In this document: positions 1 through 64,000 of the stretch, piece after piece | How positions within the stretch are numbered: position 1 is the first letter of the stretch | Layout: each line of letters starts with the position of its first letter | From: an uncultured Opitutia bacterium | GTDB taxonomy: Bacteria > Verrucomicrobiota > Verrucomicrobiia > Opitutales > CAJWYM01 | DNA: 64,000 nucleotides | Assembly (NCBI GenBank): GCA_913049555.1 | Contig: CAJWYM010000003.1 | Coordinates: 5,797 to 69,796 of the forward strand | Direction: 5' to 3' | The notes under the pieces: model-generated | The model's database searches: none | Told to the model about the DNA's origin: nothing | What the model saw: only the letters and a program-made list of their open reading frames with translations | Made by a program: the position numbers and the translations under genes

Positions 1-8
1 AAGCTCAA

Positions 9-1043
9 ATGGTTGAAGAGAAAGGGGTAGGAGAACTTATCTTCACTGGCTTTTTTAATATCAAGACTTCCGATAAACAACAGGCCCTGGACAAGGCAAA
101 GCTAAATGCTCTACAACGTTATGTGGGTAAGTTTCCCTCGTCCAAGCAGTCAGAATATGGAAAAGTCAGATCGATTGTTGAATCGAATGTGGGTAGCTAT
201 GTTCCTTCTGCTGTTGTGTTGGATGAGGAAAAAGATAAGAAAGCAAAAACATACAGGGTAGTCGTACGTGCATCCATTGATGCTGGCAGAATAGACCAAG
301 AAATTCAAAAGGTTTCCGCTGTAAGCAATGTATCTAGGGGTGAAAAGTCTCGAATTATTCTCATTTTTATGGCTCGTGAGGCTTCTGAAACAACTACTTA
401 CGGTATTGAGAAACAATCACAGGCCAATCAAAGTAAAGAGGAAATTGCGATTGAAGAACAATCAGTTGCTGGAGGAACTGTTGCCTATTCTGGTGAGTCG
501 GAATCTTCTCAATCTACAATGGAACGATCTAAAAATGTCAAACGTTCTGATAAAATAAATTATCGAGTTTATAGTGCAGAGGGTATTAATAACACAATGA
601 GTCAGATTTTTACTGACGCTGGTTACCGTGTTACTGGAACTGCATCTGTTGAAAAGAGAAGTCAACTAAAAGGTGTTGATTTCGCTGTGCAGTATTACAC
701 GGACGAATTCTCATCAGGGAATGATATTAGTAGTGATACAATATTTGCAACTGTTGAAGCTTGTGATGTAAACAGGGTGAAATATTTTGCCTATGGAAGT
801 ATCACCGTGGGAGAACAAAGAACGGATCCCTCAAGTGGATTGGATGAAGTCTCTGTATTTGTTAATGGCAAAGTATACATGATTGATGATGGATTTGAAG
901 AGGTCGTGGCCAGTGTTGGTCCAGTTAATTACTCAGCCGTTGGCCCCTCTGTAATGGATGCAAAAGCAAATGCGCTGAAATTGGCAGGTAAAGAAGCTTC
1001 TGAGTCGCTTACTAGCCAGCTTAGAGCAAAAAATTTATATTAA
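9..1043 (+). CDS. Envelope-associated hypothetical protein with LPP20/FlgT-N-like segments; probably 5'-truncated by the window edge
   Basis: 344-aa ORF. The frame stays open back to base 3 and the N-terminus has no signal peptide, so the gene probably starts upstream of the window. Segments GELIFTGFFNIKTSDKQQALDKAKLNALQRYVGKF...YRVVVRASIDAGRI and C-terminal SVMDAKANALKLAGKEASESL resemble the A-x3-A helices of LPP20/FlgP/FlgT-N type lipoprotein domains (pattern recognition only). Confidence 0.45.
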   Translation: MVEEKGVGELIFTGFFNIKTSDKQQALDKAKLNALQRYVGKFPSSKQSEYGKVRSIVESNVGSYVPSAVVLDEEKDKKAKTYRVVVRASIDAGRIDQEIQKVSAVSNVSRGEKSRIILIFMAREASETTTYGIEKQSQANQSKEEIAIEEQSVAGGTVAYSGESESSQSTMERSKNVKRSDKINYRVYSAEGINNTMSQIFTDAGYRVTGTASVEKRSQLKGVDFAVQYYTDEFSSGNDISSDTIFATVEACDVNRVKYFAYGSITVGEQRTDPSSGLDEVSVFVNGKVYMIDDGFEEVVASVGPVNYSAVGPSVMDAKANALKLAGKEASESLTSQLRAKNLY

Positions 1044-1083
1044 TTTGTTAGATACTCACCACTTAACCCAAAATGAAAATTGT

Positions 1084-1764
1084 ATGAATATACTAAAGAA
1101 AATAGCACTCACCACATTATTATTAGCACTGCCAAGTCTTCTTATGGGCTTTGGGCTTCCTAAAGTCCCTGGGCTCGGAAAGAAAGAGGCTGCAGCAGCA
1201 GCTGGTGTAGATACATCCGCATTACAGGGAGACTTGATTACTAAGTTTATTGCTGCACAAGCAGAGATTAATGCAGCACAAACACACTTAGCGGAAGCTT
1301 TGGGAATTAAAGGAAAAGTAGCTGACCTCAAGGCGCAGCAGCAGAAACTTGAGTCTGGCGAAGAATTATCCAAAGATGAACTGAAGAAGGTTAAGAAAAA
1401 CTCAGACGAGGCAAACAAACTCATTCGTAAAAAAATGAAAGAGGGAGTTGAACTTTCTGCGGAATCAAAAAAAGAATTGGTAAAGGCTGCTCCACGTATT
1501 GCTTTGGGAGGTTATCTTACTAAAGAATTAGTTCCTGCTGCTGCGGATTTTGTAAAGAATTCAGGTGATGAAATCAAATCAGCAGGATTCTCTGGAGCAA
1601 TGAAGGTTAAAAATAAACTCTCCGAAGGCTTGTATCTCGCACCTAAAGTTCCAGGGCACCTCAAGGATGTGCTGATGACTGCTAAAGATGTATTTGCTTT
1701 TATGAAAAGTAATAAAATCGAAGTTCCAAAAGAAGCTACCAGTAAACTTCCTGACGATATTTAA
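1084..1764 (+). CDS. Secreted helical hypothetical protein; paralog of the C-terminal half of the 8770-10095 product
   Basis: The ATG at 1084 gives a signal peptide, MNILKKIALTTLLLALPSLLMGFG; the track start at 1045 is a TTG. It aligns clearly with residues ~265-441 of the 8770-10095 protein (LITKFIAAQAEINAAQTHLAEALG/IVKEYVNAQKKINESQLHFAVALG; DLKAQQQKLESGEELSKDE/DLKGQQLVLNSGKELSSDE; C-termini KSNKIEVPKE/KANDIKVPEN). Confidence 0.7.
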   Translation: MNILKKIALTTLLLALPSLLMGFGLPKVPGLGKKEAAAAAGVDTSALQGDLITKFIAAQAEINAAQTHLAEALGIKGKVADLKAQQQKLESGEELSKDELKKVKKNSDEANKLIRKKMKEGVELSAESKKELVKAAPRIALGGYLTKELVPAAADFVKNSGDEIKSAGFSGAMKVKNKLSEGLYLAPKVPGHLKDVLMTAKDVFAFMKSNKIEVPKEATSKLPDDI

Positions 1765-1782
1765 GAATATCACAACAATATA

Positions 1783-1818
1783 ATAGAGGCACAGCTACCT
1801 CAACAGCTGTGCCTCTAT
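1783..1818 (+). terminator. Hairpin downstream of the 1084-1764 gene (possible intrinsic terminator)
   Basis: atagaggcacagct-acctcaac-agctgtgcctctat forms a 14-bp perfect stem. The downstream T tract is weak (taaacagtttt). Confidence 0.45.
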
Positions 1819-1834
1819 TAAACAGTTTTCCATT

Positions 1835-3130
1835 ATGACTCATTTATTAATAAAATCTCTTATAATTATTTGCATAAGTATATTCTCACATTCTATTTAT
1901 GCCAATATAGAGTACAAAGAAGTACAAGTAAAAGGTGCTGGTGCAAGCTTACAAGAAGCAATCAATAATGGTCTCGTTGAAGCCATCGGTAGAGTAAATG
2001 GTAAAAGCATTGATGCAAAGAATCAATTAAATCAGCTAAGCCAGACAACTCGAGTTAATGATGAGAAAAGTAGATTTTCTCAAAAAGAAATTCAAAAAGC
2101 TTACAAGGAGGCCACCAAAGGTGTAGTAGCATCATATGATGTTTTATCCGAGCAACAAATTGATAATGGAAGAAGATGGCAAGTTATCGTTAAGGCAAAG
2201 ATTGCTAAATATAAGAGAGCTGCAAATAGCAATCGTAAGCGACTCGCAGTTATACCTTTTAGAGTAAGTGATCAGAGCTTTTTAATAAATAGCCAACCAG
2301 TTAACAAAGAGCAAGTGAATCGTATTCTTGGACAAAATATGGTTAGTCAATTAGTCCAATCAAGACGTTTTACTGTATTGGACAGAGAATACATTCAAGA
2401 GGTCACTGGAGAAAAAAATATTATTCTTTCAGGAAATACTCCAATGGAAGAAATGGTTAAGCTTGGAGAAGAGCTAGTCGCAGACTACATTGTCGTCGGA
2501 ACTCTGGAGAACATTGGCTTTTCTGAAAATGAAATCCATATGAGTATGACCAATAGAACGATTAAGACATATCAAGGAAATGTGGAACTTAGTTATAGAA
2601 TTATTGATGTACCGACCAAACAAATCAAATTTTCTGACTTTGCTCGATTTACTCTCACTCCTGACGACTTTAGCAAAGTAGATCAAGGAATGAATCTAGA
2701 AAATGCTGAAAGTGCAATTTGCATAATTGCTGCTGATAAAATTAGTAAAAAGATCCTGAATGCCATTTACCCAATGTTGGTTGTTTCAGTCCGTGGAAAT
2801 AGTGTAACTTTAAATCAGGGTGGTGAGATGCTTAAGAATGGTGATCGATATGAGGTCTTTCAATATGGAGAGCGTATGTATGATCCTTACACAAAAGAAA
2901 GTATTGGTAGAGAGGAACAATACATAGGTGAAATTGAAATAACACGTGTTAACCCAAAGAGCTCTCAAGCACGAATCATTAATGCAGACATTGAATTCTC
3001 TCAAGTATTTGCACCTAAAAAGCTTGTCTGTCGACTAAAAGAAGAGGCCGCTTCTCCTGCAAAAAAGAAGATTGAGGACATGAGAAAACGATTTGAAGAG
3101 AAAAAGAAAAAAAGAGATGAAGAATGGTAA
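1835..3130 (+). CDS. Secreted protein/lipoprotein with an N-terminal LPP20/FlgP-like domain and a central CsgG/LpoB/FlgO-type module
   Basis: Signal peptide MTHLLIKSLIIICISIFSHSIYA. EVQVKGAGASLQEAINNGLVEAIGRVNGKSI is LPP20-like. RKRLAVIPFRVSD...ILGQNMVSQLVQSRRFTVLDREYIQEVTGEKNIILSG...LGEELVADYIVVGTLENIGF matches the characteristic CsgG/LpoB-family pattern. The C-terminal segment is MLVVSVRGNSVTLNQGGEMLKNGDRYEVF...IGEIEITRVNPKSSQARI. Confidence 0.6.
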   Translation: MTHLLIKSLIIICISIFSHSIYANIEYKEVQVKGAGASLQEAINNGLVEAIGRVNGKSIDAKNQLNQLSQTTRVNDEKSRFSQKEIQKAYKEATKGVVASYDVLSEQQIDNGRRWQVIVKAKIAKYKRAANSNRKRLAVIPFRVSDQSFLINSQPVNKEQVNRILGQNMVSQLVQSRRFTVLDREYIQEVTGEKNIILSGNTPMEEMVKLGEELVADYIVVGTLENIGFSENEIHMSMTNRTIKTYQGNVELSYRIIDVPTKQIKFSDFARFTLTPDDFSKVDQGMNLENAESAICIIAADKISKKILNAIYPMLVVSVRGNSVTLNQGGEMLKNGDRYEVFQYGERMYDPYTKESIGREEQYIGEIEITRVNPKSSQARIINADIEFSQVFAPKKLVCRLKEEAASPAKKKIEDMRKRFEEKKKKRDEEW

Positions 3131-3149
3131 TAAAAAAATAAGATTATAT

Positions 3150-4862
3150 ATGAACAAACAATTAAAGAAATATACAACAATTCTATTCTTGAGTGCTACA
3201 TTTGCTTTCGCTCAGGATTATAATTCAAATCAATCGCAAGTTGATGATAAAGGAGCTGAAGCTGTTCAAGCTGCTCAAGATTCACCAATCCAAGCACCAA
3301 AAGTTAAAATTGAGAGTTCAAGTAGAGTATTAAAAAATTATTTAAAAGATAGGCTGAAAATACAAATAAGAGGATATGATTCTAAGAAGAACAGAATCGT
3401 AGTCATTGGTTCTGCAGGAGAAAACTTGACACCATCGCAAATGCAAGGAGAGAGTTTTGTTGATTTACGATCTATGCTAGCAGTCGAAGCTCAACTTAAA
3501 GCGAAAGCACAAATTATTGAGTCCATTATGTCTAAGATGTCTGCTTCGCAAATCTTAGATATGCCAGGTAACCCAATTGCAAAACAATTAGGAGATAGAA
3601 AAAAAGCTCTAGAAGCTAAAATAAAAGCAGCTGATGATAACGTTAGAGCTTTAAGAGGACTCATCGCTCAAAGCCAAGGTGCTTTGGATGAAGCCATAAT
3701 TAACGAACTTAATGGTATTACAGTTGGTGATAGGTTTGGAGCTCTTATGGACGCAATTATAACTAAGGTAGACGAGTCTTATAACAAACAAGATATTACT
3801 GATGAAAAGAAAGCAAAAATCGAAAATATAAGAAACTCACTTCATGAGACTAGGTCATTATATGCAGCTGCAGAAAAAGAAAAAGCTGAAGTGAATCAAG
3901 AAGCAGAAAAAATTCATGGGAAACTTAAAAAGTCTGTTAAAAGTAGTGTTGAAAAAATGGCAGAGATGCCGATTTTTGGAGCCGTTGTTCTTGCTACAAC
4001 AGAATCTTATAATAACAAGATATATGAAGTGAGTGTGGCGACTGCTTGGAGCTCTAAGCTTGAAAAAGCCTCTAGAAGTATTCTACTTGGTAAAAAGGAG
4101 AATTTAAATCCAAAACCTAACAAAAAGTCTTTTGATGAATGGGTAAACTCGATAGATTTATCTACTACTTTCGGGACTCGCCAATACTTGGCAAATGATG
4201 GTAAACGATATTATGTTGGTATAGTAGCAACAGGCTATGATATTGATGATTATGATTCTTTAGATGAAGCACGAGATTTCTCAGACTTATTTGCAGAGCA
4301 AGAATGTGTTCTAAGTTTATACTCTGAGATGAAATCCTATAAAAATGTTGAGAAAATAGCCAGAAATGTTGAAAAATCTGATGGAACGACTGAAACAGAA
4401 GTATTAAAGAGTATCGCTAAGAATATGCGATCTGAAGTAAAGGATCTATCTATCTCTGGACTCTCAATTGTTCGATCCGAAGACGAAGTGATTCACCCTA
4501 TATCGGGTAAAACAATGTATGTTTCAGTAGCTGCAATTGACAGTGATCTTGCTGCAAAATCTCAAGAATTCATGACTGAATCATACGCAACTCTAAAAGA
4601 GCTCAACTATGACCAAAGTTACAAAGAGGGTTTGTACTCAGGGATGAAAGATGAAGCTGATGCATCAAAGAATGATCCAAATGCATACTCAAAAGGCTAT
4701 GGAGAAGGCAGGCAAGGTGTAAGTGATTCATACAATAATAGGCAAGAGGAACCAGGTGCTGTAAAGATGAAAAATCTTGGATCTAACTCTGGTGTTCAAA
4801 GTGGTGCTGGTGTCCAAACTGGATCTTTCGTTGGTGGTGCAGACGTAGATGATGATTTTTAA
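3150..4862 (+). CDS. Secreted coiled-coil hypothetical protein with LPP20-like segments
   Basis: The ATG at 3150 gives a signal peptide, MNKQLKKYTTILFLSATFAFAQ; the track ORF start at 3093 overlaps the upstream gene. The protein has long Ala/Lys/Glu-rich helical regions, segments such as RSMLAVEAQLKAKAQIIESI, and an acidic C-terminus GGADVDDDF. Confidence 0.6.
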   Translation: MNKQLKKYTTILFLSATFAFAQDYNSNQSQVDDKGAEAVQAAQDSPIQAPKVKIESSSRVLKNYLKDRLKIQIRGYDSKKNRIVVIGSAGENLTPSQMQGESFVDLRSMLAVEAQLKAKAQIIESIMSKMSASQILDMPGNPIAKQLGDRKKALEAKIKAADDNVRALRGLIAQSQGALDEAIINELNGITVGDRFGALMDAIITKVDESYNKQDITDEKKAKIENIRNSLHETRSLYAAAEKEKAEVNQEAEKIHGKLKKSVKSSVEKMAEMPIFGAVVLATTESYNNKIYEVSVATAWSSKLEKASRSILLGKKENLNPKPNKKSFDEWVNSIDLSTTFGTRQYLANDGKRYYVGIVATGYDIDDYDSLDEARDFSDLFAEQECVLSLYSEMKSYKNVEKIARNVEKSDGTTETEVLKSIAKNMRSEVKDLSISGLSIVRSEDEVIHPISGKTMYVSVAAIDSDLAAKSQEFMTESYATLKELNYDQSYKEGLYSGMKDEADASKNDPNAYSKGYGEGRQGVSDSYNNRQEEPGAVKMKNLGSNSGVQSGAGVQTGSFVGGADVDDDF

Positions 4863-6183
4863 TCTACAGAGATTTGTAGTTTTAATTATAATTTTACAAA
4901 CCGTTCTCTCCGCTAGTTCTGAGAAGCGATTTAATAAATTAGACTTTTTTGCTAAAGAAGAGAAAGAAATCTTTTCAAATGAAGTTTCAATTTTTGAGAC
5001 CTTTGTTTTTTTTCGATATAAAAGTGTTGGGAGAGATGATTCTGACGATGCAGAAGCAGACGGTATCTTCTTTATTCAAGATTTGATTACGAATTACATT
5101 AAAAAAAAATCGAATTCAGAAAGTAAAGATAGTAAAAAAAATTTTCTCTCTAGTGTATACGAATCATTACATGGTAAAATAGAAGTTTATCAATTTAACG
5201 ATTTACCTACCTTTGTCCCGTTTCAGGGTACAAGAGGAGATTCTTATTATTATATTGTCGGAGTTGAACGTTCAGTGATTGATTTGATGGTGTATTCAAA
5301 TCTAAGTACAGATGATGACATATTATTAGATACGCTATCAAAAGACAAAAGAGATGCAGATAATCTTAGGCTTTTCTACTATTCTATCGGTGCAATTGAT
5401 CAGTCTATTGCTGTGGAAAATGCTATGATATTGAGTGAAAGTCATGAATTTGTAAATTTTCAAAAAGTAGAGATAACATTATCACCTGAATATTATAACA
5501 ATCTAAAAGAATTCGAATTAGGTAAAAGGATAATATCACCAAATAGTTTCACAGCACATCCTTTTAAATTTAATAAGTTAGCTCATCAAAAATTTTCAAA
5601 GAATAACTTTTCTGGGTATATAAATGCCAAGATACTAAGCTTACCATCTAATAAGGATTTTATTCACTTCCAAGAATTCTTAGATAAAATTAAATATAAA
5701 CCTCTAATTGATTATGTAAGGGTACTAAAGGAGACTAAACTTATTGATTTTGAATCTACTGCCAACGATTATTTAAAGTTTGTTTTAAAGAGCTATGGAT
5801 ACGCTAATTTTAAGAATGATGGCAATAAGCGAGATTTGAATTATTTCAAAAAGGCAGAGTCTTTGTTTCAAAGACAAGCTCCAATAGCTGAAATTCGAGG
5901 TGCATTACAAAAATCAATCAATCATCATGTAAATCATAGTGAGACTTGGAATTTGTTAGGAGTTACCTTTCGTATTGAAGAGAGATACTGGGCAGCAGTT
6001 TCTAGCTTTAGGCAATCATTGAGGTTAGATCCAGAAAATCCATTTCCTATGGCTAATCTTGCCATAGCATATAAGAATTTAGGCTATAAAAGTGTAAGTG
6101 AACCTATGGCATTATCTGCAATTTTAAATTCTGAAAAAGGCTCTTGGCCATATAAAACAGGGGTTCAAATACTAGGTCTTTAA
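4849..6183 (+). CDS. Hypothetical protein with C-terminal TPR repeats
   Basis: 444-aa ORF overlapping the upstream gene by 14 nt. It has a hydrophobic N-terminus (FVVLIIILQTVLSAS). The C-terminal sequence WNLLGVTFRIEERYWAAVSSFRQSLRLDPENPFPMANLAIAYKNLGY is a typical TPR signature. Confidence 0.6.
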   Translation: MMIFNLQRFVVLIIILQTVLSASSEKRFNKLDFFAKEEKEIFSNEVSIFETFVFFRYKSVGRDDSDDAEADGIFFIQDLITNYIKKKSNSESKDSKKNFLSSVYESLHGKIEVYQFNDLPTFVPFQGTRGDSYYYIVGVERSVIDLMVYSNLSTDDDILLDTLSKDKRDADNLRLFYYSIGAIDQSIAVENAMILSESHEFVNFQKVEITLSPEYYNNLKEFELGKRIISPNSFTAHPFKFNKLAHQKFSKNNFSGYINAKILSLPSNKDFIHFQEFLDKIKYKPLIDYVRVLKETKLIDFESTANDYLKFVLKSYGYANFKNDGNKRDLNYFKKAESLFQRQAPIAEIRGALQKSINHHVNHSETWNLLGVTFRIEERYWAAVSSFRQSLRLDPENPFPMANLAIAYKNLGYKSVSEPMALSAILNSEKGSWPYKTGVQILGL

Positions 6184-6196
6184 ATAAATCAATACA

Positions 6197-6466
6197 ATGG
6201 AATATAGTTACTATATAGACGTATTCAATAATTCTGAGTTGGCATTCATGCAATGGGTATATCTCTCAATTATATTACTACTTATACTTACAGTTATTTG
6301 TATTTGCCTCGCCTACAGTAGAATTTCGCCGAGGAAGAAAGTGGTTTATTCTGCTGGGTTTTCCATTGTTGGCTTATTGCTAGGAGGAATTCTTGGTTTC
6401 TTTGTTTGCATAACTTTGAACATTCTAACTTTTGGGGTGGCTAATGAATTTAGACCAACCGAATAA
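6197..6466 (+). CDS. Small integral membrane protein (2 predicted TM helices)
   Basis: 89-aa ORF with two hydrophobic stretches (WVYLSIILLLILTVICICLAY; FSIVGLLLGGILGFFVCITLNIL). Confidence 0.5.
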   Translation: MEYSYYIDVFNNSELAFMQWVYLSIILLLILTVICICLAYSRISPRKKVVYSAGFSIVGLLLGGILGFFVCITLNILTFGVANEFRPTE

Positions 6467-6483
6467 ACTAAAAAATAATAAAT

Positions 6484-6918
6484 ATGGATCAAATATTAGA
6501 AAAATATATGCCTCTCGCTGAGGGTGAAGAAATAATAAGTCAAATTGAGGGAGATGCTTATAATACATCTTCAAATGTAATTATGAGATTCATTGCAATT
6601 TTCATGAGAATCATAGCTATAATAACTGGGAGCACCTAGAAAGTGCATGTTTATGTAACTAATTATAGAGTTATAACTGTGGAAATTGGAAAGTTTTTGT
6701 GGTTCTTTGATGCTAGCATAAACGCAAGATTATACACTCCAAGATCTGTGAGTCAGATGGGATACTCATTGAGCAGAGACCTTCTAATATTTAAGACTCA
6801 CTATCTTGAGTTTTCTTCTTCCAGCATTAATTACATGGTAAAATCCAAAAATGGAAAAGATAAAGTGTATGAAATGATAAATGCACTCTTATCCCTTGCA
6901 GAACTAATTCGCAAGTAA
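6484..6918 (+). pseudogene. Single reading frame interrupted by an in-frame TAG (6637-6639); small membrane-anchored, possibly PH-like protein
   Basis: The ATG at 6484 opens MDQILEKYMPLAEGEEIISQIEGDAYNTSSNVIMRFIAIFMRIIAIITGST, then TAG. The same frame continues KVHVYVTNYRVITVEIG...LAELIRK to 6918. The track ORF 6643-6918 starts at a GTG two codons after the TAG. Confidence 0.4.
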
Positions 6919-6932
6919 TTCCAAATGTAAGC

Positions 6933-6964
6933 AAAAGGAGGTATTTATTGTTATGCCTCCTTTA
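6933..6964 (+). terminator. Hairpin after the 6484-6918 frame (possible terminator)
   Basis: aaaaggagg-tatttattgttatg-cctcctttt-like stem (aaaggagg/cctccttt) immediately downstream of the stop at 6918. Confidence 0.35.
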
Positions 6965-6975
6965 ACCAAATCCTA

Positions 6976-7233
6976 ATGAAACTCTTATTATTCTTGATGT
7001 TATCACTGTTAGTAGGTTTAGCAGAATTATATTACAATCTATTAGGGATGCCAATAGTCGGAATTATTCTTATAGGGATTGTTGGATTTATCATAGGTTT
7101 AAAAATGCTTAGCACCTTACTTAAAGCATTCCTTGTTATGGTTATTATTGTAATTATCACACTGGCTGCATTTTATTATATGAATCCTGAAGGCTTTAAT
7201 GTAATATTAGATCAAGTGACACATACAGACTGA
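6976..7233 (+). CDS. Small integral membrane protein (3 predicted TM helices)
   Basis: 85-aa ORF that is almost entirely hydrophobic (LLLFLMLSLLVGLAELYY; IVGIILIGIVGFIIGL; FLVMVIIVIITLAAFYY). Confidence 0.5.
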   Translation: MKLLLFLMLSLLVGLAELYYNLLGMPIVGIILIGIVGFIIGLKMLSTLLKAFLVMVIIVIITLAAFYYMNPEGFNVILDQVTHTD

Positions 7234-7303
7234 GGAGCAGTGAAAAGAGCGCTTTATCAATTAAAACTTTATTCGAACTGCTAGAACAACTTTGATTACA
7301 CAT

Positions 7304-7687
7304 ATGAAATTCCTAAATACTGCCCTCATTTCTTTCATGATATTACTTATGACATCCTGCACGACAGTGCAACCTCGATATCAGGGATCGATTACTGATT
7401 TTACAGGTAACCGAACATTCTCTGGTGTTGGGTTTGATTCAATTTTTGAGATTACCAAAAAAGCTTATCGCTCGAGTCGATTTATGATTACGGATGATAA
7501 TTACGCGGGAAAATATTTGATTGCAAAGAAGAAAACAGAAGGGGGTTATGTGACCTCCACAGCTTACTTTTATGAGCTCAATGGTCAGGTAAAGATCTCA
7601 TTAAGCACGCAAGTGCCACGAATAAATGTAAATGCAGCTAAAGTGCACGAAGAAATTTTCAAGCGTATCGAGCAGAATCTTTATTAG
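7304..7687 (+). CDS. Lipoprotein, function unknown
   Basis: The ATG at 7304 gives MKFLNTALISFMILLMTSC, with a lipobox-like LMTSC cysteine. Confidence 0.6.
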   Translation: MKFLNTALISFMILLMTSCTTVQPRYQGSITDFTGNRTFSGVGFDSIFEITKKAYRSSRFMITDDNYAGKYLIAKKKTEGGYVTSTAYFYELNGQVKISLSTQVPRINVNAAKVHEEIFKRIEQNLY

Positions 7688-7713
7688 GAATTTCTCGAAG
7701 ATCCAAGGTAGTT

Positions 7714-8745
7714 ATGTCCCAAAGATACAGGCTCGGATTTCAAAAATTCCTTCTACTAATTGCTTGGGTATATTTCATTCATGGTGATGCACATGGTGAA
7801 GAAACCCAGGGGCATGTTATCTTACTGTGCTTTCAGTGACAGGTAGCATTTCTACAAGAAGGCAAAACAATAACTGTTAGCGAAAGTAGTCAATATGAGT
7901 CAAAGACAAAGATGGTTTCTCAAATAAGTAAAAGCAATGTCAGTTCAATCTCTCATTATGCTGAAATAGCGGATAGAAAAATAATGGTAGTATCGCCTTT
8001 TCACCTTGGCGGATCGGTTGCAAATCTCGCTACTGACTTTCAACATGAGGTTACATCCAATTTGGTACAAAGCAGAAAATTTCATATCTATGATGGTTCT
8101 TTGATCGGTGAAATAGCGGCCCACAATGAAAATGTTACTGCTATGGCTATGCAAGCAGATGAGGTGATTGCTGACTATACCATGTTAGGGAGTATCGATA
8201 CATTCAGTCGCCAACAGAATACAATTGCTATGAGAACTACAGGCAGGGAAATAACTCAGGAATCTGTATCTATTTCTTACCGCATCATTCATTTCCCAAT
8301 AAGAAGAATTCTGCATTCCAGTTTTTACAATGATAACCTAACTCAAGCAGATTTTGACACCAAAGTCTTTACGGATGGAATGGTAATTGAAAAGGTTGGA
8401 CTGGACTTGTGTAGTGAAATATTAAATCTATTTTATCCAATAACGATTGTTTCGCTGAGAGGAGATAAGGCTGCGTTAAATATGGGAAAGGACCTTATCG
8501 AAAAAGGAAGTAATTACGATGTCTTTATTGTCACAGATGCAATTCGAGATACTTAAATAGGAGAATCATTGGGAGGTGTTGAGGATTTGATTGGTAAAAT
8601 CGGTATTGATCGGGTAAACCCTAAGTTTTCAATCGGAACTTTTATAGAAGATACGGCTTATAGCATGGATCCAGAGGAAGTGCTGTTGTTGTGCAGACTT
8701 TCCTTAGAAAAGTCTGCACAAATTAAAATTAACACAAAAAAATAA
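7714..8745 (+). pseudogene. Decayed paralog of the 1835-3130 CsgG/LpoB-type gene, with in-frame TGA (7837-7839) and TAA (8554-8556)
   Basis: One frame reads a signal-peptide-like start (MSQRYRLGFQKFLLLIAWVYFIHGDAHG), then TGA, then the track ORF 7912-8556 (KIMVVSPFHLGG...NLVQSRKFHIYDGSLIGEI...ADEVIADYTMLGSIDTF), then TAA, then IGESLGGVEDLIGKIGIDRVNPKFSIG...LLLCRLSLE. The part after the TAA aligns colinearly with the paralog (ESIGREEQYIGEIEITRVNPKSSQA...LVCRLKEE). The TAA aligns with a Tyr codon position of the paralog. Confidence 0.55.
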
Positions 8746-8769
8746 AACTTAAGAAAAAGAAAAAAGACG

Positions 8770-10095
8770 ATGACTTGTAATACTAAATTTTTATCACCTC
8801 TATTAATTGTTATCAGTCTATTGGGGACGGGTCATTCAGCTTTCTCTTTTGGATTTAAGCTGCCAGAAATTTTAAAGAAAGGGGATGGTGAATCCAATGA
8901 GAAAAGTGTGCATCAAACTTTTGAAAATGATCACTTTGTCTTTAAAAAAGCTTTATTTGGAAAGTATAGCCTGAAGTCAAAGGAGCACTTCTACAGTTGT
9001 AAAGTAGATGTAAATAAATGGGATGTTTCAAATGAAGCGAAAGATGGACACGAGCTTCTAATTAAATCTGCTAGTAATGAAAAACTGTCGATGCATTTGT
9101 TTCGTGATGAAAATACTGACCCTTTGGATGCCAATAAAATAAATGAACTATTATCGGCAAAGTTATCCAATGCTGAAATTTATGAATTGAAGGAGGAAAA
9201 AGTTTGGGAAAAATCAAAAACCAAACCCAAGAAATTCTACTTCAAATTAGTTGATTCAGAAAATGTGCAGGTAATGGAGGGGATAAGTAATGCATCTTTT
9301 TTAGGCACGACTGTATTCTATGCAGAATATCCTGAAAAGACTAGTAAAGAGGATCTGAAGAGTGTCGAGAGTATGCTTAGTGGAATCAATATTGAAACAC
9401 GTCTTGCAGAAGATCGAGGATTGGCAGGTCTTAACAAATCATTGGCTTCACTTAACAAAAGCTTAGGAGCTGTTACCGGAAATCCGGTAAGTTCCAGTTC
9501 TTCTAATAATTTGGATTATTCCGGAGAGGATGATGAGGTCAATCCAGATCAGGCAGAGCCTTCTTATATTGTGAAGGAATACGTAAATGCTCAAAAGAAA
9601 ATCAATGAGTCTCAGTTGCATTTTGCTGTGGCATTGGGGTTTGATGACGTAATCGGTGATCTAAAAGGCCAGCAATTAGTTCTAAATTCTGGAAAAGAAC
9701 TAAGTTCTGATGAAATTGCAAAAGCAAAAGCAGTATCTGATTCAGTAAATGAAAAAATAGATGAGATCTTAAAGAGAGAGTTAATACTCACAGCAGGAAA
9801 GAAACAAGAGTTTCAAAAGGGGATACCTCCATACTTAGAAGGAGTTTTACTAACATACCGCCTTGTACCACTGACAAAGTCTTATTTAAGGCAGCAGAAA
9901 CAAAATGTAAACAATGGTGCATTGGGATGGCTAAATGTTGTGGCAAACCTTGATACCACTATATCCATCATCCCAAAAATTCCAACCCAGGCGTTTAAAG
10001 TTCTTGGAACTTCAAAGCAGTTGATATCATTTGCTAAAGCGAATGATATTAAGGTTCCTGAGAACGAAGAAGCTGCTTTGGGTGATCTGGATTAG
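8770..10095 (+). CDS. Secreted hypothetical protein; the C-terminal ~180 aa are paralogous to the 1084-1764 product
   Basis: Signal peptide MTCNTKFLSPLLIVISLLGTGHSAFS. It contains an internal short repeat LAGLNKSLASLNKSLGA. The C-terminal alignment is described under 1084-1764. Confidence 0.7.
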   Translation: MTCNTKFLSPLLIVISLLGTGHSAFSFGFKLPEILKKGDGESNEKSVHQTFENDHFVFKKALFGKYSLKSKEHFYSCKVDVNKWDVSNEAKDGHELLIKSASNEKLSMHLFRDENTDPLDANKINELLSAKLSNAEIYELKEEKVWEKSKTKPKKFYFKLVDSENVQVMEGISNASFLGTTVFYAEYPEKTSKEDLKSVESMLSGINIETRLAEDRGLAGLNKSLASLNKSLGAVTGNPVSSSSSNNLDYSGEDDEVNPDQAEPSYIVKEYVNAQKKINESQLHFAVALGFDDVIGDLKGQQLVLNSGKELSSDEIAKAKAVSDSVNEKIDEILKRELILTAGKKQEFQKGIPPYLEGVLLTYRLVPLTKSYLRQQKQNVNNGALGWLNVVANLDTTISIIPKIPTQAFKVLGTSKQLISFAKANDIKVPENEEAALGDLD

Positions 10096-10127
10096 AATCT
10101 TATGGTTTCAAGTAACGATTATCAATT

Positions 10128-10568
10128 ATGAAAACGATTAGCACTTTATTCGCTATATTCCTAGTAATCGCTGCAGGAGGCTATTTCTTTAATCCAGAAA
10201 TCAAGGACTATGTAGATTCTAAAATAACAGGTAAGAATATTGTGAAGCCTGTGTATGAAATCATATTCGATGAGTTTGAAGAACAACCTAAATCAGTTTC
10301 CCTGTCAGGTGTTCAGATAAGGGAAGTGAAAGGGGCGAATGTCGACACAGATGGAAAAGTAAAAGTAAAAATTGAATTATTCAATGATTACTCAACTTAC
10401 TTAAAAGGGAATGTGTTCGCATATTCAGAAAATGATCAAATCCAGATGCATATTCAGCAGTCAGAGAATGAGAGCGTAATCGATTACGGATTAATGATAA
10501 AGGGCTTTTCAGGCAAAATGAAAATGATGTTCCATATTGGTCTTGAGACAGGAAAAAAAAGTGACTAA
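10128..10568 (+). CDS. N-terminally membrane-anchored hypothetical protein
   Basis: 146-aa ORF with a single N-terminal hydrophobic helix (ISTLFAIFLVIAAGGYFF). Confidence 0.55.
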   Translation: MKTISTLFAIFLVIAAGGYFFNPEIKDYVDSKITGKNIVKPVYEIIFDEFEEQPKSVSLSGVQIREVKGANVDTDGKVKVKIELFNDYSTYLKGNVFAYSENDQIQMHIQQSENESVIDYGLMIKGFSGKMKMMFHIGLETGKKSD

Positions 10569-10657
10569 TGAGGCGATAGATAAAACTGCTGTGTATCTTA
10601 ATAATTCTCAAAAATCAATTATTGAAGGCTACGAAAAAATAAAAGAGCGAATAAGCA

Positions 10658-11197
10658 GTGATTGAATCATTTGCCTCAGAATCATTCTTACTTTGTGTTG
10701 TTGCACTGATTTGGATTATTCAAATTATCAATTCTTTGGCGGGTTACCGTATCAGTCAATTGGGCATAATCCCGAGGAGTAAGAGAGGGCTGGTTGGTAT
10801 TTTTATAAGCCCTTTTATTCACCATGGCTATACACATGTCAGTGCGAATACAGTTCCTTTATTTATTCTCGGCTTAGGGGTAGCAAGCTATGGATTTGAA
10901 TACTTGGTAGTAGTCACTCTTCTGATCACAATTATTGGAGGAATACTCGTTTGGTTGTTTGCTCGAACTGCATCTCACTCAGGAGCGAGTCTTTTGATAT
11001 TTGGTTACTTTGGCGTGAATGTTTATTCTTTCTTTGATGATCCTAATTGGATGTCAGGAATCATCTCACTCGTAACCATCTTCATTTACGGTGGCATTAT
11101 CAGAGGAGTTCTCCCTGCTGAAAAAAGCGTATCTTGGGAGGGGCACCTATTTGGTTTTCTTGCAGGGATAGGTATACTTTACTTCAATATCGTTTAA
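10658..11197 (+). CDS. Rhomboid-family intramembrane serine protease
   Basis: GTG start. The protein is polytopic and carries the rhomboid signatures FIHHGYTHVSANTVPLF (HxxxN), HSGASLLIFGYFG (GxSx catalytic Ser) and a later EGHLFGFLAGIG (catalytic His). Confidence 0.75.
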   Translation: MIESFASESFLLCVVALIWIIQIINSLAGYRISQLGIIPRSKRGLVGIFISPFIHHGYTHVSANTVPLFILGLGVASYGFEYLVVVTLLITIIGGILVWLFARTASHSGASLLIFGYFGVNVYSFFDDPNWMSGIISLVTIFIYGGIIRGVLPAEKSVSWEGHLFGFLAGIGILYFNIV

Positions 11198-11790
11198 ATT
11201 GTTTTAAAGCATTAAGAAGTGCTCGCACTCTAACACTTATCATATGTTTTTATTCATACGGTTTTCTACAATATGAACGTTGTGCTCAGTTTTGATCGTT
11301 CCACAAGCGGAAAAGAAAAGTAGAAAAACACCTGTAACGAGGAAGCTTTTTATTATGAGCATAATTACAATGTTGTTAGTTTTGAGGGAAATTTAACTTC
11401 TTATTTGTGCAAATAATCATATTTATTTTTTATTCTACTGTAATACCTCTATCTCGTTTAATAATTTTTCGAATTATAAATGTAAGTAGATATCCGAATA
11501 TTAAGTAACTATTCTTTTACAGTAAAAAAAGAAATCAGATAAGTTTATAGCATTATGATCAAATATTTAAAAAATAAGATGAGATTATGTTTAATTATAC
11601 GAAATATACATTATCAATAACACAAAATTATAAGATATGATTCTATAGATGAGTTATGGGTTGATAATTTCTTTGATAAATATAAAGACCTTATTGAATC
11701 GCAGGTGACTATGTTTACTGAAGGATCATTTGCTTATACAGTAGTTATTCAAGAATAATAATAAGAGGACCTTTCGACACTTACAAAATT

Positions 11791-12420
11791 ATGGCATTTC
11801 CAGATACACCAAAAACATTAATAAGTCGCTTACATCTTCCTGAAGTCGATCAGAAATGGCAAAATAACTGGCAGAGTTTTTATGATCTTTATCATTCACC
11901 TATTGAGATGGCGACACTTCAGGCATATTCTAAAAATGGATGGTATTCCGTTTCAGGAGAACTTTTAGAAGACACTATGTCTGATATATTCATGAGCATA
12001 TTTCAGACTCATAATAAAACCAGCTATGATAAAGATAAGAGCTATAGGAATTATATTAAAACCATAGTATATAGGAGAGTTATAGACAGAATTAGAAAAA
12101 TGAAAGATGCTCATAGGTCTAGTTCCCTTGATAATATGCAAGATTCAGGCTATACTCCAGAGAGTGTGATTTCTGAAGATTTTGTGGATAAAGAATTTCG
12201 AAAGGCTCTATTAGTCACGCTCCTTGAGGATGTTTCTTCTAGAGTAAGTCCTATGAATTATGAAATATTTGAAAGAGTTAAGCTGATTGGTGATTCTCCA
12301 TCCGATTTAGCCAAATATTATAATGTCACGAGGAATTATATCGATAATTCTGTATACAAAGTGATGAATGTGCTCAAGGATCTCGTGAAAAACCCAGACT
12401 ATCGAAAGGAATTATTATGA
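11791..12420 (+). CDS. ECF-type (sigma-70 family) RNA polymerase sigma factor
   Basis: The N-terminal PDTPKTLISRLH...W..FYDLYHSPI pattern and YRNYIKTIVYRRVIDRIRK (region 2) are typical of PVC-type ECF sigmas, as is the C-terminal HTH-like SPSDLAKYYNVTRNYIDNSVYKVMNVLK (region 4). Confidence 0.7.
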   Translation: MAFPDTPKTLISRLHLPEVDQKWQNNWQSFYDLYHSPIEMATLQAYSKNGWYSVSGELLEDTMSDIFMSIFQTHNKTSYDKDKSYRNYIKTIVYRRVIDRIRKMKDAHRSSSLDNMQDSGYTPESVISEDFVDKEFRKALLVTLLEDVSSRVSPMNYEIFERVKLIGDSPSDLAKYYNVTRNYIDNSVYKVMNVLKDLVKNPDYRKELL

Positions 12421-12608
12421 ATGAAGATCGAAATATTGATGTATGGAAAAAATTGGCTGAACAAATCGATTTGAATAATCTTACAAAAGATGATGAAGAT
12501 ACTATTATTAAAGAACTCAAGGATGCTAATACACAAGTTGAGACATTGAAGTTACATCCCCGTCACAAGAAATTAAAAGAACGAATTATGCGTGAACTAG
12601 AATTGTGA
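12417..12608 (+). CDS. Small hydrophilic protein translationally coupled to the sigma factor gene (function unknown)
   Basis: 63-aa ORF whose ATG overlaps the sigma gene stop (ATGA). It has no TM segment, so it is not a classical membrane anti-sigma factor. Confidence 0.4.
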   Translation: MNEDRNIDVWKKLAEQIDLNNLTKDDEDTIIKELKDANTQVETLKLHPRHKKLKERIMRELEL

Positions 12609-12919
12609 TCTGGATTTTATGATTTCGATGAGTCTCAATGAAGCTGTCCTCATTAAAAATACACTACTATTCAATATCAATATTTAATTGAATGGAGATT
12701 TTAGTTTCACTTTTAGTAGATGTAAAAAATACCTTCTATAGATTAGGTTTATATGACTGTAAATTATAGATTTCATTTTAATTCTCTATTTGTAAAATTT
12801 TTTTCTGTTAGAAGTGCCTTTCTAGCTTTAAAAGTTAAGTAAAATGATTAAAACCCAAGGAGATCTTTGGTGAAAACCAATGAATTTCATTATATTGTAA
12901 AAATTGATATTCATTCCTA

Positions 12920-12965
12920 TAAAAGTTAAAAACCAATCCTCAAGAGAAAAAATTTTCTTGAGGAT
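12920..12965 (-). terminator. Intrinsic-terminator-like hairpin oriented on the minus strand
   Basis: atcctcaaga-gaaaaaattt-tcttgaggat forms a 10-bp stem (12936-12965). On the minus strand it is followed by UGGUUUUUAACUUUU. It lies ~320 nt downstream of the comM stop. Confidence 0.4.
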
Positions 12966-13288
12966 GGAAGTAAATTGTATGAATTTTTAATTCGATCAAC
13001 GAAAATGTGAATTTCTTTCCGAGCACCCAAAGTTCTAAATCGAACTGTAGTTAATGAAAGCAATAAGTCTGAATAACGATCGGTTCCAAGTAAACTGAGC
13101 AAGTATAATTAAATAATTCTATTTTTATCTAATAACTCAATTATAATTGCAGTTGCTCATTCATAAGGCAACCTCCGAAAATATAAAATTAATTATACAA
13201 AAAACTAAAACTCATGTTTGATGATAGATAACATTTGGTAAATATTTTCTAAATTATAAGGGGGGTGAACAAATTTGGGTCTTTTCGA

Positions 13289-14836
13289 TCAATAGAGATT
13301 TCTATCCAGGCTTCTATACTGAATGGCTTCCAATAAATGGGGAGTTTCTATTTTTTCCGACATTGCTAAATCTGCAATGGTACGCGCGACTCTTAAAATT
13401 CTATCATAGGCTCTTGCTGAAAGATTCAGTTCTTTCATGGCTTTTTCTAAAATGACAGCGTCTGGCGCACTGATTTCACAGTAGGTTCTTATTTCCTTAG
13501 GACTTAGATCGGCATTTCGCTTTTGAGAACTTGGTTTTCTATGAAAGCGATCGGATTGCAATTTCCTACAGGATTCAACTCGATCTTTAATGGCCTCTGA
13601 ACTTTCCCCATATTCCTTGCTTTGCAATTCTTTGAGACTTAAAGCCGGTGCATCTATATGAAGATCGATCCGATCCAACAAAGGTCCGCTAATCCTCGAG
13701 CGATATCTTGCAATTTGGGGAGCAGAACACCTGCATGGCTGTTCTGAGCCACCCATATAGCCACATGGACACGGATTCATAGCTACAACAAGCATGAAAT
13801 TTGCAGGCAGTGTAATAGTCCCAGCACTTCTAGTTATGGTCACTTCTCCATCCTCAAGGGGTTGTCTCATAACTTCTAAAGCGGATCTTTTATACTCTGG
13901 AAGTTCATCCAAGAAGAGGACCCCGTTGTGGGCCATTGAAATTTCTCCCGGACCCGGAATGGAGCCTCCTCCTAAGAGGCCAACATCGCTGATTGTATGA
14001 TGTGGAGAACGAAAAGGTCGGCAAATTTCAAGTTTTTCTCCAGCAATTGTCTTTCCAGCTGCAGATTCAATTGCAAGGATTTCTAAGTACTCATCCAGCG
14101 AGGGCTCAGGCATAATACTTGGGATTCTTTTTGATATCATGGATTTTCCTGAACCCGGTGGGCCAATAAGCAAGAGGTTGTGACCTCCAGCAACCGCAAT
14201 TTCAACTGCCCTTCGAACGGCTTTTTGTCCTTTAATTTCAGAAAAGCATGAGACAGGAACGACCTTGGAATCTCTATTTTGATGAAGGGTGTGTTGGTTT
14301 TTAAGCGGTTGAATTGCAATCTGACCCTTAATAAATGCGGCGGCTTGACTTAAGGAGTCTGCAGGGATTACGGATACGCCTTCCACTAAAGAAGCTTCAA
14401 AGGCTGATTTTTTAGGTAAAATTACCCCTTTTTTGCCACTTTTTTTTGCTAAAATTGCCAGTGCCAGACCTCCTTTGATCGGACGAATTGCACCAGATAG
14501 ACTCAGCTCACCAGCGATTATGTAATCGTCGATTGGATTGGGTTCTTTGATTTGACTTGTAGCAGCAAGAAGAGCGAGTGCAATGGGCAAGTCGTAAAGT
14601 GTTCCTTCTTTCTTTATGTCTCCGGGAGCTAAGTTTACGGTTGTGCGTTGTTCTGGCATTTTATAACCAGAATTGCCCATGGCTGACGAAATTCTATTTT
14701 GAGATTCCTTAACAGCAGCATCTGGTAGACCCACAAGAATGATAAAGGGTTCTCCTTTTTCATGACTGTTTACTTCTACTAGCACTGGATGTGCATCGAT
14801 TCCTAACAAGCTACCTGAATGGATCGTGGAAAGCAT
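13289..14836 (-). CDS. comM: YifB/ComM family Mg-chelatase-like AAA+ ATPase
   Basis: 515 aa. N-terminal Lon-like domain ([25 protein letters not shown]), Walker [25 protein letters not shown], and a Cys cluster NPCPCGY..C.C. Confidence 0.9.
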
Positions 14837-14983
14837 AATTCTAATCTTTTTTGGTATTATAAAATATAAAAAGGTTTAGAATAAATAAAACGAACCCTTA
14901 GTGCACGTTCAATATAGATAAGAATTAAAAATAAGGAATCCTCAATCTATCTGGGAGTGCAATTGAGTGAAAATCGAGAAACT

Positions 14984-15892
14984 TCAGGTCGTGACTTGAG
15001 AATGATTGCCGATAAATTCAGCCACTTTCCCTTGATCCACCAAATCTTGAACCCTTTTCATATTTTCGTCGATTTTATCTAAATAGGGATTGGAACCGTT
15101 GGGGTAAGGGGATTTTAGATATTCATATAGGTGATCACACTCATCATCTAATTTGGTGTTTTTAATAAATCCCCAAAAACCGGGTGTTTTCTCTAATAGT
15201 TCTTCTGCACTGTGAAAAAGTCTTTTATCTAAGGGAATGTCTCTGTAATCATCGGACTCCTTAAATTCCATGAAAAGTAAAGGTAATTTTTCTACGTAAG
15301 CATAATCGCTCATCTGACCAACGTAGTCCGCAATACACAAAGATTTTCCTAAAAATTCATCCTTAGAACTTTTAAATGGGATGGCTGCTATCACAGCACG
15401 AGGTCCCGTGCAGCAAATCATATTTTGGACGAGCAATATTTCATCGGAGCTCCAGTCAATCTTTTCAAGCTCAATGGCAGCCATGTTACAACCTCTTTTT
15501 TCGTGAAAGAAAGAATATTTAGCGCCCGTTCCACTCGAATCTCCTCTTAATTTCAGATATCCGATGTCATGCAATATAGCTCCACTGATTCCTATAATAA
15601 AATCTCTTGCATTGAGGGCTTCGTCTTCAGAGTTGTGGATGGTTTGATTCTTCATCAATCGCGCCATACATAGAGTAACTTGCATCATATGCTCTAAATC
15701 ATGGTAAGCAACATCCAAGGCTTCGTAGTCTGGATGGTTGCCAAGGAGCATTTCCTGTAACTTATCAAATAGATAAGGGATTTGATCGCATTCTTCATGG
15801 GGGTATAGAGAATGGAAAAGGTTGACAACTTCTTTTAAAACCAAATCCGGTTTTTTTGTATCAACATCGCTCAGGTTGTATTTAAAGTGCAC
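14984..15892 (-). CDS. HD-domain phosphohydrolase family protein
   Basis: 302 aa with YHDLEHMMQV and AILHDIGYL motifs (HD metal-binding signature). Confidence 0.65.
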   Translation of the reverse strand: MHFKYNLSDVDTKKPDLVLKEVVNLFHSLYPHEECDQIPYLFDKLQEMLLGNHPDYEALDVAYHDLEHMMQVTLCMARLMKNQTIHNSEDEALNARDFIIGISGAILHDIGYLKLRGDSSGTGAKYSFFHEKRGCNMAAIELEKIDWSSDEILLVQNMICCTGPRAVIAAIPFKSSKDEFLGKSLCIADYVGQMSDYAYVEKLPLLFMEFKESDDYRDIPLDKRLFHSAEELLEKTPGFWGFIKNTKLDDECDHLYEYLKSPYPNGSNPYLDKIDENMKRVQDLVDQGKVAEFIGNHSQVTT

Positions 15893-16231
15893 TTTTTAAA
15901 TGATTTAAAAAACTTGTTGGTAGGGTTATGAAAACAAACTATAGCGGGAATCATTTTTAGATCAAGGTATTAATTATTCTAAGTCACTTAGGCTTCAGAG
16001 TTTATTTCTTAATTATTCTTATGAAAATGACTTCTTACTTTATAAATTTAGCTGCATAGGCTTTGAAAATTTCAATGGATTCCAATTTAGATTCTATTCC
16101 GGTTTCTTGAACCTTATTCTAGACTCATTTAGAAAGAATCTCATTTCTAATAGTATTTTTGGGCTTATTTTGGATTTGACAGTATTTGTATTCAGAGGAT
16201 TGTAGGTTTCATAACAGTGAAAGGCTTTCAA

Positions 16232-16822
16232 ATGAGAATAGGTGTAACAGGTGGAATTGCGTGCGGAAAGTCAAAAGTCTTAGAACTTTTTGCTCATCGT
16301 GGCTGGAATACAATACGAACCGATGACTTGGCCAAGGAAATCTTGCAAAAGGATTGCGAGATTCATTCATTCCTACTGGAGAACTATGGGGAATGGATTT
16401 TCAATGATTACGGCTCATCCAATGCAACTGTAAATACCAAAAGACTCGGTTCTATCGTTTTTTCAGATCAAAAATCACTAAAAAGCTTGGAGGAGATCCT
16501 GCATCCAAAAGTTAGGCAAGAATGGATGCGTCGGTGTTTGATTCATAAAAGTTTGTTTCATATGATAGAAGTTCCCCTGTTGTTTGAAAAGAGCTTAGAG
16601 TTTCTTTTTGACCGAACGATCTGTGTAGTTGTGGATTCGGATCGGCAGAGAAAACGTTTGCTCAAAAGGTCCCTCTCTATAGAAGAAGGGAAAGCAAGGA
16701 TTGACATTCAGATGAATTTAGAAGAAAAAGTTAATTCAGCTCATTTAGTTATCTCCTCGTCTGGATCTTTACAGGCACTGGATGAGCAAGTTAATGAAAT
16801 CCATAATTCATTAGTATTCTGA
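16232..16822 (+). CDS. coaE: Dephospho-CoA kinase
   Basis: MRIGVTGGIACGKS P-loop at the N-terminus, size ~196 aa, with the typical VPLLFE motif. The track start at 16217 is a GTG; the ATG at 16232 is preferred. Confidence 0.85.
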   Translation: MRIGVTGGIACGKSKVLELFAHRGWNTIRTDDLAKEILQKDCEIHSFLLENYGEWIFNDYGSSNATVNTKRLGSIVFSDQKSLKSLEEILHPKVRQEWMRRCLIHKSLFHMIEVPLLFEKSLEFLFDRTICVVVDSDRQRKRLLKRSLSIEEGKARIDIQMNLEEKVNSAHLVISSSGSLQALDEQVNEIHNSLVF

Positions 16823-16862
16823 TGGAAACTATTATGAATTCAGAAAATCTGTTTAAAGCACC

Positions 16863-18869
16863 ATGAGCGAAGAAGATAGCAATCAAGAAAATATACTGAG
16901 TAAACCGTCGGCTAAAAAAGCGGTTAAAAAGAAAGCAGCTAAGAAAAAAGCAGCCAAGAAAAAAGCGGTTAAAAAGAAGGTTGCCAAGAAGAGAACTTTA
17001 AAATCTGCCGTAAAAAAAGACATTCAAATGGAAATGGATTTTGAGCAATCTTCTGCGAATCCTCCTGCGCTCAAAGAGTCTCCAACTAAAAATGAGGATG
17101 AAGTTGTAATGACCTCATTTTCAACTGGAGATTCTAATGAGGGTGAATCTTTTTCAGTGTTTAAGGACAATAAAAAATCAGAGGAAGCATCGGTTCAAAC
17201 TGAAGAAATTGTTTTACCCAATCTGCCTAAAGAGTCAAAAGATGAATCCACAGATCCTAGGGATTCTAATCCTGCGGAAAGCGATTTAAGAAACGTTCAT
17301 CCACAAAATCAAAATAAAGGTGGATCTAAAAAAAGATTTGATAAAAACCGTTTTAAAAACAAGCACAAAAACAATCAAAACAACCACCCGAACCAAAATC
17401 CGAACCAAAACCCCAACCAAAGAAAACAAAAGCAAAAACAAAACCCTAATCAGCGTAAAAAAAGTAGGAAAAACAAGGCATTTTTCCATGATCAGGAAAT
17501 CGAAGGTGGCTTTGATTATGACGGCCTTTTGCAATTGGAGGCATTCCAGTCTATCGAAGCATTCAATACCTTTATTAATGATGAGGCTAACAAGGTCGTT
17601 TTAGTTGCCGAAGAATTTTTATTTGATGAAGTCTATCAGTTGCCTGTGCCTGAATTGATTGAATATGCGGTTTCTAGGGGAATTGAGAGTGATGGATCCC
17701 CAAACCGAGAGGAGCTTTTGTCTAAAATCCTTTTTTACCAGAAAGAAAAAGGAAAAGTATTGATCATCGAGGGAATCATCGAAGTTCTTGAAGATGGACA
17801 CGCTGCATTGGTTTATCAATTGGATAATTACAGACAGAAAACCTACAGTATTTTTATCCCAGAATTTTTCGTTAAAAAAGAAGGTCTCTTGCCTGGGCAT
17901 TCAGTAAAGGTTGCTTTCCACCCTCACGAAAACAACAGTCCATTTGTTCTTAAAGTCCTAACTGTTATGGGAACTCAACCAGAATTGGTTTCTGCCCGTG
18001 TGCCTTTTACTGAATTGATTCCTTACTATCCGACGGAGCGAATTGTCATGGAGGGATCCCCAGACATTGATTTTGACAACACTTCCATGAGAATTGTGGA
18101 TTTGATTTCACCGATTGGTTTTGGGCAACGTTCTCTCATTGTGGCTCCTCCTAGGACTGGGAAAACTGTTTTGATGCAAGCAATGGCGAAAAGCATCCGC
18201 AAATCCTACCCAGATTTACATTTGATCATTTTGTTGGTAGATGAACGACCTGAGGAGGTCACTGATTTTAGAAGGCAAGTAGATGCTGAAGTGATTGCCT
18301 CAACATTCGATGAGAACGCTGAAAGCCATGTTCATGCCGCTGAAATGGTAATTGAGAAGGCTCGCAGAATGGTTGAAGCTGGGAAAGATGTGGCCATTTT
18401 ATTAGATTCCATCACCCGTTTAGCTCGTGCTTACAACACAAGTTTGCCCAACAGTGGAAAAATCCTTTCTGGAGGCATGGAAGCCAATGCTTTGCAAAGG
18501 CCAAAGAGATTTTTCGGATCTGCGAGAAATATTGAGGGTGGGGGAAGTTTAACCATAATCGGAACGGCTTTGGTTGAAACGGGTAGCAAAATGGACGAAG
18601 TGATCTTTGAGGAATTTAAAGGAACGGGCAACATGGAGTTGCATTTAGATCGAGCGATGTCTGAGAAAAGAATTTACCCAGCCTTGAGTATGGATAAAAG
18701 CGGTACGCGGAAGGAGGAATTGCTCTATCATCCGGACGAGTTGAACAAAGTTTACTCTCTCAGACGTGCAATGAAGGGAGTTCCACCCGTGGATGCAATG
18801 GAAAGCTTGATCCAGCGTGTAAAAAAGACTAAAACCAATGTCGAATTTTTAATGACCCTGGGCCGATAG
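16863..18869 (+). CDS. rho: Transcription termination factor Rho with a ~250-aa low-complexity N-terminal extension
   Basis: The C-terminal ~410 aa are canonical Rho (Rho_N helix bundle [15 protein letters not shown] domain [14 protein letters not shown], Walker [38 protein letters not shown]). The N-terminal part is Lys/Ala repeats plus an Asn/Gln/Pro-rich tract. Confidence 0.92.
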
Positions 18870-18897
18870 TCATTTTTATAAGGCTCAATCTACTTAC

Positions 18898-20607
18898 ATG
18901 AGTGCTACCGACGAATACCTTTTACAGTTAATTGAGGACAATGGATTGGTTGATGATGACCAACTCTCCGCAGCTTCTGAGTTTGCAATCGAAGCAAATT
19001 CAGAAGAAAGCTTATCTTCATTATCCATCAAATTCCTTAAGGAACAAGGAGTGGTTGATTTTCAAGTTGTGCTGCAACTCATGGCCGAGGAGCTCAATAT
19101 GGAGCTCATTGATCTCAATCAGTTTGAAAGTTCAGACGAAGCCTTAAAGAGGCTTACTAAGGAGCAGGCATTGCAATTTAGAGCGTTACCCCTTTCTTTT
19201 AACAATGGAGAATTGTTGATAGCTGTTGCGGATCCAGTTGATTTTGATTCAATCGACAATCTGGCTCATATATTACAAGTTTCGGTGATTCAGGGGGTTG
19301 CAGATCCTACTGAAATCGATGAAAGAATCCGTTTAGACTACAATATAACCGAGGATTCTAGAATGCAGGGCTTTCTAGAAGACATGGACGATTTGGATGT
19401 AGAGGGGGTTGGAGATCTGGCCAATGCCTCTGAGGAAGATGCCCCAATAATTAAATATGTTCAGCTATTGATTTCTGAGGCCATCAAGCGAAGATCTTCA
19501 GATATTCATCTCGAGCCGATGGAAAAGGAATTTAGAGTTCGCTACCGAATTGATGGGTCTTTGCATAAAATGGAAAGTCCTCCTAAAAGATTACAACCCG
19601 CTATATTATCTCGTCTAAAGTTAATGGGAGATATCAGTATCGCTGAAAAGAGAATCCCTCAAGATGGTCGGATCAGTCTTACAGCGGGTGGCAAAGAAAT
19701 TGACCTTCGTGTATCTACATTGCCAACGGTCTATGGAGAGAGCATAGTCATGCGGATCTTAGACAAAGAATCTTTAAATTTGGGTCTTCCTCAACTGGGA
19801 TTCTTCAGTGATGATCAAACCGATTTTGAGCAGATTATACAGTCTCCGGATGGAATATTTCTGGTAACAGGCCCTACTGGTTCTGGTAAATCGACTACTT
19901 TATACACGGCTTTGAACTGTATCAATAAACCTGATAAGAAAATTATCACAGTGGAAGATCCTGTAGAGTATCAACTTTCAGGAATCAATCAAGTTTCGGT
20001 CATCAAAGAAGTTGGAATGACTTTCTCAGCGGCTCTTCGATCTATGCTTCGTCAAGCTCCTAATATTATTATGGTTGGAGAGATTCGAGACAAGGAAACG
20101 GCAGAGATTGCCGTCAATGCATCTCTCACTGGACACATGGTGTTCTCTACTTTGCATACGAATGATGCCGCAAGTGCAGTGACCCGTTTGGTGGATATCG
20201 GAGTAAAGCCTTTTTTAGTCGCAGCCGCTCTCAGAGCTGCTCTTGCCCAAAGGCTTGTCCGAAACAATTGTATGAATTGCAAAGCCCCCTACACTCCAGA
20301 AATTAAGGAAATTCAGGCTTTAGGAATCCGAGACGATCAAATTGCAGAAGCCAACTTTATGAAAGGCACCGGCTGTCCAAAATGCAATGGAAATGGATAT
20401 CGTGGACGGATTGGAGTTTTTGAGATTTTCACAGTCAATGATGAGATTGAGCAAATGATTTATGAAGGCTGTTCGATCGTTGATTTAAGGCGCAAGGCTA
20501 GGGATTTAGGAATGAGAATTATGCGAGAAGATGGAACTCGCAAAGTATTGGCGGGTGTTACCACCCCGAATGAAGTTTTAGTATCAACCGTAGCCGCTGA
20601 GGAATAA
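18898..20607 (+). CDS. GspE/PilB-family secretion ATPase (type II secretion / type IV pilus assembly), copy 1
   Basis: 569 aa. T2SSE_N-like N-terminal domain, Walker [12 protein letters not shown], Asp box EDPVEY, Walker B IMVGEIRD, His box TGHMVFSTLHTN, and a tetracysteine motif CMNC...CPKC. Confidence 0.88.
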   Translation: MSATDEYLLQLIEDNGLVDDDQLSAASEFAIEANSEESLSSLSIKFLKEQGVVDFQVVLQLMAEELNMELIDLNQFESSDEALKRLTKEQALQFRALPLSFNNGELLIAVADPVDFDSIDNLAHILQVSVIQGVADPTEIDERIRLDYNITEDSRMQGFLEDMDDLDVEGVGDLANASEEDAPIIKYVQLLISEAIKRRSSDIHLEPMEKEFRVRYRIDGSLHKMESPPKRLQPAILSRLKLMGDISIAEKRIPQDGRISLTAGGKEIDLRVSTLPTVYGESIVMRILDKESLNLGLPQLGFFSDDQTDFEQIIQSPDGIFLVTGPTGSGKSTTLYTALNCINKPDKKIITVEDPVEYQLSGINQVSVIKEVGMTFSAALRSMLRQAPNIIMVGEIRDKETAEIAVNASLTGHMVFSTLHTNDAASAVTRLVDIGVKPFLVAAALRAALAQRLVRNNCMNCKAPYTPEIKEIQALGIRDDQIAEANFMKGTGCPKCNGNGYRGRIGVFEIFTVNDEIEQMIYEGCSIVDLRRKARDLGMRIMREDGTRKVLAGVTTPNEVLVSTVAAEE

Positions 20608-20611
20608 TTAG

Positions 20612-22288
20612 ATGTTTGAAGAGCATAATTCTACAATTTTTGAAATCCTCAGTGTGGTGGATGGTCTAGACCTTGATTACATGGATTCCATGGAGGAATA
20701 TTGTCGGGAAAATTCATTGTCCTTGTCTGGAGAGTTGATTGAGGCGGGTCTTTTTGAGCATGGGGATCTTTTGCAACTAGTAGCCGATTATCTAGGGTAT
20801 GATTATCTTGAGGTGTTACCTACTGAATTTTCTAACGATCTTCTTGTCTTAATCGATGCAGAAACTGCTAGAAATTATGCGGTTATTCCCTATGCAATTC
20901 AAGATGGTGTGGTTCATTTGCTTGCTAAAGACCCATTCAACAACTCCATTATAGATGACTTGACCTTTACCTTGAATCGGGATGTTGTTTTGACTGTTTG
21001 TGATCCAAATGAGATTCAGGGACTTTTAGATCAATATTATACAGACAATGATCCCGATCCATCTGACTTATTGGCTACTTTAGGTGCTGAAATCGACAAT
21101 GGAGCCGAGGGTGACTTAGAGGATACTGCCAACGCGACGCCTATTATCCGATTTGTAAATTTAATTTTGCAGCAAGCAGTCAAAGATCAAGCTTCCGATA
21201 TACACTTTGAACCCTTTGAAGATAAATTCAGAATCAGATATCGTATAGATGGGGCTCTTTATGAGATGTCTCCACCGCCTATCAGCTTGGCAGTGCCCGT
21301 AATTTCAAGAATTAAAGTTTTGGCGGATTTGAATATCGCTGAAAACAGAATTCCTCAGGATGGAAAGATAAAACAGACGGTCAATGGTTTGCAGATCGAT
21401 CTTCGTGTCTCCACTTTACCCACCCAATTCGGGGAGAGTGTTGTTCTTAGGGTTTTGGACAAATCTTCGGTAACCTTGGATCTCGACAAACTAACCATTC
21501 CTAAGGATGTGGTTGATGGCATTCGGGGTGCGGTTAGAAAACCCAACGGGATTTTCATTGTTACGGGTCCAACGGGGAGCGGAAAAACCACTACCTTGTA
21601 CGCTGCATTGAGAGAGGTAAATACAATTGATGAAAAGATTTTAACTGCTGAAGATCCTGTTGAGTACGAAATTGAGGGACTCATGCAGGTGCCTATCAAT
21701 CACGAGGTGGGTTTAGATTTCGGGAAAGCACTTCGAGCATTTTTACGACAAGATCCAGACAAAATAATGGTTGGAGAAATTCGGGATTTAGAAACGGCAC
21801 AAATTGCAGTGCAAGCCTCTTTGACCGGGCACGTAGTGCTGAGCACTCTTCATACGAATGATGCTGCTGGAGCGGTTACTCGATTGGTGGATATGGGACT
21901 GGAGCCTTTCTTAATTTCTTCTTCATTAGAAGTGGTTTTAGCTCAGCGATTGGTTCGTCGAATTTGTTCTGGATGTAAAACCGCTTATGAACCCGATGGA
22001 GAGATTCTATCAACGCTCAATTTAGATCCATTAGAGATTGCGAATAATAGTTTTTACTATGGAAAAGGTTGTGAGAAGTGTAGCTCCTCTGGATATAAAG
22101 GCCGAGTTGGCTTATTTGAAATGATCAAAGTGAATGATGCGATTCGTGAATTAATCAACGAGAGAGCACCCACTTTAGTGATTAAAGAAAAAGCATTGCA
22201 ACAAGGAATGCGGAGCTTAAGAGAAGATGGGGTTCGGGCGATTTTTGATGGTAATAGTACGATCGAAGAGGTACTCAAATATACTTAA
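20612..22288 (+). CDS. GspE/PilB-family secretion ATPase, copy 2
   Basis: 558 aa with the same motif set ([42 protein letters not shown]...CEKC). It starts 4 nt after copy 1 ends. Confidence 0.88.
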
Positions 22289-22370
22289 TTATTAAATCAT
22301 TTTGACAATCGATCGATAATCACTAAATATGAATTTTTAGACTTTTTGCTTATTTTAAACAACCCAATCT

Positions 22371-23606
22371 ATGCCCAATTTTCAATACAAAGCGATCGAT
22401 CAGCAAGGACGTGAAAAATCAGGCTCTTTAGATGCCAATCAAAAAGAGGATGCGATCGATAACATCCTGCAATTGGGTTTAATGCCAACCTCTGTCAAGG
22501 GAGAAAAAGGAGCTAAAACAAAGAAAAAGAAAGGCAAAAAAAAGGGGGGTTTTTCTTTTGGTTCACCAATCAAGCATGAAGCCCTTACCACCTTTACTCG
22601 TCAATTGGCAACCCTTCTTCAAGCAGGTCTTCCACTTCTACGTAGCTTAGAGGTCATGGCTAGGCAAGAGCGCAACCCGGCTTTTAAAGAAATTCTTACG
22701 ACCATCTCCGATGGAGTGAAGTCAGGCACTAGTTTTTCAGATTCTTTAGCACAATATCCCAAAATTTTTGATCGTTTATACATAAATATGATCAAAGCAG
22801 GGGAAGCGGGTGGAGTCTTGGACACAGTCCTATCTCGTCTTGCTTCTTTCATGGAGAAATCCGTCAAAACAAAAAAGAAAATTCAGTCCGCAATGATCTA
22901 TCCTGCGGTCGTGTTGACCGTTGCGGTTTTGATTGTGGTTCTTTTGATGATTGTGGTTGTTCCAAAGTTTCAAGGTATCTTTCAAGATATGTTGAAGGGA
23001 GCTCCTTTGCCTTTGCCCACTCAAATTGTGATCAATATCAGTGACTTTATTACGAATAACTTCCTTCTTTTTGTCGGTTCGTTGGCTTTGATTGTATTCG
23101 GTTTTATAATCTTTAAGAGGACTGCTTTTGGGAATAAGTTATTACACAAGTTTGCAATTTCTATCCCAAAGCTCGGAGATCTCAATCGGATGGGTAACAT
23201 TTCCAGATTCTCCCGTACTTTTGGAACTCTTCTAAGCAGTGGTGTTCCTATACTACAAGCATTGACGATTACTCGTGAAATATTGAGTAATTTATTCTAT
23301 GTCAAGGCGGTTGGAAATATTCATGACGGGGTCAGGGATGGGGAAGCTCTTGCGGTTCCCATGGAGAGAGAAAGTGTTTTTCCAACGATGGTTACCAGTA
23401 TGATTGAAATTGGTGAAGAAACCGGTCAATTGTCTGAAATGTTGAATCGTGTCGCTGACAATTATGATGAAGATGTTGACAACGCGGTTGCTGGTCTCAC
23501 TTCGGTTATTGAACCGATTATGATTGTATTTCTTGCGGTCGTTGTAGGTTTTATTGTCATTGCTTTGTTTTTGCCGATTGTAGGGATTATCGAAAATCTT
23601 TCTTAG
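22371..23606 (+). CDS. GspF/PilC-family inner-membrane platform protein
   Basis: 411 aa with two T2SSF repeats ([21 protein letters not shown]; [21 protein letters not shown]) and 3 TM regions. A poly-Lys insertion sits near the N-terminus. Confidence 0.88.
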
Positions 23607-23846
23607 TAGGAATTGTAGGATTTTTTGATTTATTATTTGATACCGGAGGATCGTTGGGTCTTGGTTGAGATCTTCTCTTACAATTCTGTTGCAAACGAAA
23701 TCATTTCTTAGAACAGCATCCCTATTTCATTAAGAATCTAGCAGCGTGAATGATTTTCAATCCTTTGTCCCCTAAGGGTTTCTTACAACTCCCTTTTGCA
23801 CTGAATCTTGCTATTCCTTCATGAAGCATGCTAAGCTTGTATTAGA

Positions 23847-25340
23847 ATGATTGCAGAATTAGAAAATGAAATTTTAATGGCCAGAAAACGGATTTATTCC
23901 CTCTCTGGATCGACCCCATTGCAGCAAATCGAATCCAAGGGTTCTAGTCTGTTTGTGAAACGGGAGGATTTAAGTCCAATTCATGCTTACAAATGGCGAG
24001 GTGCATTCAATCGGATGTCGGTATTGAATCAAAAGGAATTGAAAAATGGGGTCGTGACTGCTTCTGCTGGAAATCATGCGCAAGGGGTGGCTCTTTCTGC
24101 TGCAAAGTTAGGAACGCATGCTAAGATATTTATGCCTCTATCCACTCCAGTGATGAAACAGAATTCAGTTCGAAGAATTGGGGGAGATCATGTAGAAGTG
24201 ATTTTGACTGGAGATACTTACGATGCCGCTTCTTTCGCTGCTAATAAATACGCTGAAAAAGGATATACCTTCATTCACCCTTATGACCATATTTTGACGA
24301 TTGGGGGTCAAGGAACGATTGCAGATGAAATTGTAATGTCTGGAGAGGGTCCTTTTGATGCAGCATTTCTTCAAATTGGTGGGGGTGGGATGGCTTCCGG
24401 GGTTGCCTGTTGGTTGAGGAAATATTACCCAAATATTCAAATCTTTGGTGTTGAGGGAATCCAGCAAGCAGGAATGACAGCCGCTTTTAAAAATGGAGGT
24501 CCTATCACTCTGGATTATGTCGATGTTTTTTGTGATGGGACTGCTGTAAAACGAGTCGGAGACCTTACATATAAATATTGCAATGAATTTATCGACGAGA
24601 TGGTATCAGTAGATAACCGTGAGGTGTGTTCTGGGATTCAATTTTTATGGGAAAATCTAAGGTGTATTCCAGAACCCGCAGGTGCATTGGGAGTCGCTGC
24701 GGCATTAAAATTAAAAGATCGTTTGCACGGAAAAAAGGTAATCACTATCGTTTGCGGAGCAAACATGGACTTTGGACAACTAGGAGTTCTGTCCAAAGGA
24801 ATTTTGGGACGCCAGTATTACCGTCTTAAAATCAAAGAAGGCATTGGGACTTTGTCAGAACTTCTATCGAATTTTTTTGGTTCTGTAAACATCACTGAAT
24901 TTCAATTTGGGAAAAAAGATCTGGATGTAGCTTGGCCAGTAATTGGCGTGGATGGCAATAACCAGGAAATAGAATCTTTGGAATTGTCACTTCGTTCAGC
25001 GTCCATTGAATACGAAAATGTTACCGGTTCTGAAGATGTGGATTTCGGCATTATACCGTTTCATTCCAAGCTCATAAAGGTTCCCTATTTTATTAAATTA
25101 GAATTTTATGAAAGATTGGGGGCACTGATTGAGTTTTTGAATGAGATTTTGAATATATCTGCCAATATCTGTTATTTTAAATACTCATTTACAGGGGAGC
25201 GAGTTGGAAGGGCTTTGATCGGGTTTGATTTTGATTCGGAGTCTAAAAAGCTTCAATTTGAAAAAGCGTTGCGGAGTCATAATTCAGGATATCGTTCTTT
25301 TGTTGAAGTCAAGGAGTCCTTTTACAATCGTATTTCTTAA
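23847..25340 (+). CDS. ilvA: Threonine ammonia-lyase (biosynthetic threonine dehydratase)
   Basis: 497 aa. PLP-enzyme motifs EDLSPIHAYKWRGA (PLP Lys) and ASAGNHAQGVA, a GGGGM loop, and C-terminal regulatory (ACT-like) repeats. Confidence 0.85.
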   Translation: MIAELENEILMARKRIYSLSGSTPLQQIESKGSSLFVKREDLSPIHAYKWRGAFNRMSVLNQKELKNGVVTASAGNHAQGVALSAAKLGTHAKIFMPLSTPVMKQNSVRRIGGDHVEVILTGDTYDAASFAANKYAEKGYTFIHPYDHILTIGGQGTIADEIVMSGEGPFDAAFLQIGGGGMASGVACWLRKYYPNIQIFGVEGIQQAGMTAAFKNGGPITLDYVDVFCDGTAVKRVGDLTYKYCNEFIDEMVSVDNREVCSGIQFLWENLRCIPEPAGALGVAAALKLKDRLHGKKVITIVCGANMDFGQLGVLSKGILGRQYYRLKIKEGIGTLSELLSNFFGSVNITEFQFGKKDLDVAWPVIGVDGNNQEIESLELSLRSASIEYENVTGSEDVDFGIIPFHSKLIKVPYFIKLEFYERLGALIEFLNEILNISANICYFKYSFTGERVGRALIGFDFDSESKKLQFEKALRSHNSGYRSFVEVKESFYNRIS

Positions 25341-25939
25341 TGTGGTATTTTTCTAATAAAGAGGAGGCTAAAAAAAAGGAAGAGCAGGAGCGTTCTTTAT
25401 TGGCAATCTCTCAATTTAGAGCGTACTTAGAGAAATTCAACAAAGTCTACGGAACTTATTTGGATCCTACGATCGAGCAAAATCAAATTGCTTACTATTT
25501 ATTTGTTTTGGGGGGGCTTGATTTTTCTATCAAATCTCTCAATGTTCGCTATGAGATTTTTTTAGATCGATTGTATGAACTTTTCAGTGAATTCGGATTG
25601 AGTGAAATTACAACGGAGATTTTTATAGAATTTCATATCAATACTGAATGTTGTTCTGTTGCGGAAAGTGTTTATTTTGAGGGTAGAAATCAATATTGTT
25701 TGTGGTCTCAGTTAAAAGACAAAAAGATTTACGATTGGAAAAAAGGGTTCATCAATGAATCTGTCCAAGAGGAGTCCTTTCCAAAAAGCATCCAAGCATT
25801 TTATGTAATGGTAAATAAAACGGATACAAAAGCCGATTATATGCAAATTCAGAATCCTGAACTTTCTAGTCCAAATGCAAAAAACTTTGAATTGCCTTTC
25901 GACGCAATTATTGAAGATGTGGAGCTCGAAGATTTATGA
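25340..25939 (+). CDS. Hypothetical protein
   Basis: 199-aa ORF whose start overlaps the ilvA stop (TAATG). No motif recognised. Confidence 0.45.
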   Translation: MWYFSNKEEAKKKEEQERSLLAISQFRAYLEKFNKVYGTYLDPTIEQNQIAYYLFVLGGLDFSIKSLNVRYEIFLDRLYELFSEFGLSEITTEIFIEFHINTECCSVAESVYFEGRNQYCLWSQLKDKKIYDWKKGFINESVQEESFPKSIQAFYVMVNKTDTKADYMQIQNPELSSPNAKNFELPFDAIIEDVELEDL

Positions 25940-25993
25940 CTGCATTTGTCTATAGTTTGACTCTTCAAACCCTCTTTTTGATAATAGAAAACC

Positions 25994-26515
25994 ATGGTTG
26001 TGAATGAATTTAAAAAAAACCTTTATTTAATTGGTTTTATGGGAACTGGAAAGTCTACTGTTGGTAGAAAAGTTGCCGAAAAACTAGGCTATTTTTTTAT
26101 AGATATAGATCAGTCCATTGAAAAGCTCGCAGAAAAATCAATTCCCTCGATTTTTAATGAGGAGGGCGAGGCTCATTTTCGTCAATTAGAGTTTGATTTT
26201 GTTATGTCAGGACACCCCGAAGCGGGCTGTGTAATTTCTTGTGGTGGAGGTTTGGCTTGCCAAACCGGAATGATAGATCTTTTAAAAAGAAAAGGGATGG
26301 TCGTTTGTCTTTGGGCCAGCATTGAGACAATTCTTGAGAGAACATCGGGGAGCCAATCTCGCCCTCTTTTAAATTCTGAATATTCTGATGAAAAAGTCAG
26401 AAAGCTTTTGGCGGATAGAACTCCTTATTACAACCAAGCGCATGCTAGTTTAACCACTGAGTTTAGAACCGTTCAAGAGGTCGTTCAACACATTGTCCGC
26501 ATTTATAATTCCTAG
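25994..26515 (+). CDS. aroK: Shikimate kinase
   Basis: 173 aa with LIGFMGTGKSTVGR P-loop, FIDIDQ, FRQLE and GGG motifs typical of AroK. Confidence 0.85.
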   Translation: MVVNEFKKNLYLIGFMGTGKSTVGRKVAEKLGYFFIDIDQSIEKLAEKSIPSIFNEEGEAHFRQLEFDFVMSGHPEAGCVISCGGGLACQTGMIDLLKRKGMVVCLWASIETILERTSGSQSRPLLNSEYSDEKVRKLLADRTPYYNQAHASLTTEFRTVQEVVQHIVRIYNS

Positions 26516-26518
26516 AGC

Positions 26519-27460
26519 ATGCCCCATCGTTGTTTAGTGGTTAAGCCTTCTTCTTTTGGAGATATTATTCATGGTCTGCAAGTGATCCAGTCTTTGAAAC
26601 AAGATCTAAAAGAAGAAATTCAAATTACTTGGATTGTTCGCGATTTATTTGCCCCTTTTGTGCATTGTTGTACCACTGTGGATGAGATCCTTGTTTTCAA
26701 TCGAGGAGAGGGTTTGAGAGGAATGATTCGATTGTTGAGTAAAATCCGGAGGGGTTCTTATGATTCTGTGATTGATTTACAAGGATTGCTTCGGAGTGGA
26801 ATTATGACGGCTGCTGCAAAATCTTCGAGAAAGATTGGTAGAACTGATTCTCGCGAGGGGGCTTCTTTTTTTTACAACGAAAAAATCATTCCGTGTTCCA
26901 GAGTAGAATCCCATGCAATAGAGAAGTTGATAAATATAAAGTTCTGTTTTGGCTTAAAAAATCAATTGAGCTCAAAGCTTGAGTTTAAAAAAGTCGATCT
27001 TTGTGGTTTTCCCGATTTAAAAAATAAAAAGATCATTGTTATTTATCCAGAAAGTAGAAGGAAGGAGAAGGAATGGAATCAATTCATTCCCCTAACCATC
27101 GATTTATTAAAGAAAAACTATTTTGTTGTTTGGGCAGGAGTAAATAAGAAGGAGTTTCCCGAGCAGCACGCTTCTTTTTTAAATTTAACAAATGCCTTGT
27201 CGATTGACCAATTGCCCACTTTAATGAACCAATCAGACTTAGTGATTGCAAATGATAGTGGACCCATGCATTTGGCTGCTGCAATGAACCTCAGTGTTTT
27301 GTCATTGTTTGGCCCCACTGACCCAAAGATGTATGGGCCTTATCCGATCGAATCCAAACGAAATCATGTGATACAGTCCCCAAGTAATTGCATGAAGGAT
27401 ATCCGATTGGAGGAAGTCTTTCTCAAAGTGACTCAAATATTGAGTTCCTCACCCTTTTGA
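26519..27460 (+). CDS. Glycosyltransferase family 9 (LPS heptosyltransferase-like)
   Basis: 313 aa. N-terminal LVVKPSSFGDIIHGLQVIQSLK and C-terminal NDSGPMHLAAAMN..LFGPTDP are GT9 hallmarks. Confidence 0.7.
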   Translation: MPHRCLVVKPSSFGDIIHGLQVIQSLKQDLKEEIQITWIVRDLFAPFVHCCTTVDEILVFNRGEGLRGMIRLLSKIRRGSYDSVIDLQGLLRSGIMTAAAKSSRKIGRTDSREGASFFYNEKIIPCSRVESHAIEKLINIKFCFGLKNQLSSKLEFKKVDLCGFPDLKNKKIIVIYPESRRKEKEWNQFIPLTIDLLKKNYFVVWAGVNKKEFPEQHASFLNLTNALSIDQLPTLMNQSDLVIANDSGPMHLAAAMNLSVLSLFGPTDPKMYGPYPIESKRNHVIQSPSNCMKDIRLEEVFLKVTQILSSSPF

Positions 27461-27528
27461 ATCGAACTCGGATTTATAAACCAAGTCCTAAAGAAGAAGC
27501 TTTTTCTAAATGGGATTCGATCTAAGAT

Positions 27529-29103
27529 TTATTTTTTGAACTGTTTACTTTGCGTGAATTCGATATGATCTTTACTAAGAGCGACCAACTCTTGTTTGAT
27601 CTCTTTGTATTCGATAGAATCAACTAGGTTTTTCTGCTCCAGAGGATCTTTGCTGTAGTCATAGAGCTCGACAAAAGCGGGTTCTGATTTGAATCTTAAA
27701 CCATGATATTCATTTGTGGATTTCCCTTTGTGCCAGCTTATATATCGATGGTTATCGGTTCGTATTGCGATTCCCCAATAACCGGAATGTGGATAAATAC
27801 TAGCGGCGAATTTTTGAACGGAATCTGACTGACCGTCTAAAATGGGTTTCAAGCTCTTTCCATCTAGACCCTCAAGAGATTCCAGTGAGCAAAGATCATT
27901 CAAGGTAGGAAAAATATCTATGAGGTTGACTGGAGAAGTATTTTTGGATCCTGGATCCGCGCTGGCGTTAGAGACTATCAATGGAGATCTTGTGGATTCC
28001 TCGTAATTTGTATGTTTCCCCCAAATTTCTTTGTCACCAAGGTGGAAACCATGATCTCCCCAAAGAACAATAATAGTCTCTTTGTAGAGTTTTTCATCTT
28101 TCAATTTTTGGATGATTTTACCTACTTGTGCATCGACATAACTCACACAGGCTAAGTAGCCATGAATCAATTCTTTTTGAATACTTGAAGAGATTTTTCC
28201 CTTTTCAGGAACTCCTCCATAAGTCCTTGCTTCAATATAATCGGTTTGAGCACAAGAGGGGGCTCCCTTAGGATAGTTTTGAAAAGGGGCCAATTTAATT
28301 TCATCTCGATCGTAAAGATCCCAGTATTTTTTAGGAGCTACAAAGGGTAGATGGGGCTTCGTGAAACCAACTGCGAGGAAAAATGGATTAGAATTCTCCG
28401 CCAAAGTTTCGATTTGCTCCAAGGCTCTTTCAGTAGTGGCACCGTCTTTGTAGGCATCATCGGGAACCGTATAGGATTCCACAGCAGGACCAGCTCCATT
28501 GGCTCGGACATACTCCCTGAGTTGTTTTCCTTTAAGTCCCTTAGATTTTGCTTCGTTTTTGAGTTTGTTTGTCAGAGAAATCAATTTTGGATCGTGGTAA
28601 TGACCATCAATCTTGGGAGCACCTACTTTAGAGTTGTAAGGATTTTTACCGAAAAAACGAGTCCACGAAATTTTGTCTTGTGGGCCATGCCAGTCCCCTT
28701 CAACGTTTCTAGGATCAAAGATTTTTCCAGTTCCGACTGTTGTATATCCATTGTTTTTAAAATATTGAGGGAGGGTCAGAATGTCTGGATGCTTGGGCCT
28801 TAATTTGTATTTATCGGATCCCATACCATAGATACCGATCGTGTCTGGGTAATAGCCAGTCAACAGACTTACCCTAGATGGGCCACAAACCGCTTGTTGA
28901 CAGTGAGCATTTAAGAAAGTGGTTCCATCTTCAGCAAGAGAATCAATGTGGGGCGATAGAACTTCGGTGTGACCGTAACAATTTAGCAACGGTTTCAAGT
29001 CATCGATTGCAATAAATAGCACATTTTTTTGTTTAGCGATTCCTTGAAAGCTAAAGATTAAGAGGGCTATCCAAGGAAAAATTTTAGTGAATAAATGAAT
29101 CAT
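27529..29103 (-). CDS. Cys-type (formylglycine) sulfatase, iduronate-2-sulfatase-like
   Basis: Signal peptide from the ATG at 29103 (the track start at 29145 is a TTG). Sulfatase signature CGPSRVSLLTG, plus VLFIAIDDL and LWGDHGFHLG. Confidence 0.85.
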   Translation of the reverse strand: MIHLFTKIFPWIALLIFSFQGIAKQKNVLFIAIDDLKPLLNCYGHTEVLSPHIDSLAEDGTTFLNAHCQQAVCGPSRVSLLTGYYPDTIGIYGMGSDKYKLRPKHPDILTLPQYFKNNGYTTVGTGKIFDPRNVEGDWHGPQDKISWTRFFGKNPYNSKVGAPKIDGHYHDPKLISLTNKLKNEAKSKGLKGKQLREYVRANGAGPAVESYTVPDDAYKDGATTERALEQIETLAENSNPFFLAVGFTKPHLPFVAPKKYWDLYDRDEIKLAPFQNYPKGAPSCAQTDYIEARTYGGVPEKGKISSSIQKELIHGYLACVSYVDAQVGKIIQKLKDEKLYKETIIVLWGDHGFHLGDKEIWGKHTNYEESTRSPLIVSNASADPGSKNTSPVNLIDIFPTLNDLCSLESLEGLDGKSLKPILDGQSDSVQKFAASIYPHSGYWGIAIRTDNHRYISWHKGKSTNEYHGLRFKSEPAFVELYDYSKDPLEQKNLVDSIEYKEIKQELVALSKDHIEFTQSKQFKK

Positions 29104-29159
29104 AGTGCCATCTTTGTAATCAATTTTAGGGACTGGTGTTTGCAATGAAGGTCAGCTTA

Positions 29160-30683
29160 TCAAAGAGGTGGTTTCAGACCGGACGATTGATAATCCTTAA
29201 CCAAACGTTTGTAGGAATTGATATTTTTGGTTGGATTGTCTGCGTCCGAGACATTGTATAGTTTGATGCCGGAACGAACCTGTGGTTTTTCAGATTTAGG
29301 AAGCCAAGAATTTTGAAATGACTCCATTAGAGGTTTGAACTCAGGGTTTGAAGCCAAGTTATTCCATTCATTCGAATCATTGGATTGGTTGTAGAGTTCT
29401 TCGGTTCCGTCAAAATAGCGAGTGTATCTCCATTTCTTTGTTTTGAGCGTGTAATTGCCTCTTCCCCAAGTGGTCATAGCGGGAGATTTCTTTGGAGTTT
29501 TAGGTTGGTAGACCCAGGGTTTCAAGCTAATACCATCTACATGATCTGGCGCTTCTAATCCTGTCAAGTCACAAAGAGTTTTGTAGACATTGATCAATCC
29601 TACAGGTTCCTCACAAATTTGCTGGTTTCCAGTTTCATTTCTTGGATCATAGATGATGAATGGAACTCTTGTTGCCTCGTTCCACAAAGAGAACTTGCTA
29701 AAACTTCTCTTTTCTCCCAGATGAAAACCGTGATCCGACCAAAGCACAACAATCGTGTTGTCCACGTAGGCACTTTGGTTCAGTGCGTCCATTACAATCC
29801 CAACATTGTCGTCCGTGAAAGAGACACAAGAAAGGTAGGCTCTGCGCATCTGTTCCCAAGCATCGTGTTCTCTCATAGGCTTCTCAACATAGATTTGGGC
29901 ATTGCTTTGTCCTGCGATTGGAATGTCTTGAAGATCGTCATATTTAAACGGAGGTTCGATGATTGCATCTGAAAATCGTTCAAAGTTTTCTTTGGGTGCT
30001 ATGAGAGGGGTATGAGGAAGAATAAAACCAACTGCGAGAAAAAAGGGTTTTTTATGGTCTTTAGAAAGGAAATTAGCGGCATAATCAGCAATTTTATAAT
30101 CACGGAAATCTTCTTTTGGGTTGTCCGCAGGACAAGCAATCAGTCTTTTTGCTTTGCTCCTCGCAGGATTTTTGGAATTTTTAGCTTTTTCTGGAACATA
30201 TCCCTGATCTAAAAGTAAATTCATGTTTGAATCCCCCATACTTTTATAAATATCCCATTGTTCTTTTTGTTTATATTCGTTGTCAGGGTTGTGATATACT
30301 TTGTTTAAACCAACGGTAAAATAACCATTTTGGCGAAATAACAAGGGCATGGGTGTGTAATGATCTATATTTCCAGGTTCTATTTCAACTATATCATAAA
30401 ATGGATACAGCCCTGAGTTGTGAGGTTCCACACCGAAGAAAAATGCGTTTCTACTGGGAGAGCATCCGGGCGATGTGCAGTGTGCGTCTGAAAAGTTTAC
30501 CCCTTTATCCGCAAGTTTTTTCATGTGAGGGGTTTTACTTTGAGGGTGTCCATCTAAAAAGCTTACCCAGTCATTCAGGTCATCCACACAGATTAAAAGA
30601 ACGTTGGGCTGGCTTTTATCGTTTGCGAAAATAATAAAATTGAAAACAAGGAATGAGGTGAGTATTAAGTATGTTTTTTTCAT
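29160..30683 (-). CDS. Cys-type (formylglycine) sulfatase
   Basis: Signal peptide MKKTYLILTSFLVFNFIIFA. Motifs VLLICVDDL, CSPSRNAFFFG and LWSDHGFHLG. Confidence 0.85.
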   Translation of the reverse strand: MKKTYLILTSFLVFNFIIFANDKSQPNVLLICVDDLNDWVSFLDGHPQSKTPHMKKLADKGVNFSDAHCTSPGCSPSRNAFFFGVEPHNSGLYPFYDIVEIEPGNIDHYTPMPLLFRQNGYFTVGLNKVYHNPDNEYKQKEQWDIYKSMGDSNMNLLLDQGYVPEKAKNSKNPARSKAKRLIACPADNPKEDFRDYKIADYAANFLSKDHKKPFFLAVGFILPHTPLIAPKENFERFSDAIIEPPFKYDDLQDIPIAGQSNAQIYVEKPMREHDAWEQMRRAYLSCVSFTDDNVGIVMDALNQSAYVDNTIVVLWSDHGFHLGEKRSFSKFSLWNEATRVPFIIYDPRNETGNQQICEEPVGLINVYKTLCDLTGLEAPDHVDGISLKPWVYQPKTPKKSPAMTTWGRGNYTLKTKKWRYTRYFDGTEELYNQSNDSNEWNNLASNPEFKPLMESFQNSWLPKSEKPQVRSGIKLYNVSDADNPTKNINSYKRLVKDYQSSGLKPPL

Positions 30684-31013
30684 AAAAAAGTGGAATTAAA
30701 GTTAAATTTAACTTAAATGATAAACAAAAAAAGTCAAATGATATATATTTAAAAATCCACTAAATATTTTGTAAATTGTTAATTGTAAGTTGAATTTAAT
30801 AATTTTTTTTAAACTGACTTAAAGTGTAAAATTAAAATTTTTAACAAATGATTAACAATTACTCAATTCATGATTACTTACTCTTGACTTTCTGAATTAT
30901 AGGTGCTCATTGTAATCTTATATTAATCCTAAAAAAGGAGGAGCTCCTACTTTTTAGAGGGATTTTAGAACTTTACATTGCAACAATTGAATCAAAATTA
31001 AAAAGGAAAGTTT

Positions 31014-33056
31014 ATGTCTCTACAGCGAATTGGATCCCAATTATTTATAAATCGTAATGATACAGCTCAGAATGCTCGAGAATGGGTAGACCGCATGAAT
31101 GAAACAGGCTTGTCAGTGATCCGATTGTTTATGATGTGGGACCTTGTTGAAAAAAAAGAAGGCGATTGGGACTTTGAAGTTTTCGATGCCGTATTTGATC
31201 AGGCTTCCCTTCATAAAATTGGAGTGGTGCCTACCTTGTTCTATTTTACTGCACCTGGATGGATGAAGACCGTTCGCTCTTGCCAAGGCATCGACTATGA
31301 ATGGAAAGATGATTTTATTAAAAAAGCGGATTTTTATGTGGACAAAGTAGTGAGCCATTATGCCAACCACCCAGCTTTGGATTCATGGATTGTTTGGAAT
31401 GAAGCCACCTTGGAAATGAAAATCAATAGAATTTATGAAAAAGAGTATCAGGGATTTTTAAAGAAGTATCATGGTTCTATAGAGGCTTACAACAAATTAA
31501 GCTATTATCAATACGATGATTTTTCTCAAATAGAATTGAAAGATTCCGAAGTTGATTTTTGGAAACCACATATTGAACAGTTGGATTGGGCTCGTTTCAA
31601 TCGATCCAAACTCCTTTATTGGTTGAAGCACCTTCGGGATCGAGTCTATGCAATCGATTCTAAGCACGCGATTCATGTCAATCCCCATGCATTGGTATCC
31701 AACCATACTCATACAGGACAAGAGGTATGGGAAGAGGGTCGTATGATGGACTTTTTAGGATGCAGTGCCCATCCAGTTTGGCATTTTACCCGTTTTGATA
31801 GAGAATGCTGGCCTCAAGCAATCGCGATGTCCACCATTTTAATGAGATCTGCTAGTAAAGGGGATCGATTCTGGTTGAGTGAACTACAAGCTGGACCTGC
31901 AATTGATTCTGGATTGGTTCCCGATTGTCCTTCCGCTGAAGATTTAAGGGTTTGGATGTGGACAGGACTTTCAACAGGAGCCGAGTCGATCGTTTTTTGG
32001 TGCTTCAATGACCGAGATGATGGGGCGGAGGCTGGAGAATGGAGATTGATGGGTCCTACAGGTAAAGAAACTCGAAGAAGTCGAATCACTAAGGATCTTT
32101 GCTTATTTTTAGCGAAGAACGAAGATTGGTTTGGCACTTTGAAAGCTAGGAAACCAAAAGCTTGTATTTTACACAGCACTCCAAGTCGTACTTTCGCCTC
32201 AATGGCTGAGCCTGGATCTACCGAGAATCCAAGGTCACAAGAATCTTGCGATGATTCGATCTGCGGTGCTTGGACACTTTTGGATGACCTTGGTATTGAG
32301 GCTGGTTTTGTGGATGAGGTTTTGTTGGGTTCGCTAGATCCATTGGAGACTCCGGTTTTAATCTTGCCCAATGTCACCTGCATTGAGAAGAAGAATGTGT
32401 TGTCTGATTTGGTCTCTTATGTCCACAAAGGGGGCATTCTTTTTATTGATGGCGTCTTTGCATTGAAAGATCAAGAGGGTTGGATTTTGAGAGAGGATCA
32501 AGATCAAGTGGAGTCTCTAATAGGAGCTCAAAGAGAAGATATCTATGTTTTCAGGGGAGAGGAACGGATTCAAACTAAGGAAGGTGAATTTCAAGGATGG
32601 TTTTCAAGGAATGATTTTTTACCTTTTGAGGAAACGGAAGTTTTGGCTCGATGGGGAGATAATTATCCTGCAATTATACAGAGCTGCAAAGGACAGGGGA
32701 GAGTGATTACAATTGGAACTTGTTTTTTTCAAAGATACTTCGCTAAGAAAGAAGAGGCATTGCGGAAGCAATTAAAATCATTTATAAAAGATATTTTCCA
32801 ACCAGAAACTTTGGTTGTTTCTAATTCAGAACAGTTTCCACAAGTACGACAGACGATTTTGGAATCAGAGAAAGGAGAGGTTTCTCTTTTTATAAACAAT
32901 GGAGATGCAACGGAGTTGGAAATAAAAATCTCTCGAGACGTTTCAATCAAAAACATGCAAACTGGAGAGCTTACAAATGCTTTAGCAGGAGATTCAATTG
33001 CACTTTCACTACCAACGAAAGACTGTATCGCCCTCGGAGTAGAAATGCATTCATAA
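31014..33056 (+). CDS. Clan GH-A glycoside hydrolase, GH42-like beta-galactosidase family
   Basis: 680 aa with no signal peptide. It shows a TIM-barrel pattern (WDLVEKKEGDWDFEVFD, WIVWNEA acid/base NE motif) and a three-domain length typical of GH42. The family assignment is tentative. Confidence 0.55.
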   Translation: MSLQRIGSQLFINRNDTAQNAREWVDRMNETGLSVIRLFMMWDLVEKKEGDWDFEVFDAVFDQASLHKIGVVPTLFYFTAPGWMKTVRSCQGIDYEWKDDFIKKADFYVDKVVSHYANHPALDSWIVWNEATLEMKINRIYEKEYQGFLKKYHGSIEAYNKLSYYQYDDFSQIELKDSEVDFWKPHIEQLDWARFNRSKLLYWLKHLRDRVYAIDSKHAIHVNPHALVSNHTHTGQEVWEEGRMMDFLGCSAHPVWHFTRFDRECWPQAIAMSTILMRSASKGDRFWLSELQAGPAIDSGLVPDCPSAEDLRVWMWTGLSTGAESIVFWCFNDRDDGAEAGEWRLMGPTGKETRRSRITKDLCLFLAKNEDWFGTLKARKPKACILHSTPSRTFASMAEPGSTENPRSQESCDDSICGAWTLLDDLGIEAGFVDEVLLGSLDPLETPVLILPNVTCIEKKNVLSDLVSYVHKGGILFIDGVFALKDQEGWILREDQDQVESLIGAQREDIYVFRGEERIQTKEGEFQGWFSRNDFLPFEETEVLARWGDNYPAIIQSCKGQGRVITIGTCFFQRYFAKKEEALRKQLKSFIKDIFQPETLVVSNSEQFPQVRQTILESEKGEVSLFINNGDATELEIKISRDVSIKNMQTGELTNALAGDSIALSLPTKDCIALGVEMHS

Positions 33057-33145
33057 ATGAAAGGGCACTTTAGGGTCGGTTTCTGTAAAAAAGCAGACGG
33101 AATCCCTTAATAGAAATCCCTGTATAATTCTTGGAAAAGCAGCAT

Positions 33146-34708
33146 TTATTCTGAGTAAGCTCTGAACTGGCTGACTTCGACCGGTTTGTTTCCAAGTGCA
33201 GCTGCAATTTGCTCTTTATGTTTGGAATATTGTAGAAATTTTAGCAACTTAAGAAACCCTTGCTTGGTGCTTTGATTTTTGGAGGCTTTCTGTATTAAAG
33301 TGCCTAAAGTTTCCACAGTTTCGATCGTTTGTTTACCAGGCTCACTGTGGTTGGAACCTTCTGAGTAAAAATTACCATTCAAATATTCATCCTTATTTTT
33401 GAGGGGTTGTTTGTAGCCGTAGAGTCCGACTCCTCCTTTTTGCCAAGCTCCAATTCCAACAATCGGTTTTCCGGTTGTGTAAAAATAATTTCCGGATATG
33501 TTGGCTTTCTTGGGTTCTTGCTTATTGATTACAAGGATTACAGGAAGTTTGGTTTCTTTATCATTGTAAATAATGTTTCCAGTAACCGTTAAGCCTTCAC
33601 TCGGAGCCCCTTGAATATTAAAGATTCTGAGGTGGTCGTTGAAGCTGATGTTATTGCGGATTGTTGTATTTAGGTTTCCGATGGATCTTTTGCTTTCCAA
33701 ATGTTTAGGATCGTTGCAAATTAAGAAAAATCCACCAGAATTGTCTGCACTGAAATTATACTCAAAAATGGAACCATCGCAGTTGTAATCAGAGTCAAAT
33801 CCTTGACCATCATAAGTCCCTCTGTAGCCCCAGACTTCATTGAAACGGAAGATCGTATTATTTGCACTCCAAGGCCAAATTCCAACACTCGCTCCTGCAC
33901 TTCTTGCGGATTCCAGGGTTGAAAAATCGATCCGAGTTCTTCCACCATAGATCCGATTGTATTCAACAAGAGCGCCTTCTGTTCCAATTGGAACAATCCC
34001 ATCTCCTCCTACGTCCTCAATAAGATTGCCTCTGATAACAACCCCAGTGGATAAGTTGCTTAAATCCCATGGAGTGTTGGTGCCTCCTTTAATCCCATCG
34101 CGATCGCATTTTATAAGGTGACAATCTTCAATTAAAAGATCCTCAAATCGAGGGTTACTATTTTCTCTTCTGTCTGAAATAGTTTCCCATTTGATACCCG
34201 ATCCACCCCCATCGTCTTTTGAAAAAACTCCATTTATATCATGAATAAAGAGATCTCTAAGGATAATTGATTGAACAACCTTCCTATTTGAAACTAGATG
34301 GACACCGGTTCTCCTTGCTTTCCGACTCTTTCCAGTATTGGTGATTTCAAGGCTCTCAATCGTCCAAAAAGAGACATCTTTAAGAGATAGAGCGGATTTA
34401 TTTTTTCCCAGCCCTCGGATGTGGGGTTTAACTCCTTCTCCATATCGATTTAGAGTGATTCTTCCTTCCTTGGACCCAGAAGCAATGGGGTGAATGTGCC
34501 CGTCAAAGGTTTGTCCACTCCTGAGGCTGATTGTGTCACCCGGTTGAAAAGGATAATTGTTGATTTTAGAAGTGCTGGACCAAGGACTGGTAGGACTGGT
34601 TCCATCTGCTTGGTCGGATCCTATTTTTGAATCGATAAAGTAATGGGCAGCATTCATAAAGCTAAATGGAATGAAGGATAGTAAGAGAAGGGAATGTCGA
34701 ATAGTCAT
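33146..34708 (-). CDS. Secreted right-handed parallel beta-helix repeat protein (possible polysaccharide lyase/hydrolase)
   Basis: Signal peptide MTIRHSLLLLSFIPFSFMNA. It has repetitive G-x-x-I/V-x-N-N/D beta-helix-type repeats (IRGNLIEDVGGDGI, IFRFNEVWG, TIRNNISFND, VTGNIIYND). Confidence 0.55.
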   Translation of the reverse strand: MTIRHSLLLLSFIPFSFMNAAHYFIDSKIGSDQADGTSPTSPWSSTSKINNYPFQPGDTISLRSGQTFDGHIHPIASGSKEGRITLNRYGEGVKPHIRGLGKNKSALSLKDVSFWTIESLEITNTGKSRKARRTGVHLVSNRKVVQSIILRDLFIHDINGVFSKDDGGGSGIKWETISDRRENSNPRFEDLLIEDCHLIKCDRDGIKGGTNTPWDLSNLSTGVVIRGNLIEDVGGDGIVPIGTEGALVEYNRIYGGRTRIDFSTLESARSAGASVGIWPWSANNTIFRFNEVWGYRGTYDGQGFDSDYNCDGSIFEYNFSADNSGGFFLICNDPKHLESKRSIGNLNTTIRNNISFNDHLRIFNIQGAPSEGLTVTGNIIYNDKETKLPVILVINKQEPKKANISGNYFYTTGKPIVGIGAWQKGGVGLYGYKQPLKNKDEYLNGNFYSEGSNHSEPGKQTIETVETLGTLIQKASKNQSTKQGFLKLLKFLQYSKHKEQIAAALGNKPVEVSQFRAYSE

Positions 34709-34922
34709 GTTTGAATAGTAATTATAAATACATATAATAGTACAATATAATTATTTATCAAGGCTGTGTTTTAATAATTAAAAACATTTTTTAAAATACC
34801 CACTTGATTCAGGGTGGATCTATTTTGAATTTTGGGCGAAATTATTGTTTCCACCCATTAGGCGCTGTTTTTTGAATTTAAATTCTTTAAATTTAGCAGA
34901 TCAGTCTGGAAGTTTAAATAAC

Positions 34923-36056
34923 CTATTGACTGACGTCTACTAGTTTCAATTCAATTCGCATCTGTTTCTGCCCACGAATCAAGGTTACGATTACAGAATC
35001 GCCAATTTTTTTCTTTTCAAGAGCATTGTAAAGATCATCGAAGTCATTTGTCTCATAATCATCCACCATAACAATTATATCCCCAAGTTGAACCCGTCCA
35101 TAGCGATCCATATTGGTTCCTCGTATACCCACATTTTCTGCGGGAGTTCCAATAATGGCATCTTTAACTACCACCCCTTTTCGGACGCCTAGTCTCATGG
35201 AAATGGATGGGTCTAAAATGGAAATGCCAAGACCCGGTTGCACAACTCGACCGAATTGGATCAATTGAGAGACAATTCTGCGAATAGTATTCGCTGGAAC
35301 CGCAAAGCCAATCCCTGCTGAAGATCCACTTTTGGAAAAAATCGCTGTATTCATTCCCATCAATTCACCCACACTGTTCATCAAGGGTCCCCCTGAATTG
35401 CCAGGGTTTATGGATGCATCGGTTTGAATCATATCACGAATGGTGACTCCGCCCCTAGATGGAACAGACCTTCCTAGGGCTGAGATAACTCCAACAGTCA
35501 AGGTATTGTCTAAACCATAGGGATTCCCAATTGCGACTGCTTTTTGTCCTACCAATAAACGAGAGGAGTCCGCAATTCGATTCTTAAAAGGGGTAAGATC
35601 CATTTTTAAATCTTGGATTTTTAAGACCGCAATGTCTTTGCGAGGGTCTTGGCCGATAAGGGTTGCATCATAACTTTTGCCATTGCTTAGGGTTACTGCG
35701 ATTTTGTCGGCACCTTCGACTACATGATAATTTGTAATGATATGTCCCATCTTGTCCCATATGAAACCAGAACCAGAACCGCTTTGCACCTCATTGATAT
35801 CAAATGAGAAAAAGCTTCTTTGGAATTCTAAATTATGCACAAAAACCACCAGAGGAGCATTCTGTTGAAAAATCTCAATATTATTTTCTTCATCCGTCCT
35901 AAGCTCGGTTCGTTCTTTGCTTAATAATTCTTGCGATTGGTTGTCATTGCTTAGCTCTATTTTGTCCTTAAAAGAGATGACAGAAGCAAGCAGTGCTGCA
36001 CTAATAAAAACAACTAATAGTAAGGTTATGAAGCGATCAAAACTTAGATTTTTCAT
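34923..36056 (-). CDS. HtrA/DegP-family (S1C) serine protease with one PDZ domain
   Basis: N-terminal anchor, catalytic triad context HIITNYHVV, DIAVLK and GNSGGPL, and a C-terminal PDZ (LGDIIVMVDDYE..). Confidence 0.85.
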   Translation of the reverse strand: MKNLSFDRFITLLLVVFISAALLASVISFKDKIELSNDNQSQELLSKERTELRTDEENNIEIFQQNAPLVVFVHNLEFQRSFFSFDINEVQSGSGSGFIWDKMGHIITNYHVVEGADKIAVTLSNGKSYDATLIGQDPRKDIAVLKIQDLKMDLTPFKNRIADSSRLLVGQKAVAIGNPYGLDNTLTVGVISALGRSVPSRGGVTIRDMIQTDASINPGNSGGPLMNSVGELMGMNTAIFSKSGSSAGIGFAVPANTIRRIVSQLIQFGRVVQPGLGISILDPSISMRLGVRKGVVVKDAIIGTPAENVGIRGTNMDRYGRVQLGDIIVMVDDYETNDFDDLYNALEKKKIGDSVIVTLIRGQKQMRIELKLVDVSQ

Positions 36057-36122
36057 AGATTTAGGTGATTGGGATACAAAAGAAAAAAGGAATTTACGAA
36101 CGAAATCTAATTTTTTCAGAGA

Positions 36123-37556
36123 TCAGTTGAAGGATCCGTTTTCTTTCAAAACGTATCGATTGGCAATGGAAATACCACTGAGCATTGCCCCGACAATTCC
36201 TAAGAAGCCTTGATCAGTTCCTGCTATAAATAAATTGGAAAGGTGAGTTTGACCACTTCTGCTTTTCTGAGGAGCCCCATACACAGCACCTCCCAAATGC
36301 CCTGTGAATCTTTCAATGGTTAAGGGTGTGAACATGTCTTTAGCGATCACATCCATCTTGGGGTGGAGCTGTTTCAATTGAGGAAGGATCTTATGAGTTT
36401 TTTCAGTAAGAACATTGAATGCCTTCGATTTTTCTTCTTGGTAACGAGTCGTATCTAAGGCTTTCCACTTTTCATAATTGGCCAAAGCGGTGACCCGAAC
36501 AAGCCCCTCTTTTAAATCCCGATTTTCTCCAAACTGATAATTGTTTGGAATGCAGATGACACCACTTCGATCGTCTATTAGATCTTGTGTTTTGGCATAC
36601 GTGAATTTCTCACAATCGTTAAAAAACACAATGGTTTCATTTACACCAAGATCTTTAGGTTGCTTGTTCAATACAGTGATTGTTTCGACAAAAGAAAGTT
36701 GGCCAATATTTTCTGAACCTGAACTAGGTGAAAGACTGGAGCACATTCTTTGGGTTTCAACGAGTCCAGCCGTGGAAATAATATTGTCCGCATAGATACT
36801 GGAACCATCCTCAAGGATTAAATTAGAAGCTTTGCCATTTTCTTCAATGATTTTACTCACGCCCATTTTCATTTTGCGAGTTCCTCCTGCAGAGCGAAAC
36901 TTATTCACTAGTTCCCTAGTAATGGTACGAACTCCCTCTTGCGGTCTACAAAAGCCCTCTAGGTAGATGGATTTGAATAAAATGACAAATTGAGCAAAGT
37001 CCATATCATTCTCCCTAGCACTTCCATAGTAACATAAAGGGCAAAAAAGCATATCCACTAATTTGGGGTTTGTAATGATTTCTTCTACAACCGTTCGAGC
37101 AGGGATGTTCTTACCCTCAAGGCTGAGCGCATCATATTCCCCGATCTTTTTAAGCAAATTTTGTAGTGGGTCTTTTTGGTTTGGGAATGCTTGAATGATT
37201 TCACTTTCCATGAAACTCCATTCATTGTTAAATCGTACATCCACGCCGGGAAAGGAGATTCGAGAGAAAGACTGAGGACAAAGATCGAGTTGCTCCCGTT
37301 TGATTCTTAACTGTCTCAGTAATTTTACCAATGGGGTTCCTTTGATTCCTTTCGGAACGTAATTGGTCATTGCATGAAGTCCTACATCATATTTTCGTCC
37401 CTCAATACTGTAAAAACTGTTCAGTCCACCAACGGCATTGTGTTTTTCTAAAATAATGACATTGCGGTCATACATGGCCAGACGAATGCCAGCGGCTAAA
37501 CCAGCCATGCCAGCTCCAATTATAACATCATCAAACCTTTTGCCGTCTAGCTTCAT
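36123..37556 (-). CDS. FAD-dependent oxidoreductase, phytoene desaturase (CrtI/CrtD)-like family
   Basis: Rossmann motif DVIIGAGMAGLAAGIRLA...ILEKHNAVGG at the N-terminus, with C-terminal NLFIAGTDQGFLGIVGAMLSG. Confidence 0.65.
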   Translation of the reverse strand: MKLDGKRFDDVIIGAGMAGLAAGIRLAMYDRNVIILEKHNAVGGLNSFYSIEGRKYDVGLHAMTNYVPKGIKGTPLVKLLRQLRIKREQLDLCPQSFSRISFPGVDVRFNNEWSFMESEIIQAFPNQKDPLQNLLKKIGEYDALSLEGKNIPARTVVEEIITNPKLVDMLFCPLCYYGSARENDMDFAQFVILFKSIYLEGFCRPQEGVRTITRELVNKFRSAGGTRKMKMGVSKIIEENGKASNLILEDGSSIYADNIISTAGLVETQRMCSSLSPSSGSENIGQLSFVETITVLNKQPKDLGVNETIVFFNDCEKFTYAKTQDLIDDRSGVICIPNNYQFGENRDLKEGLVRVTALANYEKWKALDTTRYQEEKSKAFNVLTEKTHKILPQLKQLHPKMDVIAKDMFTPLTIERFTGHLGGAVYGAPQKSRSGQTHLSNLFIAGTDQGFLGIVGAMLSGISIANRYVLKENGSFN

Positions 37557-37740
37557 TTATATTCTATCTTGGTTTTTCTGGAGGGATAAATATGGAGAAA
37601 AATCCTGAATTCTTCGGAGGATTAGAAGGAACCCTATTATTAGATCGGTGACTCAATCTGGAGTCTATAAACCCAAAAAAGCTTCCACATTAGAGGAAGC
37701 TCTTTAAGAGAATCTTAATTAAAATTAAAAATACTCAAAA

Positions 37741-37989
37741 TCACTGATTGAACTTTGGCTCTAGGTAATTTGCGCAACTATCGAGACTTGCAAGTTCACC
37801 ATAATCTTCCTCTGGAACTTCAATCCCGTGCTGTTTACGAAGCTCCATAACGATATCCAAGAAATCCATGGAGTCTAGATCCAACTGGTCTCTCAAACGA
37901 ACTTCAGGCTTCACATCACTAAGATCTTCATCTGGTGCGATTTCCTCTATTATGTCTAGAACTATTTGTTTAATTTCGTCTTTTGTCAT
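37741..37989 (-). CDS. Acyl carrier protein (specialised, non-housekeeping type)
   Basis: 82 aa with the phosphopantetheine-attachment context LDLDSMDFLDIVMEL. The DS-x-DFLDIV form is reminiscent of AcpXL-type dedicated ACPs rather than AcpP (GADSLDTVELV). Confidence 0.75.
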   Translation of the reverse strand: MTKDEIKQIVLDIIEEIAPDEDLSDVKPEVRLRDQLDLDSMDFLDIVMELRKQHGIEVPEEDYGELASLDSCANYLEPKFNQ

Positions 37990-38011
37990 GATGTCTAAAA
38001 TTTACTTAATA

Positions 38012-39247
38012 TTAATTATGAAACTTTTTCAAGACTAGTGCTGAATTAATTCCGAGCATGCCAAAAGAATTATTAAGAATGTAGTCAACAGACCCGATGT
38101 CTTTTGCTTCATTGATCACTAAATTCGGAATAGCACACATTTCATCTAAATTTTCAATGTTGATCGTTGGATGAACAGTTCCATCTTCGAAAGCAGGAAG
38201 ATTTCCGGCTAATTCAAGAGCACCTGCAGCTCCCATTGCATGACCAATATAGCTCTTGGTATTGTTTATGTAAGTCGACTTCGACTCAGAAAAAATATTT
38301 CTGATTGCTTCGCACTCCTGAATGTCCCCTTGTGGCGTTGAGGTAGCATGGGTATTCACAATATCAATTTCTCCAGGATTTAAACCTGCTCTTTCGAGGG
38401 CCATTCGGATGCAAGCAGACTGTTGAATCGGATTGGGTAGAACATAGTCCATAGCATCTGAGTTCATCGCATATCCGACAATTTCACCCAAAATTTGTGC
38501 ACCTCTGCTTTGAGCATCTGAGAGTCTTTCTAAAGTATATAGAGCCCCGCCTTCAGATACGACGATCCCATTTCTATCTTTATCAAAAGGTCGACTTGCT
38601 TTGTTGGGATCTTCATGGGAGGCCAAGGCACCTTGACTTTTAAAACCAGCAAATATTCCAAAAGTGTGAATACTTTCGCTGACTCCGCCGGCGACTGCAA
38701 AATCCACTTCTTTGAGTTTGAGCATTTGACAGGCTTGTATGAGGCCAGCATTACCAGCAGCACAAGCTGCACCAATGGTGTAATGAGGGCCTGTAATGCC
38801 CATGTTGATCGTTATTTCTCCCGCAGGATTGTTAGCCACCGTTCTAGGATTGTGGTGGTGCGTCCAGAATTTGGTGTCGTAATCAAACTTGGAAATATTA
38901 TAGATTTCGTTTTCTGTTTCCACATTACCATGCTCAGTAGTTCCAACGTAAATTCCAATTCTGTCTTTGTTGTAGGATTCAAAATCTAAACCGGAGTTTT
39001 GAATTGCCTCATGTGCACAAAAGATCGCTATGCTCCCAGCTCTTGTTCCGATTCGAACTTCTTTTTTCTTTTGATACTTAAGTGGATCGTAGTGACAAAC
39101 ACCCGCGGGAACCATTCCCATGTAGCGCATATCGATCATCTCTAGGTTGGATTTTCCTGCCAGAAGATTCTTTCGCATATCGGCCATACTGTCGCCAATA
39201 GGAGAAGTGAGTCCAATTCCGGTGATAACGATACGTTCTGTTTCCAT
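38012..39247 (-). CDS. Beta-ketoacyl-ACP synthase (KAS I/II, FabB/FabF-like)
   Basis: 411 aa with active-site Cys context GPHYTIGAACAAG, His motifs NTHATSTPQGD and SYIGHAMGAAG, and a C-terminal NSFGMLGINS. Confidence 0.85.
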   Translation of the reverse strand: METERIVITGIGLTSPIGDSMADMRKNLLAGKSNLEMIDMRYMGMVPAGVCHYDPLKYQKKKEVRIGTRAGSIAIFCAHEAIQNSGLDFESYNKDRIGIYVGTTEHGNVETENEIYNISKFDYDTKFWTHHHNPRTVANNPAGEITINMGITGPHYTIGAACAAGNAGLIQACQMLKLKEVDFAVAGGVSESIHTFGIFAGFKSQGALASHEDPNKASRPFDKDRNGIVVSEGGALYTLERLSDAQSRGAQILGEIVGYAMNSDAMDYVLPNPIQQSACIRMALERAGLNPGEIDIVNTHATSTPQGDIQECEAIRNIFSESKSTYINNTKSYIGHAMGAAGALELAGNLPAFEDGTVHPTINIENLDEMCAIPNLVINEAKDIGSVDYILNNSFGMLGINSALVLKKFHN

Positions 39248-39535
39248 TCTTAATTCTAATGTAAAGTGCTACAAAGAACGAAATTAGAAGATTTCTTTTT
39301 TTATGCCGAGAAAAAAGTAACAAACTAGGTGACTTTCCTCATTTTAGTATGATTGAGTAGGAAATGAATCATCTATTACTTGGATTTTTAATCCAATCAT
39401 GATAAAAAAGCACTTTTACTAGAATCAAAATTCAAAATTCTTAAACCCTATAAGAAAAACTTAAATATTCTGAATCGCATCTTCAATGATCGGATTCAGG
39501 TTGCACAATAATTTTCCTATTCACAATATGGTGCG

Positions 39536-40264
39536 ATGACTCAACTTTCAGTAAATATTAATAAAATTGCATTGTTAAGAAATTCAAGAGGTCGAGATTA
39601 TCCCGATCCGATCGGTTTTTCAAAGAGATGCTTGGAGCTTGGAGCTCACGGGATTACTCTTCACCCAAGACCCGATCAAAGACACGCTCGATACGATGAT
39701 ATTTTTTCACTTCGAAAAGTTTGTGACCAGTATCAAGTGGAATTAAATGTGGAGGGTTACCCTTCAGACCTTTTAATTCAGAAAGTAATGGATGCAAAGC
39801 CGGATCAATTTACCCTCGTTCCTGATGCGCCCAACCAATTGACTTCAGATCATGGTTGGGACTTTAAAAAAAACCAAGATTTACTGAAGAAAGTCATAGA
39901 TGCGGTTCAGCCATTGGGGATAAGAGTCAGCTTGTTTGCAGACTATAACAATCCAGATTATCAAGTGGCCAAAGAGATTGGAGCGGATCGCTTAGAATTA
40001 TATACGGAACCGTATGCGGAGACTTATGAAAAACAGGATTCTGAAATTGTTCTGGAAGGATTTTTAAATGCGTCTAAAAAAGCTCTAGATTTGGGATTAG
40101 AACTCAATGCCGGGCATGATTTAAATCTTGAGAATCTGCAAGCTTTTATAAAGCACATCCCTTCTATAAAAGAAGTTTCTATTGGTCATGCTTTGATTGT
40201 TGAGTGCCTAGAAATGGGAATTGAAACAGTAATAGGTAAATATCTGGAGGCCTTGAAAGGATGA
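39536..40264 (+). CDS. pdxJ: Pyridoxine 5'-phosphate synthase
   Basis: 242 aa with LSVNINKIALLRNSRG, GITLHPRPDQRH, ELNVEGYP and AGHDLN motifs characteristic of PdxJ. Confidence 0.9.
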   Translation: MTQLSVNINKIALLRNSRGRDYPDPIGFSKRCLELGAHGITLHPRPDQRHARYDDIFSLRKVCDQYQVELNVEGYPSDLLIQKVMDAKPDQFTLVPDAPNQLTSDHGWDFKKNQDLLKKVIDAVQPLGIRVSLFADYNNPDYQVAKEIGADRLELYTEPYAETYEKQDSEIVLEGFLNASKKALDLGLELNAGHDLNLENLQAFIKHIPSIKEVSIGHALIVECLEMGIETVIGKYLEALKG

Positions 40265-40338
40265 TCTAAGAGCTCTTGCATTGAAGTTTCTGTCTAAATT
40301 CTTTGTTCAGGGGTTCCCTTCAAATTTGGGATTAGGGA

Positions 40339-41646
40339 TTAGTATTCCCTATCAACCAGTTTATTATACATTTGCAAGGGCACATTCGTTGTTATCAAAT
40401 CGACCCCTCCCTCGATCAATAAAACAGCGTCCTGTATGGAGTCGACTGTCCAGCAGTAAACGAGGACCCCTTTTTCATGAGAATTCTTTATGAATCCGAG
40501 ATTTTCAAGCAGAGAGTCTTTGTTGGGATTTAAAATCAAGATTCTTTCTTTCACCGCTATTTTTAAAGCTTGGTTAAGACTTTTTCCAGAATCTATGAGC
40601 CAGATGAATTGTAATTTGGGAACCTGCTTTTTCAGATAGAGTAAATTTTCCAAATCAAAGTCCATAATTTGAAGGTTCGAGCGATAATATTCTAATAATT
40701 GAATGAGAGGGCTCTGGAGGTCCAAATGCGCTTTCATCTCAGCCAAAGCAAAGATCTTATTTTTTCTAACAAGTTCTAAAACTTCTTCTAAGCTAGGAGG
40801 GAAAGTTGCTGCTTGAAAGGAGCGTTCTCTGGATACATCGATTTTTCTAATTTCTGAATACAGTAAATCTTTGATATGATTTGAATTGTGACCCGTTCTT
40901 TCAAAATTGCTGTCGTGCGAAATTACTGGGATGTGGTCTTTGCTAAAGTGAAAATCAAATTCAACGCATGGAATCTTGTTTTCCCAAGCGGATTGAAAGG
41001 CAGGAATCGTATTTTCAGGAAATTGAGATGAATTTCCTCGATGCGCCGCAATCGTTATTGGTTTTCTTGTTTTGGTAACTTTAAGATCTCCGCATTGAAG
41101 AGTTTGAATATCGTGGCAACATCGGAGCGATAGATTGGAGAAAAAACATTGCATCACTTTTAAGGGATCCCCATGCGAAACCCAAATGATCTCTCTTTCA
41201 TTAGCAAGCGATGTGTTTTTTTCCCAAGCCCTAGAAATTCTATTAAAGATCGCCAAGAGAGATTCGACCTTTTGTATAGACTTCCCAGGATTGCTTGCAT
41301 CTGCATCCCAAACCATTTGATAATTACTGGATTTTTTAAATTCTAGTTTCCCGAAGTTTCTCTCTCTAATTTCGGGTAGGAATTTCAATTCACAACCGAG
41401 TTTTTCCTGAATGATTGCAGCAGTTTCTTTTGCTCTTAGAAAGTCGGAGCTGAATATGATTGGGTTTTTGATTCGCAACTTTAATTTTAAAGCAGCGGCA
41501 TGGGCTTGCTCTTTCCCTTTAGGAGTCAGTCCATAATTATGGATTCCGTGTTCCGGATGACCGACTATAAGATTTTCTTGATTTGCTTGGCTATGACCGT
41601 GTCGAACTAAATATTGAGTTCTAACATTTTGGGAAAATTCTGTCAT
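40339..41646 (-). CDS. Fusion protein: histidine phosphatase (PGAM-like) domain plus glycerophosphodiester phosphodiesterase (GDPD) domain
   Basis: The ATG at 41646 overlaps the permease stop (ATGA). The N-terminal half has YLVRHGHSQAN and WVSHGDP (histidine phosphatase RHG / H motifs). The C-terminal half has IAAHRGNSSQFPENT, VEFDFHFSKDHIPVISHD and CWTVD (GDPD). Confidence 0.7.
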   Translation of the reverse strand: MTEFSQNVRTQYLVRHGHSQANQENLIVGHPEHGIHNYGLTPKGKEQAHAAALKLKLRIKNPIIFSSDFLRAKETAAIIQEKLGCELKFLPEIRERNFGKLEFKKSSNYQMVWDADASNPGKSIQKVESLLAIFNRISRAWEKNTSLANEREIIWVSHGDPLKVMQCFFSNLSLRCCHDIQTLQCGDLKVTKTRKPITIAAHRGNSSQFPENTIPAFQSAWENKIPCVEFDFHFSKDHIPVISHDSNFERTGHNSNHIKDLLYSEIRKIDVSRERSFQAATFPPSLEEVLELVRKNKIFALAEMKAHLDLQSPLIQLLEYYRSNLQIMDFDLENLLYLKKQVPKLQFIWLIDSGKSLNQALKIAVKERILILNPNKDSLLENLGFIKNSHEKGVLVYCWTVDSIQDAVLLIEGGVDLITTNVPLQMYNKLVDREY

Positions 41647-42614
41647 TTTGCAGAGGATCGAATCCGAGGATCTGTCCACGCTAAAAGAATATCCGCTAAC
41701 AAATTACCAAATACCAGCATCGTACAACTCATCAATATAGAGGCCATGACTACATATTGGTCCTCTTTCATAAAAGAGTCAAAAATGAGCAAACCCAGTC
41801 CTGGAAAATTAAGAACTTTTTCCACGAGTAGACTCCCTGAGAGCAAGCTTGAAAAAGCAAAACCAAAGGATGTAATCAGGGGATTGATTGCATTTCTCAA
41901 AACATGTTTGAACATGATTGTTCCCTCTGGTAATCCCTTGGCACGGGCTGTCCTAACAAAGTCTTCTCGCATGTAATCCATAAAGTTAGCCCGCATGACT
42001 CGCATCATTCCCGAAATCCCAACAGTTCCAAGGACTAGAGTCGGTAAAATCAGATGATGCAGGTAATCCAGTATTTTTTCGATTGGACTTAAAAACTCAT
42101 GGTTGACGGAAGTAAGACCACCGATGGGTAACACCCCAGTTCTAGCGATGAGATAAAGCAACAACACAGCCAATAGAAACTCTGGGATCGACATAGTAAT
42201 AGATGCCAGAAAGCGGGAAGTTTTATCGAACCAAGAATCTTGTTTGATGGCAGCTAAAATTCCTAAAGGGATCGCAATAGACCAAACAAAGAGCATGGAG
42301 GTGCAGGAAAGCAGAAAGGTTGCTGGAAGTCGTTGGGCAATCAGATCCATCACTGGAATGTTGTAGGACATGGAATGTCCAAAATCGAGAGTGATCGCAT
42401 TTTTAACCCAGATTAGGTATTGAATGTACCAAGGTTTGTCTAAACCGTAGTTTTGTCGCATTTCTTCAATAAAACTCTCCGGTATATCCGGGCGAATACT
42501 GGCTTCGGCCAAAAAATCACCAGGGGACAACCAAAGCAAAAAGAAAACAAGGATCGATACAAAGAAGAGTAAAAATCCCAGAGAAATAAATCGTCTAATA
42601 AGAAAGGAAATCAT
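41643..42614 (-). CDS. ABC transporter permease (DppB/OppB-like)
   Basis: 323 aa, 6 TM, N-terminal FLIRRFISLGFLLFFVSILVF, and an EAA-like motif FVRTARAKGLPEGTIMFKHVLRNA. Confidence 0.8.
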   Translation of the reverse strand: MISFLIRRFISLGFLLFFVSILVFFLLWLSPGDFLAEASIRPDIPESFIEEMRQNYGLDKPWYIQYLIWVKNAITLDFGHSMSYNIPVMDLIAQRLPATFLLSCTSMLFVWSIAIPLGILAAIKQDSWFDKTSRFLASITMSIPEFLLAVLLLYLIARTGVLPIGGLTSVNHEFLSPIEKILDYLHHLILPTLVLGTVGISGMMRVMRANFMDYMREDFVRTARAKGLPEGTIMFKHVLRNAINPLITSFGFAFSSLLSGSLLVEKVLNFPGLGLLIFDSFMKEDQYVVMASILMSCTMLVFGNLLADILLAWTDPRIRSSAK

Positions 42615-44434
42615 AGTTTTTTATCCTTAGAAGGAATCCACAATTCATCTATGTTCCAAATAATGGAAGCTTCGGGAGTGACTTTTACATTTTGCCATTC
42701 ATTTTTTATTCCAGAGTACGTCAAGGGATTCACGAGAAAGAGTAGGGGCAATTCCTCACTGTAAATGTTCTGAATTGTGTTAAAAATGCCTAAACGTTTC
42801 TCCGGATCGAGTTCTTTTTCCTGCTGGTTCCAAAGAGTATCGACTCGTTTTTCCCATTCTGTATGGGGTTGCTTTTGTTTTGGGTGCCAAATATGCAGAT
42901 GGCCATCGCTCCTCCACAAAGCTTTTCCTCCTGATGGATCGCCTCCACCGGAAAAACCCATAGTAGCAGAATCATAGTCGTAGGTCGTTTGAATTTTTTG
43001 GATCAGTGTGGACCAATCAAGAAATCGAACTTGGAGATCAATCCCCACTTTTCTCATAAATTCTTTAAACATGGTGGCTCTTGCCTCGTGAGAACTGGAG
43101 CCTCCTGGAACTAGAAATCGGAATTGAACTCGATTCCCCTTTTCATCAAAAAGCAGGCCCTCATTGTCATAGTAGAATCCCATATCCAAGAACAATTCTC
43201 TAGATCGATTGGGGTTGTAATCGTATTTGAAGGTGTCTGGATTGTGCCATTTTTTGTTGGCTGGACTGGTGATTGAGTGCAGAACTTTGGCTTTTCCAAA
43301 ATAGACAGAGTCTATGAGAGCTTGGCGGTTGTAAGCGTGCAAAATGGCTTGTCGAAATCGTTTGTCAGAAAACCATCCTAATTTAACAGGGTCGACATAA
43401 GGTTTCCCCTCTTTATTTTTTCCTGGATGCAAGTTGAACCAAATAAATGAAATTCCAGAATCTGGACCTTTTTCTAAAACGGAGAAATCATGCACTTTTC
43501 CCATCGGTTTTACCCAGTTTAAATCTTCTGGAGAAATCCCAGTGGAGTCTGATTCGCCCGTAGCAAAGAGAATTGTTTGTGCGTTGCTATCTTCAACAAA
43601 TTTGTACACAAGATGATCTATATAGGGGAGTCGATTGTTTTCTTTGTCCTTTTTCCAGTAATAAGGATTTGCTTCCAGTAAAATTCTCTCCCCTGGGGAG
43701 TATGAGAGAATCTTGAAGGGACCGGTTCCTATGATTTCCTCAGGAGATTCAATCGCAGTTTTTGAAGTCCATTGACTGAGCAGCGAATTCTCTTCGTAAT
43801 ACTTTAAAAGTTTGTGCTTAGGCAAGATGTCCGCGTAGCTGATGTCGTTGATAAAGGGGGCATAAAGATCTGCTGTTTTGAATTCAACGGTGTGTTCGTC
43901 AATTTTTTTGTATTTGAGTAATTCGCCCCCAATGGTGTATTGGACAAAGTTTCTACTTGGGAATCGAGGTTTGATCTCCCCTGTTTCTGGATCTTTAACG
44001 GTGGACAACATGCAGTCAAAGGTAAAAATAACATCCTCTGCCGTGAAGGGATGACCGTCACTCCATTGAATTCCTTTTCTTAAGTGAATTTTGTAAGTTT
44101 TTTTATCCTCTGAGACTTCCCAAGAGGTTGCGAGGCTAGGAATATACTTGAGCTTTATGGGGTCATAAGTAAATAAGGAGTTTAAAATTCTTCCGAGTAA
44201 AATAGAGGTTGTGTAGTCACCTGGAACCAGAGGATTGAAGGTTTTAGGCTCTGTGGATGCAATTAATATCAATTGCCCGCCATGCTTTCCCACCTCACAT
44301 TCAGCAGTTTCCATGTCTCCTTTTATCGGGAGGTGAACTCTTTCGGGTATTGGGATTCTTTTGCAAGATAGGAGCAAAAAGCTACCTAAGAAAATTAAGA
44401 GATGGGTTCGAGTCATAGATCTCAATACTCTCAT
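42611..44434 (-). CDS. ABC transporter substrate-binding protein, family 5 (peptide/nickel/oligosaccharide type)
   Basis: 607 aa with an N-terminal signal/lipobox-like LLSC and typical SBP_bac_5 segments (LATSWEVSEDKKTYKIHLRKGIQWSDGHPFTAEDVIFTF). Confidence 0.8.
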   Translation of the reverse strand: MRVLRSMTRTHLLIFLGSFLLLSCKRIPIPERVHLPIKGDMETAECEVGKHGGQLILIASTEPKTFNPLVPGDYTTSILLGRILNSLFTYDPIKLKYIPSLATSWEVSEDKKTYKIHLRKGIQWSDGHPFTAEDVIFTFDCMLSTVKDPETGEIKPRFPSRNFVQYTIGGELLKYKKIDEHTVEFKTADLYAPFINDISYADILPKHKLLKYYEENSLLSQWTSKTAIESPEEIIGTGPFKILSYSPGERILLEANPYYWKKDKENNRLPYIDHLVYKFVEDSNAQTILFATGESDSTGISPEDLNWVKPMGKVHDFSVLEKGPDSGISFIWFNLHPGKNKEGKPYVDPVKLGWFSDKRFRQAILHAYNRQALIDSVYFGKAKVLHSITSPANKKWHNPDTFKYDYNPNRSRELFLDMGFYYDNEGLLFDEKGNRVQFRFLVPGGSSSHEARATMFKEFMRKVGIDLQVRFLDWSTLIQKIQTTYDYDSATMGFSGGGDPSGGKALWRSDGHLHIWHPKQKQPHTEWEKRVDTLWNQQEKELDPEKRLGIFNTIQNIYSEELPLLFLVNPLTYSGIKNEWQNVKVTPEASIIWNIDELWIPSKDKKL

Positions 44435-47361
44435 TTTTTTAGGGCATCATGCAACAGTTCAATGGGATGTTTTGCCTGAACTCGAGTTCCTTCTTGAATT
44501 TGATGCCTGCAACTGATTCCAGAGGAAGCAATCATATTTTGTGCGCGATATTTTCTAACTTCAGGGAATAGAACCAGTTCCCCTATTTTTATAGACATAT
44601 CGTAGTGTTCTTTTTCAAATCCAAAGGAGCCTGCCATTCCGCAGCAACCCGCATGAATTTCCTCGGCCGAATAATTTTCTGGGATCGAAAGGGTGACCAA
44701 AGAATCTTTAATATTGGAGAGTGCTTTCTGCTGACAGTGACCGTGCCATTTAATACTTCTTTTTCGATCCGTGAATTGGCTAGATTTTATTTTACCAGAA
44801 GCAATTTCTCTAGCCATCCACTCATCAAAAAAGAGGGTATTCGCCGAGGTTTCTTCAGCCAGTCGTTGCATTTTTTTACCAACTAATTTCGGATATTCAT
44901 CTCGAAACATCAAAATAGCAGAGGGTTCAATCCCGATCAGCGGTATTTTTTCACTCACTGCATCCCTGTAGAGTCGCAGGTTTTTTCGAGCGTAGTATCT
45001 AGTTTTGCGGACCATCCCCTTAGAAAGAAGAGCTCTCCCGCTTTCTGAATTGTTTTTGATTAAAATATTGTATCCTAAATGGGTAATCAAATCAATGGCT
45101 TGGATCCCAATTTTAGCAGCTTGATAGTTCGTAAATTCATCCACAAAAAGATAAATAGAGCCTTTTACATCGCCCTTGGCCCAAATCGCCTCCGGGTTTT
45201 CAGCGATCCAATGCCTCAGGGTTTGCGGACTGAGTCTAGGCAGGTCTCTTTGTCTTGCGAAGCCCAAAACTTCTTTAATAATTCTGCCACTAAGACGGTT
45301 TTTATATAGAAAATTAGAAAAAGTGGGGTTTCTTGATAAAATCTTATTCATAAGTGCATAGTTCCCAACCAACCAAGATCGAATAGGCAATCCGTGCTTG
45401 TCATTGTAACGTTGCAAATATTCAGCTTTAAGCATGGCCATATCTACATTGGAGGGACACTCGGTCTTGCATGCTTTGCAAGACAGACAAAGGTCTAAAA
45501 CTTCTTTCACCTCCTTGTGAGCAAAACGGTTTTTAGGGATACTGTTCGTTAAGTATTCTCTGAGAATATTTGCTCTACCCCGAGTGCTGTCTTTTTCCTC
45601 ACCGGATGCCATAAAACTGGGACACATCGTTCCACCTGCCTTGTAGCTCTTCCTGCAATCCCCAGAACCGTTGCACTTCTCAGCCATCTTGAGCATTCCA
45701 CCAGCTTCTGAAAAATCAAAATAAGTATTGAAGTTTTCAGGCTTTTGTCCTTCTTTATATCGGAGATTCGAGTCTACTGTTTTGGGACGAAGAATCTTGC
45801 CTGGATTGAACAAATTTTTGGGATCTGCAACTCCTTTAAATTCTTTCAGTAGTTGATAAATCTCACTTCCCAAAACAAGCTCGATGTAGGGTGCCCGAAC
45901 TCTTCCATCCCCGTGTTCTCCACTCAGTGAACCCCGAAATTCTTTGATGAGTTTGGCAACTTCTTTGGTAAGAATCTGAAGGATTTTTCGATCTGTACCC
46001 AACTTTAGGTTGAGTATGGGTCGTAAATGAAGCTCTCCATCCCCAATATGACCATAATAAATACAATCCAGTCGATATTGATCTAAAATTTTCTGAAATG
46101 CACGAATGTATTCAGGCTGGTCTTGAACATCGACTGCTGTGTCTTCAATACAGGCAATGGGTTTTGGATCTCCTGGCATATTCGAAAGAGAACCGAGTCC
46201 CGCTTTTCTAAGATTCCAAACTTTGTTGATTTCTTCATCAAATAGGGTGGGGAAATGAGAACCATATTTTTTCTTTTTAAAAGCATCAGTAAGCGCTCTT
46301 ATTTTTTTAGTAATGGTTTCCTTGTTGTTCGCTTGAAATTCAACAATTAGCAATGCTTCTGGAATTCCTTTAATAAATGCGGCGTTGACTCTTTGGTCTC
46401 GATTTAGGAAAGCGCACTCAAGCATTTTTTTGTCCATGAGTTCAATCGCCGAAGGCTCAAATTCGAGCGCTAATAAATTGGCTTTCATGGTTGCTTGAAT
46501 GCTATCCATATGAACCGCAACGATTCCAGAAACTGGGGGAGGAGGATTGGACAAAGAGATTTTAATTTCTGTGATAATACCGAGTGTTCCCTCAGAGCCT
46601 GCGATCAACTTAGAAAAATTAAAAGGCTCTTTCCCTCCAAAGGGCTCTGTTTGAAGAAGTAGGTCCAGAGCATAACCTGTATTGCGTCTATGGATTGAGG
46701 CTTTGGGATAATTTTCAAGGATGCATTGTTGATGGCTGGAATCCCTTAGGATTTGATCGACTTTTTTGTACAAAGCTCCTTCCAAGGTATCCAAGGAAAG
46801 TTTTTGATTGTACTCCTCCAAGTTGAGAGCTTTTGCTTTCATCAGACTCCCGTCGGACAATATCAAATCCACCTCCAATAAATGATCTCTAGTGGATCCG
46901 TATAAAAGAGAGTGAGAGCCACAAGAATTGTTTCCAACCATTCCACCGAGCATGCATCGATTGGAGGTGGAAGTTTCAGGGGCAAAAAAGAGGTTGAACT
47001 CTGAAAGGTAGCGATTCAACTCATCCCGAACAATTCCAGGTTGAATTCGAGCCCACTTCTCGTTCTTGTTGAGTTCTAAAACTCGTGACCAATTCATTGA
47101 AAAATCAAGAATAATTCCATTTCCAACTACTTGGCCTCCCAGAGAGGTTCCCCCAGCTCTGGCAACTATTGGGATATCCGTAAGGTTTGAAAAGAGTACG
47201 GTCTCTTGAACGTCTTGGATTGTCTTGGGGCGGACAACGACTCTAGGCTTTTCCCTGTAAATGGAAGCATCGGTTGCATAAAGGATTCTGTGAGCCTCAT
47301 CGTGGAACAGTTCACCCTTAAGTTTGTTTTTCAGAGGAACAAATGTATCCGCCAACTTCAT
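44431..47361 (-). CDS. FAD-linked oxidase (GlcD-like) fused to a 4Fe-4S / CCG-domain (GlcF/GlpC-like) module
   Basis: ~976 aa from the ATG at 47361. N-terminal FAD_binding_4 (ARAGGTSLGGQ), GEHGDG, ferredoxin-type Cys clusters (CNGSGDCRKS..CP; CLSCKACKTECP), and C-terminal CCG motifs (HGHCQQK; AGCCGMAGSFG). Confidence 0.8.
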   Translation of the reverse strand: MKLADTFVPLKNKLKGELFHDEAHRILYATDASIYREKPRVVVRPKTIQDVQETVLFSNLTDIPIVARAGGTSLGGQVVGNGIILDFSMNWSRVLELNKNEKWARIQPGIVRDELNRYLSEFNLFFAPETSTSNRCMLGGMVGNNSCGSHSLLYGSTRDHLLEVDLILSDGSLMKAKALNLEEYNQKLSLDTLEGALYKKVDQILRDSSHQQCILENYPKASIHRRNTGYALDLLLQTEPFGGKEPFNFSKLIAGSEGTLGIITEIKISLSNPPPPVSGIVAVHMDSIQATMKANLLALEFEPSAIELMDKKMLECAFLNRDQRVNAAFIKGIPEALLIVEFQANNKETITKKIRALTDAFKKKKYGSHFPTLFDEEINKVWNLRKAGLGSLSNMPGDPKPIACIEDTAVDVQDQPEYIRAFQKILDQYRLDCIYYGHIGDGELHLRPILNLKLGTDRKILQILTKEVAKLIKEFRGSLSGEHGDGRVRAPYIELVLGSEIYQLLKEFKGVADPKNLFNPGKILRPKTVDSNLRYKEGQKPENFNTYFDFSEAGGMLKMAEKCNGSGDCRKSYKAGGTMCPSFMASGEEKDSTRGRANILREYLTNSIPKNRFAHKEVKEVLDLCLSCKACKTECPSNVDMAMLKAEYLQRYNDKHGLPIRSWLVGNYALMNKILSRNPTFSNFLYKNRLSGRIIKEVLGFARQRDLPRLSPQTLRHWIAENPEAIWAKGDVKGSIYLFVDEFTNYQAAKIGIQAIDLITHLGYNILIKNNSESGRALLSKGMVRKTRYYARKNLRLYRDAVSEKIPLIGIEPSAILMFRDEYPKLVGKKMQRLAEETSANTLFFDEWMAREIASGKIKSSQFTDRKRSIKWHGHCQQKALSNIKDSLVTLSIPENYSAEEIHAGCCGMAGSFGFEKEHYDMSIKIGELVLFPEVRKYRAQNMIASSGISCRHQIQEGTRVQAKHPIELLHDALKK

Positions 47362-47362
47362 C

Positions 47363-49021
47363 TTATTTTCTAGACTTGAAGCGAGCCCAAATGATGTCAA
47401 TCATCAGGAACAAGCCAAGCAAACCGGATATAATATAACCAATGATCCCCAAAGCAGGGTGCCCAAAAAGGTGAGGTTTCATGCCGGTAGTGACAATGAT
47501 TGAGGATCCTACAAGAAATCCAGCACAAACTACTGCTAATGAGAGGTGATCGGCAGAAAGGCGAAGCGTTTCTTTGGCATCATCAATCCCCTTATGGTAA
47601 AGGTTGATATTCAAGTCTTCTTCCTCAAGTTTTCGAACGATTCGCTGAATATCAAGCGGAAGACTCTTCAAGCTGTTAGCCAGCAAGGAGATTTGATTGA
47701 TAAAAGAAGAGGTAAGACGAACAGGATTGATCTTTTGCAGAACGATCTTTTTGACAAATGGTACCGCGATTTTATCGATCTTAAAATTGGGTGCCAATTC
47801 TTTCCCAGATTTTTCAATCGAATAAAGGGCCTTGGCCAGAATGGCATAATCTCTGGAGAGGGGGAGCCCCTCGTTGGATAAAGCAAAAAGAATTTCTATG
47901 CCTGCTTCGCCTAAATTGCTAAATTGTCCTTCCAGGACTCCGTTGTTGAGTAAAACCAAGTTGATTGCTTTTTCCAGTTTGTCCAAATCGTAGCGATGGT
48001 CATTTTTAGACATTTTCAAAGCAACTTGGATGATCTTTTCAGCATCTTGATCCAAAATAGCTGATAATAGGTCCGCCAAATTAAATCGCATTTTACTGGT
48101 TATTTGACCGACCATTCCCCAATCCAGAAAACAAAGACGATTGTCCTCACTGATTAGTAGATTTCCTGTATGGGGATCCGCATGGAAAAAGCCAGATTCA
48201 ATGATTTGATGCAATACGGAACGACAACCATATTCTGCTACTCTAAGAGAGTCCTCTTCGCCCAACTTTTTTTCTGCAATGTTTTTACCCTCAACCCATT
48301 CTGCAATCAGAACTCTCTTAGTGCTTAAAGACTGTAAAACATTGGGTGCAAACACTTGATCCGGGTAGGGATTGCTTAGATTGAAAAGAGTTGCATTTTT
48401 TGCTTCTAATTCAAAATTAAGCTCTCGTAGAATGGAATGTCTAGTTTCTATGAGAATGCCTGGCAAATCATAGGGGCGGATGTTTTCGATCCTGTTGTGC
48501 ATTTGCTTGGCCAACCAACCGAGAATCTCCATATCGGCCTCGACAGATTTTCGAAGTCTCGGCCGCTGGATTTTAACAGATACAGTTTGATTGTTTTCGA
48601 CCAAGGAAGCCTTGTAGACTTGTCCTAAAGATCCACAAGCAATGGGTTGGGTGTTGAAGGATGAAAAGAGCGTTTGATAAGGCTTTTTAATCTCCTGATT
48701 CAAGATCGCCTCCATATCCTCAAAAGGAGACGCAGAAACTTGGGAATTCAATTTTCTGAGTTCTTCAATAAGCTCGGGAGGGAGCACATCGGTTCGAGTG
48801 CTCAGAATTTGACCGATCTTGATAAAAGTGGCACCTAATTCCTCAATGGAATAACGAATTCGCACCCAAGGGCTTTTGGGAGTGTATTCAGGCACCCATT
48901 TAGACAACCAATTGGGGGGCGTTGGAAGCCGCCTTAAAATATCCCCAAAGCCATACCTTGCAAGAACTCCAATAATTTCTTTGGAGCGAACAGCATTGTT
49001 GTATAGATCGATCGGTGTCAT
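47363..49021 (-). CDS. ABC1/UbiB-family atypical kinase
   Basis: 552 aa with FIKIGQILSTRTDVLPPE, IACGSLGQVYKA, HADPHTGNL, DWGMVG and C-terminal TM helices. Confidence 0.8.
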   Translation of the reverse strand: MTPIDLYNNAVRSKEIIGVLARYGFGDILRRLPTPPNWLSKWVPEYTPKSPWVRIRYSIEELGATFIKIGQILSTRTDVLPPELIEELRKLNSQVSASPFEDMEAILNQEIKKPYQTLFSSFNTQPIACGSLGQVYKASLVENNQTVSVKIQRPRLRKSVEADMEILGWLAKQMHNRIENIRPYDLPGILIETRHSILRELNFELEAKNATLFNLSNPYPDQVFAPNVLQSLSTKRVLIAEWVEGKNIAEKKLGEEDSLRVAEYGCRSVLHQIIESGFFHADPHTGNLLISEDNRLCFLDWGMVGQITSKMRFNLADLLSAILDQDAEKIIQVALKMSKNDHRYDLDKLEKAINLVLLNNGVLEGQFSNLGEAGIEILFALSNEGLPLSRDYAILAKALYSIEKSGKELAPNFKIDKIAVPFVKKIVLQKINPVRLTSSFINQISLLANSLKSLPLDIQRIVRKLEEEDLNINLYHKGIDDAKETLRLSADHLSLAVVCAGFLVGSSIIVTTGMKPHLFGHPALGIIGYIISGLLGLFLMIDIIWARFKSRK

Positions 49022-49061
49022 TGAAAAAACATGGAGCGGGATTGGAGATTCAAAAGAATGA

Positions 49062-49376
49062 TTATTCTACAATTTCAACCTCTTGAGCGTTCTTTTTTTC
49101 TAGTTTATCAATGCGGGCTTCGAGCTCTTGAAATTCTTTTCTAGTGGCCCATTTATTTTGGGAGAACCAAGTGTCAAAAGCCCCTGACATCTGTTCCTTA
49201 GCTTGTGTAAATTCCTCGCGACTTTCTCTGACAATTTTGTCCGCCATCTCTGCTGCTTCTCCAGCATTGATTTTGCCAGTCTTGACGAGGTCATTCAAGG
49301 TGGCCTCCACTTTTTCTTTCGTAATTACCGTTGCTCCTAATCCTGCGTAGATTGTTTTTTTCAATGCTTCAATCAT
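49062..49376 (-). CDS. Phasin-like / PHA-granule-associated-like small helical protein
   Basis: The ATG at 49376 (MIEALKKTIYAGLGATVITKEKVEATLNDLVKTGKI...) removes the overlap with the upstream gene. The pattern resembles the COG3937-type phasin-like family, which is a weak assignment. Confidence 0.45.
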   Translation of the reverse strand: MIEALKKTIYAGLGATVITKEKVEATLNDLVKTGKINAGEAAEMADKIVRESREEFTQAKEQMSGAFDTWFSQNKWATRKEFQELEARIDKLEKKNAQEVEIVE

Positions 49377-49395
49377 GGTTTTCCCTGTATTTTGA

Positions 49396-50895
49396 TTATT
49401 CTTGTAGCCAGTTCGTGTCTCGAATGATGGTTTGCCAATTTTTCCTATAATAGGAGAGTTCTCCAAAAAAAGCGATTTCATCTCCCTCTTTGTAATTCTC
49501 TCGAATTTTGTTTCTTAGATTTAAATCCTCAGTCCATAAGTGAAATGGTATTTCATCCACTTGGATTTGCAAAGGAGTAAGGCTCGTTAAGGTGGAATGA
49601 AAGTAGAAAATTTGTTGCAGATGATCCTCGTTTCGAATTGCGCGTGCCTGAACTCCAGATTTGACAAGGGGGGCATCTCTCAAAAGTCTAGAAAAAGGAA
49701 CTCGACTGGGTGCGTTGGCACCAAATTTAGGATCCCCTTTTTGATCTGTTTCTATGAACTCCTCAATGAATTGAAAATCAGGTTTGAGGATGGTAAATCT
49801 GGCGACAAGTGGAAAATGTGCACTCAATCCGTAGCCATTCGGAGAGTTGATCCATCTTTTGGGTCGCTGTGATTTTTCCGAAGAATTGAGGCTATCTATT
49901 TTCAAAACTTGAAAGGAGTTGTCTCGGTACTGGATTCCTTGTTTGTTGTATACATTCCTAGTTAAAAGCAAGTTCATATTAGAAGACAAGGATCCGTTTG
50001 TACTTTCACTGGATCGGGCACTGGCATCCAATTCGTACCATAAATTATAATACTTGGTTTTGTTCCCAATCAATTGAGCCTCTGTGCTTTGTTCCCCCAA
50101 TATATTTTTAAAAGCTGTTTTTTTCCAGCTTGGGAAACGCAATGATTGATCATGACTCGTACTGAAATTTCCCCCGATGAGAATGTCCATGGCCGGCGTT
50201 TCCTCAAGAATTTTGTCGACTCGGTCGTTGAGAACTTTAGCGGCAGAGATGCGAACTCTTTCCCCTTTATAATGATTTCCTGATTGCCATTGATTGTTGA
50301 GAATAGTTAATGGAATTTCATCGATATTTACGAGAACCTCTTGTATGGGAGCACTTCTTATTACCTTGTGAGACTTTTGATAGACAATCGGGTATTTGGA
50401 AAAAACCGCAGTGTTGGTATAAACATTGTTTGTTGGCGGATTAAAATCAGAATTCCCTAGAGCTATCTGATATTCGCCCAAGCCTTGATCTGCAAGCATC
50501 TTTAGTAGAAAAGCTTCTGCAGGAATCCCGATTACTTGGTAATCAAGAGGTTCTTTAAGCATTTCTTCAACAGTCGTATTTTGGAAACGATTCAGGAATA
50601 AATCATAATCCTCTATGCTGCTCTCTGGAGTTCTGTCATTTTCGATGCCTTGAAGTAGGAGGATGTCAGGCCCTCTGCCGGAACGAACTAATTGAAGAAG
50701 CTTTGCGGTATTGTTCAGCCTTTTAAAAAGGTGTGCCGGTTTATAATAGCCCCTATGGTAATCTGCATGCATCGCGGAACCATCCACGTCAAAAAGATTC
50801 TCTAAGTTCAGGACCATAATCGTCAATCCCTTGGCCTGCAATTGCAGCGAAAATTGAAATAAAATAAGCAGAAGAAGAATTCTTCTTAATTTCAT
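49396..50895 (-). CDS. Secreted endonuclease/exonuclease/phosphatase (EEP) family protein
   Basis: The ATG at 50895 gives a signal peptide, MKLRRILLLLILFQFSLQLQA. The mature N-terminus LTIMVLNLENLFD is the classic EEP first motif, with ILLLQGIEN and IGGNFS later. Confidence 0.6.
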   Translation of the reverse strand: MKLRRILLLLILFQFSLQLQAKGLTIMVLNLENLFDVDGSAMHADYHRGYYKPAHLFKRLNNTAKLLQLVRSGRGPDILLLQGIENDRTPESSIEDYDLFLNRFQNTTVEEMLKEPLDYQVIGIPAEAFLLKMLADQGLGEYQIALGNSDFNPPTNNVYTNTAVFSKYPIVYQKSHKVIRSAPIQEVLVNIDEIPLTILNNQWQSGNHYKGERVRISAAKVLNDRVDKILEETPAMDILIGGNFSTSHDQSLRFPSWKKTAFKNILGEQSTEAQLIGNKTKYYNLWYELDASARSSESTNGSLSSNMNLLLTRNVYNKQGIQYRDNSFQVLKIDSLNSSEKSQRPKRWINSPNGYGLSAHFPLVARFTILKPDFQFIEEFIETDQKGDPKFGANAPSRVPFSRLLRDAPLVKSGVQARAIRNEDHLQQIFYFHSTLTSLTPLQIQVDEIPFHLWTEDLNLRNKIRENYKEGDEIAFFGELSYYRKNWQTIIRDTNWLQE

Positions 50896-50920
50896 AGTAA
50901 CAAGATATTTAATCGTTTTT

Positions 50921-51547
50921 TTAGGTTTCTTTGGCCAATTCATCCAAAGTAATTGCATTGGATTTTCCAAATTTTGGCTTAAATTCTGGAAGAGGATTTT
51001 CTTCTGGGGCGGTTTCCACCTCTTCAATGAGGTCTGTTGAAGGAAGCTTTTCATTGGGATCCTCTTTTTCCAAGCTTATGTCCTCATCGGAAGCTAATTT
51101 AGGATGGGAGTCTAAAGAATCTTCCTCAGCAGAGGAAACATCTAAGGAAGAATCATCGGGTAAGGAATTCTCTATCGAGGAATCATCGGGTAAGGATGTC
51201 ACGGATTCATTTTCTTGGAATTTATCTTCAGAGACTTCTTTTTCCTTAGCTAGAAGCTCAATTTTTTTTATTCTAGAGAGCAATGTATCAATCTCTTTTT
51301 GTTGCAATTCAATCGTTTCCTGATCCTTGTTGGATATGTTTGGATCTATCTCTTTTGAACCAACCACCAAAGTTGGAGCCGAATGAGTTTCTTTTTCAGC
51401 CTTTTGATCCTCAAGATCTTTCTTCAAAAGAGCTTCGAACTCATCTAAAGCCTCCGATAAAATCTTAACAACAATCTCAGACAATTTAGGATCGTCTTTA
51501 ATGATGGGGTTTGAAACCGTAAATTTAGCAATGATTTCTTGTTTCAT
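50921..51547 (-). CDS. Highly acidic hypothetical protein with a short tandem repeat
   Basis: 208 aa, very rich in Asp/Glu/Ser, with no signal peptide. It has the tandem SLPDDSSIEN/SLPDDSSLDV, mirrored by a DNA repeat gaatcatcgggtaagga around 51140-51200. Confidence 0.5.
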   Translation of the reverse strand: MKQEIIAKFTVSNPIIKDDPKLSEIVVKILSEALDEFEALLKKDLEDQKAEKETHSAPTLVVGSKEIDPNISNKDQETIELQQKEIDTLLSRIKKIELLAKEKEVSEDKFQENESVTSLPDDSSIENSLPDDSSLDVSSAEEDSLDSHPKLASDEDISLEKEDPNEKLPSTDLIEEVETAPEENPLPEFKPKFGKSNAITLDELAKET

Positions 51548-51761
51548 GATTGATTTTAGTTTTCTGGGATTAGCAAGGCATGTATCAATTGGAGTAGTCT
51601 TATTATCGGATCATTGTGGATGATTGGCAAGTATCTAAAACTTAATTTTGGTCCATAAGATCCCACGGAAAGCAATCCTATTAGGATAAAAACATTTTGA
51701 ATTTTCAAATTTGTTTGTAGGCCTACAACAATCAGAACTTTAGTGAGTAGATTTATTAACT

Positions 51762-52724
51762 GTTGCGGATTGACCGCAGGTTCTGAATTACTAAGATATA
51801 AATTGAGTATTGCAGAAATTACCAGTTGTTGCGGATTGACCGCAGGTTCTGAATTACTAAGATGATTCCCAATGGATGGTTTGTAGAAGGCATGTTGCGG
51901 ATTGACCGCAGGTTCTGAATTACTAAGATTTGTTGGAGTGCAGGGAAAGAGTGGGAGGTGTTGCGGATTGACCGCAGGTTCTGAATTACTAAGATCAAGC
52001 GTTTCGTTTTCCAATTTCTATTTGGGTTGCGGATTGACCGCAGGTTCTGAATTACTAAGATTTTGCTGAAAAAAACTCACGAACATTATTAGTTGCGGAT
52101 TGACCGCAGGTTCTGAATTACTAAGATAAGTCGTCTGCGTCTACATTGCTAAACCAGGTTGCGGATTGACCGCAGGTTCTGAATTACTAAGATTTGGAAT
52201 GAATTGGTGGAATAAACACGTTAGGTTGCGGATTGACCGCAGGTTCTGAATTACTAAGATTTCTGGACGAAAAAGGTTGCATCATAGGTTTAGTTGCGGA
52301 TTGACCGCAGGTTCTGAATTACTAAGATTAACATTATAGATCAGTTTAGCACTCTTGAGTTGCGGATTGACCGCAGGTTCTGAATTACTAAGATTGAACA
52401 ACTTGAAGACATTTATGTTCAATAGTTGCGGATTGACCGCAGGTTCTGAATTACTAAGATAATAGGAAATCAGCCGATTAGAAGAGTTCTGTTGCGGATT
52501 GACCGCAGGTTCTGAATTACTAAGATTTGCCGAGAACTAGAGAGACAGATAACACTGTTGCGGATTGACCGCAGGTTCTGAATTACTAAGATTAAATAAG
52601 CACATCGTTCAGCACTTTGATCGTTGCGGATTGACCGCAGGTTCTGAATTACTAAGATAATTGAGAAACACAGCCTTTGTAATTTGTAGTTGCGGATTGA
52701 CCGCAGGTTCTGAATTACTAAGAT
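51762..52724 (+). CRISPR. CRISPR array: 15 identical 36-bp repeats (GTTGCGGATTGACCGCAGGTTCTGAATTACTAAGAT) and 14 spacers (twelve of 30 bp, one of 31 bp, one of 32 bp)
   Basis: Repeats start at 51762, 51828, 51894, 51960, 52026, 52092, 52158, 52225, 52293, 52359, 52425, 52491, 52557, 52623 and 52689. The plus-strand orientation is inferred from complementarity to the plus-strand tracrRNA, the GTTG...AT repeat ends typical of type II-C, and the repeat-internal promoter. Confidence 0.97.
51770..51797 (+). promoter_or_regulatory. Repeat-embedded sigma70-like promoter (representative copy; the same element is present in all 15 repeats)
   Basis: Repeat positions 9-14 are TTGACC (-35). A 16-bp spacer follows. 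Repeat positions 31-36 are TAAGAT (-10), which is the last 6 nt of the repeat. Confidence 0.55.
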
Positions 52725-52728
52725 ATAC

Positions 52729-52777
52729 TTCCTGTAAATTGTTATTTTTTAATAGTTTACAGGAATTATTATTTTTT
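52729..52777 (+). terminator. Intrinsic terminator-like hairpin at the cas2-proximal end of the array
   Basis: ttcctgtaaa-(17-nt loop)-tttacaggaa forms a 10-bp stem, followed by ttattatttttt on the plus strand. Confidence 0.5.
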
Positions 52778-52794
52778 AAATTTGCACATTTTTC

Positions 52795-53127
52795 TCAAAA
52801 AAGCATGAGTTGTACCGGTTTTTTCTCAGTTTTCTGAAGCTTTCGATTGCAAATAAATACGCTTTCAGCGAATTGACGATCTGTAAAAAAAAGGATTGTT
52901 ACATCTCCTGAGTCTGGAACATGAGTTTTTATACGCTGAACATAGGGTTTTAACTTATCTCGTTCTCCTATAAATCGGAGATAAACGGAGTATTGTGACA
53001 TCTCGAAACCTTCATCCAAAAGAAAATTTCTAAATCCAGAGGCACTTTTTCTCTCATTATCAGTTATTACAGGAAGATCGAACATGACCATAATCCACAT
53101 AAGTCGGTATCCATTCAAGGGGTTCAT
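52795..53127 (-). CDS. cas2: CRISPR-associated endoribonuclease Cas2 (type II)
   Basis: 110 aa. YRLMWIMVMFDLPV...FRNFLLDEGFEMSQYSVYLRF is the typical type II Cas2 N-terminus. There is a 4-nt overlap with cas1. Confidence 0.9.
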   Translation of the reverse strand: MNPLNGYRLMWIMVMFDLPVITDNERKSASGFRNFLLDEGFEMSQYSVYLRFIGERDKLKPYVQRIKTHVPDSGDVTILFFTDRQFAESVFICNRKLQKTEKKPVQLMLF

Positions 53128-54062
53128 AGAGTATTCTTTAAAAACTCTTTCATAGCAGAGATAGAGGGTAAAGAAGGTTTTGAAAGTTGTTTTTTGTGAC
53201 CTGAAGCAATACCCGCTAGATCTCGAGTTATTTGCATTATGTGACTAAATAAATCTAAAGAGTTCTTGTCTTCTTCCCTTTTCCATTTGAAATGAAGAAG
53301 GGAAACAATACGAGTTTTCATGTTATTATCTAGGATGAGTTCCTCATAAGGATCTTTAATCCAAATAGAATATACAATGGCATCAATTAAGGGACGAAAC
53401 GGCTCCATCAAGTCATCGGCCAATCGAAATACATTGACACTTTGTTTGTGATGAAGTGCAAAAGATGGATGTAAGCCGGCAGCATAAATTGCTCTAATCG
53501 TGGATGCTCGAATTATCGTATAGCCATAATTTAGACAAGAATTAATACCTGGTTCATTTCTATCCCGAGTAAAATCTCTTCCCATCAATATTTTCCAATA
53601 TCTAGATGCCCCTGCTGACTCTCTATTATCTAAATCTCCAGATTTTACTTTTTTTGCCATGAGTAAAAGTGGCTTATGATTCAAACCAAACAACTCTAAC
53701 ACTTTAGCTTGATTCATCAATTTAGCCTGGATGATGGCTTTCCAAGCCTGTTTCTTTTTGGGTATGGGCATCAATGCTTGTTTCTCATGAACGCCTGATT
53801 GTTGATAATGAGATTGCGTAGGTGTTAAAATTGCTTCTGGCAAAAATGAAGAATTGCATAGTATCAATGGTATTTTGTGGGTTGCCAGTTTACATAAGAG
53901 TGAGTGAGAAAAAGAAGTTCCGCGTGCAAGGACAATAACGGCATGAATTAAATCGAAAGGGATTCGTTTTTTAACCTCTTTGCCAGTTTTTAGTACCAGA
54001 CAACCTCGACTAGCACTTAGGAAAAAACCATATTCGCTCAATTCAAGAACAGATCCATTCAT
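53124..54062 (-). CDS. cas1: CRISPR-associated endonuclease Cas1 (type II)
   Basis: 312 aa with LNYGYTIIRASTIRAIYAAGLHPSFALHH...FRLADDLMEPFRPLID (Cas1 catalytic region). There is a 4-nt overlap with cas9. Confidence 0.92.
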   Translation of the reverse strand: MNGSVLELSEYGFFLSASRGCLVLKTGKEVKKRIPFDLIHAVIVLARGTSFSHSLLCKLATHKIPLILCNSSFLPEAILTPTQSHYQQSGVHEKQALMPIPKKKQAWKAIIQAKLMNQAKVLELFGLNHKPLLLMAKKVKSGDLDNRESAGASRYWKILMGRDFTRDRNEPGINSCLNYGYTIIRASTIRAIYAAGLHPSFALHHKQSVNVFRLADDLMEPFRPLIDAIVYSIWIKDPYEELILDNNMKTRIVSLLHFKWKREEDKNSLDLFSHIMQITRDLAGIASGHKKQLSKPSLPSISAMKEFLKNTL

Positions 54063-57000
54063 GAAATTTTTACTTTAACGGCTCTAGATTGGACTTTTCC
54101 TAAAATATCAACAGATGCTTTTTTGGCTTTATATTGTTGAAGTTTTGATGCAGGCAATGCCAAAGTTAATTCGTCGCCTTTCTCTCTAGCTATTTGATGT
54201 GCTCGAAAATAAACTCTTCCATCTTGTCTCATTTTCTTTACTTTATATAAATCACTCACTCCATTAATTTCCAACTCTACCATATCGCTTATTTGCAATG
54301 TCATTATTTTTCTGGCAGTAGGATACTCTTTCTTCCAATTAGGTGTAAAACCTCTTTGATGTGCGTCAAAGTTGGATATAATTTCAGATCGCCACTTACC
54401 TTTCTTCTCACCAAAGAGGGGGACATAAATATCTGCACAAAAGTTTCCTCCAGTGGCAACATATTTAAAATGCTCCTTTCCAGCTTGATCTTTGTGCGTG
54501 ATTTTACGCATAGTTCTAATGTCCTTCTCGCGATGGATCCGAACTCTTCTAATACCTGTTTTCACAGTATATTCTGAAAGAAAGGTTTGCCATTCCTTAT
54601 CACTAGTAATAACTCGGTTAGCATCCATGAGTGATTTTTGCACTCTTTGGTCGGCAATTTCTTTTATGTTTTTTTCAGCTTTTTTTATACTTTGTAGTTC
54701 AACCCGATTTGCAACTATTACTTTGTCCTTTTTACCTTGGCTAATAAGCCCGTAATTGGTCTCTTCGTGTAAGGGTGAAATGGATATTTGTGAATTATTT
54801 CTGTCATTTTTCCTTCCAATCTTTAAGCCATGGTCTGGTTTGTATGACACGACAATTCTTTGAGCACTATCTTTAAGTTTATCGGGATTAAAGTGATCCC
54901 AAGGGGAGGGCATGTTGGCAAAAATTTCATCTGGTTTACCCAATTCCATCTCACGCACTTTTTGTGCTGTACTAGATAACTTTTGGAGGAAACGGGTTGT
55001 GGTGCAGGCAACTGTAAACGCATCGATTGCATGATGGCGATTGTCATCCCTATTTTTTACACCATCTGAGAGAATATGATTCAATCCCCAAGAACGACGA
55101 AGTATTGCAGTCATTTGTCCAGTAACTACATTTACTTTAGCAACAATGGTATTTAAATATTGATGAGCCACTTTAGAGAGATATCGAGTATCATTAAGCA
55201 AACGAGCAATGCCATCTCCACTTTCAGCAAATCTGTTCATAGCGTCCGCTTCAAACCTCCATCTTTTATTCTTTGGTAGTTGCATGGCATGACTCATTAT
55301 ACTTGCCCATTCATCAGAACCATAAAATGCCTCATAGGGGGTGCGATTTCCTTTTTTTCTATTAGCATGTCTGAAACAGACCGTTTTGTTTGCCATGGAA
55401 TCATCAAAAGTCTGTGAAAATGGCAACAAATGCTCAATTTCGACTTCTGGGCTGAATAACTGGTGGATAGCAATGGGCTCTCTACTAAATGGACAACAGC
55501 GAGCTGCAGGATTTGTGCTTAATTCCTCCCAAAGTTTAAAACACTGCCTATTTTCACGATTCTTTTTAATCCCTAACTTGTCGAGTTCTGAATCAATCTT
55601 TTGATTTTGTAGAGTGTTTTTTCTCTGGAAATCTTTATACTGTTTCTTTTGTTTTTCAGTTCTCTTCAAATCTCTTGCTAATTCAATAACGATACAGTCT
55701 GGTTTTCCATATTTATTTATTATGGCATTAATTATTTTACGCAGTTGATTGAGTCCAAGATGAACAGTAGGGTTATTTATTTTACCCCAATACTTTTCAG
55801 GTTCTTTTTCTCGATCATACTTAGACCGATCTTGTGGAGGAATAACTACATCTTCAAGTACTTCTCCATAATAGGGCAATTCATCGTAAATCATTTCAGG
55901 ATTACGAGCGGAATGGTGATAACCTGCTTTTTGACAGGCTTCATGATAGCGAAATCCAGCTTGTAGATAGGGAAGTATTTTACGAATTGCTAGCAAACTT
56001 AATTTAGCATGTCCATCCGCAATGCGAATAGATGAAATTTGTTTTGCGTTGTTTTTAGTCATTGAATAATTGTCAATAAAATATTGTAGCAAGGGTTCCT
56101 CCTCAGGCTCATCACGAATGAGTTGAACAATTTCGGTTTGCTTTTTTTCACTCAATTGAAACCACGCTTCTCCAAAACAATTAGAATGTGAAAGTTGTCG
56201 AGCAGTCGTGTCAGCTTTGAGTCCATCCCTTCCAGCACTTTCTAAATTAAATGGACAATCACTCTCAAGATTCAGTATTTTTTTACGGATTGTTTTAAAG
56301 AGTAAGGTGCCTTTAGTATTTACCATGCTTTTTCCCTTTTGCGTGCATAGTAAATGAGACGCTATCAAATTAAGCTCATCTTTAGACAATGACTGCTTTC
56401 CATTCAATGTTTCGAGTTCTAAATTATTAACCTCTTGCCAAACGCGAAACTGTTGAACTAAAGAAATAGATAAGGGTGCTCTTTCACCTGCTTTACCAAC
56501 CGCTTTATATTCAAATGTACATCTACCAACAGGTTGAGGCTTTAAGGGTCGCTGATTGATAATAATGTGATGCACTTTTACCAATAGCTCTGGAGTAAGT
56601 TCGTCATAATGTTTTTTTTGGAAATCCCATATTTTTTCTATCTCAGCTTCATACATGGAGCGATCTGGGTAACCCAAATCCCAAATATTTTTTCCAGATT
56701 TGTTACTTGTAGGGCGGAAACGAGTCCATTCTCCATTTTGATATCTTTCGAACAGAAACTCTCCTAATGTTTTGCCATTTAATGTTTTTTTCAACTTTGA
56801 TATTCCTACCTTCATTCCTGATGACTCATCAAGATCGTTTCTGTCTATTTTTCTATTAGACTTGAAACCACGATGTTTACAAATATGAACAAGAGCTCTA
56901 CCAACTTCAAAAAGACTCAGTTTTTCTCTAACAGCTAAGGCTCTTAATTTGTAAGGGTTTTCATATTTCAGTTCTTGTTGATCCTTCTGATCTACGGGGA

Positions 57001-57259
57001 ACAATCCATGTAAAGTTAGAATTCTTATAAGTTCTCTTTGTCGTGCTAAGGCCCTATCTCTTCTTCTACGACTACATCTTTTCTCCCTTCTTTCTACAGC
57101 AAGAGGTTGATTGCTTTTTGCATCCCTTCCATCAGGAAAAATTCTGACGCCCCAGTCAATTAGCTCACATGGCTCATTGCTGAAATTATTATTTTTTAAT
57201 AAAGCCCAGCCAATGGAACTTTGTCCAAGATCAAGTCCTAGTGTAGTTTTATTTTTCAT
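54059..57259 (-). CDS. cas9: Cas9, type II-C (compact, 1066 aa)
   Basis: RuvC-I LGLDLGQSSIGWALL (Asp10), Arg-rich bridge helix RREKRCSRRRRDRALARQRELIRIL, RuvC-II CIVIELARDL, HNH EIEHLLPFSQTFDDSMANKTVCFRHANRKKGNRTP, and RuvC-III NRHHAIDAFTVA. There is no csn2 or cas4 in the locus. Confidence 0.95.
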   Translation of the reverse strand: MKNKTTLGLDLGQSSIGWALLKNNNFSNEPCELIDWGVRIFPDGRDAKSNQPLAVERREKRCSRRRRDRALARQRELIRILTLHGLFPVDQKDQQELKYENPYKLRALAVREKLSLFEVGRALVHICKHRGFKSNRKIDRNDLDESSGMKVGISKLKKTLNGKTLGEFLFERYQNGEWTRFRPTSNKSGKNIWDLGYPDRSMYEAEIEKIWDFQKKHYDELTPELLVKVHHIIINQRPLKPQPVGRCTFEYKAVGKAGERAPLSISLVQQFRVWQEVNNLELETLNGKQSLSKDELNLIASHLLCTQKGKSMVNTKGTLLFKTIRKKILNLESDCPFNLESAGRDGLKADTTARQLSHSNCFGEAWFQLSEKKQTEIVQLIRDEPEEEPLLQYFIDNYSMTKNNAKQISSIRIADGHAKLSLLAIRKILPYLQAGFRYHEACQKAGYHHSARNPEMIYDELPYYGEVLEDVVIPPQDRSKYDREKEPEKYWGKINNPTVHLGLNQLRKIINAIINKYGKPDCIVIELARDLKRTEKQKKQYKDFQRKNTLQNQKIDSELDKLGIKKNRENRQCFKLWEELSTNPAARCCPFSREPIAIHQLFSPEVEIEHLLPFSQTFDDSMANKTVCFRHANRKKGNRTPYEAFYGSDEWASIMSHAMQLPKNKRWRFEADAMNRFAESGDGIARLLNDTRYLSKVAHQYLNTIVAKVNVVTGQMTAILRRSWGLNHILSDGVKNRDDNRHHAIDAFTVACTTTRFLQKLSSTAQKVREMELGKPDEIFANMPSPWDHFNPDKLKDSAQRIVVSYKPDHGLKIGRKNDRNNSQISISPLHEETNYGLISQGKKDKVIVANRVELQSIKKAEKNIKEIADQRVQKSLMDANRVITSDKEWQTFLSEYTVKTGIRRVRIHREKDIRTMRKITHKDQAGKEHFKYVATGGNFCADIYVPLFGEKKGKWRSEIISNFDAHQRGFTPNWKKEYPTARKIMTLQISDMVELEINGVSDLYKVKKMRQDGRVYFRAHQIAREKGDELTLALPASKLQQYKAKKASVDILGKVQSRAVKVKIS

Positions 57260-57267
57260 TTAGTTAA

Positions 57268-57297
57268 TTGACTTAAGTGAGTACATTTATTTATTAT
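57268..57297 (+). promoter_or_regulatory. Predicted tracrRNA promoter
   Basis: TTGACT (57268-57273), an 18-bp spacer, then TATTAT (57292-57297). The predicted start site (~57303-57305) coincides with the first nucleotides of the anti-repeat. Confidence 0.5.
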
Positions 57298-57302
57298 TTA
57301 TT

Positions 57303-57393
57303 ATCTTAGTAATTCAGAGCCTGCGATCTCTACGTTAACAAGCGAAATTTATCGCAAAAAATTTAATACCAAGCTTCGGCTTGGTATTTTTTT
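57303..57393 (+). ncRNA. Predicted tracrRNA (~90 nt)
   Basis: 57303-57328 (ATCTTAGTAATTCAGAGCCTGCGATC) is complementary to repeat positions 11-36, with 24 Watson-Crick pairs, 1 G-U and 1 mismatch. CGUUAAC (57333-57339) can pair with repeat positions 1-6 across a bulge. There is a small hairpin gcga-aattta-tcgc (57342-57355). The terminal hairpin taccaagc-ttcg-gcttggta (57367-57386) is followed by T7. Confidence 0.75.
57361..57393. terminator. Bidirectional intrinsic terminator shared by the tracrRNA (+) and the WYL regulator gene (-)
   Basis: An 8-bp GC-containing stem with a UUCG loop is flanked by T7 on the plus strand and by AAAAAATTTAA on its left side (a U-rich tail when read on the minus strand). 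The WYL gene stop codon (57392-57394) lies in the T tract. Confidence 0.6.
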
Positions 57394-58201
57394 AGTTCAT
57401 TTCTTCCTCCCCCTTAAGGAAAAGTAAATGGTTGTTATTTGTTTGTCCGACGAAACTGTCTTCTTTAAATTGTAACATTCTCAATGAGTAACCCCTCATC
57501 GCTTTCCGTGTATGGATGTGAAGCAAACCATCTTCCATGCAATAGTCCATTTCTATAGATTGGATTGCGTATGCATCCAACTCAGGATTTGCAATAATAC
57601 TGAGTTCAACCCAACTATTCCACAATACATCAACATATTGAACCGCTGGCTGATTCAATTGAGTAATTTTTGTCATTCTTCCCGGAAGAAAATCTCTAAA
57701 TTCCTTATTTTCGTAACACCACGCCCTTACATGCCAACGAAACCCATCACTACAAATCGAGTGGGGAGCAATTTTACGTCTTTTCAATGTGTTTGAATGC
57801 AGAGAACAATAGGTAATCTCTAAAATATTTTTTGCATGTATTGCTCTTAGATTACTTCTTAATTTTTCAACACTACTAATCCTACTTGGGTGATTGATTT
57901 TATTTTGATGTTCCTGATGATTTAAAAAAGTGTCTAAGGCATCCTCAAAATCGAACAAATCTATGAATATAGGATTAAAGTTCCTCGATGGGATATATCG
58001 CTTCACTTTTAAACAATATTCAATAGAACCCGGATTCAATAACTGGTATTTTTGAATATCTGAGGAAGCTTGTGGTAATGAAATTGAAAACCGCATAGAT
58101 AAATCTGAGCGATTTACTTTTCCAAGCCACCACAAACATTTTTCTATATGCTTCAATCGCTCTTTAGCATCCCATGCTAATGGATTCGTAAAATTTGGCA
58201 T
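57392..58201 (-). CDS. wHTH-WYL-domain transcriptional regulator (BrxR/CapW/PafBC-like architecture)
   Basis: 269 aa. N-terminal winged-HTH-like KVNRSDLSMRFSISLPQASSDIQKY. Central WYL-like core RRKIAPHSICSDGFRWHVRAWCYENKEFRDFLPGRMTKI. The C-terminal extension WVELSIIANPELDAYAIQSIEMDY...RKAMRGYSLRML is WCX-like. Confidence 0.7.
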   Translation of the reverse strand: MPNFTNPLAWDAKERLKHIEKCLWWLGKVNRSDLSMRFSISLPQASSDIQKYQLLNPGSIEYCLKVKRYIPSRNFNPIFIDLFDFEDALDTFLNHQEHQNKINHPSRISSVEKLRSNLRAIHAKNILEITYCSLHSNTLKRRKIAPHSICSDGFRWHVRAWCYENKEFRDFLPGRMTKITQLNQPAVQYVDVLWNSWVELSIIANPELDAYAIQSIEMDYCMEDGLLHIHTRKAMRGYSLRMLQFKEDSFVGQTNNNHLLFLKGEEEMN

Positions 58202-58551
58202 AAATAGATCTTATCAAGTTATGATAAAATTACAAGTAGTTATCTTTTTACTAGGGGTCAAGTAGGGAAAATAAAACCTATAAAATCCTAATTGATATCA
58301 GTCTTATAAAAATTGTTTTTCCAGAAATATTTTGAATTCTTAGAAGGATTTTTCAATGAATTTAAAGAATTTTAACAAAACTAAATTTATGCATCTAATT
58401 TTTATTCAATTCATAAAATACTCCGAAATTTGTTCTTTTTTGTATCATTTTGATTTTAAAAATTCGCGTATCTCTATTTACCCAAACAATTAACCAAGGA
58501 TTTTGTTTGAATCCTAGTTTCTGGAGCTGGTTCTCAAGGATCCAAATGGTA

Positions 58552-58968
58552 TTATAAATTGGGTTGCTTCCAGGAAAATACTCGGCTGTTCTTGAACTCT
58601 ACCACGCCTCGAGTGCTTCCTTTTCCATAATAGTAGTCAAAATGAAGTGCTTTGTGGATTTTTATACTGCTTGGTTTGCCCAAAATAGAAAGGACCTCGT
58701 TGGCAGACATTTTTTTATTTAATTTTGCCCAAGGTCCCGTTTGTAATTTCGTTTTACTGCTAGTATTGATTGTATCGAATTTGTCATTCAGTTCTTGGAT
58801 CTGTTTTTTTTGATCGATGACTTGTTTTTCAAGCCGATCCAGTCGCTTCAATAATTCGATGTATTGATCTTGTTTCAATTCAGCGGATAGTGAGCCCACT
58901 AAAAGGAGGGCTGAGAAATAAAAGAGTGAATTTTTGATCACGGTTCTAGTAGTTAGTCTCAAGTTCAA
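58552..58968 (-). CDS. Secreted hypothetical protein with a short coiled coil
   Basis: 138 aa with a signal-like LFYFSALLLVGSLSA and the heptad-like stretch LLKRLDRLEKQVIDQKKQIQELNDKF. It overlaps the deoC 3' end by 23 nt. Confidence 0.5.
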   Translation of the reverse strand: MNLRLTTRTVIKNSLFYFSALLLVGSLSAELKQDQYIELLKRLDRLEKQVIDQKKQIQELNDKFDTINTSSKTKLQTGPWAKLNKKMSANEVLSILGKPSSIKIHKALHFDYYYGKGSTRGVVEFKNSRVFSWKQPNL

Positions 58969-59674
58969 CTCTTTGTTTCGTTCCCATCAATTCTCCGATA
59001 ATTTTTAAAGAACTGCCTGTTCCTATTCGAGAACAACCCAGTTGGATAAAGGTTGCCGCATCCTTTGCTGTTCGGATTCCTCCAGAGGCTTTGATCTTCA
59101 TTGCGGAACTGCTATACTGAATCATTCTTTTTATGGTTTCTTCAGTCGCACCTATATAATTGTAGTCTCCAGATTTTTGTTTTGTGTAACCAAATCCAGT
59201 GGATGTTTTGATGAAATCAACCCCAAGATCCGAGCAGATTTTGCATAAATTTCTCAAGTATATCTCTTTACCGTTTAAAAAATCGGTTTCGAAAATAACT
59301 TTTAAGATTTTGTGATTTTTTTGGGAGATTTCTAAAATTGTTTCAATCTCATTGGAGACGGTTCGCCAGTCCTCTGATAAAGCTTTTCCAATATTAAGGA
59401 CCATGTCGAGTTCCTGAGCTCCGTCTTGAATCGCTTGTATGCTTTCAGCCGCTTTTGTTTGCGTACTTGTATTGCCGTGAGGGAATCCTATGACTGTGCA
59501 AATAGGTGTTTTTTTACTTTCTTGGGCAGCTAATTTTACTTGACATGGGGGCACGCAAAAAGAAGCAATAGGATACTCATCGAGCTTGTTTATTTCTCTT
59601 ATCAAATCTTCATCAGTAGTGGTTGGGTGCAAGATTGCATGGTCTAAAGTTTGGATGATTTTTTCGGAATTCAT
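58946..59674 (-). CDS. deoC: Deoxyribose-phosphate aldolase
   Basis: 242 aa with LDHAILHPTTT, VIGFPHG, ELDMVLNIG, LKVIFET, and DFIKTSTGF (Schiff-base Lys). Confidence 0.85.
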   Translation of the reverse strand: MNSEKIIQTLDHAILHPTTTDEDLIREINKLDEYPIASFCVPPCQVKLAAQESKKTPICTVIGFPHGNTSTQTKAAESIQAIQDGAQELDMVLNIGKALSEDWRTVSNEIETILEISQKNHKILKVIFETDFLNGKEIYLRNLCKICSDLGVDFIKTSTGFGYTKQKSGDYNYIGATEETIKRMIQYSSSAMKIKASGGIRTAKDAATFIQLGCSRIGTGSSLKIIGELMGTKQRVELETNY

Positions 59675-59683
59675 GGGTGGGTT

Positions 59684-60979
59684 TTATGAGATCAATTGAT
59701 GGATGGTTTCTACAGCTTTTTGGGTAGCGCCTAAATTATTGTTGTGCCACTGGCGTCCAGCATCGCCCATGGATTTCATTTTTAATGGATTCTGTAAGAT
59801 TTCAATGAGTTTGCGTTCAGCATCGTGGTTGTTCTGAACTTCAATTGCAGCTCCTGCTTGTAATAAGGATTGAGAGATATCCTTAAAGTTGCTCATATTG
59901 GGACCAAACAAGATTGGAATCGACAAGGAAGCAGCTTCAATTGGAGTTTGACCTCCTTGGTTTGGGTGCATGCTTTTTCCAATGAATGCAAGGTCTGCGA
60001 CTTGGCTGATGTGTTTCAACTCTCCTGTTGTATCGGCCAAATAAATATCAATTTTTTGGTTGTCTGGGGATTTACAAATGGATCTTTGGTGCCAATTCAT
60101 CTGGCTCAATTTTAGTTCTCTTACGATCTCATTTTTTCTTTCTGCATGTCTGGGAACCAGAATAAGACGTGCATGGATGCCATTTTTACGAATGTTCATG
60201 AAAGCTTTTATCAACATTCTCTCCTCACCGGGCCAAGTACTAGAACCTAAAAGAATCCAAGGTATTGGATCTTCAGCTTCTAGTTGAAACAATTCTTTGC
60301 GAATTTCTTTTCTGATGGCTTCTAAATTTTCTGCAGGTGCTGTGACATCAAACTTTAGGTTTCCACAAAATTCAACTTGGTTGGGCGGTATCTTTAGTTC
60401 TAAGATTCGCTGGTAGTCCTGTTGGGTCGATGCAAGAATCACAGTGAACCTTTTCAGAAACATGTTTTGAATCCATTTGAATTTCTTATACCTATTGAAA
60501 GAGCGATCAGACAATCGAGCATTGATCAGAAGGGCTGGAACCTTTCGTTTTTTTGCTTGATATAAGTGCTCAGGCCAAACCTCACTGTCCATCATAATAA
60601 TGCAGTCAGGATTGAAGGTTTCCCAAGCATTTTTGGAGAATGGAACAAAATCAATAGGAAATACCGAAATGTAATCGACCAAGCTGCTGTATTTTTCTTT
60701 AGCAGCAGCAAAGCCGGTGCTAGTAGTGGTTGTCAGAAATACTTGAAAATCTTTCTGCAGAGTCAGTTCCTCTAAGAGTTTACTGATGGAGAATAACTCT
60801 CCCACACTGACCGCATGGATCCAAATTCGTTTTTTTCTCTTTAGAGGGACTTGATTGTAAATTCCGATTCGATTTTTAAATCCTTTGGTGTATCCCCCTC
60901 TTTTAAACATTCGAAGCAAGTAGTAGGGCAAGACAAAGACAAGGCAAGGGAGGAACAACAAGCGATAAAAAAGGATCAT
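59684..60979 (-). CDS. waaA: 3-deoxy-D-manno-octulosonic acid (Kdo) transferase
   Basis: 431 aa with an N-terminal membrane anchor, WIHAVSVGE, VPRHAER, IGKSMHPNQGGQTPIEAA and GPNMSNF, all typical of WaaA/KdtA. Confidence 0.85.
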   Translation of the reverse strand: MILFYRLLFLPCLVFVLPYYLLRMFKRGGYTKGFKNRIGIYNQVPLKRKKRIWIHAVSVGELFSISKLLEELTLQKDFQVFLTTTTSTGFAAAKEKYSSLVDYISVFPIDFVPFSKNAWETFNPDCIIMMDSEVWPEHLYQAKKRKVPALLINARLSDRSFNRYKKFKWIQNMFLKRFTVILASTQQDYQRILELKIPPNQVEFCGNLKFDVTAPAENLEAIRKEIRKELFQLEAEDPIPWILLGSSTWPGEERMLIKAFMNIRKNGIHARLILVPRHAERKNEIVRELKLSQMNWHQRSICKSPDNQKIDIYLADTTGELKHISQVADLAFIGKSMHPNQGGQTPIEAASLSIPILFGPNMSNFKDISQSLLQAGAAIEVQNNHDAERKLIEILQNPLKMKSMGDAGRQWHNNNLGATQKAVETIHQLIS

Positions 60980-61145
60980 TTTTTAAATTTTTTTGGAGGG
61001 ATTCATCTTAAATCTACTTGCTCCATAGGAGACCGATTCAATCATCGAGTGGATGGATACAAACCGTCTTGAAAGACGATCCGAGAGAACAAGTCGTTTC
61101 TTTGGATACATCCTTTAAGATTGGCGAAATTGACTCGTCTTTTCA

Positions 61146-63077
61146 ATGTCTTTGATATTTAAATCAAATAGAATTATGAAATGGAGTTCAAAAAAATCAT
61201 CCGAGTTGTATGGAGTAGATCAATGGGGTCGAGGGTATTTTCAGGTCTCGAAGTCAGGGGATTTAGAAGTTTTGTTGAAAGATGGCAGGAAAAAAGTAGC
61301 CGTTAGTTTGCCCGAAATTATCAACGGATTGAGAGAGCGTGGAACCCAATTTCCTCTTTTGTTGCGTTTTGGAGATTTACTTCAAGATCGGATTTCGCAC
61401 CTAAACGATAGCTTTGCCAAAGCAATCAAGCAGGCGAATTATCAAGGGCTCTATCGTGGGGTCTATCCTATTAAAGTAAACCAACAACAAGAGGTCATCG
61501 AGGAAGTCACCCGGGTAGGTAGAAAATATCATTACGGATTGGAGGCGGGCAGTAAACCGGAGCTTCTTGCTGCCCTCGCTTATATGCAAGATCCTGAAGC
61601 ATTGATCATCTGCAATGGTTATAAAGATGAAGAATTTATAAATCTTGCTCTTTATGGTTTAAAAATGGGCTTGCAAGTGATCATGGTTATTGAGATGCCG
61701 GGCGAAATCGACCTTATTCTTGAACGGTCGAAAGCGATGGGTGTGACTCCTATGCTTGGTATTCGAGCTCGTCTTTCGGCAAAGAGTTCTGGACATTGGT
61801 CAGAAAGTGGAGGGGATCGAAGCGTCTTTGGTTTAGGGATCGGTCAAATCATGGATATTGTGAATCGCCTGAAAGCGATGGATCTTTTGAAAGCATTGAG
61901 AATGCTGCATTATCATCAAGGATCTCAGATTCCTAATATTATTATGATGCGTCAGGCTGCGAATGAAGCCGCTAGGATCTATGTCGAGCTGATCAAAGAA
62001 GGGGCACCCATGGGATACTTTGACATGGGAGGTGGATTGGCTGTTAATTATGAGGGAAATAAAACCGGAAATTCGGGCGGAACCAACTATGATATTATGG
62101 AGTATTGTTCTGATATGGTTGAGGTTGTAAAAACCGTTGCTGACAATGCCGGAGTTCCTCATCCAAATCTTGTCAGTGAATCTGGTAGAGCGGTGGTCGC
62201 TTATTATTCTGTTCTGATTTTTAATATTTTAGATGTGAACGAGTTCAGTTCCAGTGAGGAGGCAAAACCTCCCGAAGAGGGAAGTCATGAAGTCTTGGGA
62301 AGCTTGTTTCAGGTTTGGAAGGATTTAAAGCCAGAGAAGGTGCAAGAGTGTTTGAACGATGCCATCTTTTATAGAGATGAAATTCGCAGTCTATTTGTTC
62401 GAGAAACGATCTCTCTTAGAGAGCGAGGCTATTCGGAAAAATTGTATTGGTGTATCTTGAGTAAAATTTGGGAAATGTCGGAGGATCAAGACTATTTGTC
62501 AGATCAAATACAAGAACTGGAAACTTTATTGACCGATTATTACTATGGGAACTTCAGTGTTTTCCAGTCGGTTCCAGATAGTTGGGCGATTGGACAATTG
62601 TTTCCAGTGATGCCCATCCATCGATTGGAGGAAGAACCCACTAGGAAGGCGGTGATTGCTGATATAACCTGCGATTGTGACGGCAAAATCGACCACTTTA
62701 TTGATCCTCAAGGCACCCGAAAAAAATGGCTGCCCGTGCACAAGATTGGAGAGAGAGAGGAGGATTATCTCTTAGGTGTTTTTATGGTAGGAGCTTATCA
62801 AGAGACATTGGGAGATCTTCATAACTTACTTGGAGATACTAATGTGGTCAGTGTGAAGGTGGAAAAAGGGAGAGTTCGCTATCAACGAGAACTTGAGGGA
62901 GATCGGGTTAAAGATGTTTTGTCCTATGTGGAGTATGATCCAAAAGCGCTTGTTAAAAAATTTCGTGAGCTTGCGGAAAGATCTGTTGAACAGGGAAAAA
63001 TTACAGCTCGTGAACGGAAGTCTATCATGAATGACTATGATGCGGGTATCCGAGGCTATACCTATTTCGAATCTTGA
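61146..63077 (+). CDS. speA: Biosynthetic arginine decarboxylase
   Basis: 643 aa with YGVDQWGRGYF, LLRFGDLL, YPIKVNQQ (PLP Lys), LEAGSKPEL, HYHQGSQI and DITCDCDG, which are characteristic SpeA motifs. An alternative start is at 61176. Confidence 0.9.
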   Translation: MSLIFKSNRIMKWSSKKSSELYGVDQWGRGYFQVSKSGDLEVLLKDGRKKVAVSLPEIINGLRERGTQFPLLLRFGDLLQDRISHLNDSFAKAIKQANYQGLYRGVYPIKVNQQQEVIEEVTRVGRKYHYGLEAGSKPELLAALAYMQDPEALIICNGYKDEEFINLALYGLKMGLQVIMVIEMPGEIDLILERSKAMGVTPMLGIRARLSAKSSGHWSESGGDRSVFGLGIGQIMDIVNRLKAMDLLKALRMLHYHQGSQIPNIIMMRQAANEAARIYVELIKEGAPMGYFDMGGGLAVNYEGNKTGNSGGTNYDIMEYCSDMVEVVKTVADNAGVPHPNLVSESGRAVVAYYSVLIFNILDVNEFSSSEEAKPPEEGSHEVLGSLFQVWKDLKPEKVQECLNDAIFYRDEIRSLFVRETISLRERGYSEKLYWCILSKIWEMSEDQDYLSDQIQELETLLTDYYYGNFSVFQSVPDSWAIGQLFPVMPIHRLEEEPTRKAVIADITCDCDGKIDHFIDPQGTRKKWLPVHKIGEREEDYLLGVFMVGAYQETLGDLHNLLGDTNVVSVKVEKGRVRYQRELEGDRVKDVLSYVEYDPKALVKKFRELAERSVEQGKITARERKSIMNDYDAGIRGYTYFES

Positions 63078-63108
63078 GTAAGGAAATAATATTTAGTAAA
63101 AGGGAGAG

Positions 63109-64000
63109 ATGGCTAAGTTATTAATAATAGGGGCTGGAGGAGTTGGAGGAGTCGTAGTTCACAAATGTGCCCGTATGACAGATGTTTTTTCAGAGATTTG
63201 TTTGGCGAGTCGATCGATTGAAAAATGTCATAAAATTGCTTCCCAAATCGACCGACCGATTCGAGTAGAGGCATTGGATGCGGATCAGGTTTCACAGACC
63301 GTCCAATTACTTAGAGATTTTAAGCCCGATTTGGTGATTCATGTAGCTTTGCCCTACCAAGACTTGCATATCATGGATGCCTGCTTGGAAGCTGGGGTCC
63401 ATTATCTGGATACTGCTAATTATGAACCTTTAGAAGAAGCTAAATTTTGTTACAAATGGCAATGGGATTATCGAGCTAGATTTGAGGAGGCTGGTCTTAT
63501 GGCGCTTCTCGGATCGGGATTTGATCCTGGAGTCACCAATGTATTTTGTGCCCATGCCCTAAAACATCATTTCGATGAAATTCATACTGTAGATATCATT
63601 GATTGTAATGCTGGGGATCATGGCCTGCCATTTGCTACCAATTTTAACCCAGAAATTAATATTAGGGAGGTGACTGCTAAGGGGAAGTTTTTTAAGGAGG
63701 GTTCTTGGATTGAGACGGAGCCTCTTAGCGAACAAAGAGTATTTGATTTTCCAGAAGGTATTGGAAAAAAAGAGATGTTCTTGATGTATCATGAAGAGCT
63801 CGAATCTCTTTCGCAAAATATTCCGGGCATCCAACAAATGCGATTTTGGATGACCTTTTCTCAAGAATATTTAACCCATTTGAGAGTTTTAGAAAACGTC
63901 GGTATGACCCGCATTGACCCTGTGGAATATCAAGGACAGAAAATTGTGCCCCTTCAGTTTTTAAAATCCGTTTTACCAGAGCCGAGCAATTTGGGAGAAT
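63109..64000 (+). CDS. Saccharopine dehydrogenase-family protein, carboxynorspermidine/carboxyspermidine dehydrogenase-like (3'-truncated by window end)
   Basis: It is not in the ORF track because no stop is reached. The translation from the ATG at 63109 reads MAKLLIIGAGGVGGVVVHKCA...YLDTANYEP...GSGFDPGVTNVF...FATNFNPEINIRE, the CANSDH-type pattern. It lies directly downstream of speA. Confidence 0.7.
   Translation, partial: MAKLLIIGAGGVGGVVVHKCARMTDVFSEICLASRSIEKCHKIASQIDRPIRVEALDADQVSQTVQLLRDFKPDLVIHVALPYQDLHIMDACLEAGVHYLDTANYEPLEEAKFCYKWQWDYRARFEEAGLMALLGSGFDPGVTNVFCAHALKHHFDEIHTVDIIDCNAGDHGLPFATNFNPEINIREVTAKGKFFKEGSWIETEPLSEQRVFDFPEGIGKKEMFLMYHEELESLSQNIPGIQQMRFWMTFSQEYLTHLRVLENVGMTRIDPVEYQGQKIVPLQFLKSVLPEPSNLGE

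What the first reader, a model, noticed from the sequence alone, without database searches (positions are those of the whole stretch)
51762..52724. Every CRISPR repeat contains a near-consensus sigma70 promoter pointing into the next spacer, opposite to the cas genes
What the sequence shows: in plus-strand orientation each of the 15 identical repeats reads ...A-TTGACC-gcaggttctgaattac-TAAGAT. That is a 5/6 match to the -35 consensus, a 16-bp spacer, and a -10 with the critical T-A...T positions, ending exactly at the repeat/spacer boundary. What I infer: transcription would start ~6-8 nt into each 30-nt spacer, giving ~23-24-nt guides without RNase III 5' processing. What is established: this is the mechanism described for Neisseria meningitidis and Campylobacter jejuni type II-C arrays. 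Three further observations support the plus-strand direction: the plus-strand tracrRNA anti-repeat, a plus-strand terminator hairpin right after the last repeat (52729-52777), and the GTTG...AT repeat termini. Repeat positions 3-7 and 13-17 (TGCGG/CCGCA) can also form a small hairpin that overlaps the -35 element. All repeats, including both terminal ones, are identical, which suggests a young or actively homogenised array.
Basis: partly seen in the sequence, partly recalled or inferred. Interest (0 to 1): 0.65.

Follow-up and report, generated by a model that had tools for sequence, protein, structure and literature searches.

The report
Type II-C CRISPR array with repeat-embedded promoters
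This is an ordinary Neisseria-type (II-C) CRISPR-Cas9 locus in a marine Verrucomicrobium, and each of its repeats carries the promoter-like box at its 3' end that is already known for this family; the only small twist is a -35 box in place of the usual extended -10 G.

Summary
There are 15 identical 36-nt repeats (51762-52724), and each reads TTGACC-N16-TAAGAT on the + strand, with the -10 ending on the last repeat base.

The + strand is the crRNA strand. A tracrRNA gene lies divergent from cas9 at about 57303-57393 (+). It has its own conserved TTGAC-type promoter, a nexus hairpin and a terminator hairpin, both with compensatory changes in three homologous loci. A strong hairpin plus U-tract follows the last repeat on the + strand only.

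The locus is cas9-cas1-cas2 with no csn2 or cas4, so it is type II-C. The host is a marine Opitutales-like Verrucomicrobium.

In 47 related II-C arrays the repeat 3' end keeps T/A/T at the three key -10 positions (98%, 100%, 89%), while the positions between them vary. This is the "gnTAnaaT" repeat promoter already published for II-C systems and shown experimentally in Neisseria and Campylobacter.

The window's repeat lacks the usual G at -14 and instead has a 5/6 -35 box. Related repeats show the same trade-off, but only suggestively.

Promoter activity was not tested. The RNA runs available gave no strand or 5'-end information. Verdict: a new member of a known kind, low interest.

The parts
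51762..52724 (+). CRISPR array: 15 identical 36-nt repeats and 14 spacers (30-32 nt). The crRNA sense is the + strand.
   Evidence: orientation
51770..51775 (+). -35-like TTGACC (repeat positions 9-14) in the first repeat. The same element occurs in all 15 repeats.
   Evidence: found in relatives only in the nearest clade
51792..51797 (+). -10-like TAAGAT (repeat positions 31-36), ending on the last repeat base. The same element occurs in all 15 repeats. Predicted start is about 6-8 nt into the next spacer.
   Evidence: TAnnnT conserved 46/47, 47/47 and 42/47 in related repeats; geometry as in Neisseria (PMC12477760)
52729..52777 (+). Terminator-like hairpin (16 pairs) plus T-rich tract between the last repeat and cas2. 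It would stop + strand array transcripts before they run antisense into cas2.
   Evidence: (-18.5 kcal/mol, z -6.2) against the - strand (-9.8, z -2.2, no T-run); L087 has a different hairpin in the same place and orientation
52795..53127 (-). cas2 (110 aa)
53124..54062 (-). cas1, type II (NMENI) subtype (312 aa)
54059..57259 (-). cas9 (1066 aa), full-length TIGR01865 match. Residues at RuvC and HNH positions are invariant in the alignment.
57268..57297 (+). tracrRNA promoter TTGACT-18-TATTAT, divergent from cas9
   Evidence: ATATTGAC[A/G/T] plus a -10 conserved in L086, L087 and L088
57303..57393 (+). tracrRNA (about 91 nt): anti-repeat 57303-57339, nexus hairpin 57342-57355, terminator hairpin 57365-57388 plus T7
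   Evidence: 6 pairs with compensatory changes; repeat:tracrRNA cofold -62.7 kcal/mol
57392..58201 (-). WYL-domain (BrxR-like) protein gene immediately upstream of tracrRNA and cas9. It is a possible regulator; no link was shown.

Best explanation
This is a Neisseria-type (II-C) CRISPR-Cas9 locus of a marine Opitutales-like Verrucomicrobium. The array is transcribed from the + strand, convergent with cas9-cas1-cas2. Each repeat most likely acts as its own sigma70-type promoter, with a -35 TTGACC, a 16-bp spacer and a -10 TAAGAT ending on the last repeat base. RNA polymerase would then start about 6-8 nt inside each spacer and produce crRNAs whose 5' ends are primary, carrying about 23-25 nt of guide followed by the next repeat. 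That repeat pairs with the + strand tracrRNA (57303-57393) and loads into Cas9. RNase III may trim the duplex but would not be needed to make the 5' end. The hairpin plus U-tract at 52729-52777 stops array transcripts, including the one from the last repeat, before they enter cas2 antisense. Shown here: the anatomy, the strand, the tracrRNA, and family-wide conservation of the -10 positions. Inferred: promoter activity, start site, and independence from RNase III.
For: The repeats and promoter-like sites are present as described. The locus has cas9, cas1 and cas2 only, with no csn2 or cas4 nearby. The + strand tracrRNA has a conserved promoter and two hairpins with compensatory changes in 4 loci. 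The repeat:anti-repeat duplex leaves GUUG...UAAC next to the spacer, followed by an AAG-plus-hairpin nexus. The terminator hairpin is strong only on the + strand. All related arrays found lie downstream of cas2 in the same relative orientation. In the 47 aligned, columns 31, 32 and 36 are T 98%, A 100% and T 89%, while columns 33-35 vary; this is the information profile of a -10 box. The same motif, gnTAnaaT, was published for 58 II-C species, with 5'-RACE and RNA-seq support in C. jejuni (PMC4607530). Repeat-embedded promoters that start at the 6th spacer nt are established in N. meningitidis (PMC12477760; PMC5965381). The chance of such a site ending at the last base of a random 36-mer is about 0.2%. 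Loss of the -14 G is nearly confined to repeats that carry TTGAC at the -35 position, as expected if both elements act as promoter elements.
Against: No transcript 5' ends are available. The RNA-labelled runs are thin environmental assemblies without strand information. The -10 is only 4/6, lacks the family's G at -14, and the spacer is 16 rather than 17 bp, so each promoter may be weak. The promoter consensus of this host is unknown, and sigma70-like sites are not enriched in sense over antisense upstream of genes in the window (9 against 9). The -35 lies in the repeat part that pairs with tracrRNA and is bound by Cas9. The conserved repeat ends could also serve Cas1-Cas2 integration. Conservation alone therefore does not prove promoter function.
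Confidence: 0.75

Rival explanations
1. The array is transcribed as one long pre-crRNA from a promoter in the flank left of repeat 1 (51548-51761, + strand). It is then matured by tracrRNA, RNase III and 5' trimming as in type II-A. On this reading the promoter-like boxes in the repeats are too weak to matter.
For: The repeat -10 is 4/6 without a TG and the spacer is 16 bp. The full 36-nt repeat:anti-repeat complementarity would give an RNase III substrate.
Against: No + strand site of 9/12 or better lies in 51548-51761. The nearest is 51465-51492, inside the neighbouring ORF. That flank carries a - strand promoter for the gene at 50921-51547. II-C relatives studied experimentally lack a leader promoter and use repeat promoters.
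Confidence: 0.12
2. The TAnnnT and TTGAC motifs are conserved for reasons other than transcription, such as Cas1-Cas2 recognition of repeat ends, or Cas9 and tracrRNA binding of the repeat 5' part. On this reading they only mimic promoter boxes.
For: The repeat termini (GTTG... and ...TAnnnT) are the most conserved parts. The -35 overlaps the Cas9-bound duplex region. No host-specific promoter evidence exists.
Against: The pattern of conserved and free positions in columns 29-36 matches a -10 box, including its -14 G. The -14 G and the -35 show a trade-off. The homologous motif has proven promoter activity in Neisseria and Campylobacter. The two roles do not exclude each other.
Confidence: 0.1
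3. The array is read from the - strand as the tail of the cas9-cas1-cas2 operon.
For: The array lies directly downstream of cas2 on that strand.
Against: A - strand tracrRNA would have only 43 nt between the anti-repeat and the cas9 ATG, with no scaffold or terminator. The conserved promoter, nexus and terminator are all on the + strand. The hairpin between cas2 and the array is followed by a T-run only on the + strand. The GTTG...AAT polarity matches all II-C relatives.
Confidence: 0.03

Closest known systems
Neisseria meningitidis / N. lactamica type II-C CRISPR-Cas9 (repeat GTTGTAGCTCCCTTTCTCATTTCGCAGTGCTACAAT)
   Same: The gene set is cas9-cas1-cas2 only. Repeats are 36 nt and spacers 30 nt. 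The array is downstream of cas2 and read convergently. The repeat begins GTTG and ends with a -10 box on its last base. Transcription starts at about the 6th spacer nt (PMC12477760; PMC5965381; repeat sequence in PMC4607530).
   Different: Cas9 is only distantly related; the nearest named relatives are about 44% identical. From my memory of Zhang et al. 2013 (not held in the library), the Neisseria promoter is an extended -10 (TGnTACAAT) without a -35. Here the G at -14 is A and a 5/6 -35 sits 16 bp upstream. The host is a Verrucomicrobium. Activity is not shown here.
Type II-C repeat promoter motif gnTAnaaT (Pearson et al. 2015, 58 II-C species; C. jejuni 5'-RACE)
   Same: The -10 occupies the last 6 repeat bases with T-12, A-11 and T-7. 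The array is convergent and antisense to the cas genes. The table in that paper includes Dinoroseobacter shibae GTTGCGGCTGGACCCCGAATTCTGAACAGCTAAACT, which is clearly the same repeat family.
   Different: The window's repeat reads acTAagAT, so it lacks the 'g' and one 'a' of the motif. No terminal repeat is degenerate, whereas that paper says degeneration of the proximal repeat is common.
Bordetella pseudohinzii type II-C locus
   Same: The tracrRNA is encoded divergently upstream of cas9 and flanked by a predicted promoter and a rho-independent terminator. The array has 36-nt repeats and 30-nt spacers and lies downstream of the cas genes (PMC4624362).
   Different: The host and repeat sequence differ. 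Its terminal repeat carries SNPs.

Membership tests
Type II-C CRISPR-Cas | Cas9 effector with RuvC and HNH domains | tested here: met
   TIGR01865 scores 593 bits over residues 6-1054. HNH_4 and RuvC_III Pfam hits are present and catalytic-position residues are invariant.
Type II-C CRISPR-Cas | Only cas1 and cas2 as adaptation genes; no csn2 (II-A) or cas4 (II-B) | tested here: met
   cas1 (NMENI subtype) and cas2 are found. Neighbouring ORFs give no Csn2 or Cas4 hits in NCBIfam or Pfam.
Type II-C CRISPR-Cas | tracrRNA with an anti-repeat complementary to the repeat, followed by structured hairpins and a terminator | tested here: met
   The anti-repeat at 57303-57328 matches 24/26. The hairpins show compensatory changes in 4 loci. 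The cofold energy is -62.7 kcal/mol. There is no Rfam hit, which is expected for a divergent tracrRNA.
Type II-C CRISPR-Cas | Array downstream of the cas genes and transcribed convergently (antisense to cas) | tested here: met
   The strand is inferred from the tracrRNA strand and the + strand terminator. All related arrays found have the same layout. No RNA evidence is available.
Repeat-embedded crRNA promoters (Neisseria/Campylobacter mechanism) | -10 box (TAnnnT) at the 3' end of every repeat | tested here: met
   TAAGAT sits at positions 31-36 of all 15 repeats. Family conservation is 98%, 100% and 89% at the three key positions.
Repeat-embedded crRNA promoters (Neisseria/Campylobacter mechanism) | G at -14 (the 'gn' of gnTAnaaT; extended -10 TGn in Neisseria) | tested here: not met
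   The window has TAC before the -10. Column 29 is G in 44 of 47 relatives. A -35 TTGACC is present instead.
Repeat-embedded crRNA promoters (Neisseria/Campylobacter mechanism) | Primary (5'-triphosphate) crRNA ends a few nt inside each spacer | not testable with these tools
   Only unstranded Logan contigs from environmental RNA-labelled runs were available.
Repeat-embedded crRNA promoters (Neisseria/Campylobacter mechanism) | crRNA function independent of RNase III processing | not testable with these tools
   This needs genetics or northern blots in an rnc mutant.

The most novel reading that the evidence does not exclude
II-C repeat promoters may come in two interchangeable architectures. 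Most use an extended -10 with a G at -14 and no -35. A minority, including this Verrucomicrobial locus and its relatives L016, L024, L009, L010, L046 and L067, have lost the -14 G and instead rely on a TTGAC -35 built into the Cas9-bound 5' part of the repeat. That stretch would then serve both as guide-RNA scaffold and as promoter element.
Probability: 0.35. Interest if true: 0.35.

Novelty: new member of a known kind. Interest (0 to 1): 0.2.

Why it matters
It adds a marine Verrucomicrobial example to the known class of II-C arrays whose repeats carry their own promoters. It gives a fully annotated Cas9, tracrRNA and repeat set for a Cas9 that is at most 52% identical to any other sequence found. 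It also hints that the -35 and the extended -10 G are alternative solutions within one repeat family. It opens no new question: the mechanism and its sequence signature are published.

Tried and rejected
- **Direct RNA evidence.** Two run searches and two read-laying runs (11, 13, 27, 30) found only environmental runs kept as unstranded contigs. Repeat-spacer-repeat unitigs for spacers 6, 7 and 10 occur in RNA-labelled runs without flanking sequence. This is compatible with array transcripts, but their ends are k-mer graph artefacts and give no 5'-end or strand information.
- **Protospacers and PAM, to confirm polarity.** blastn of the whole array against GenBank phages and five exact-match scans of viral contigs with 20-26-nt spacer cores found nothing.
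- **Host promoter consensus.** Sigma70-like sites upstream of 25 genes in the window are no more frequent in sense than in antisense. Two literature searches for Verrucomicrobial promoter motifs found nothing useful.
- **Rfam.** No family reached its gathering score anywhere in the window.
- **Repeat hairpin (positions 2-7 with 13-18).** It is real in this sequence, but all five core pairs are possible in only 7 of 47 relatives and there is no covariation. I treat it as incidental.
- **Metagenome scan for arrays with the same repeat core.** It returned 19 chance single matches and one remnant mini-array, L090.
- **The window's own genome.** It was not among the GTDB representative genomes scanned.
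- **Zhang et al. 2013 and Mir et al. 2018.** Neither is held in the library.

Full report
**Observation**

The region 51762-52724 holds 15 exact copies of GTTGCGGATTGACCGCAGGTTCTGAATTACTAAGAT. They are separated by twelve 30-nt spacers, one 31-nt spacer and one 32-nt spacer.

The consensus scan finds TTGACC-16-TAAGAT on the + strand of every repeat, which is 9 of 12 matches with no TG before the -10. It finds nothing on the - strand of the repeats. The -10 occupies repeat positions 31-36 and so ends on the last repeat base.

Sites of this quality occur 160 times in the rest of the window on both strands. A random 36-mer has one with probability 0.6-1% per strand, and 0.16-0.27% for one that ends at the 3' boundary. 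The match is real and better than chance. It is 5/6 plus 4/6, so 'near-consensus' is generous.

**Context**

On the - strand lie cas9 (54059-57259, 1066 aa, TIGR01865 593 bits), cas1 (53124-54062, type II NMENI subtype) and cas2 (52795-53127). No Csn2 or Cas4 is encoded nearby. The locus is therefore type II-C.

A WYL-domain gene (57392-58201, -) sits just upstream.

Rho homologues place the host among marine Opitutales/Puniceicoccaceae-like Verrucomicrobiota. GC content is 34-41%.

The Cas9 has no close relative. Three metagenomic proteins are 46-52% identical. The next relatives, about 44% identical, come from Alphaproteobacteria, Cloacimonadota, Verrucomicrobiota and others.

**Which strand is the crRNA?**

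- The only repeat-like sequence outside the array is at 57303-57328 on the + strand. It matches the reverse complement of repeat positions 11-36 at 24 of 26 positions.
- It is preceded by TTGACT-18-TATTAT (57268-57297, +). It is followed by a small hairpin, then a 10-bp GC-containing hairpin and T7 (57365-57393).
- The three closest loci (L086, L087, L088) have the same arrangement. ATATTGAC[A/G/T] sits 16-18 bp before a -10-like hexamer just ahead of the anti-repeat.
- Both hairpins are kept through compensatory changes; 6 pairs show changes on both sides.
- Co-folding the + sense repeat with this RNA gives -62.7 kcal/mol. GUUG at the spacer-proximal end pairs with UAAC, followed by an AAG-plus-hairpin nexus, as in other Cas9 guide RNAs.
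- A - strand tracrRNA would have only 43 nt before the cas9 ATG and no scaffold.
- The hairpin at 52729-52765 folds at -18.5 kcal/mol (z -6.2) and is followed by a U-tract on the + strand. On the - strand it folds at -9.8 kcal/mol (z -2.2) with no U-tract. L087 has a different hairpin in the same place and orientation.

The array is therefore read left to right, convergent with the cas genes.

**Is the promoter-like box a family trait?**

I fetched 80 related cas9 loci and extracted their arrays.

- All lie downstream of cas2 in the same relative orientation.
- In crRNA sense they read GTTGCGG...GCTAnAAT.
- Across the 47 repeats aligned, column 31 is T in 46, column 32 is A in 47, and column 36 is T in 42. 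Columns 33-35 are nearly free.
- Column 29 is G in 44 of 47.

This is the information profile of a sigma70 -10 box with the G of an extended -10.

It is also what Pearson et al. 2015 published for 58 II-C species. They reported 'gnTAnaaT' at the repeat 3' end, an array convergent on the antisense strand, and 5'-RACE confirmation in C. jejuni (PMC4607530).

This locus fits it in position and geometry.

**What is slightly different here**

The window's repeat has A instead of the family's G at column 29. It carries TTGACC at columns 9-14, 16 bp upstream of the -10.

TTGAC at that position occurs only in a minority of relatives. These include the two Verrucomicrobial loci L016 and L024, which share GTTGCGGATTGAC with the window.

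| Repeat group | Repeats lacking the -14 G |
|---|---|
| TTGAC at columns 9-13 | 7 of 13 |
| No TTGAC at columns 9-13 | 1 of 44 |

Fisher's exact test gives p = 4.6e-5 on the raw counts. After collapsing the repeats into 18 sequence clusters it gives p = 0.057. This suggests a trade-off between a -35 and the extended -10 G, which would be expected if both act as promoter elements. The test is not phylogenetically controlled.

**What remains unshown**

- No transcript 5' ends could be obtained. The runs that hold this sequence are environmental and kept as unstranded contigs.
- The host's own promoter consensus is unknown. Sigma70-like sites are not enriched in sense over antisense upstream of genes in the window. 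The conserved TTGAC-type tracrRNA promoter is the best local sign that such promoters work in these hosts.
- The -35 overlaps the repeat part bound by Cas9 and tracrRNA, and the repeat ends may also be read by Cas1-Cas2. Conservation alone does not prove transcriptional function.
It is possible in only 7 of 47 relatives and shows no covariation.
- No protospacers were found, so the PAM and an independent polarity check are missing.

**Verdict**

The phenomenon is already described. This is a new, well-formed member of the Neisseria-type II-C family in a marine Verrucomicrobium, with a minor promoter-architecture variation that could be tested with simple reporter fusions.

Noticed in passing
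window 57392-58201 (-): A WYL-domain (BrxR-like) protein gene sits directly upstream of the tracrRNA and cas9. It is present in all five contigs that carry this exact Cas9, but absent upstream of cas9 in L086, the one close relative whose contig shows full upstream gene calls. It may be a locus-specific regulator.
   Followed up: partly
L090:938-1152 (MDTC01119626.1); window 52624-52837: This is a remnant mini-array in a related strain. It has two repeats, each with one substitution (G1>A; T9>C, which breaks the -35), one unrelated spacer, the same hairpin, and about 40 nt of the cas2 3' end. The sequence then diverges at window position 52837. The same junctions appear as loose ends in run X3, which also holds the intact cas9-cas1-cas2 contig (L003).
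   Followed up: partly
L001:14536-15631 (Tara scaffold), against window 52359-52490: The same locus in a Tara Oceans scaffold has 17 repeats. Spacer 10 occurs twice, flanking one extra spacer. The difference is internal, not at either end of the array.
   Followed up: partly
window 51746: Contigs in runs X1 and X17 match the window up to 51746, 16 nt before repeat 1. They then continue with sequence that is not in the window, so the left array flank is a strain-variable junction.
   Followed up: partly
window 57303-57308 (-): The complement of the anti-repeat puts a repeat-like -10 (TAAGAT) on the - strand 43 nt upstream of the cas9 ATG. No other sigma70-like site of 9/12 or better lies between the bidirectional terminator (57365-57388) and cas9. 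cas9 may therefore be driven by a repeat-derived box. Relatives keep TAnnnT there in only 2 of 4 loci.
   Followed up: partly
window 52128-52260 and 52359-52453: RNA-labelled environmental runs X21, X22 and X23 contain repeat-spacer-repeat unitigs for spacers 6, 7 and 10 only, at depths up to 17. They contain no flanking cas2 or left-flank sequence. This is compatible with uneven crRNA abundance or with strains that share only those spacers.
   Followed up: no
window 51556-52014 (-): A 152-aa ORF in the mechanical ORF list runs through the first four repeats and is almost certainly spurious.
   Followed up: no
window 16863-18869 (+): Rho is 668 aa, with an N-terminal extension of about 250 residues before the conserved Rho core. 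Its relatives are Opitutales/Puniceicoccaceae, and this is what identified the host.
   Followed up: partly

Follow-up and report, generated by a model that had tools for sequence, protein, structure and literature searches.

Native Cas9 and Cas12a loci are poorly understood as to how they are switched on, and few protein regulators are known for them. The best-known mechanism for Cas9 is RNA-based: Workman and colleagues (2021, cited in PMC13622015) reportedly described the autoregulation of type II-A cas9 by tracr-L, in which the RNA-guided Cas9 is its own repressor. A ligand-sensing protein repressor would serve the same purpose, low Cas9 until needed, by a different mechanism. The type II-C locus considered here is from a marine bacterium, and it raises the question of whether its leading gene, which encodes a WYL-domain protein, controls the Cas9 system behind it. 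All coordinates refer to the window, that is, the whole stretch of 64,000 nucleotides that was analysed.

Organization of the locus

The WYL gene is the first gene of the locus, co-oriented with cas9, cas1 and cas2 and separated from cas9 by a gap of 132 nt, so that the leading position given to it in the initial annotation agrees with the gene order and with the cas genes and array identified:

57392..58201, - strand: WYL regulator gene, BrxR/CapW family, wHTH-WYL-WCX, 269 aa (ORF, phmmer, AF2/Foldseek)
54059..57259, - strand: cas9, 1066 aa (TIGR01865, 593 bits; HNH_4, RuvC_III)
53124..54062, - strand: cas1 (PF01867)
52795..53127, - strand: cas2 (PF09827)
51762..52724, + strand: CRISPR array, 15 copies of the repeat GTTGCGGATTGACCGCAGGTTCTGAATTACTAAGAT, spacers 30-32 nt long (repeat detection)

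The gene content is that of type II-C, because cas9, cas1 and cas2 occur with neither csn2 nor cas4 at the locus. The CRISPR repeat is 36 nt long and oriented opposite to the cas genes. The only defence genes near the WYL gene are those of CRISPR-Cas, and the flanks are housekeeping in character, with DeoC, KdtA and SpeA on one side and an ABC1 kinase and a FAD oxidase on the other. Rfam returned no family and no tracrRNA model for the window, and no tRNAs were found in it.

The WYL protein as a member of the BrxR/CapW family

The stretch quoted as the WYL core in the initial annotation, RRKIAPHSICSDGFRWHVRAWCYENKEFRDFLPGRMTKI, is present in the ORF translation of the 269-aa protein, and the Pfam WYL model matched the protein with 40 bits against a cut-off of 21.8 in the local Pfam copy. 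The local copy gave the WYL domain alone; the precomputed record holds WHD_BrxR (PF26109) and BrxR_CTD/WCX (PF26107) on either side of WYL (PF13280). Two CRISPR-associated WYL models of PADLOC also matched the protein, and an NCBIfam scan of it gave no match. Its parts were delineated as follows:

57989..58183, - strand: N-terminal winged helix-turn-helix, about residues 7-71, includes R15 (7qfz alignment, model helices and strands)
57662..57850, - strand: WYL domain, Pfam residues 118-180 (Pfam match)
57725..57739, - strand: RWHVR motif, residues 155-159, signature of repressor-type CapW/BrxR (sequence; PMC11662680)
57467..57634, - strand: C-terminal WCX/BrxR_CTD, about residues 190-245 (precomputed PF26107, CapW/BrxR alignments)

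Among the solved members of the family, phmmer found CapW of S. maltophilia (7TB6, 1e-33) as the best sequence match, together with BrxR of Acinetobacter sp. NEB394 (7T8K, also solved as 7T8L; 6e-32), CapW of P. aeruginosa (7TB5, 1e-31), CapW of R. leguminosarum with ssDNA (9C5G, 1e-31) and BrxR of E. fergusonii pEFER (7QFZ, 1e-29). These five alignments run end to end, over residues 7-259 of 269, with E-values of about 1e-34 to 1e-29. The AF2 model of the protein (pLDDT 86.9, pTM 0.81) led to the same family, as BrxR/CapW structures made up all of the best 15 Foldseek matches (E about 1e-20). The global TM-score of about 0.5 and rmsd of about 15-16 Å in these matches might reflect domain placement that differs between a monomer model and crystal structures. 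Sequence, motif and fold all place the protein within the BrxR/CapW family as a true member, and the wHTH-WYL-WCX architecture read from the ORF in the initial annotation is borne out on all three counts.

The residues that matter for function in characterized members are retained. The RWHVR motif was defined for repressor-type CapW/BrxR, and S144, R164, R168 and R184, which contact ssDNA in R. leguminosarum CapW (PMC11662680), correspond to S133, R155, R159 and R175 in the 9c5g alignment. The motif and all four contact residues are invariant in an alignment of 36 homologues. R15, nearly invariant in the same alignment, matches in the 7qfz alignment R17 of E. fergusonii BrxR, which binds DNA (PMC9122601). 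From the matching motif and contact residues, ssDNA-triggered derepression as in CapW would be expected.

Two other modes of action can be weighed on the same data. The protein may instead be an activator of the DriD/PafBC type, whose ssDNA-bound form would switch the locus on; the wHTH-WYL-WCX architecture is the same, and DriD and PafBC appeared as fold matches with E-values of 1e-8 to 1e-6. We consider an activator very improbable, as the repressors are far closer (1e-20), the motif is that of repressors, and DriD and PafBC were absent from the phmmer results at E <= 10. Rather than being a transcription factor, it could also work at the protein level, as an accessory factor directed at Cas9 or at nucleic acids, in the manner of WYL1, which PMC9122601 cites as modulating Cas13d. 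WYL domains bind nucleic acids, but the whole length of the protein, including the wHTH with its DNA-binding Arg, matches DNA-binding repressors and its fold resembles 6oaw, the structure of WYL1, only marginally (E 4e-3, TM 0.25), which makes such a role extremely unlikely.

Comparison with known WYL regulators

The BrxR/CapW repressors are known to sense DNA damage and to stand before many phage-defence systems. Published work on the family describes repression, its release by ssDNA and a place at the head of defence operons (PMC9122601, PMC9122589, PMC11662680, PMC13622015). The window protein shares with BrxR, besides the DNA-binding Arg, the architecture and fold at 28-30% full-length identity and the place as first co-oriented gene of a defence locus. 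A candidate inverted repeat with a 5-bp spacer, placed as in BrxR between promoter and start codon, would be a further likeness. It differs from BrxR in its partner, which is type II-C CRISPR-Cas9 instead of BREX or type IV restriction, in its length (269 aa versus 291-295 aa), and in the convergent small-RNA gene and terminator that separate the regulator from the first defence gene. The R-boxes of BrxR have arms of 10-11 bp around the 5-bp spacer (PMC9122601), whereas the candidate operator arms here are degenerate and 6-8 bp long. CapW, the repressor of CBASS, is usually divergent from its operon while the WYL gene here is co-oriented, and the reason for repression would differ as well: CBASS acts by abortive infection and its toxicity rationale is clear, whereas repression of Cas9 would limit a cost in autoimmunity or spacer uptake.

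BrxR-family homologues beside CRISPR-Cas have been reported previously, in 21 of the 210 associated systems of Picton et al. 2022 (PMC9122601), and these represent the same family and the same idea of a WYL repressor heading a CRISPR-Cas locus. Cas9, Cas2_IIC and Cpf1 were among the query markers of that survey, and none of the three appears among the result-table rows examined, where the CRISPR examples carry class 1 or adaptation markers, e.g. Cas8c_IC together with the cross-hitting Cas1_IIB and Cas4_VB2 (PMC9122601). Sll7009, the repressor of a Synechocystis type I-D system, and WYL1, the Cas13d accessory protein, are WYL proteins functionally linked to CRISPR-Cas that belong to other WYL families than the window protein, and Sll7009 has no significant similarity to BrxR (PMC9122601). 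Our literature search found no paper on a WYL regulator of a Cas9 system, in agreement with the initial annotation, and no BrxR-family case with Cas9 or Cas12a. The Cas9 case is unpublished as far as we found, and the novelty is narrower than first implied because the linkage of the BrxR family to CRISPR-Cas is already in print (PMC9122601).

Homologues and their linkage to cas genes

Only one close homologue of the WYL protein was found (63% identity), and its gene ends 33 nt short of a Cas12a gene, the two not being separated by a terminator. Beyond this homologue the linkage to cas genes is not general. None of 80 related genomic loci had cas genes nearby, and relatives at 38% identity or less are not linked to them; the best family relatives come mostly from Verrucomicrobiota MAGs. 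Representative genomes searched with the single protein gave no close relative, a metagenome scan with the two-member alignment gave one 36% relative only, on a 1.1-kb contig, a scan of viral contigs gave nothing, and a profile search of 5.8 billion protein clusters gave no third member above 40% identity. The clade has two known members, the window protein and its Cas12a-linked homologue, and Cas9 is a rare partner for the BrxR/CapW family. The initial annotation had let its reading depend on orthologues being linked to cas genes, which is so for the single close homologue, with Cas12a as the partner, and not for the more distant relatives.

Where DNA upstream of a Cas9 orthologue was readable, it contained no WYL gene. 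This was so for the orthologues at 51% and 43% identity, and a third (52%, L010) provides 279 nt of upstream DNA only, ending in a reading frame that is not BrxR-like. This frame was considered as a truncated WYL gene and rejected, its C-terminus being unrelated. The antisense tracrRNA is retained in the 51% and 52% loci, and this Cas9 lineage can thus use a promoter of its own, possibly within the tracrRNA region.

Orthologues with this tracrRNA module and no WYL gene fit a reading in which the WYL protein is a true repressor of its own gene alone, insulated by a hairpin from a promoter of cas9-cas1-cas2 within the tracrRNA region, such as the WYL-less relatives would have to use, and is a leftover or hitch-hiker from a former defence island or active elsewhere. 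The BrxR/CapW family is highly mobile and fronts many unrelated systems, which agrees with such a chance neighbourhood. The window gene, however, has no other defence gene nearby, and its only close homologue also fronts a CRISPR effector, a coincidence that would hardly arise by chance twice. We consider an insulated repressor possible though rather unlikely, and the evidence on promoters and on the hairpin given below bears on it further.

Candidate operators and promoter upstream of the WYL gene

The promoter regions of the WYL gene and of its Cas12a-linked homologue are collinear over 52 nt, and the following elements were recognized:

58224..58253, - strand: conserved promoter/operator block TAGTAAAAAGATAACTACTTGTAATTTTAT, begins 52 nt before the ATG (homologue comparison)
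58236..58253, - strand: best operator candidate, imperfect inverted repeat TAGTAA-N5-TAACTA(C) (conserved block)
58207..58231, strand not assigned: second operator candidate, palindrome TTATCA-N5-TGATAA, core 58211-58227 (pattern search)
58215..58264, + strand: CAAGT(A/T) three times, at 58215, 58233 and 58259; read along the gene strand, WACTTG (motif search)

The block is identical at 25 of 30 nt to positions 469-498 of the homologous locus L001, which lie equally far from the ATG; 0 of 200 shuffles reached this score. The block contains the best operator candidate, conserved as TAGTAA-N5-TWACTAC at -52 to -35 from the ATG, which is degenerate in the window (5/6 per arm) and perfect in the Cas12a-linked homologue, as AGTAGTAA-N5-TTACTACT; its 5-bp spacer is that of the BrxR R-boxes.

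The initial annotation had pointed to other sites. The palindrome TTATCA-N5-TGATAA is indeed present at -26 to -10, unique in the window and extendable to 10-bp arms with 8/10 matching. It stands out only slightly, as the 64 kb contain 25 perfect palindromes of 6+6 bp with a spacer of 5 bp (about 0.04 per 100 bp), and it is not conserved in L001, the locus of the sole close homologue, where the other inverted repeat is. The three CAAGT(A/T) motifs, likewise suggested as operators, form the only such cluster in 64 kb, about 0.03 being expected per shuffled 64 kb, and the middle one (58233) lies inside the conserved block. No second operator-like site was found near cas9 or the tracrRNA promoter, nor a copy of either candidate near cas9, which favours the insulated repressor described above.

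The promoter scan of the - strand intergenic regions gave no site of at least 9/12 for the WYL gene or cas9, and nothing ahead of the WYL gene made a convincing sigma-70 -35/-10 pair. Three by-eye candidates were also set aside as not convincing: TTGAC(C/A)-N16/17-TACTTG, an element TATCAT/TATAAT at -25, and TTGTAA-N16-TAAGAT (TTGAAA-N16-CATATT in L001), the last of which would give a near-leaderless mRNA.

The tracrRNA and hairpin between the WYL gene and cas9

As was stated initially, a tracrRNA occupies the gap to cas9, but it is encoded on the opposite strand, convergent with the WYL gene, and its hairpin begins 3 nt past the WYL stop codon:

57304..57395, + strand: tracrRNA, antisense to the WYL gene and cas9; anti-repeat at about 57305-57341, second hairpin, terminator
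57268..57297, + strand: promoter-like site of the tracrRNA, TTGACT-18-TATTAT, 10/12 (promoter scan)
57365..57388, strand not assigned: 10-bp hairpin, tracrRNA terminator, T7 after it on the + strand

The anti-repeat is complementary at 24 of 26 positions to the 3' part of the repeat (positions 11-36), and the fold of the tracrRNA has a z of -3.3. The module is conserved upstream of two related cas9 orthologues (L009 and L010), where the TTGAC of the promoter is kept at the same position and the terminator hairpin shows compensatory changes.

The -35 of this promoter is 9 nt from the cas9 start codon, and with the convergent arrangement this allows a route through the small RNA, in which the transcript from the WYL promoter, antisense to the tracrRNA, would alter tracrRNA or crRNA by interference or pairing, beside or instead of cas9 mRNA. 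As the overlap of cas9 leader and tracrRNA is the same in loci lacking a WYL gene and no tracrRNA is required at the close homologue's Cas12a locus, we think this route improbable.

For the tracrRNA on the + strand the hairpin forms a strong intrinsic terminator, with a stability of -18 kcal/mol for its region. Co-transcription of the WYL gene and cas9 is unproven, because the tracrRNA runs on the opposite strand and the hairpin follows so closely on the WYL stop codon; this position is also what an insulated repressor would have. On the - strand, however, the hairpin is followed by AAATTTTTT with no abutting T-run, a context that appears weaker for termination and speaks against insulation. 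With the terminator hairpin so close to the WYL stop codon, a separate cas9 promoter cannot fit upstream, and from this and the poor placement of the hairpin on the - strand, read-through into cas9-cas1-cas2 may be inferred. Only with such read-through would the WYL protein govern cas9.

Proposed regulation of the locus

On balance we lean towards a BrxR/CapW repressor that is released by ssDNA and, by read-through, makes cas9-cas1-cas2 inducible. By analogy with the family, a dimer of the WYL protein would bind an inverted repeat in its own promoter, most likely TAGTAA-N5-TWACTAC and possibly TTATCA-N5-TGATAA as a second site, and would keep transcription low. When ssDNA accumulates through DNA damage, phage replication or degradation of cleaved DNA, it would enter the WYL pocket formed by S133, R155, R159 and R175, the wHTH domains would separate and the WYL promoter would open. 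Part of the transcription would then pass the hairpin into cas9-cas1-cas2, giving an inducible type II-C system.

Points for this mechanism are the family alignments, CRISPR-Cas as the lone defence neighbour, the Cas12a-linked homologue, the conserved promoter, the published behaviour of the family and the - strand context of the hairpin. Points against it are the stable hairpin and convergent tracrRNA gene between the WYL gene and cas9, the WYL-less Cas9 orthologues, the missing operator copy near cas9, the degenerate repeat, the want of a convincing WYL promoter and a clade of two members.

Significance

The WYL protein brings a new kind of partner, Cas9 here and Cas12a in the homologue, to a known family. 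The gain is an extension and no new principle, because WYL repressors heading defence systems, including CRISPR-Cas, were already established. A ligand-sensing repressor from a well-understood family before Cas9, with its closest relative before Cas12a, offers a concrete and readily testable case of signal-dependent control in class 2 systems. It might also be developed into a small switch that puts Cas9 or Cas12a expression under induction by ssDNA or DNA damage.

Priming is generally held to be absent from type II and type V systems. The DNA that Cas9 and Cas12a cut yields ssDNA when degraded. We advance, as a tentative and rather doubtful extension, that the two proteins may represent a small portable cassette of WYL repressor and conserved promoter/operator placed before Cas9 and Cas12a, two unrelated class 2 effectors, in which ssDNA-inducible interference together with spacer uptake by cas1-cas2 would form a positive-feedback, priming-like loop. 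If true, this would signify priming-like feedback for type II and type V systems.

Genomic context of the WYL gene

The placement of a WYL regulator gene at the head of a type II-C Cas9 locus, as made in the initial annotation, was confirmed, with the gene lying co-oriented upstream of cas9, cas1 and cas2.

Genes and array of the locus (window positions)
57392-58201, minus: WYL gene, an ORF of 269 aa that includes the stretch quoted in the initial annotation
54059-57259, minus: cas9, 1066 aa (TIGR01865, 593 bits; HNH_4 and RuvC_III)
53124-54062, minus: cas1, downstream of the WYL gene
52795-53127, minus: cas2, downstream of the WYL gene
51762-52724: CRISPR array of 15 repeats, each 36 nt long (GTTGCGGATTGACCGCAGGTTCTGAATTACTAAGAT)

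Both csn2 and cas4 are absent from the CRISPR-Cas locus, hence its gene content is that of type II-C. As the flanks carry housekeeping genes (BamE-like lipoprotein, DeoC, KdtA and SpeA on one side, and an EEP-family protein, ABC1 kinase and FAD oxidase on the other), the only defence genes adjoining the WYL gene are those of the CRISPR-Cas system. Identical copies of the WYL-cas9 locus were found on contigs from TARA Oceans and other marine metagenomes. With a GC content of 32-37%, the WYL-cas9 stretch as a whole lies slightly under its flanks (39-43%), a difference that would fit horizontal acquisition. GC falls to only 25% in the 350 intergenic nt preceding the WYL gene (58202-58551), vs 38% for the window.

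Several listed ORFs in 51556-52069 and 52661-52837 were rejected as genes, being translations of the CRISPR array, for example a 152-aa ORF in which the peptide LSNSEPAVNPQ recurs. Two overlapping ORFs adjoin the far end of the array (49396-51547, minus). One specifies a protein of 552 aa in which an endonuclease/exonuclease/phosphatase domain is weakly matched (28.8 bits), the other a very acidic, Ser/Asp/Glu-rich protein of 208 aa for which no family match was obtained.

Family and fold of the regulator

Sequence, motif and fold establish the protein as a member of the BrxR/CapW family, and the earlier description of it as a BrxR/CapW-like WYL regulator is correct. It scores 40 bits against Pfam WYL (cut-off 21.8), matches two CRISPR-associated WYL models of PADLOC and carries WHD_BrxR, WYL and BrxR_CTD in precomputed Pfam assignments. 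Through phmmer, residues 7-259 were aligned with CapW of S. maltophilia (7tb6, 1e-33), BrxR of Acinetobacter (7t8k, 6e-32) and E. fergusonii (7qfz, 1e-29), CapW of P. aeruginosa (7tb5) and ssDNA-bound CapW of R. leguminosarum (9c5g). The RWHVR motif, described as the hallmark of the repressor group (PMC11662680), is found at R155-R159. The ssDNA-contacting S144, R164, R168 and R184 of R. leguminosarum CapW align with S133, R155, R159 and R175, all four of which are invariant among 36 homologues, and R15 is the counterpart of R17, which is essential for DNA binding by E. fergusonii BrxR (PMC9122601). The AlphaFold2 model built on the 36-homologue alignment was confident (pLDDT 86.9, pTM 0.81) and bore out the proposed fold, as its top 15 PDB matches were all BrxR or CapW chains (E ~1e-20), followed by the WYL activators PafBC and DriD (1e-8 to 1e-6), with WYL1 a marginal match.

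Linkage to class 2 effectors

A search of 5.8 billion protein clusters returned a single close homologue of the regulator, P0002, with 63% identity. Its gene stops 33 nt before one whose product starts with MNKSIWDTFTNQYSLSKTLRFELKP and has a Cas12a REC1 domain, with solved Cas12a structures matched at 1e-27 to 1e-39. The 2.6-kb contig (L001 1-2609; Logan DRR337529) holds the N-terminal 415 aa of Cas12a and stops short of where cas1/cas2 genes or an array could be seen. The remaining relatives have at most 38% identity. These lie at the head of, or beside, other systems: type I restriction-modification together with further defence genes, a Prok-E2/ThiF/JAB cluster with GmrSD, and UvrD with an exonuclease, or ICE genes, in divergence from ydjM. 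The genes immediately following P0003 and P0006 included none that was recognised as a defence gene.

Two side observations concern these relatives. On L006 (6889-17734), a BrxR homologue overlaps the start of the type I hsdR by 4 nt and is the one leader of a multi-system island in which DUF5655, DUF4917 and an AAA_15/AAA_21 ATPase follow. Each of the next-closest homologues (L097-L102; P0195, P0194; 265-266 aa, 37-38% identity) has a YdjM-family gene as its divergent neighbour, a recurrent pair situated in integrase/TrwC (ICE-like) or Gabija-like/UvrD/RNase_T islands.

Linkage of orthologues to cas genes, a check set by the initial annotation, was seen for P0002 and not for the relatives at or below 38% identity. 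In the best 80 of at least 598 family loci in representative genomes, no tblastn match to the Cas9, Cas1 or Cas2 of this locus or to the Cas12a fragment was found within 10 kb; the immediate downstream genes at 45 of these 80 include BrxA, GajA-like ATPases, ResIII helicases, DUF3375, a Cap17-like protein, TerB and methyltransferases. Nor was a WYL gene the upstream neighbour at two related cas9 loci: upstream of the 51% and 43% Cas9 orthologues lie genes for RmuC (divergent) and SecB, respectively. The contig of the 52% orthologue has just 279 nt of upstream DNA; the reading frame at its end was rejected as BrxR, its C-terminus being unrelated. Pairing with a class 2 CRISPR effector was therefore seen twice, once in each of the two proteins that alone make up a small clade. 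Elsewhere in the BrxR/CapW family it is rare, and it has not been passed down together with this lineage of Cas9.

The tracrRNA and transcription of cas9

The tracrRNA reported between the WYL gene and cas9 is present but is not co-oriented with them, as it lies on the plus strand.

Elements of the tracrRNA module
57268-57395, plus: whole module (L009 5835-5982 and L010 135-282 at two related cas9 loci)
57268-57297, plus: promoter-like site TTGACT-18-TATTAT, the -35 being 9 nt from the cas9 ATG
about 57305-57341, plus: anti-repeat, 24/26 positions complementary to the 3' part of the repeat
between anti-repeat and terminator hairpin, plus: second hairpin
57365-57388, plus: 10-bp terminator hairpin, then T7

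The module also precedes the related cas9 genes of L009 and L010. Across the three loci, compensatory changes occur in both hairpins and TTGAC keeps its position, with the -35 located 9-12 nt from the start codon of cas9. In this Cas9 lineage the tracrRNA is divergent from cas9. With its promoter so near the cas9 start, any cas9 mRNA started upstream would be antisense to the whole tracrRNA. Control of cas9 by the WYL protein is a plausible hypothesis, weakened by the intervening convergent terminator, whose hairpin is 3 nt from the WYL stop codon. Read on the minus strand, the hairpin precedes AAATTTTTT, which makes it less terminator-like than in the plus-strand direction. Judged by sequence, transcription from the WYL promoter may or may not extend into cas9.

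The repeat ends 3' in ...ATTACTAAGAT with a -10-like TAAGAT (e.g. 52711-52724, plus), recalling the repeat-internal promoters described in type II-C arrays of Neisseria. The same sequence also occurs on the cas9 strand within the anti-repeat (57305-57318, minus), where it could, speculatively, act as a WYL-independent cas9 promoter.

Candidate operators

The palindrome TTATCA-N5-TGATAA (58211-58227), suggested previously as a possible operator, does exist and occurs only once in the window, but it is not conserved in the Cas12a-linked locus. It extends to 10-bp arms (8/10 matching), the geometry of known BrxR R-boxes, which have 10-11-bp arms and a 5-bp spacer (PMC9122601); 6+6 palindromes with such a spacer number 25 in the 64 kb. 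The regions upstream of the WYL and P0002 genes are collinear over the last 52 nt and share a conserved block (58253-58224; 25/30 positions, a score reached by 0/200 shuffles). It holds an inverted repeat whose arms are 5 bp apart, perfect in L001 (AGTAGTAA-N5-TTACTACT) and imperfect in the window (TAGTAA-N5-TAACTA). As the wHTH domains of the two proteins are nearly identical, this shared repeat is the better candidate, and the palindrome is probably not the main operator. The three CAAGT(A/T) motifs also noted are present as the sole such cluster in the window (0.03 expected), the middle one within the conserved block. Neither candidate operator motif recurs near cas9.

Relation to known WYL regulators

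BrxR-family homologues adjoin many defence systems, and of the 210 systems associated with them 21 are CRISPR-Cas (PMC9122601); in the accessible part of the supplementary tables of that study, Cas9, Cas2_IIC and Cpf1 are query markers and are absent among the result rows listed. The CapW paper mentions CapW/BrxR-like factors associated with CRISPR-Cas, and a 2026 preprint defined 13,508 defence-associated WYL proteins, including CRISPR-Cas pairings. In agreement with the initial annotation, which knew of no characterised WYL regulator of a Cas9 system, our full-text literature search found no paper on one for Cas9 or Cas12a. What is new here is a BrxR/CapW-family member with an unusual partner, and not a new kind of system.
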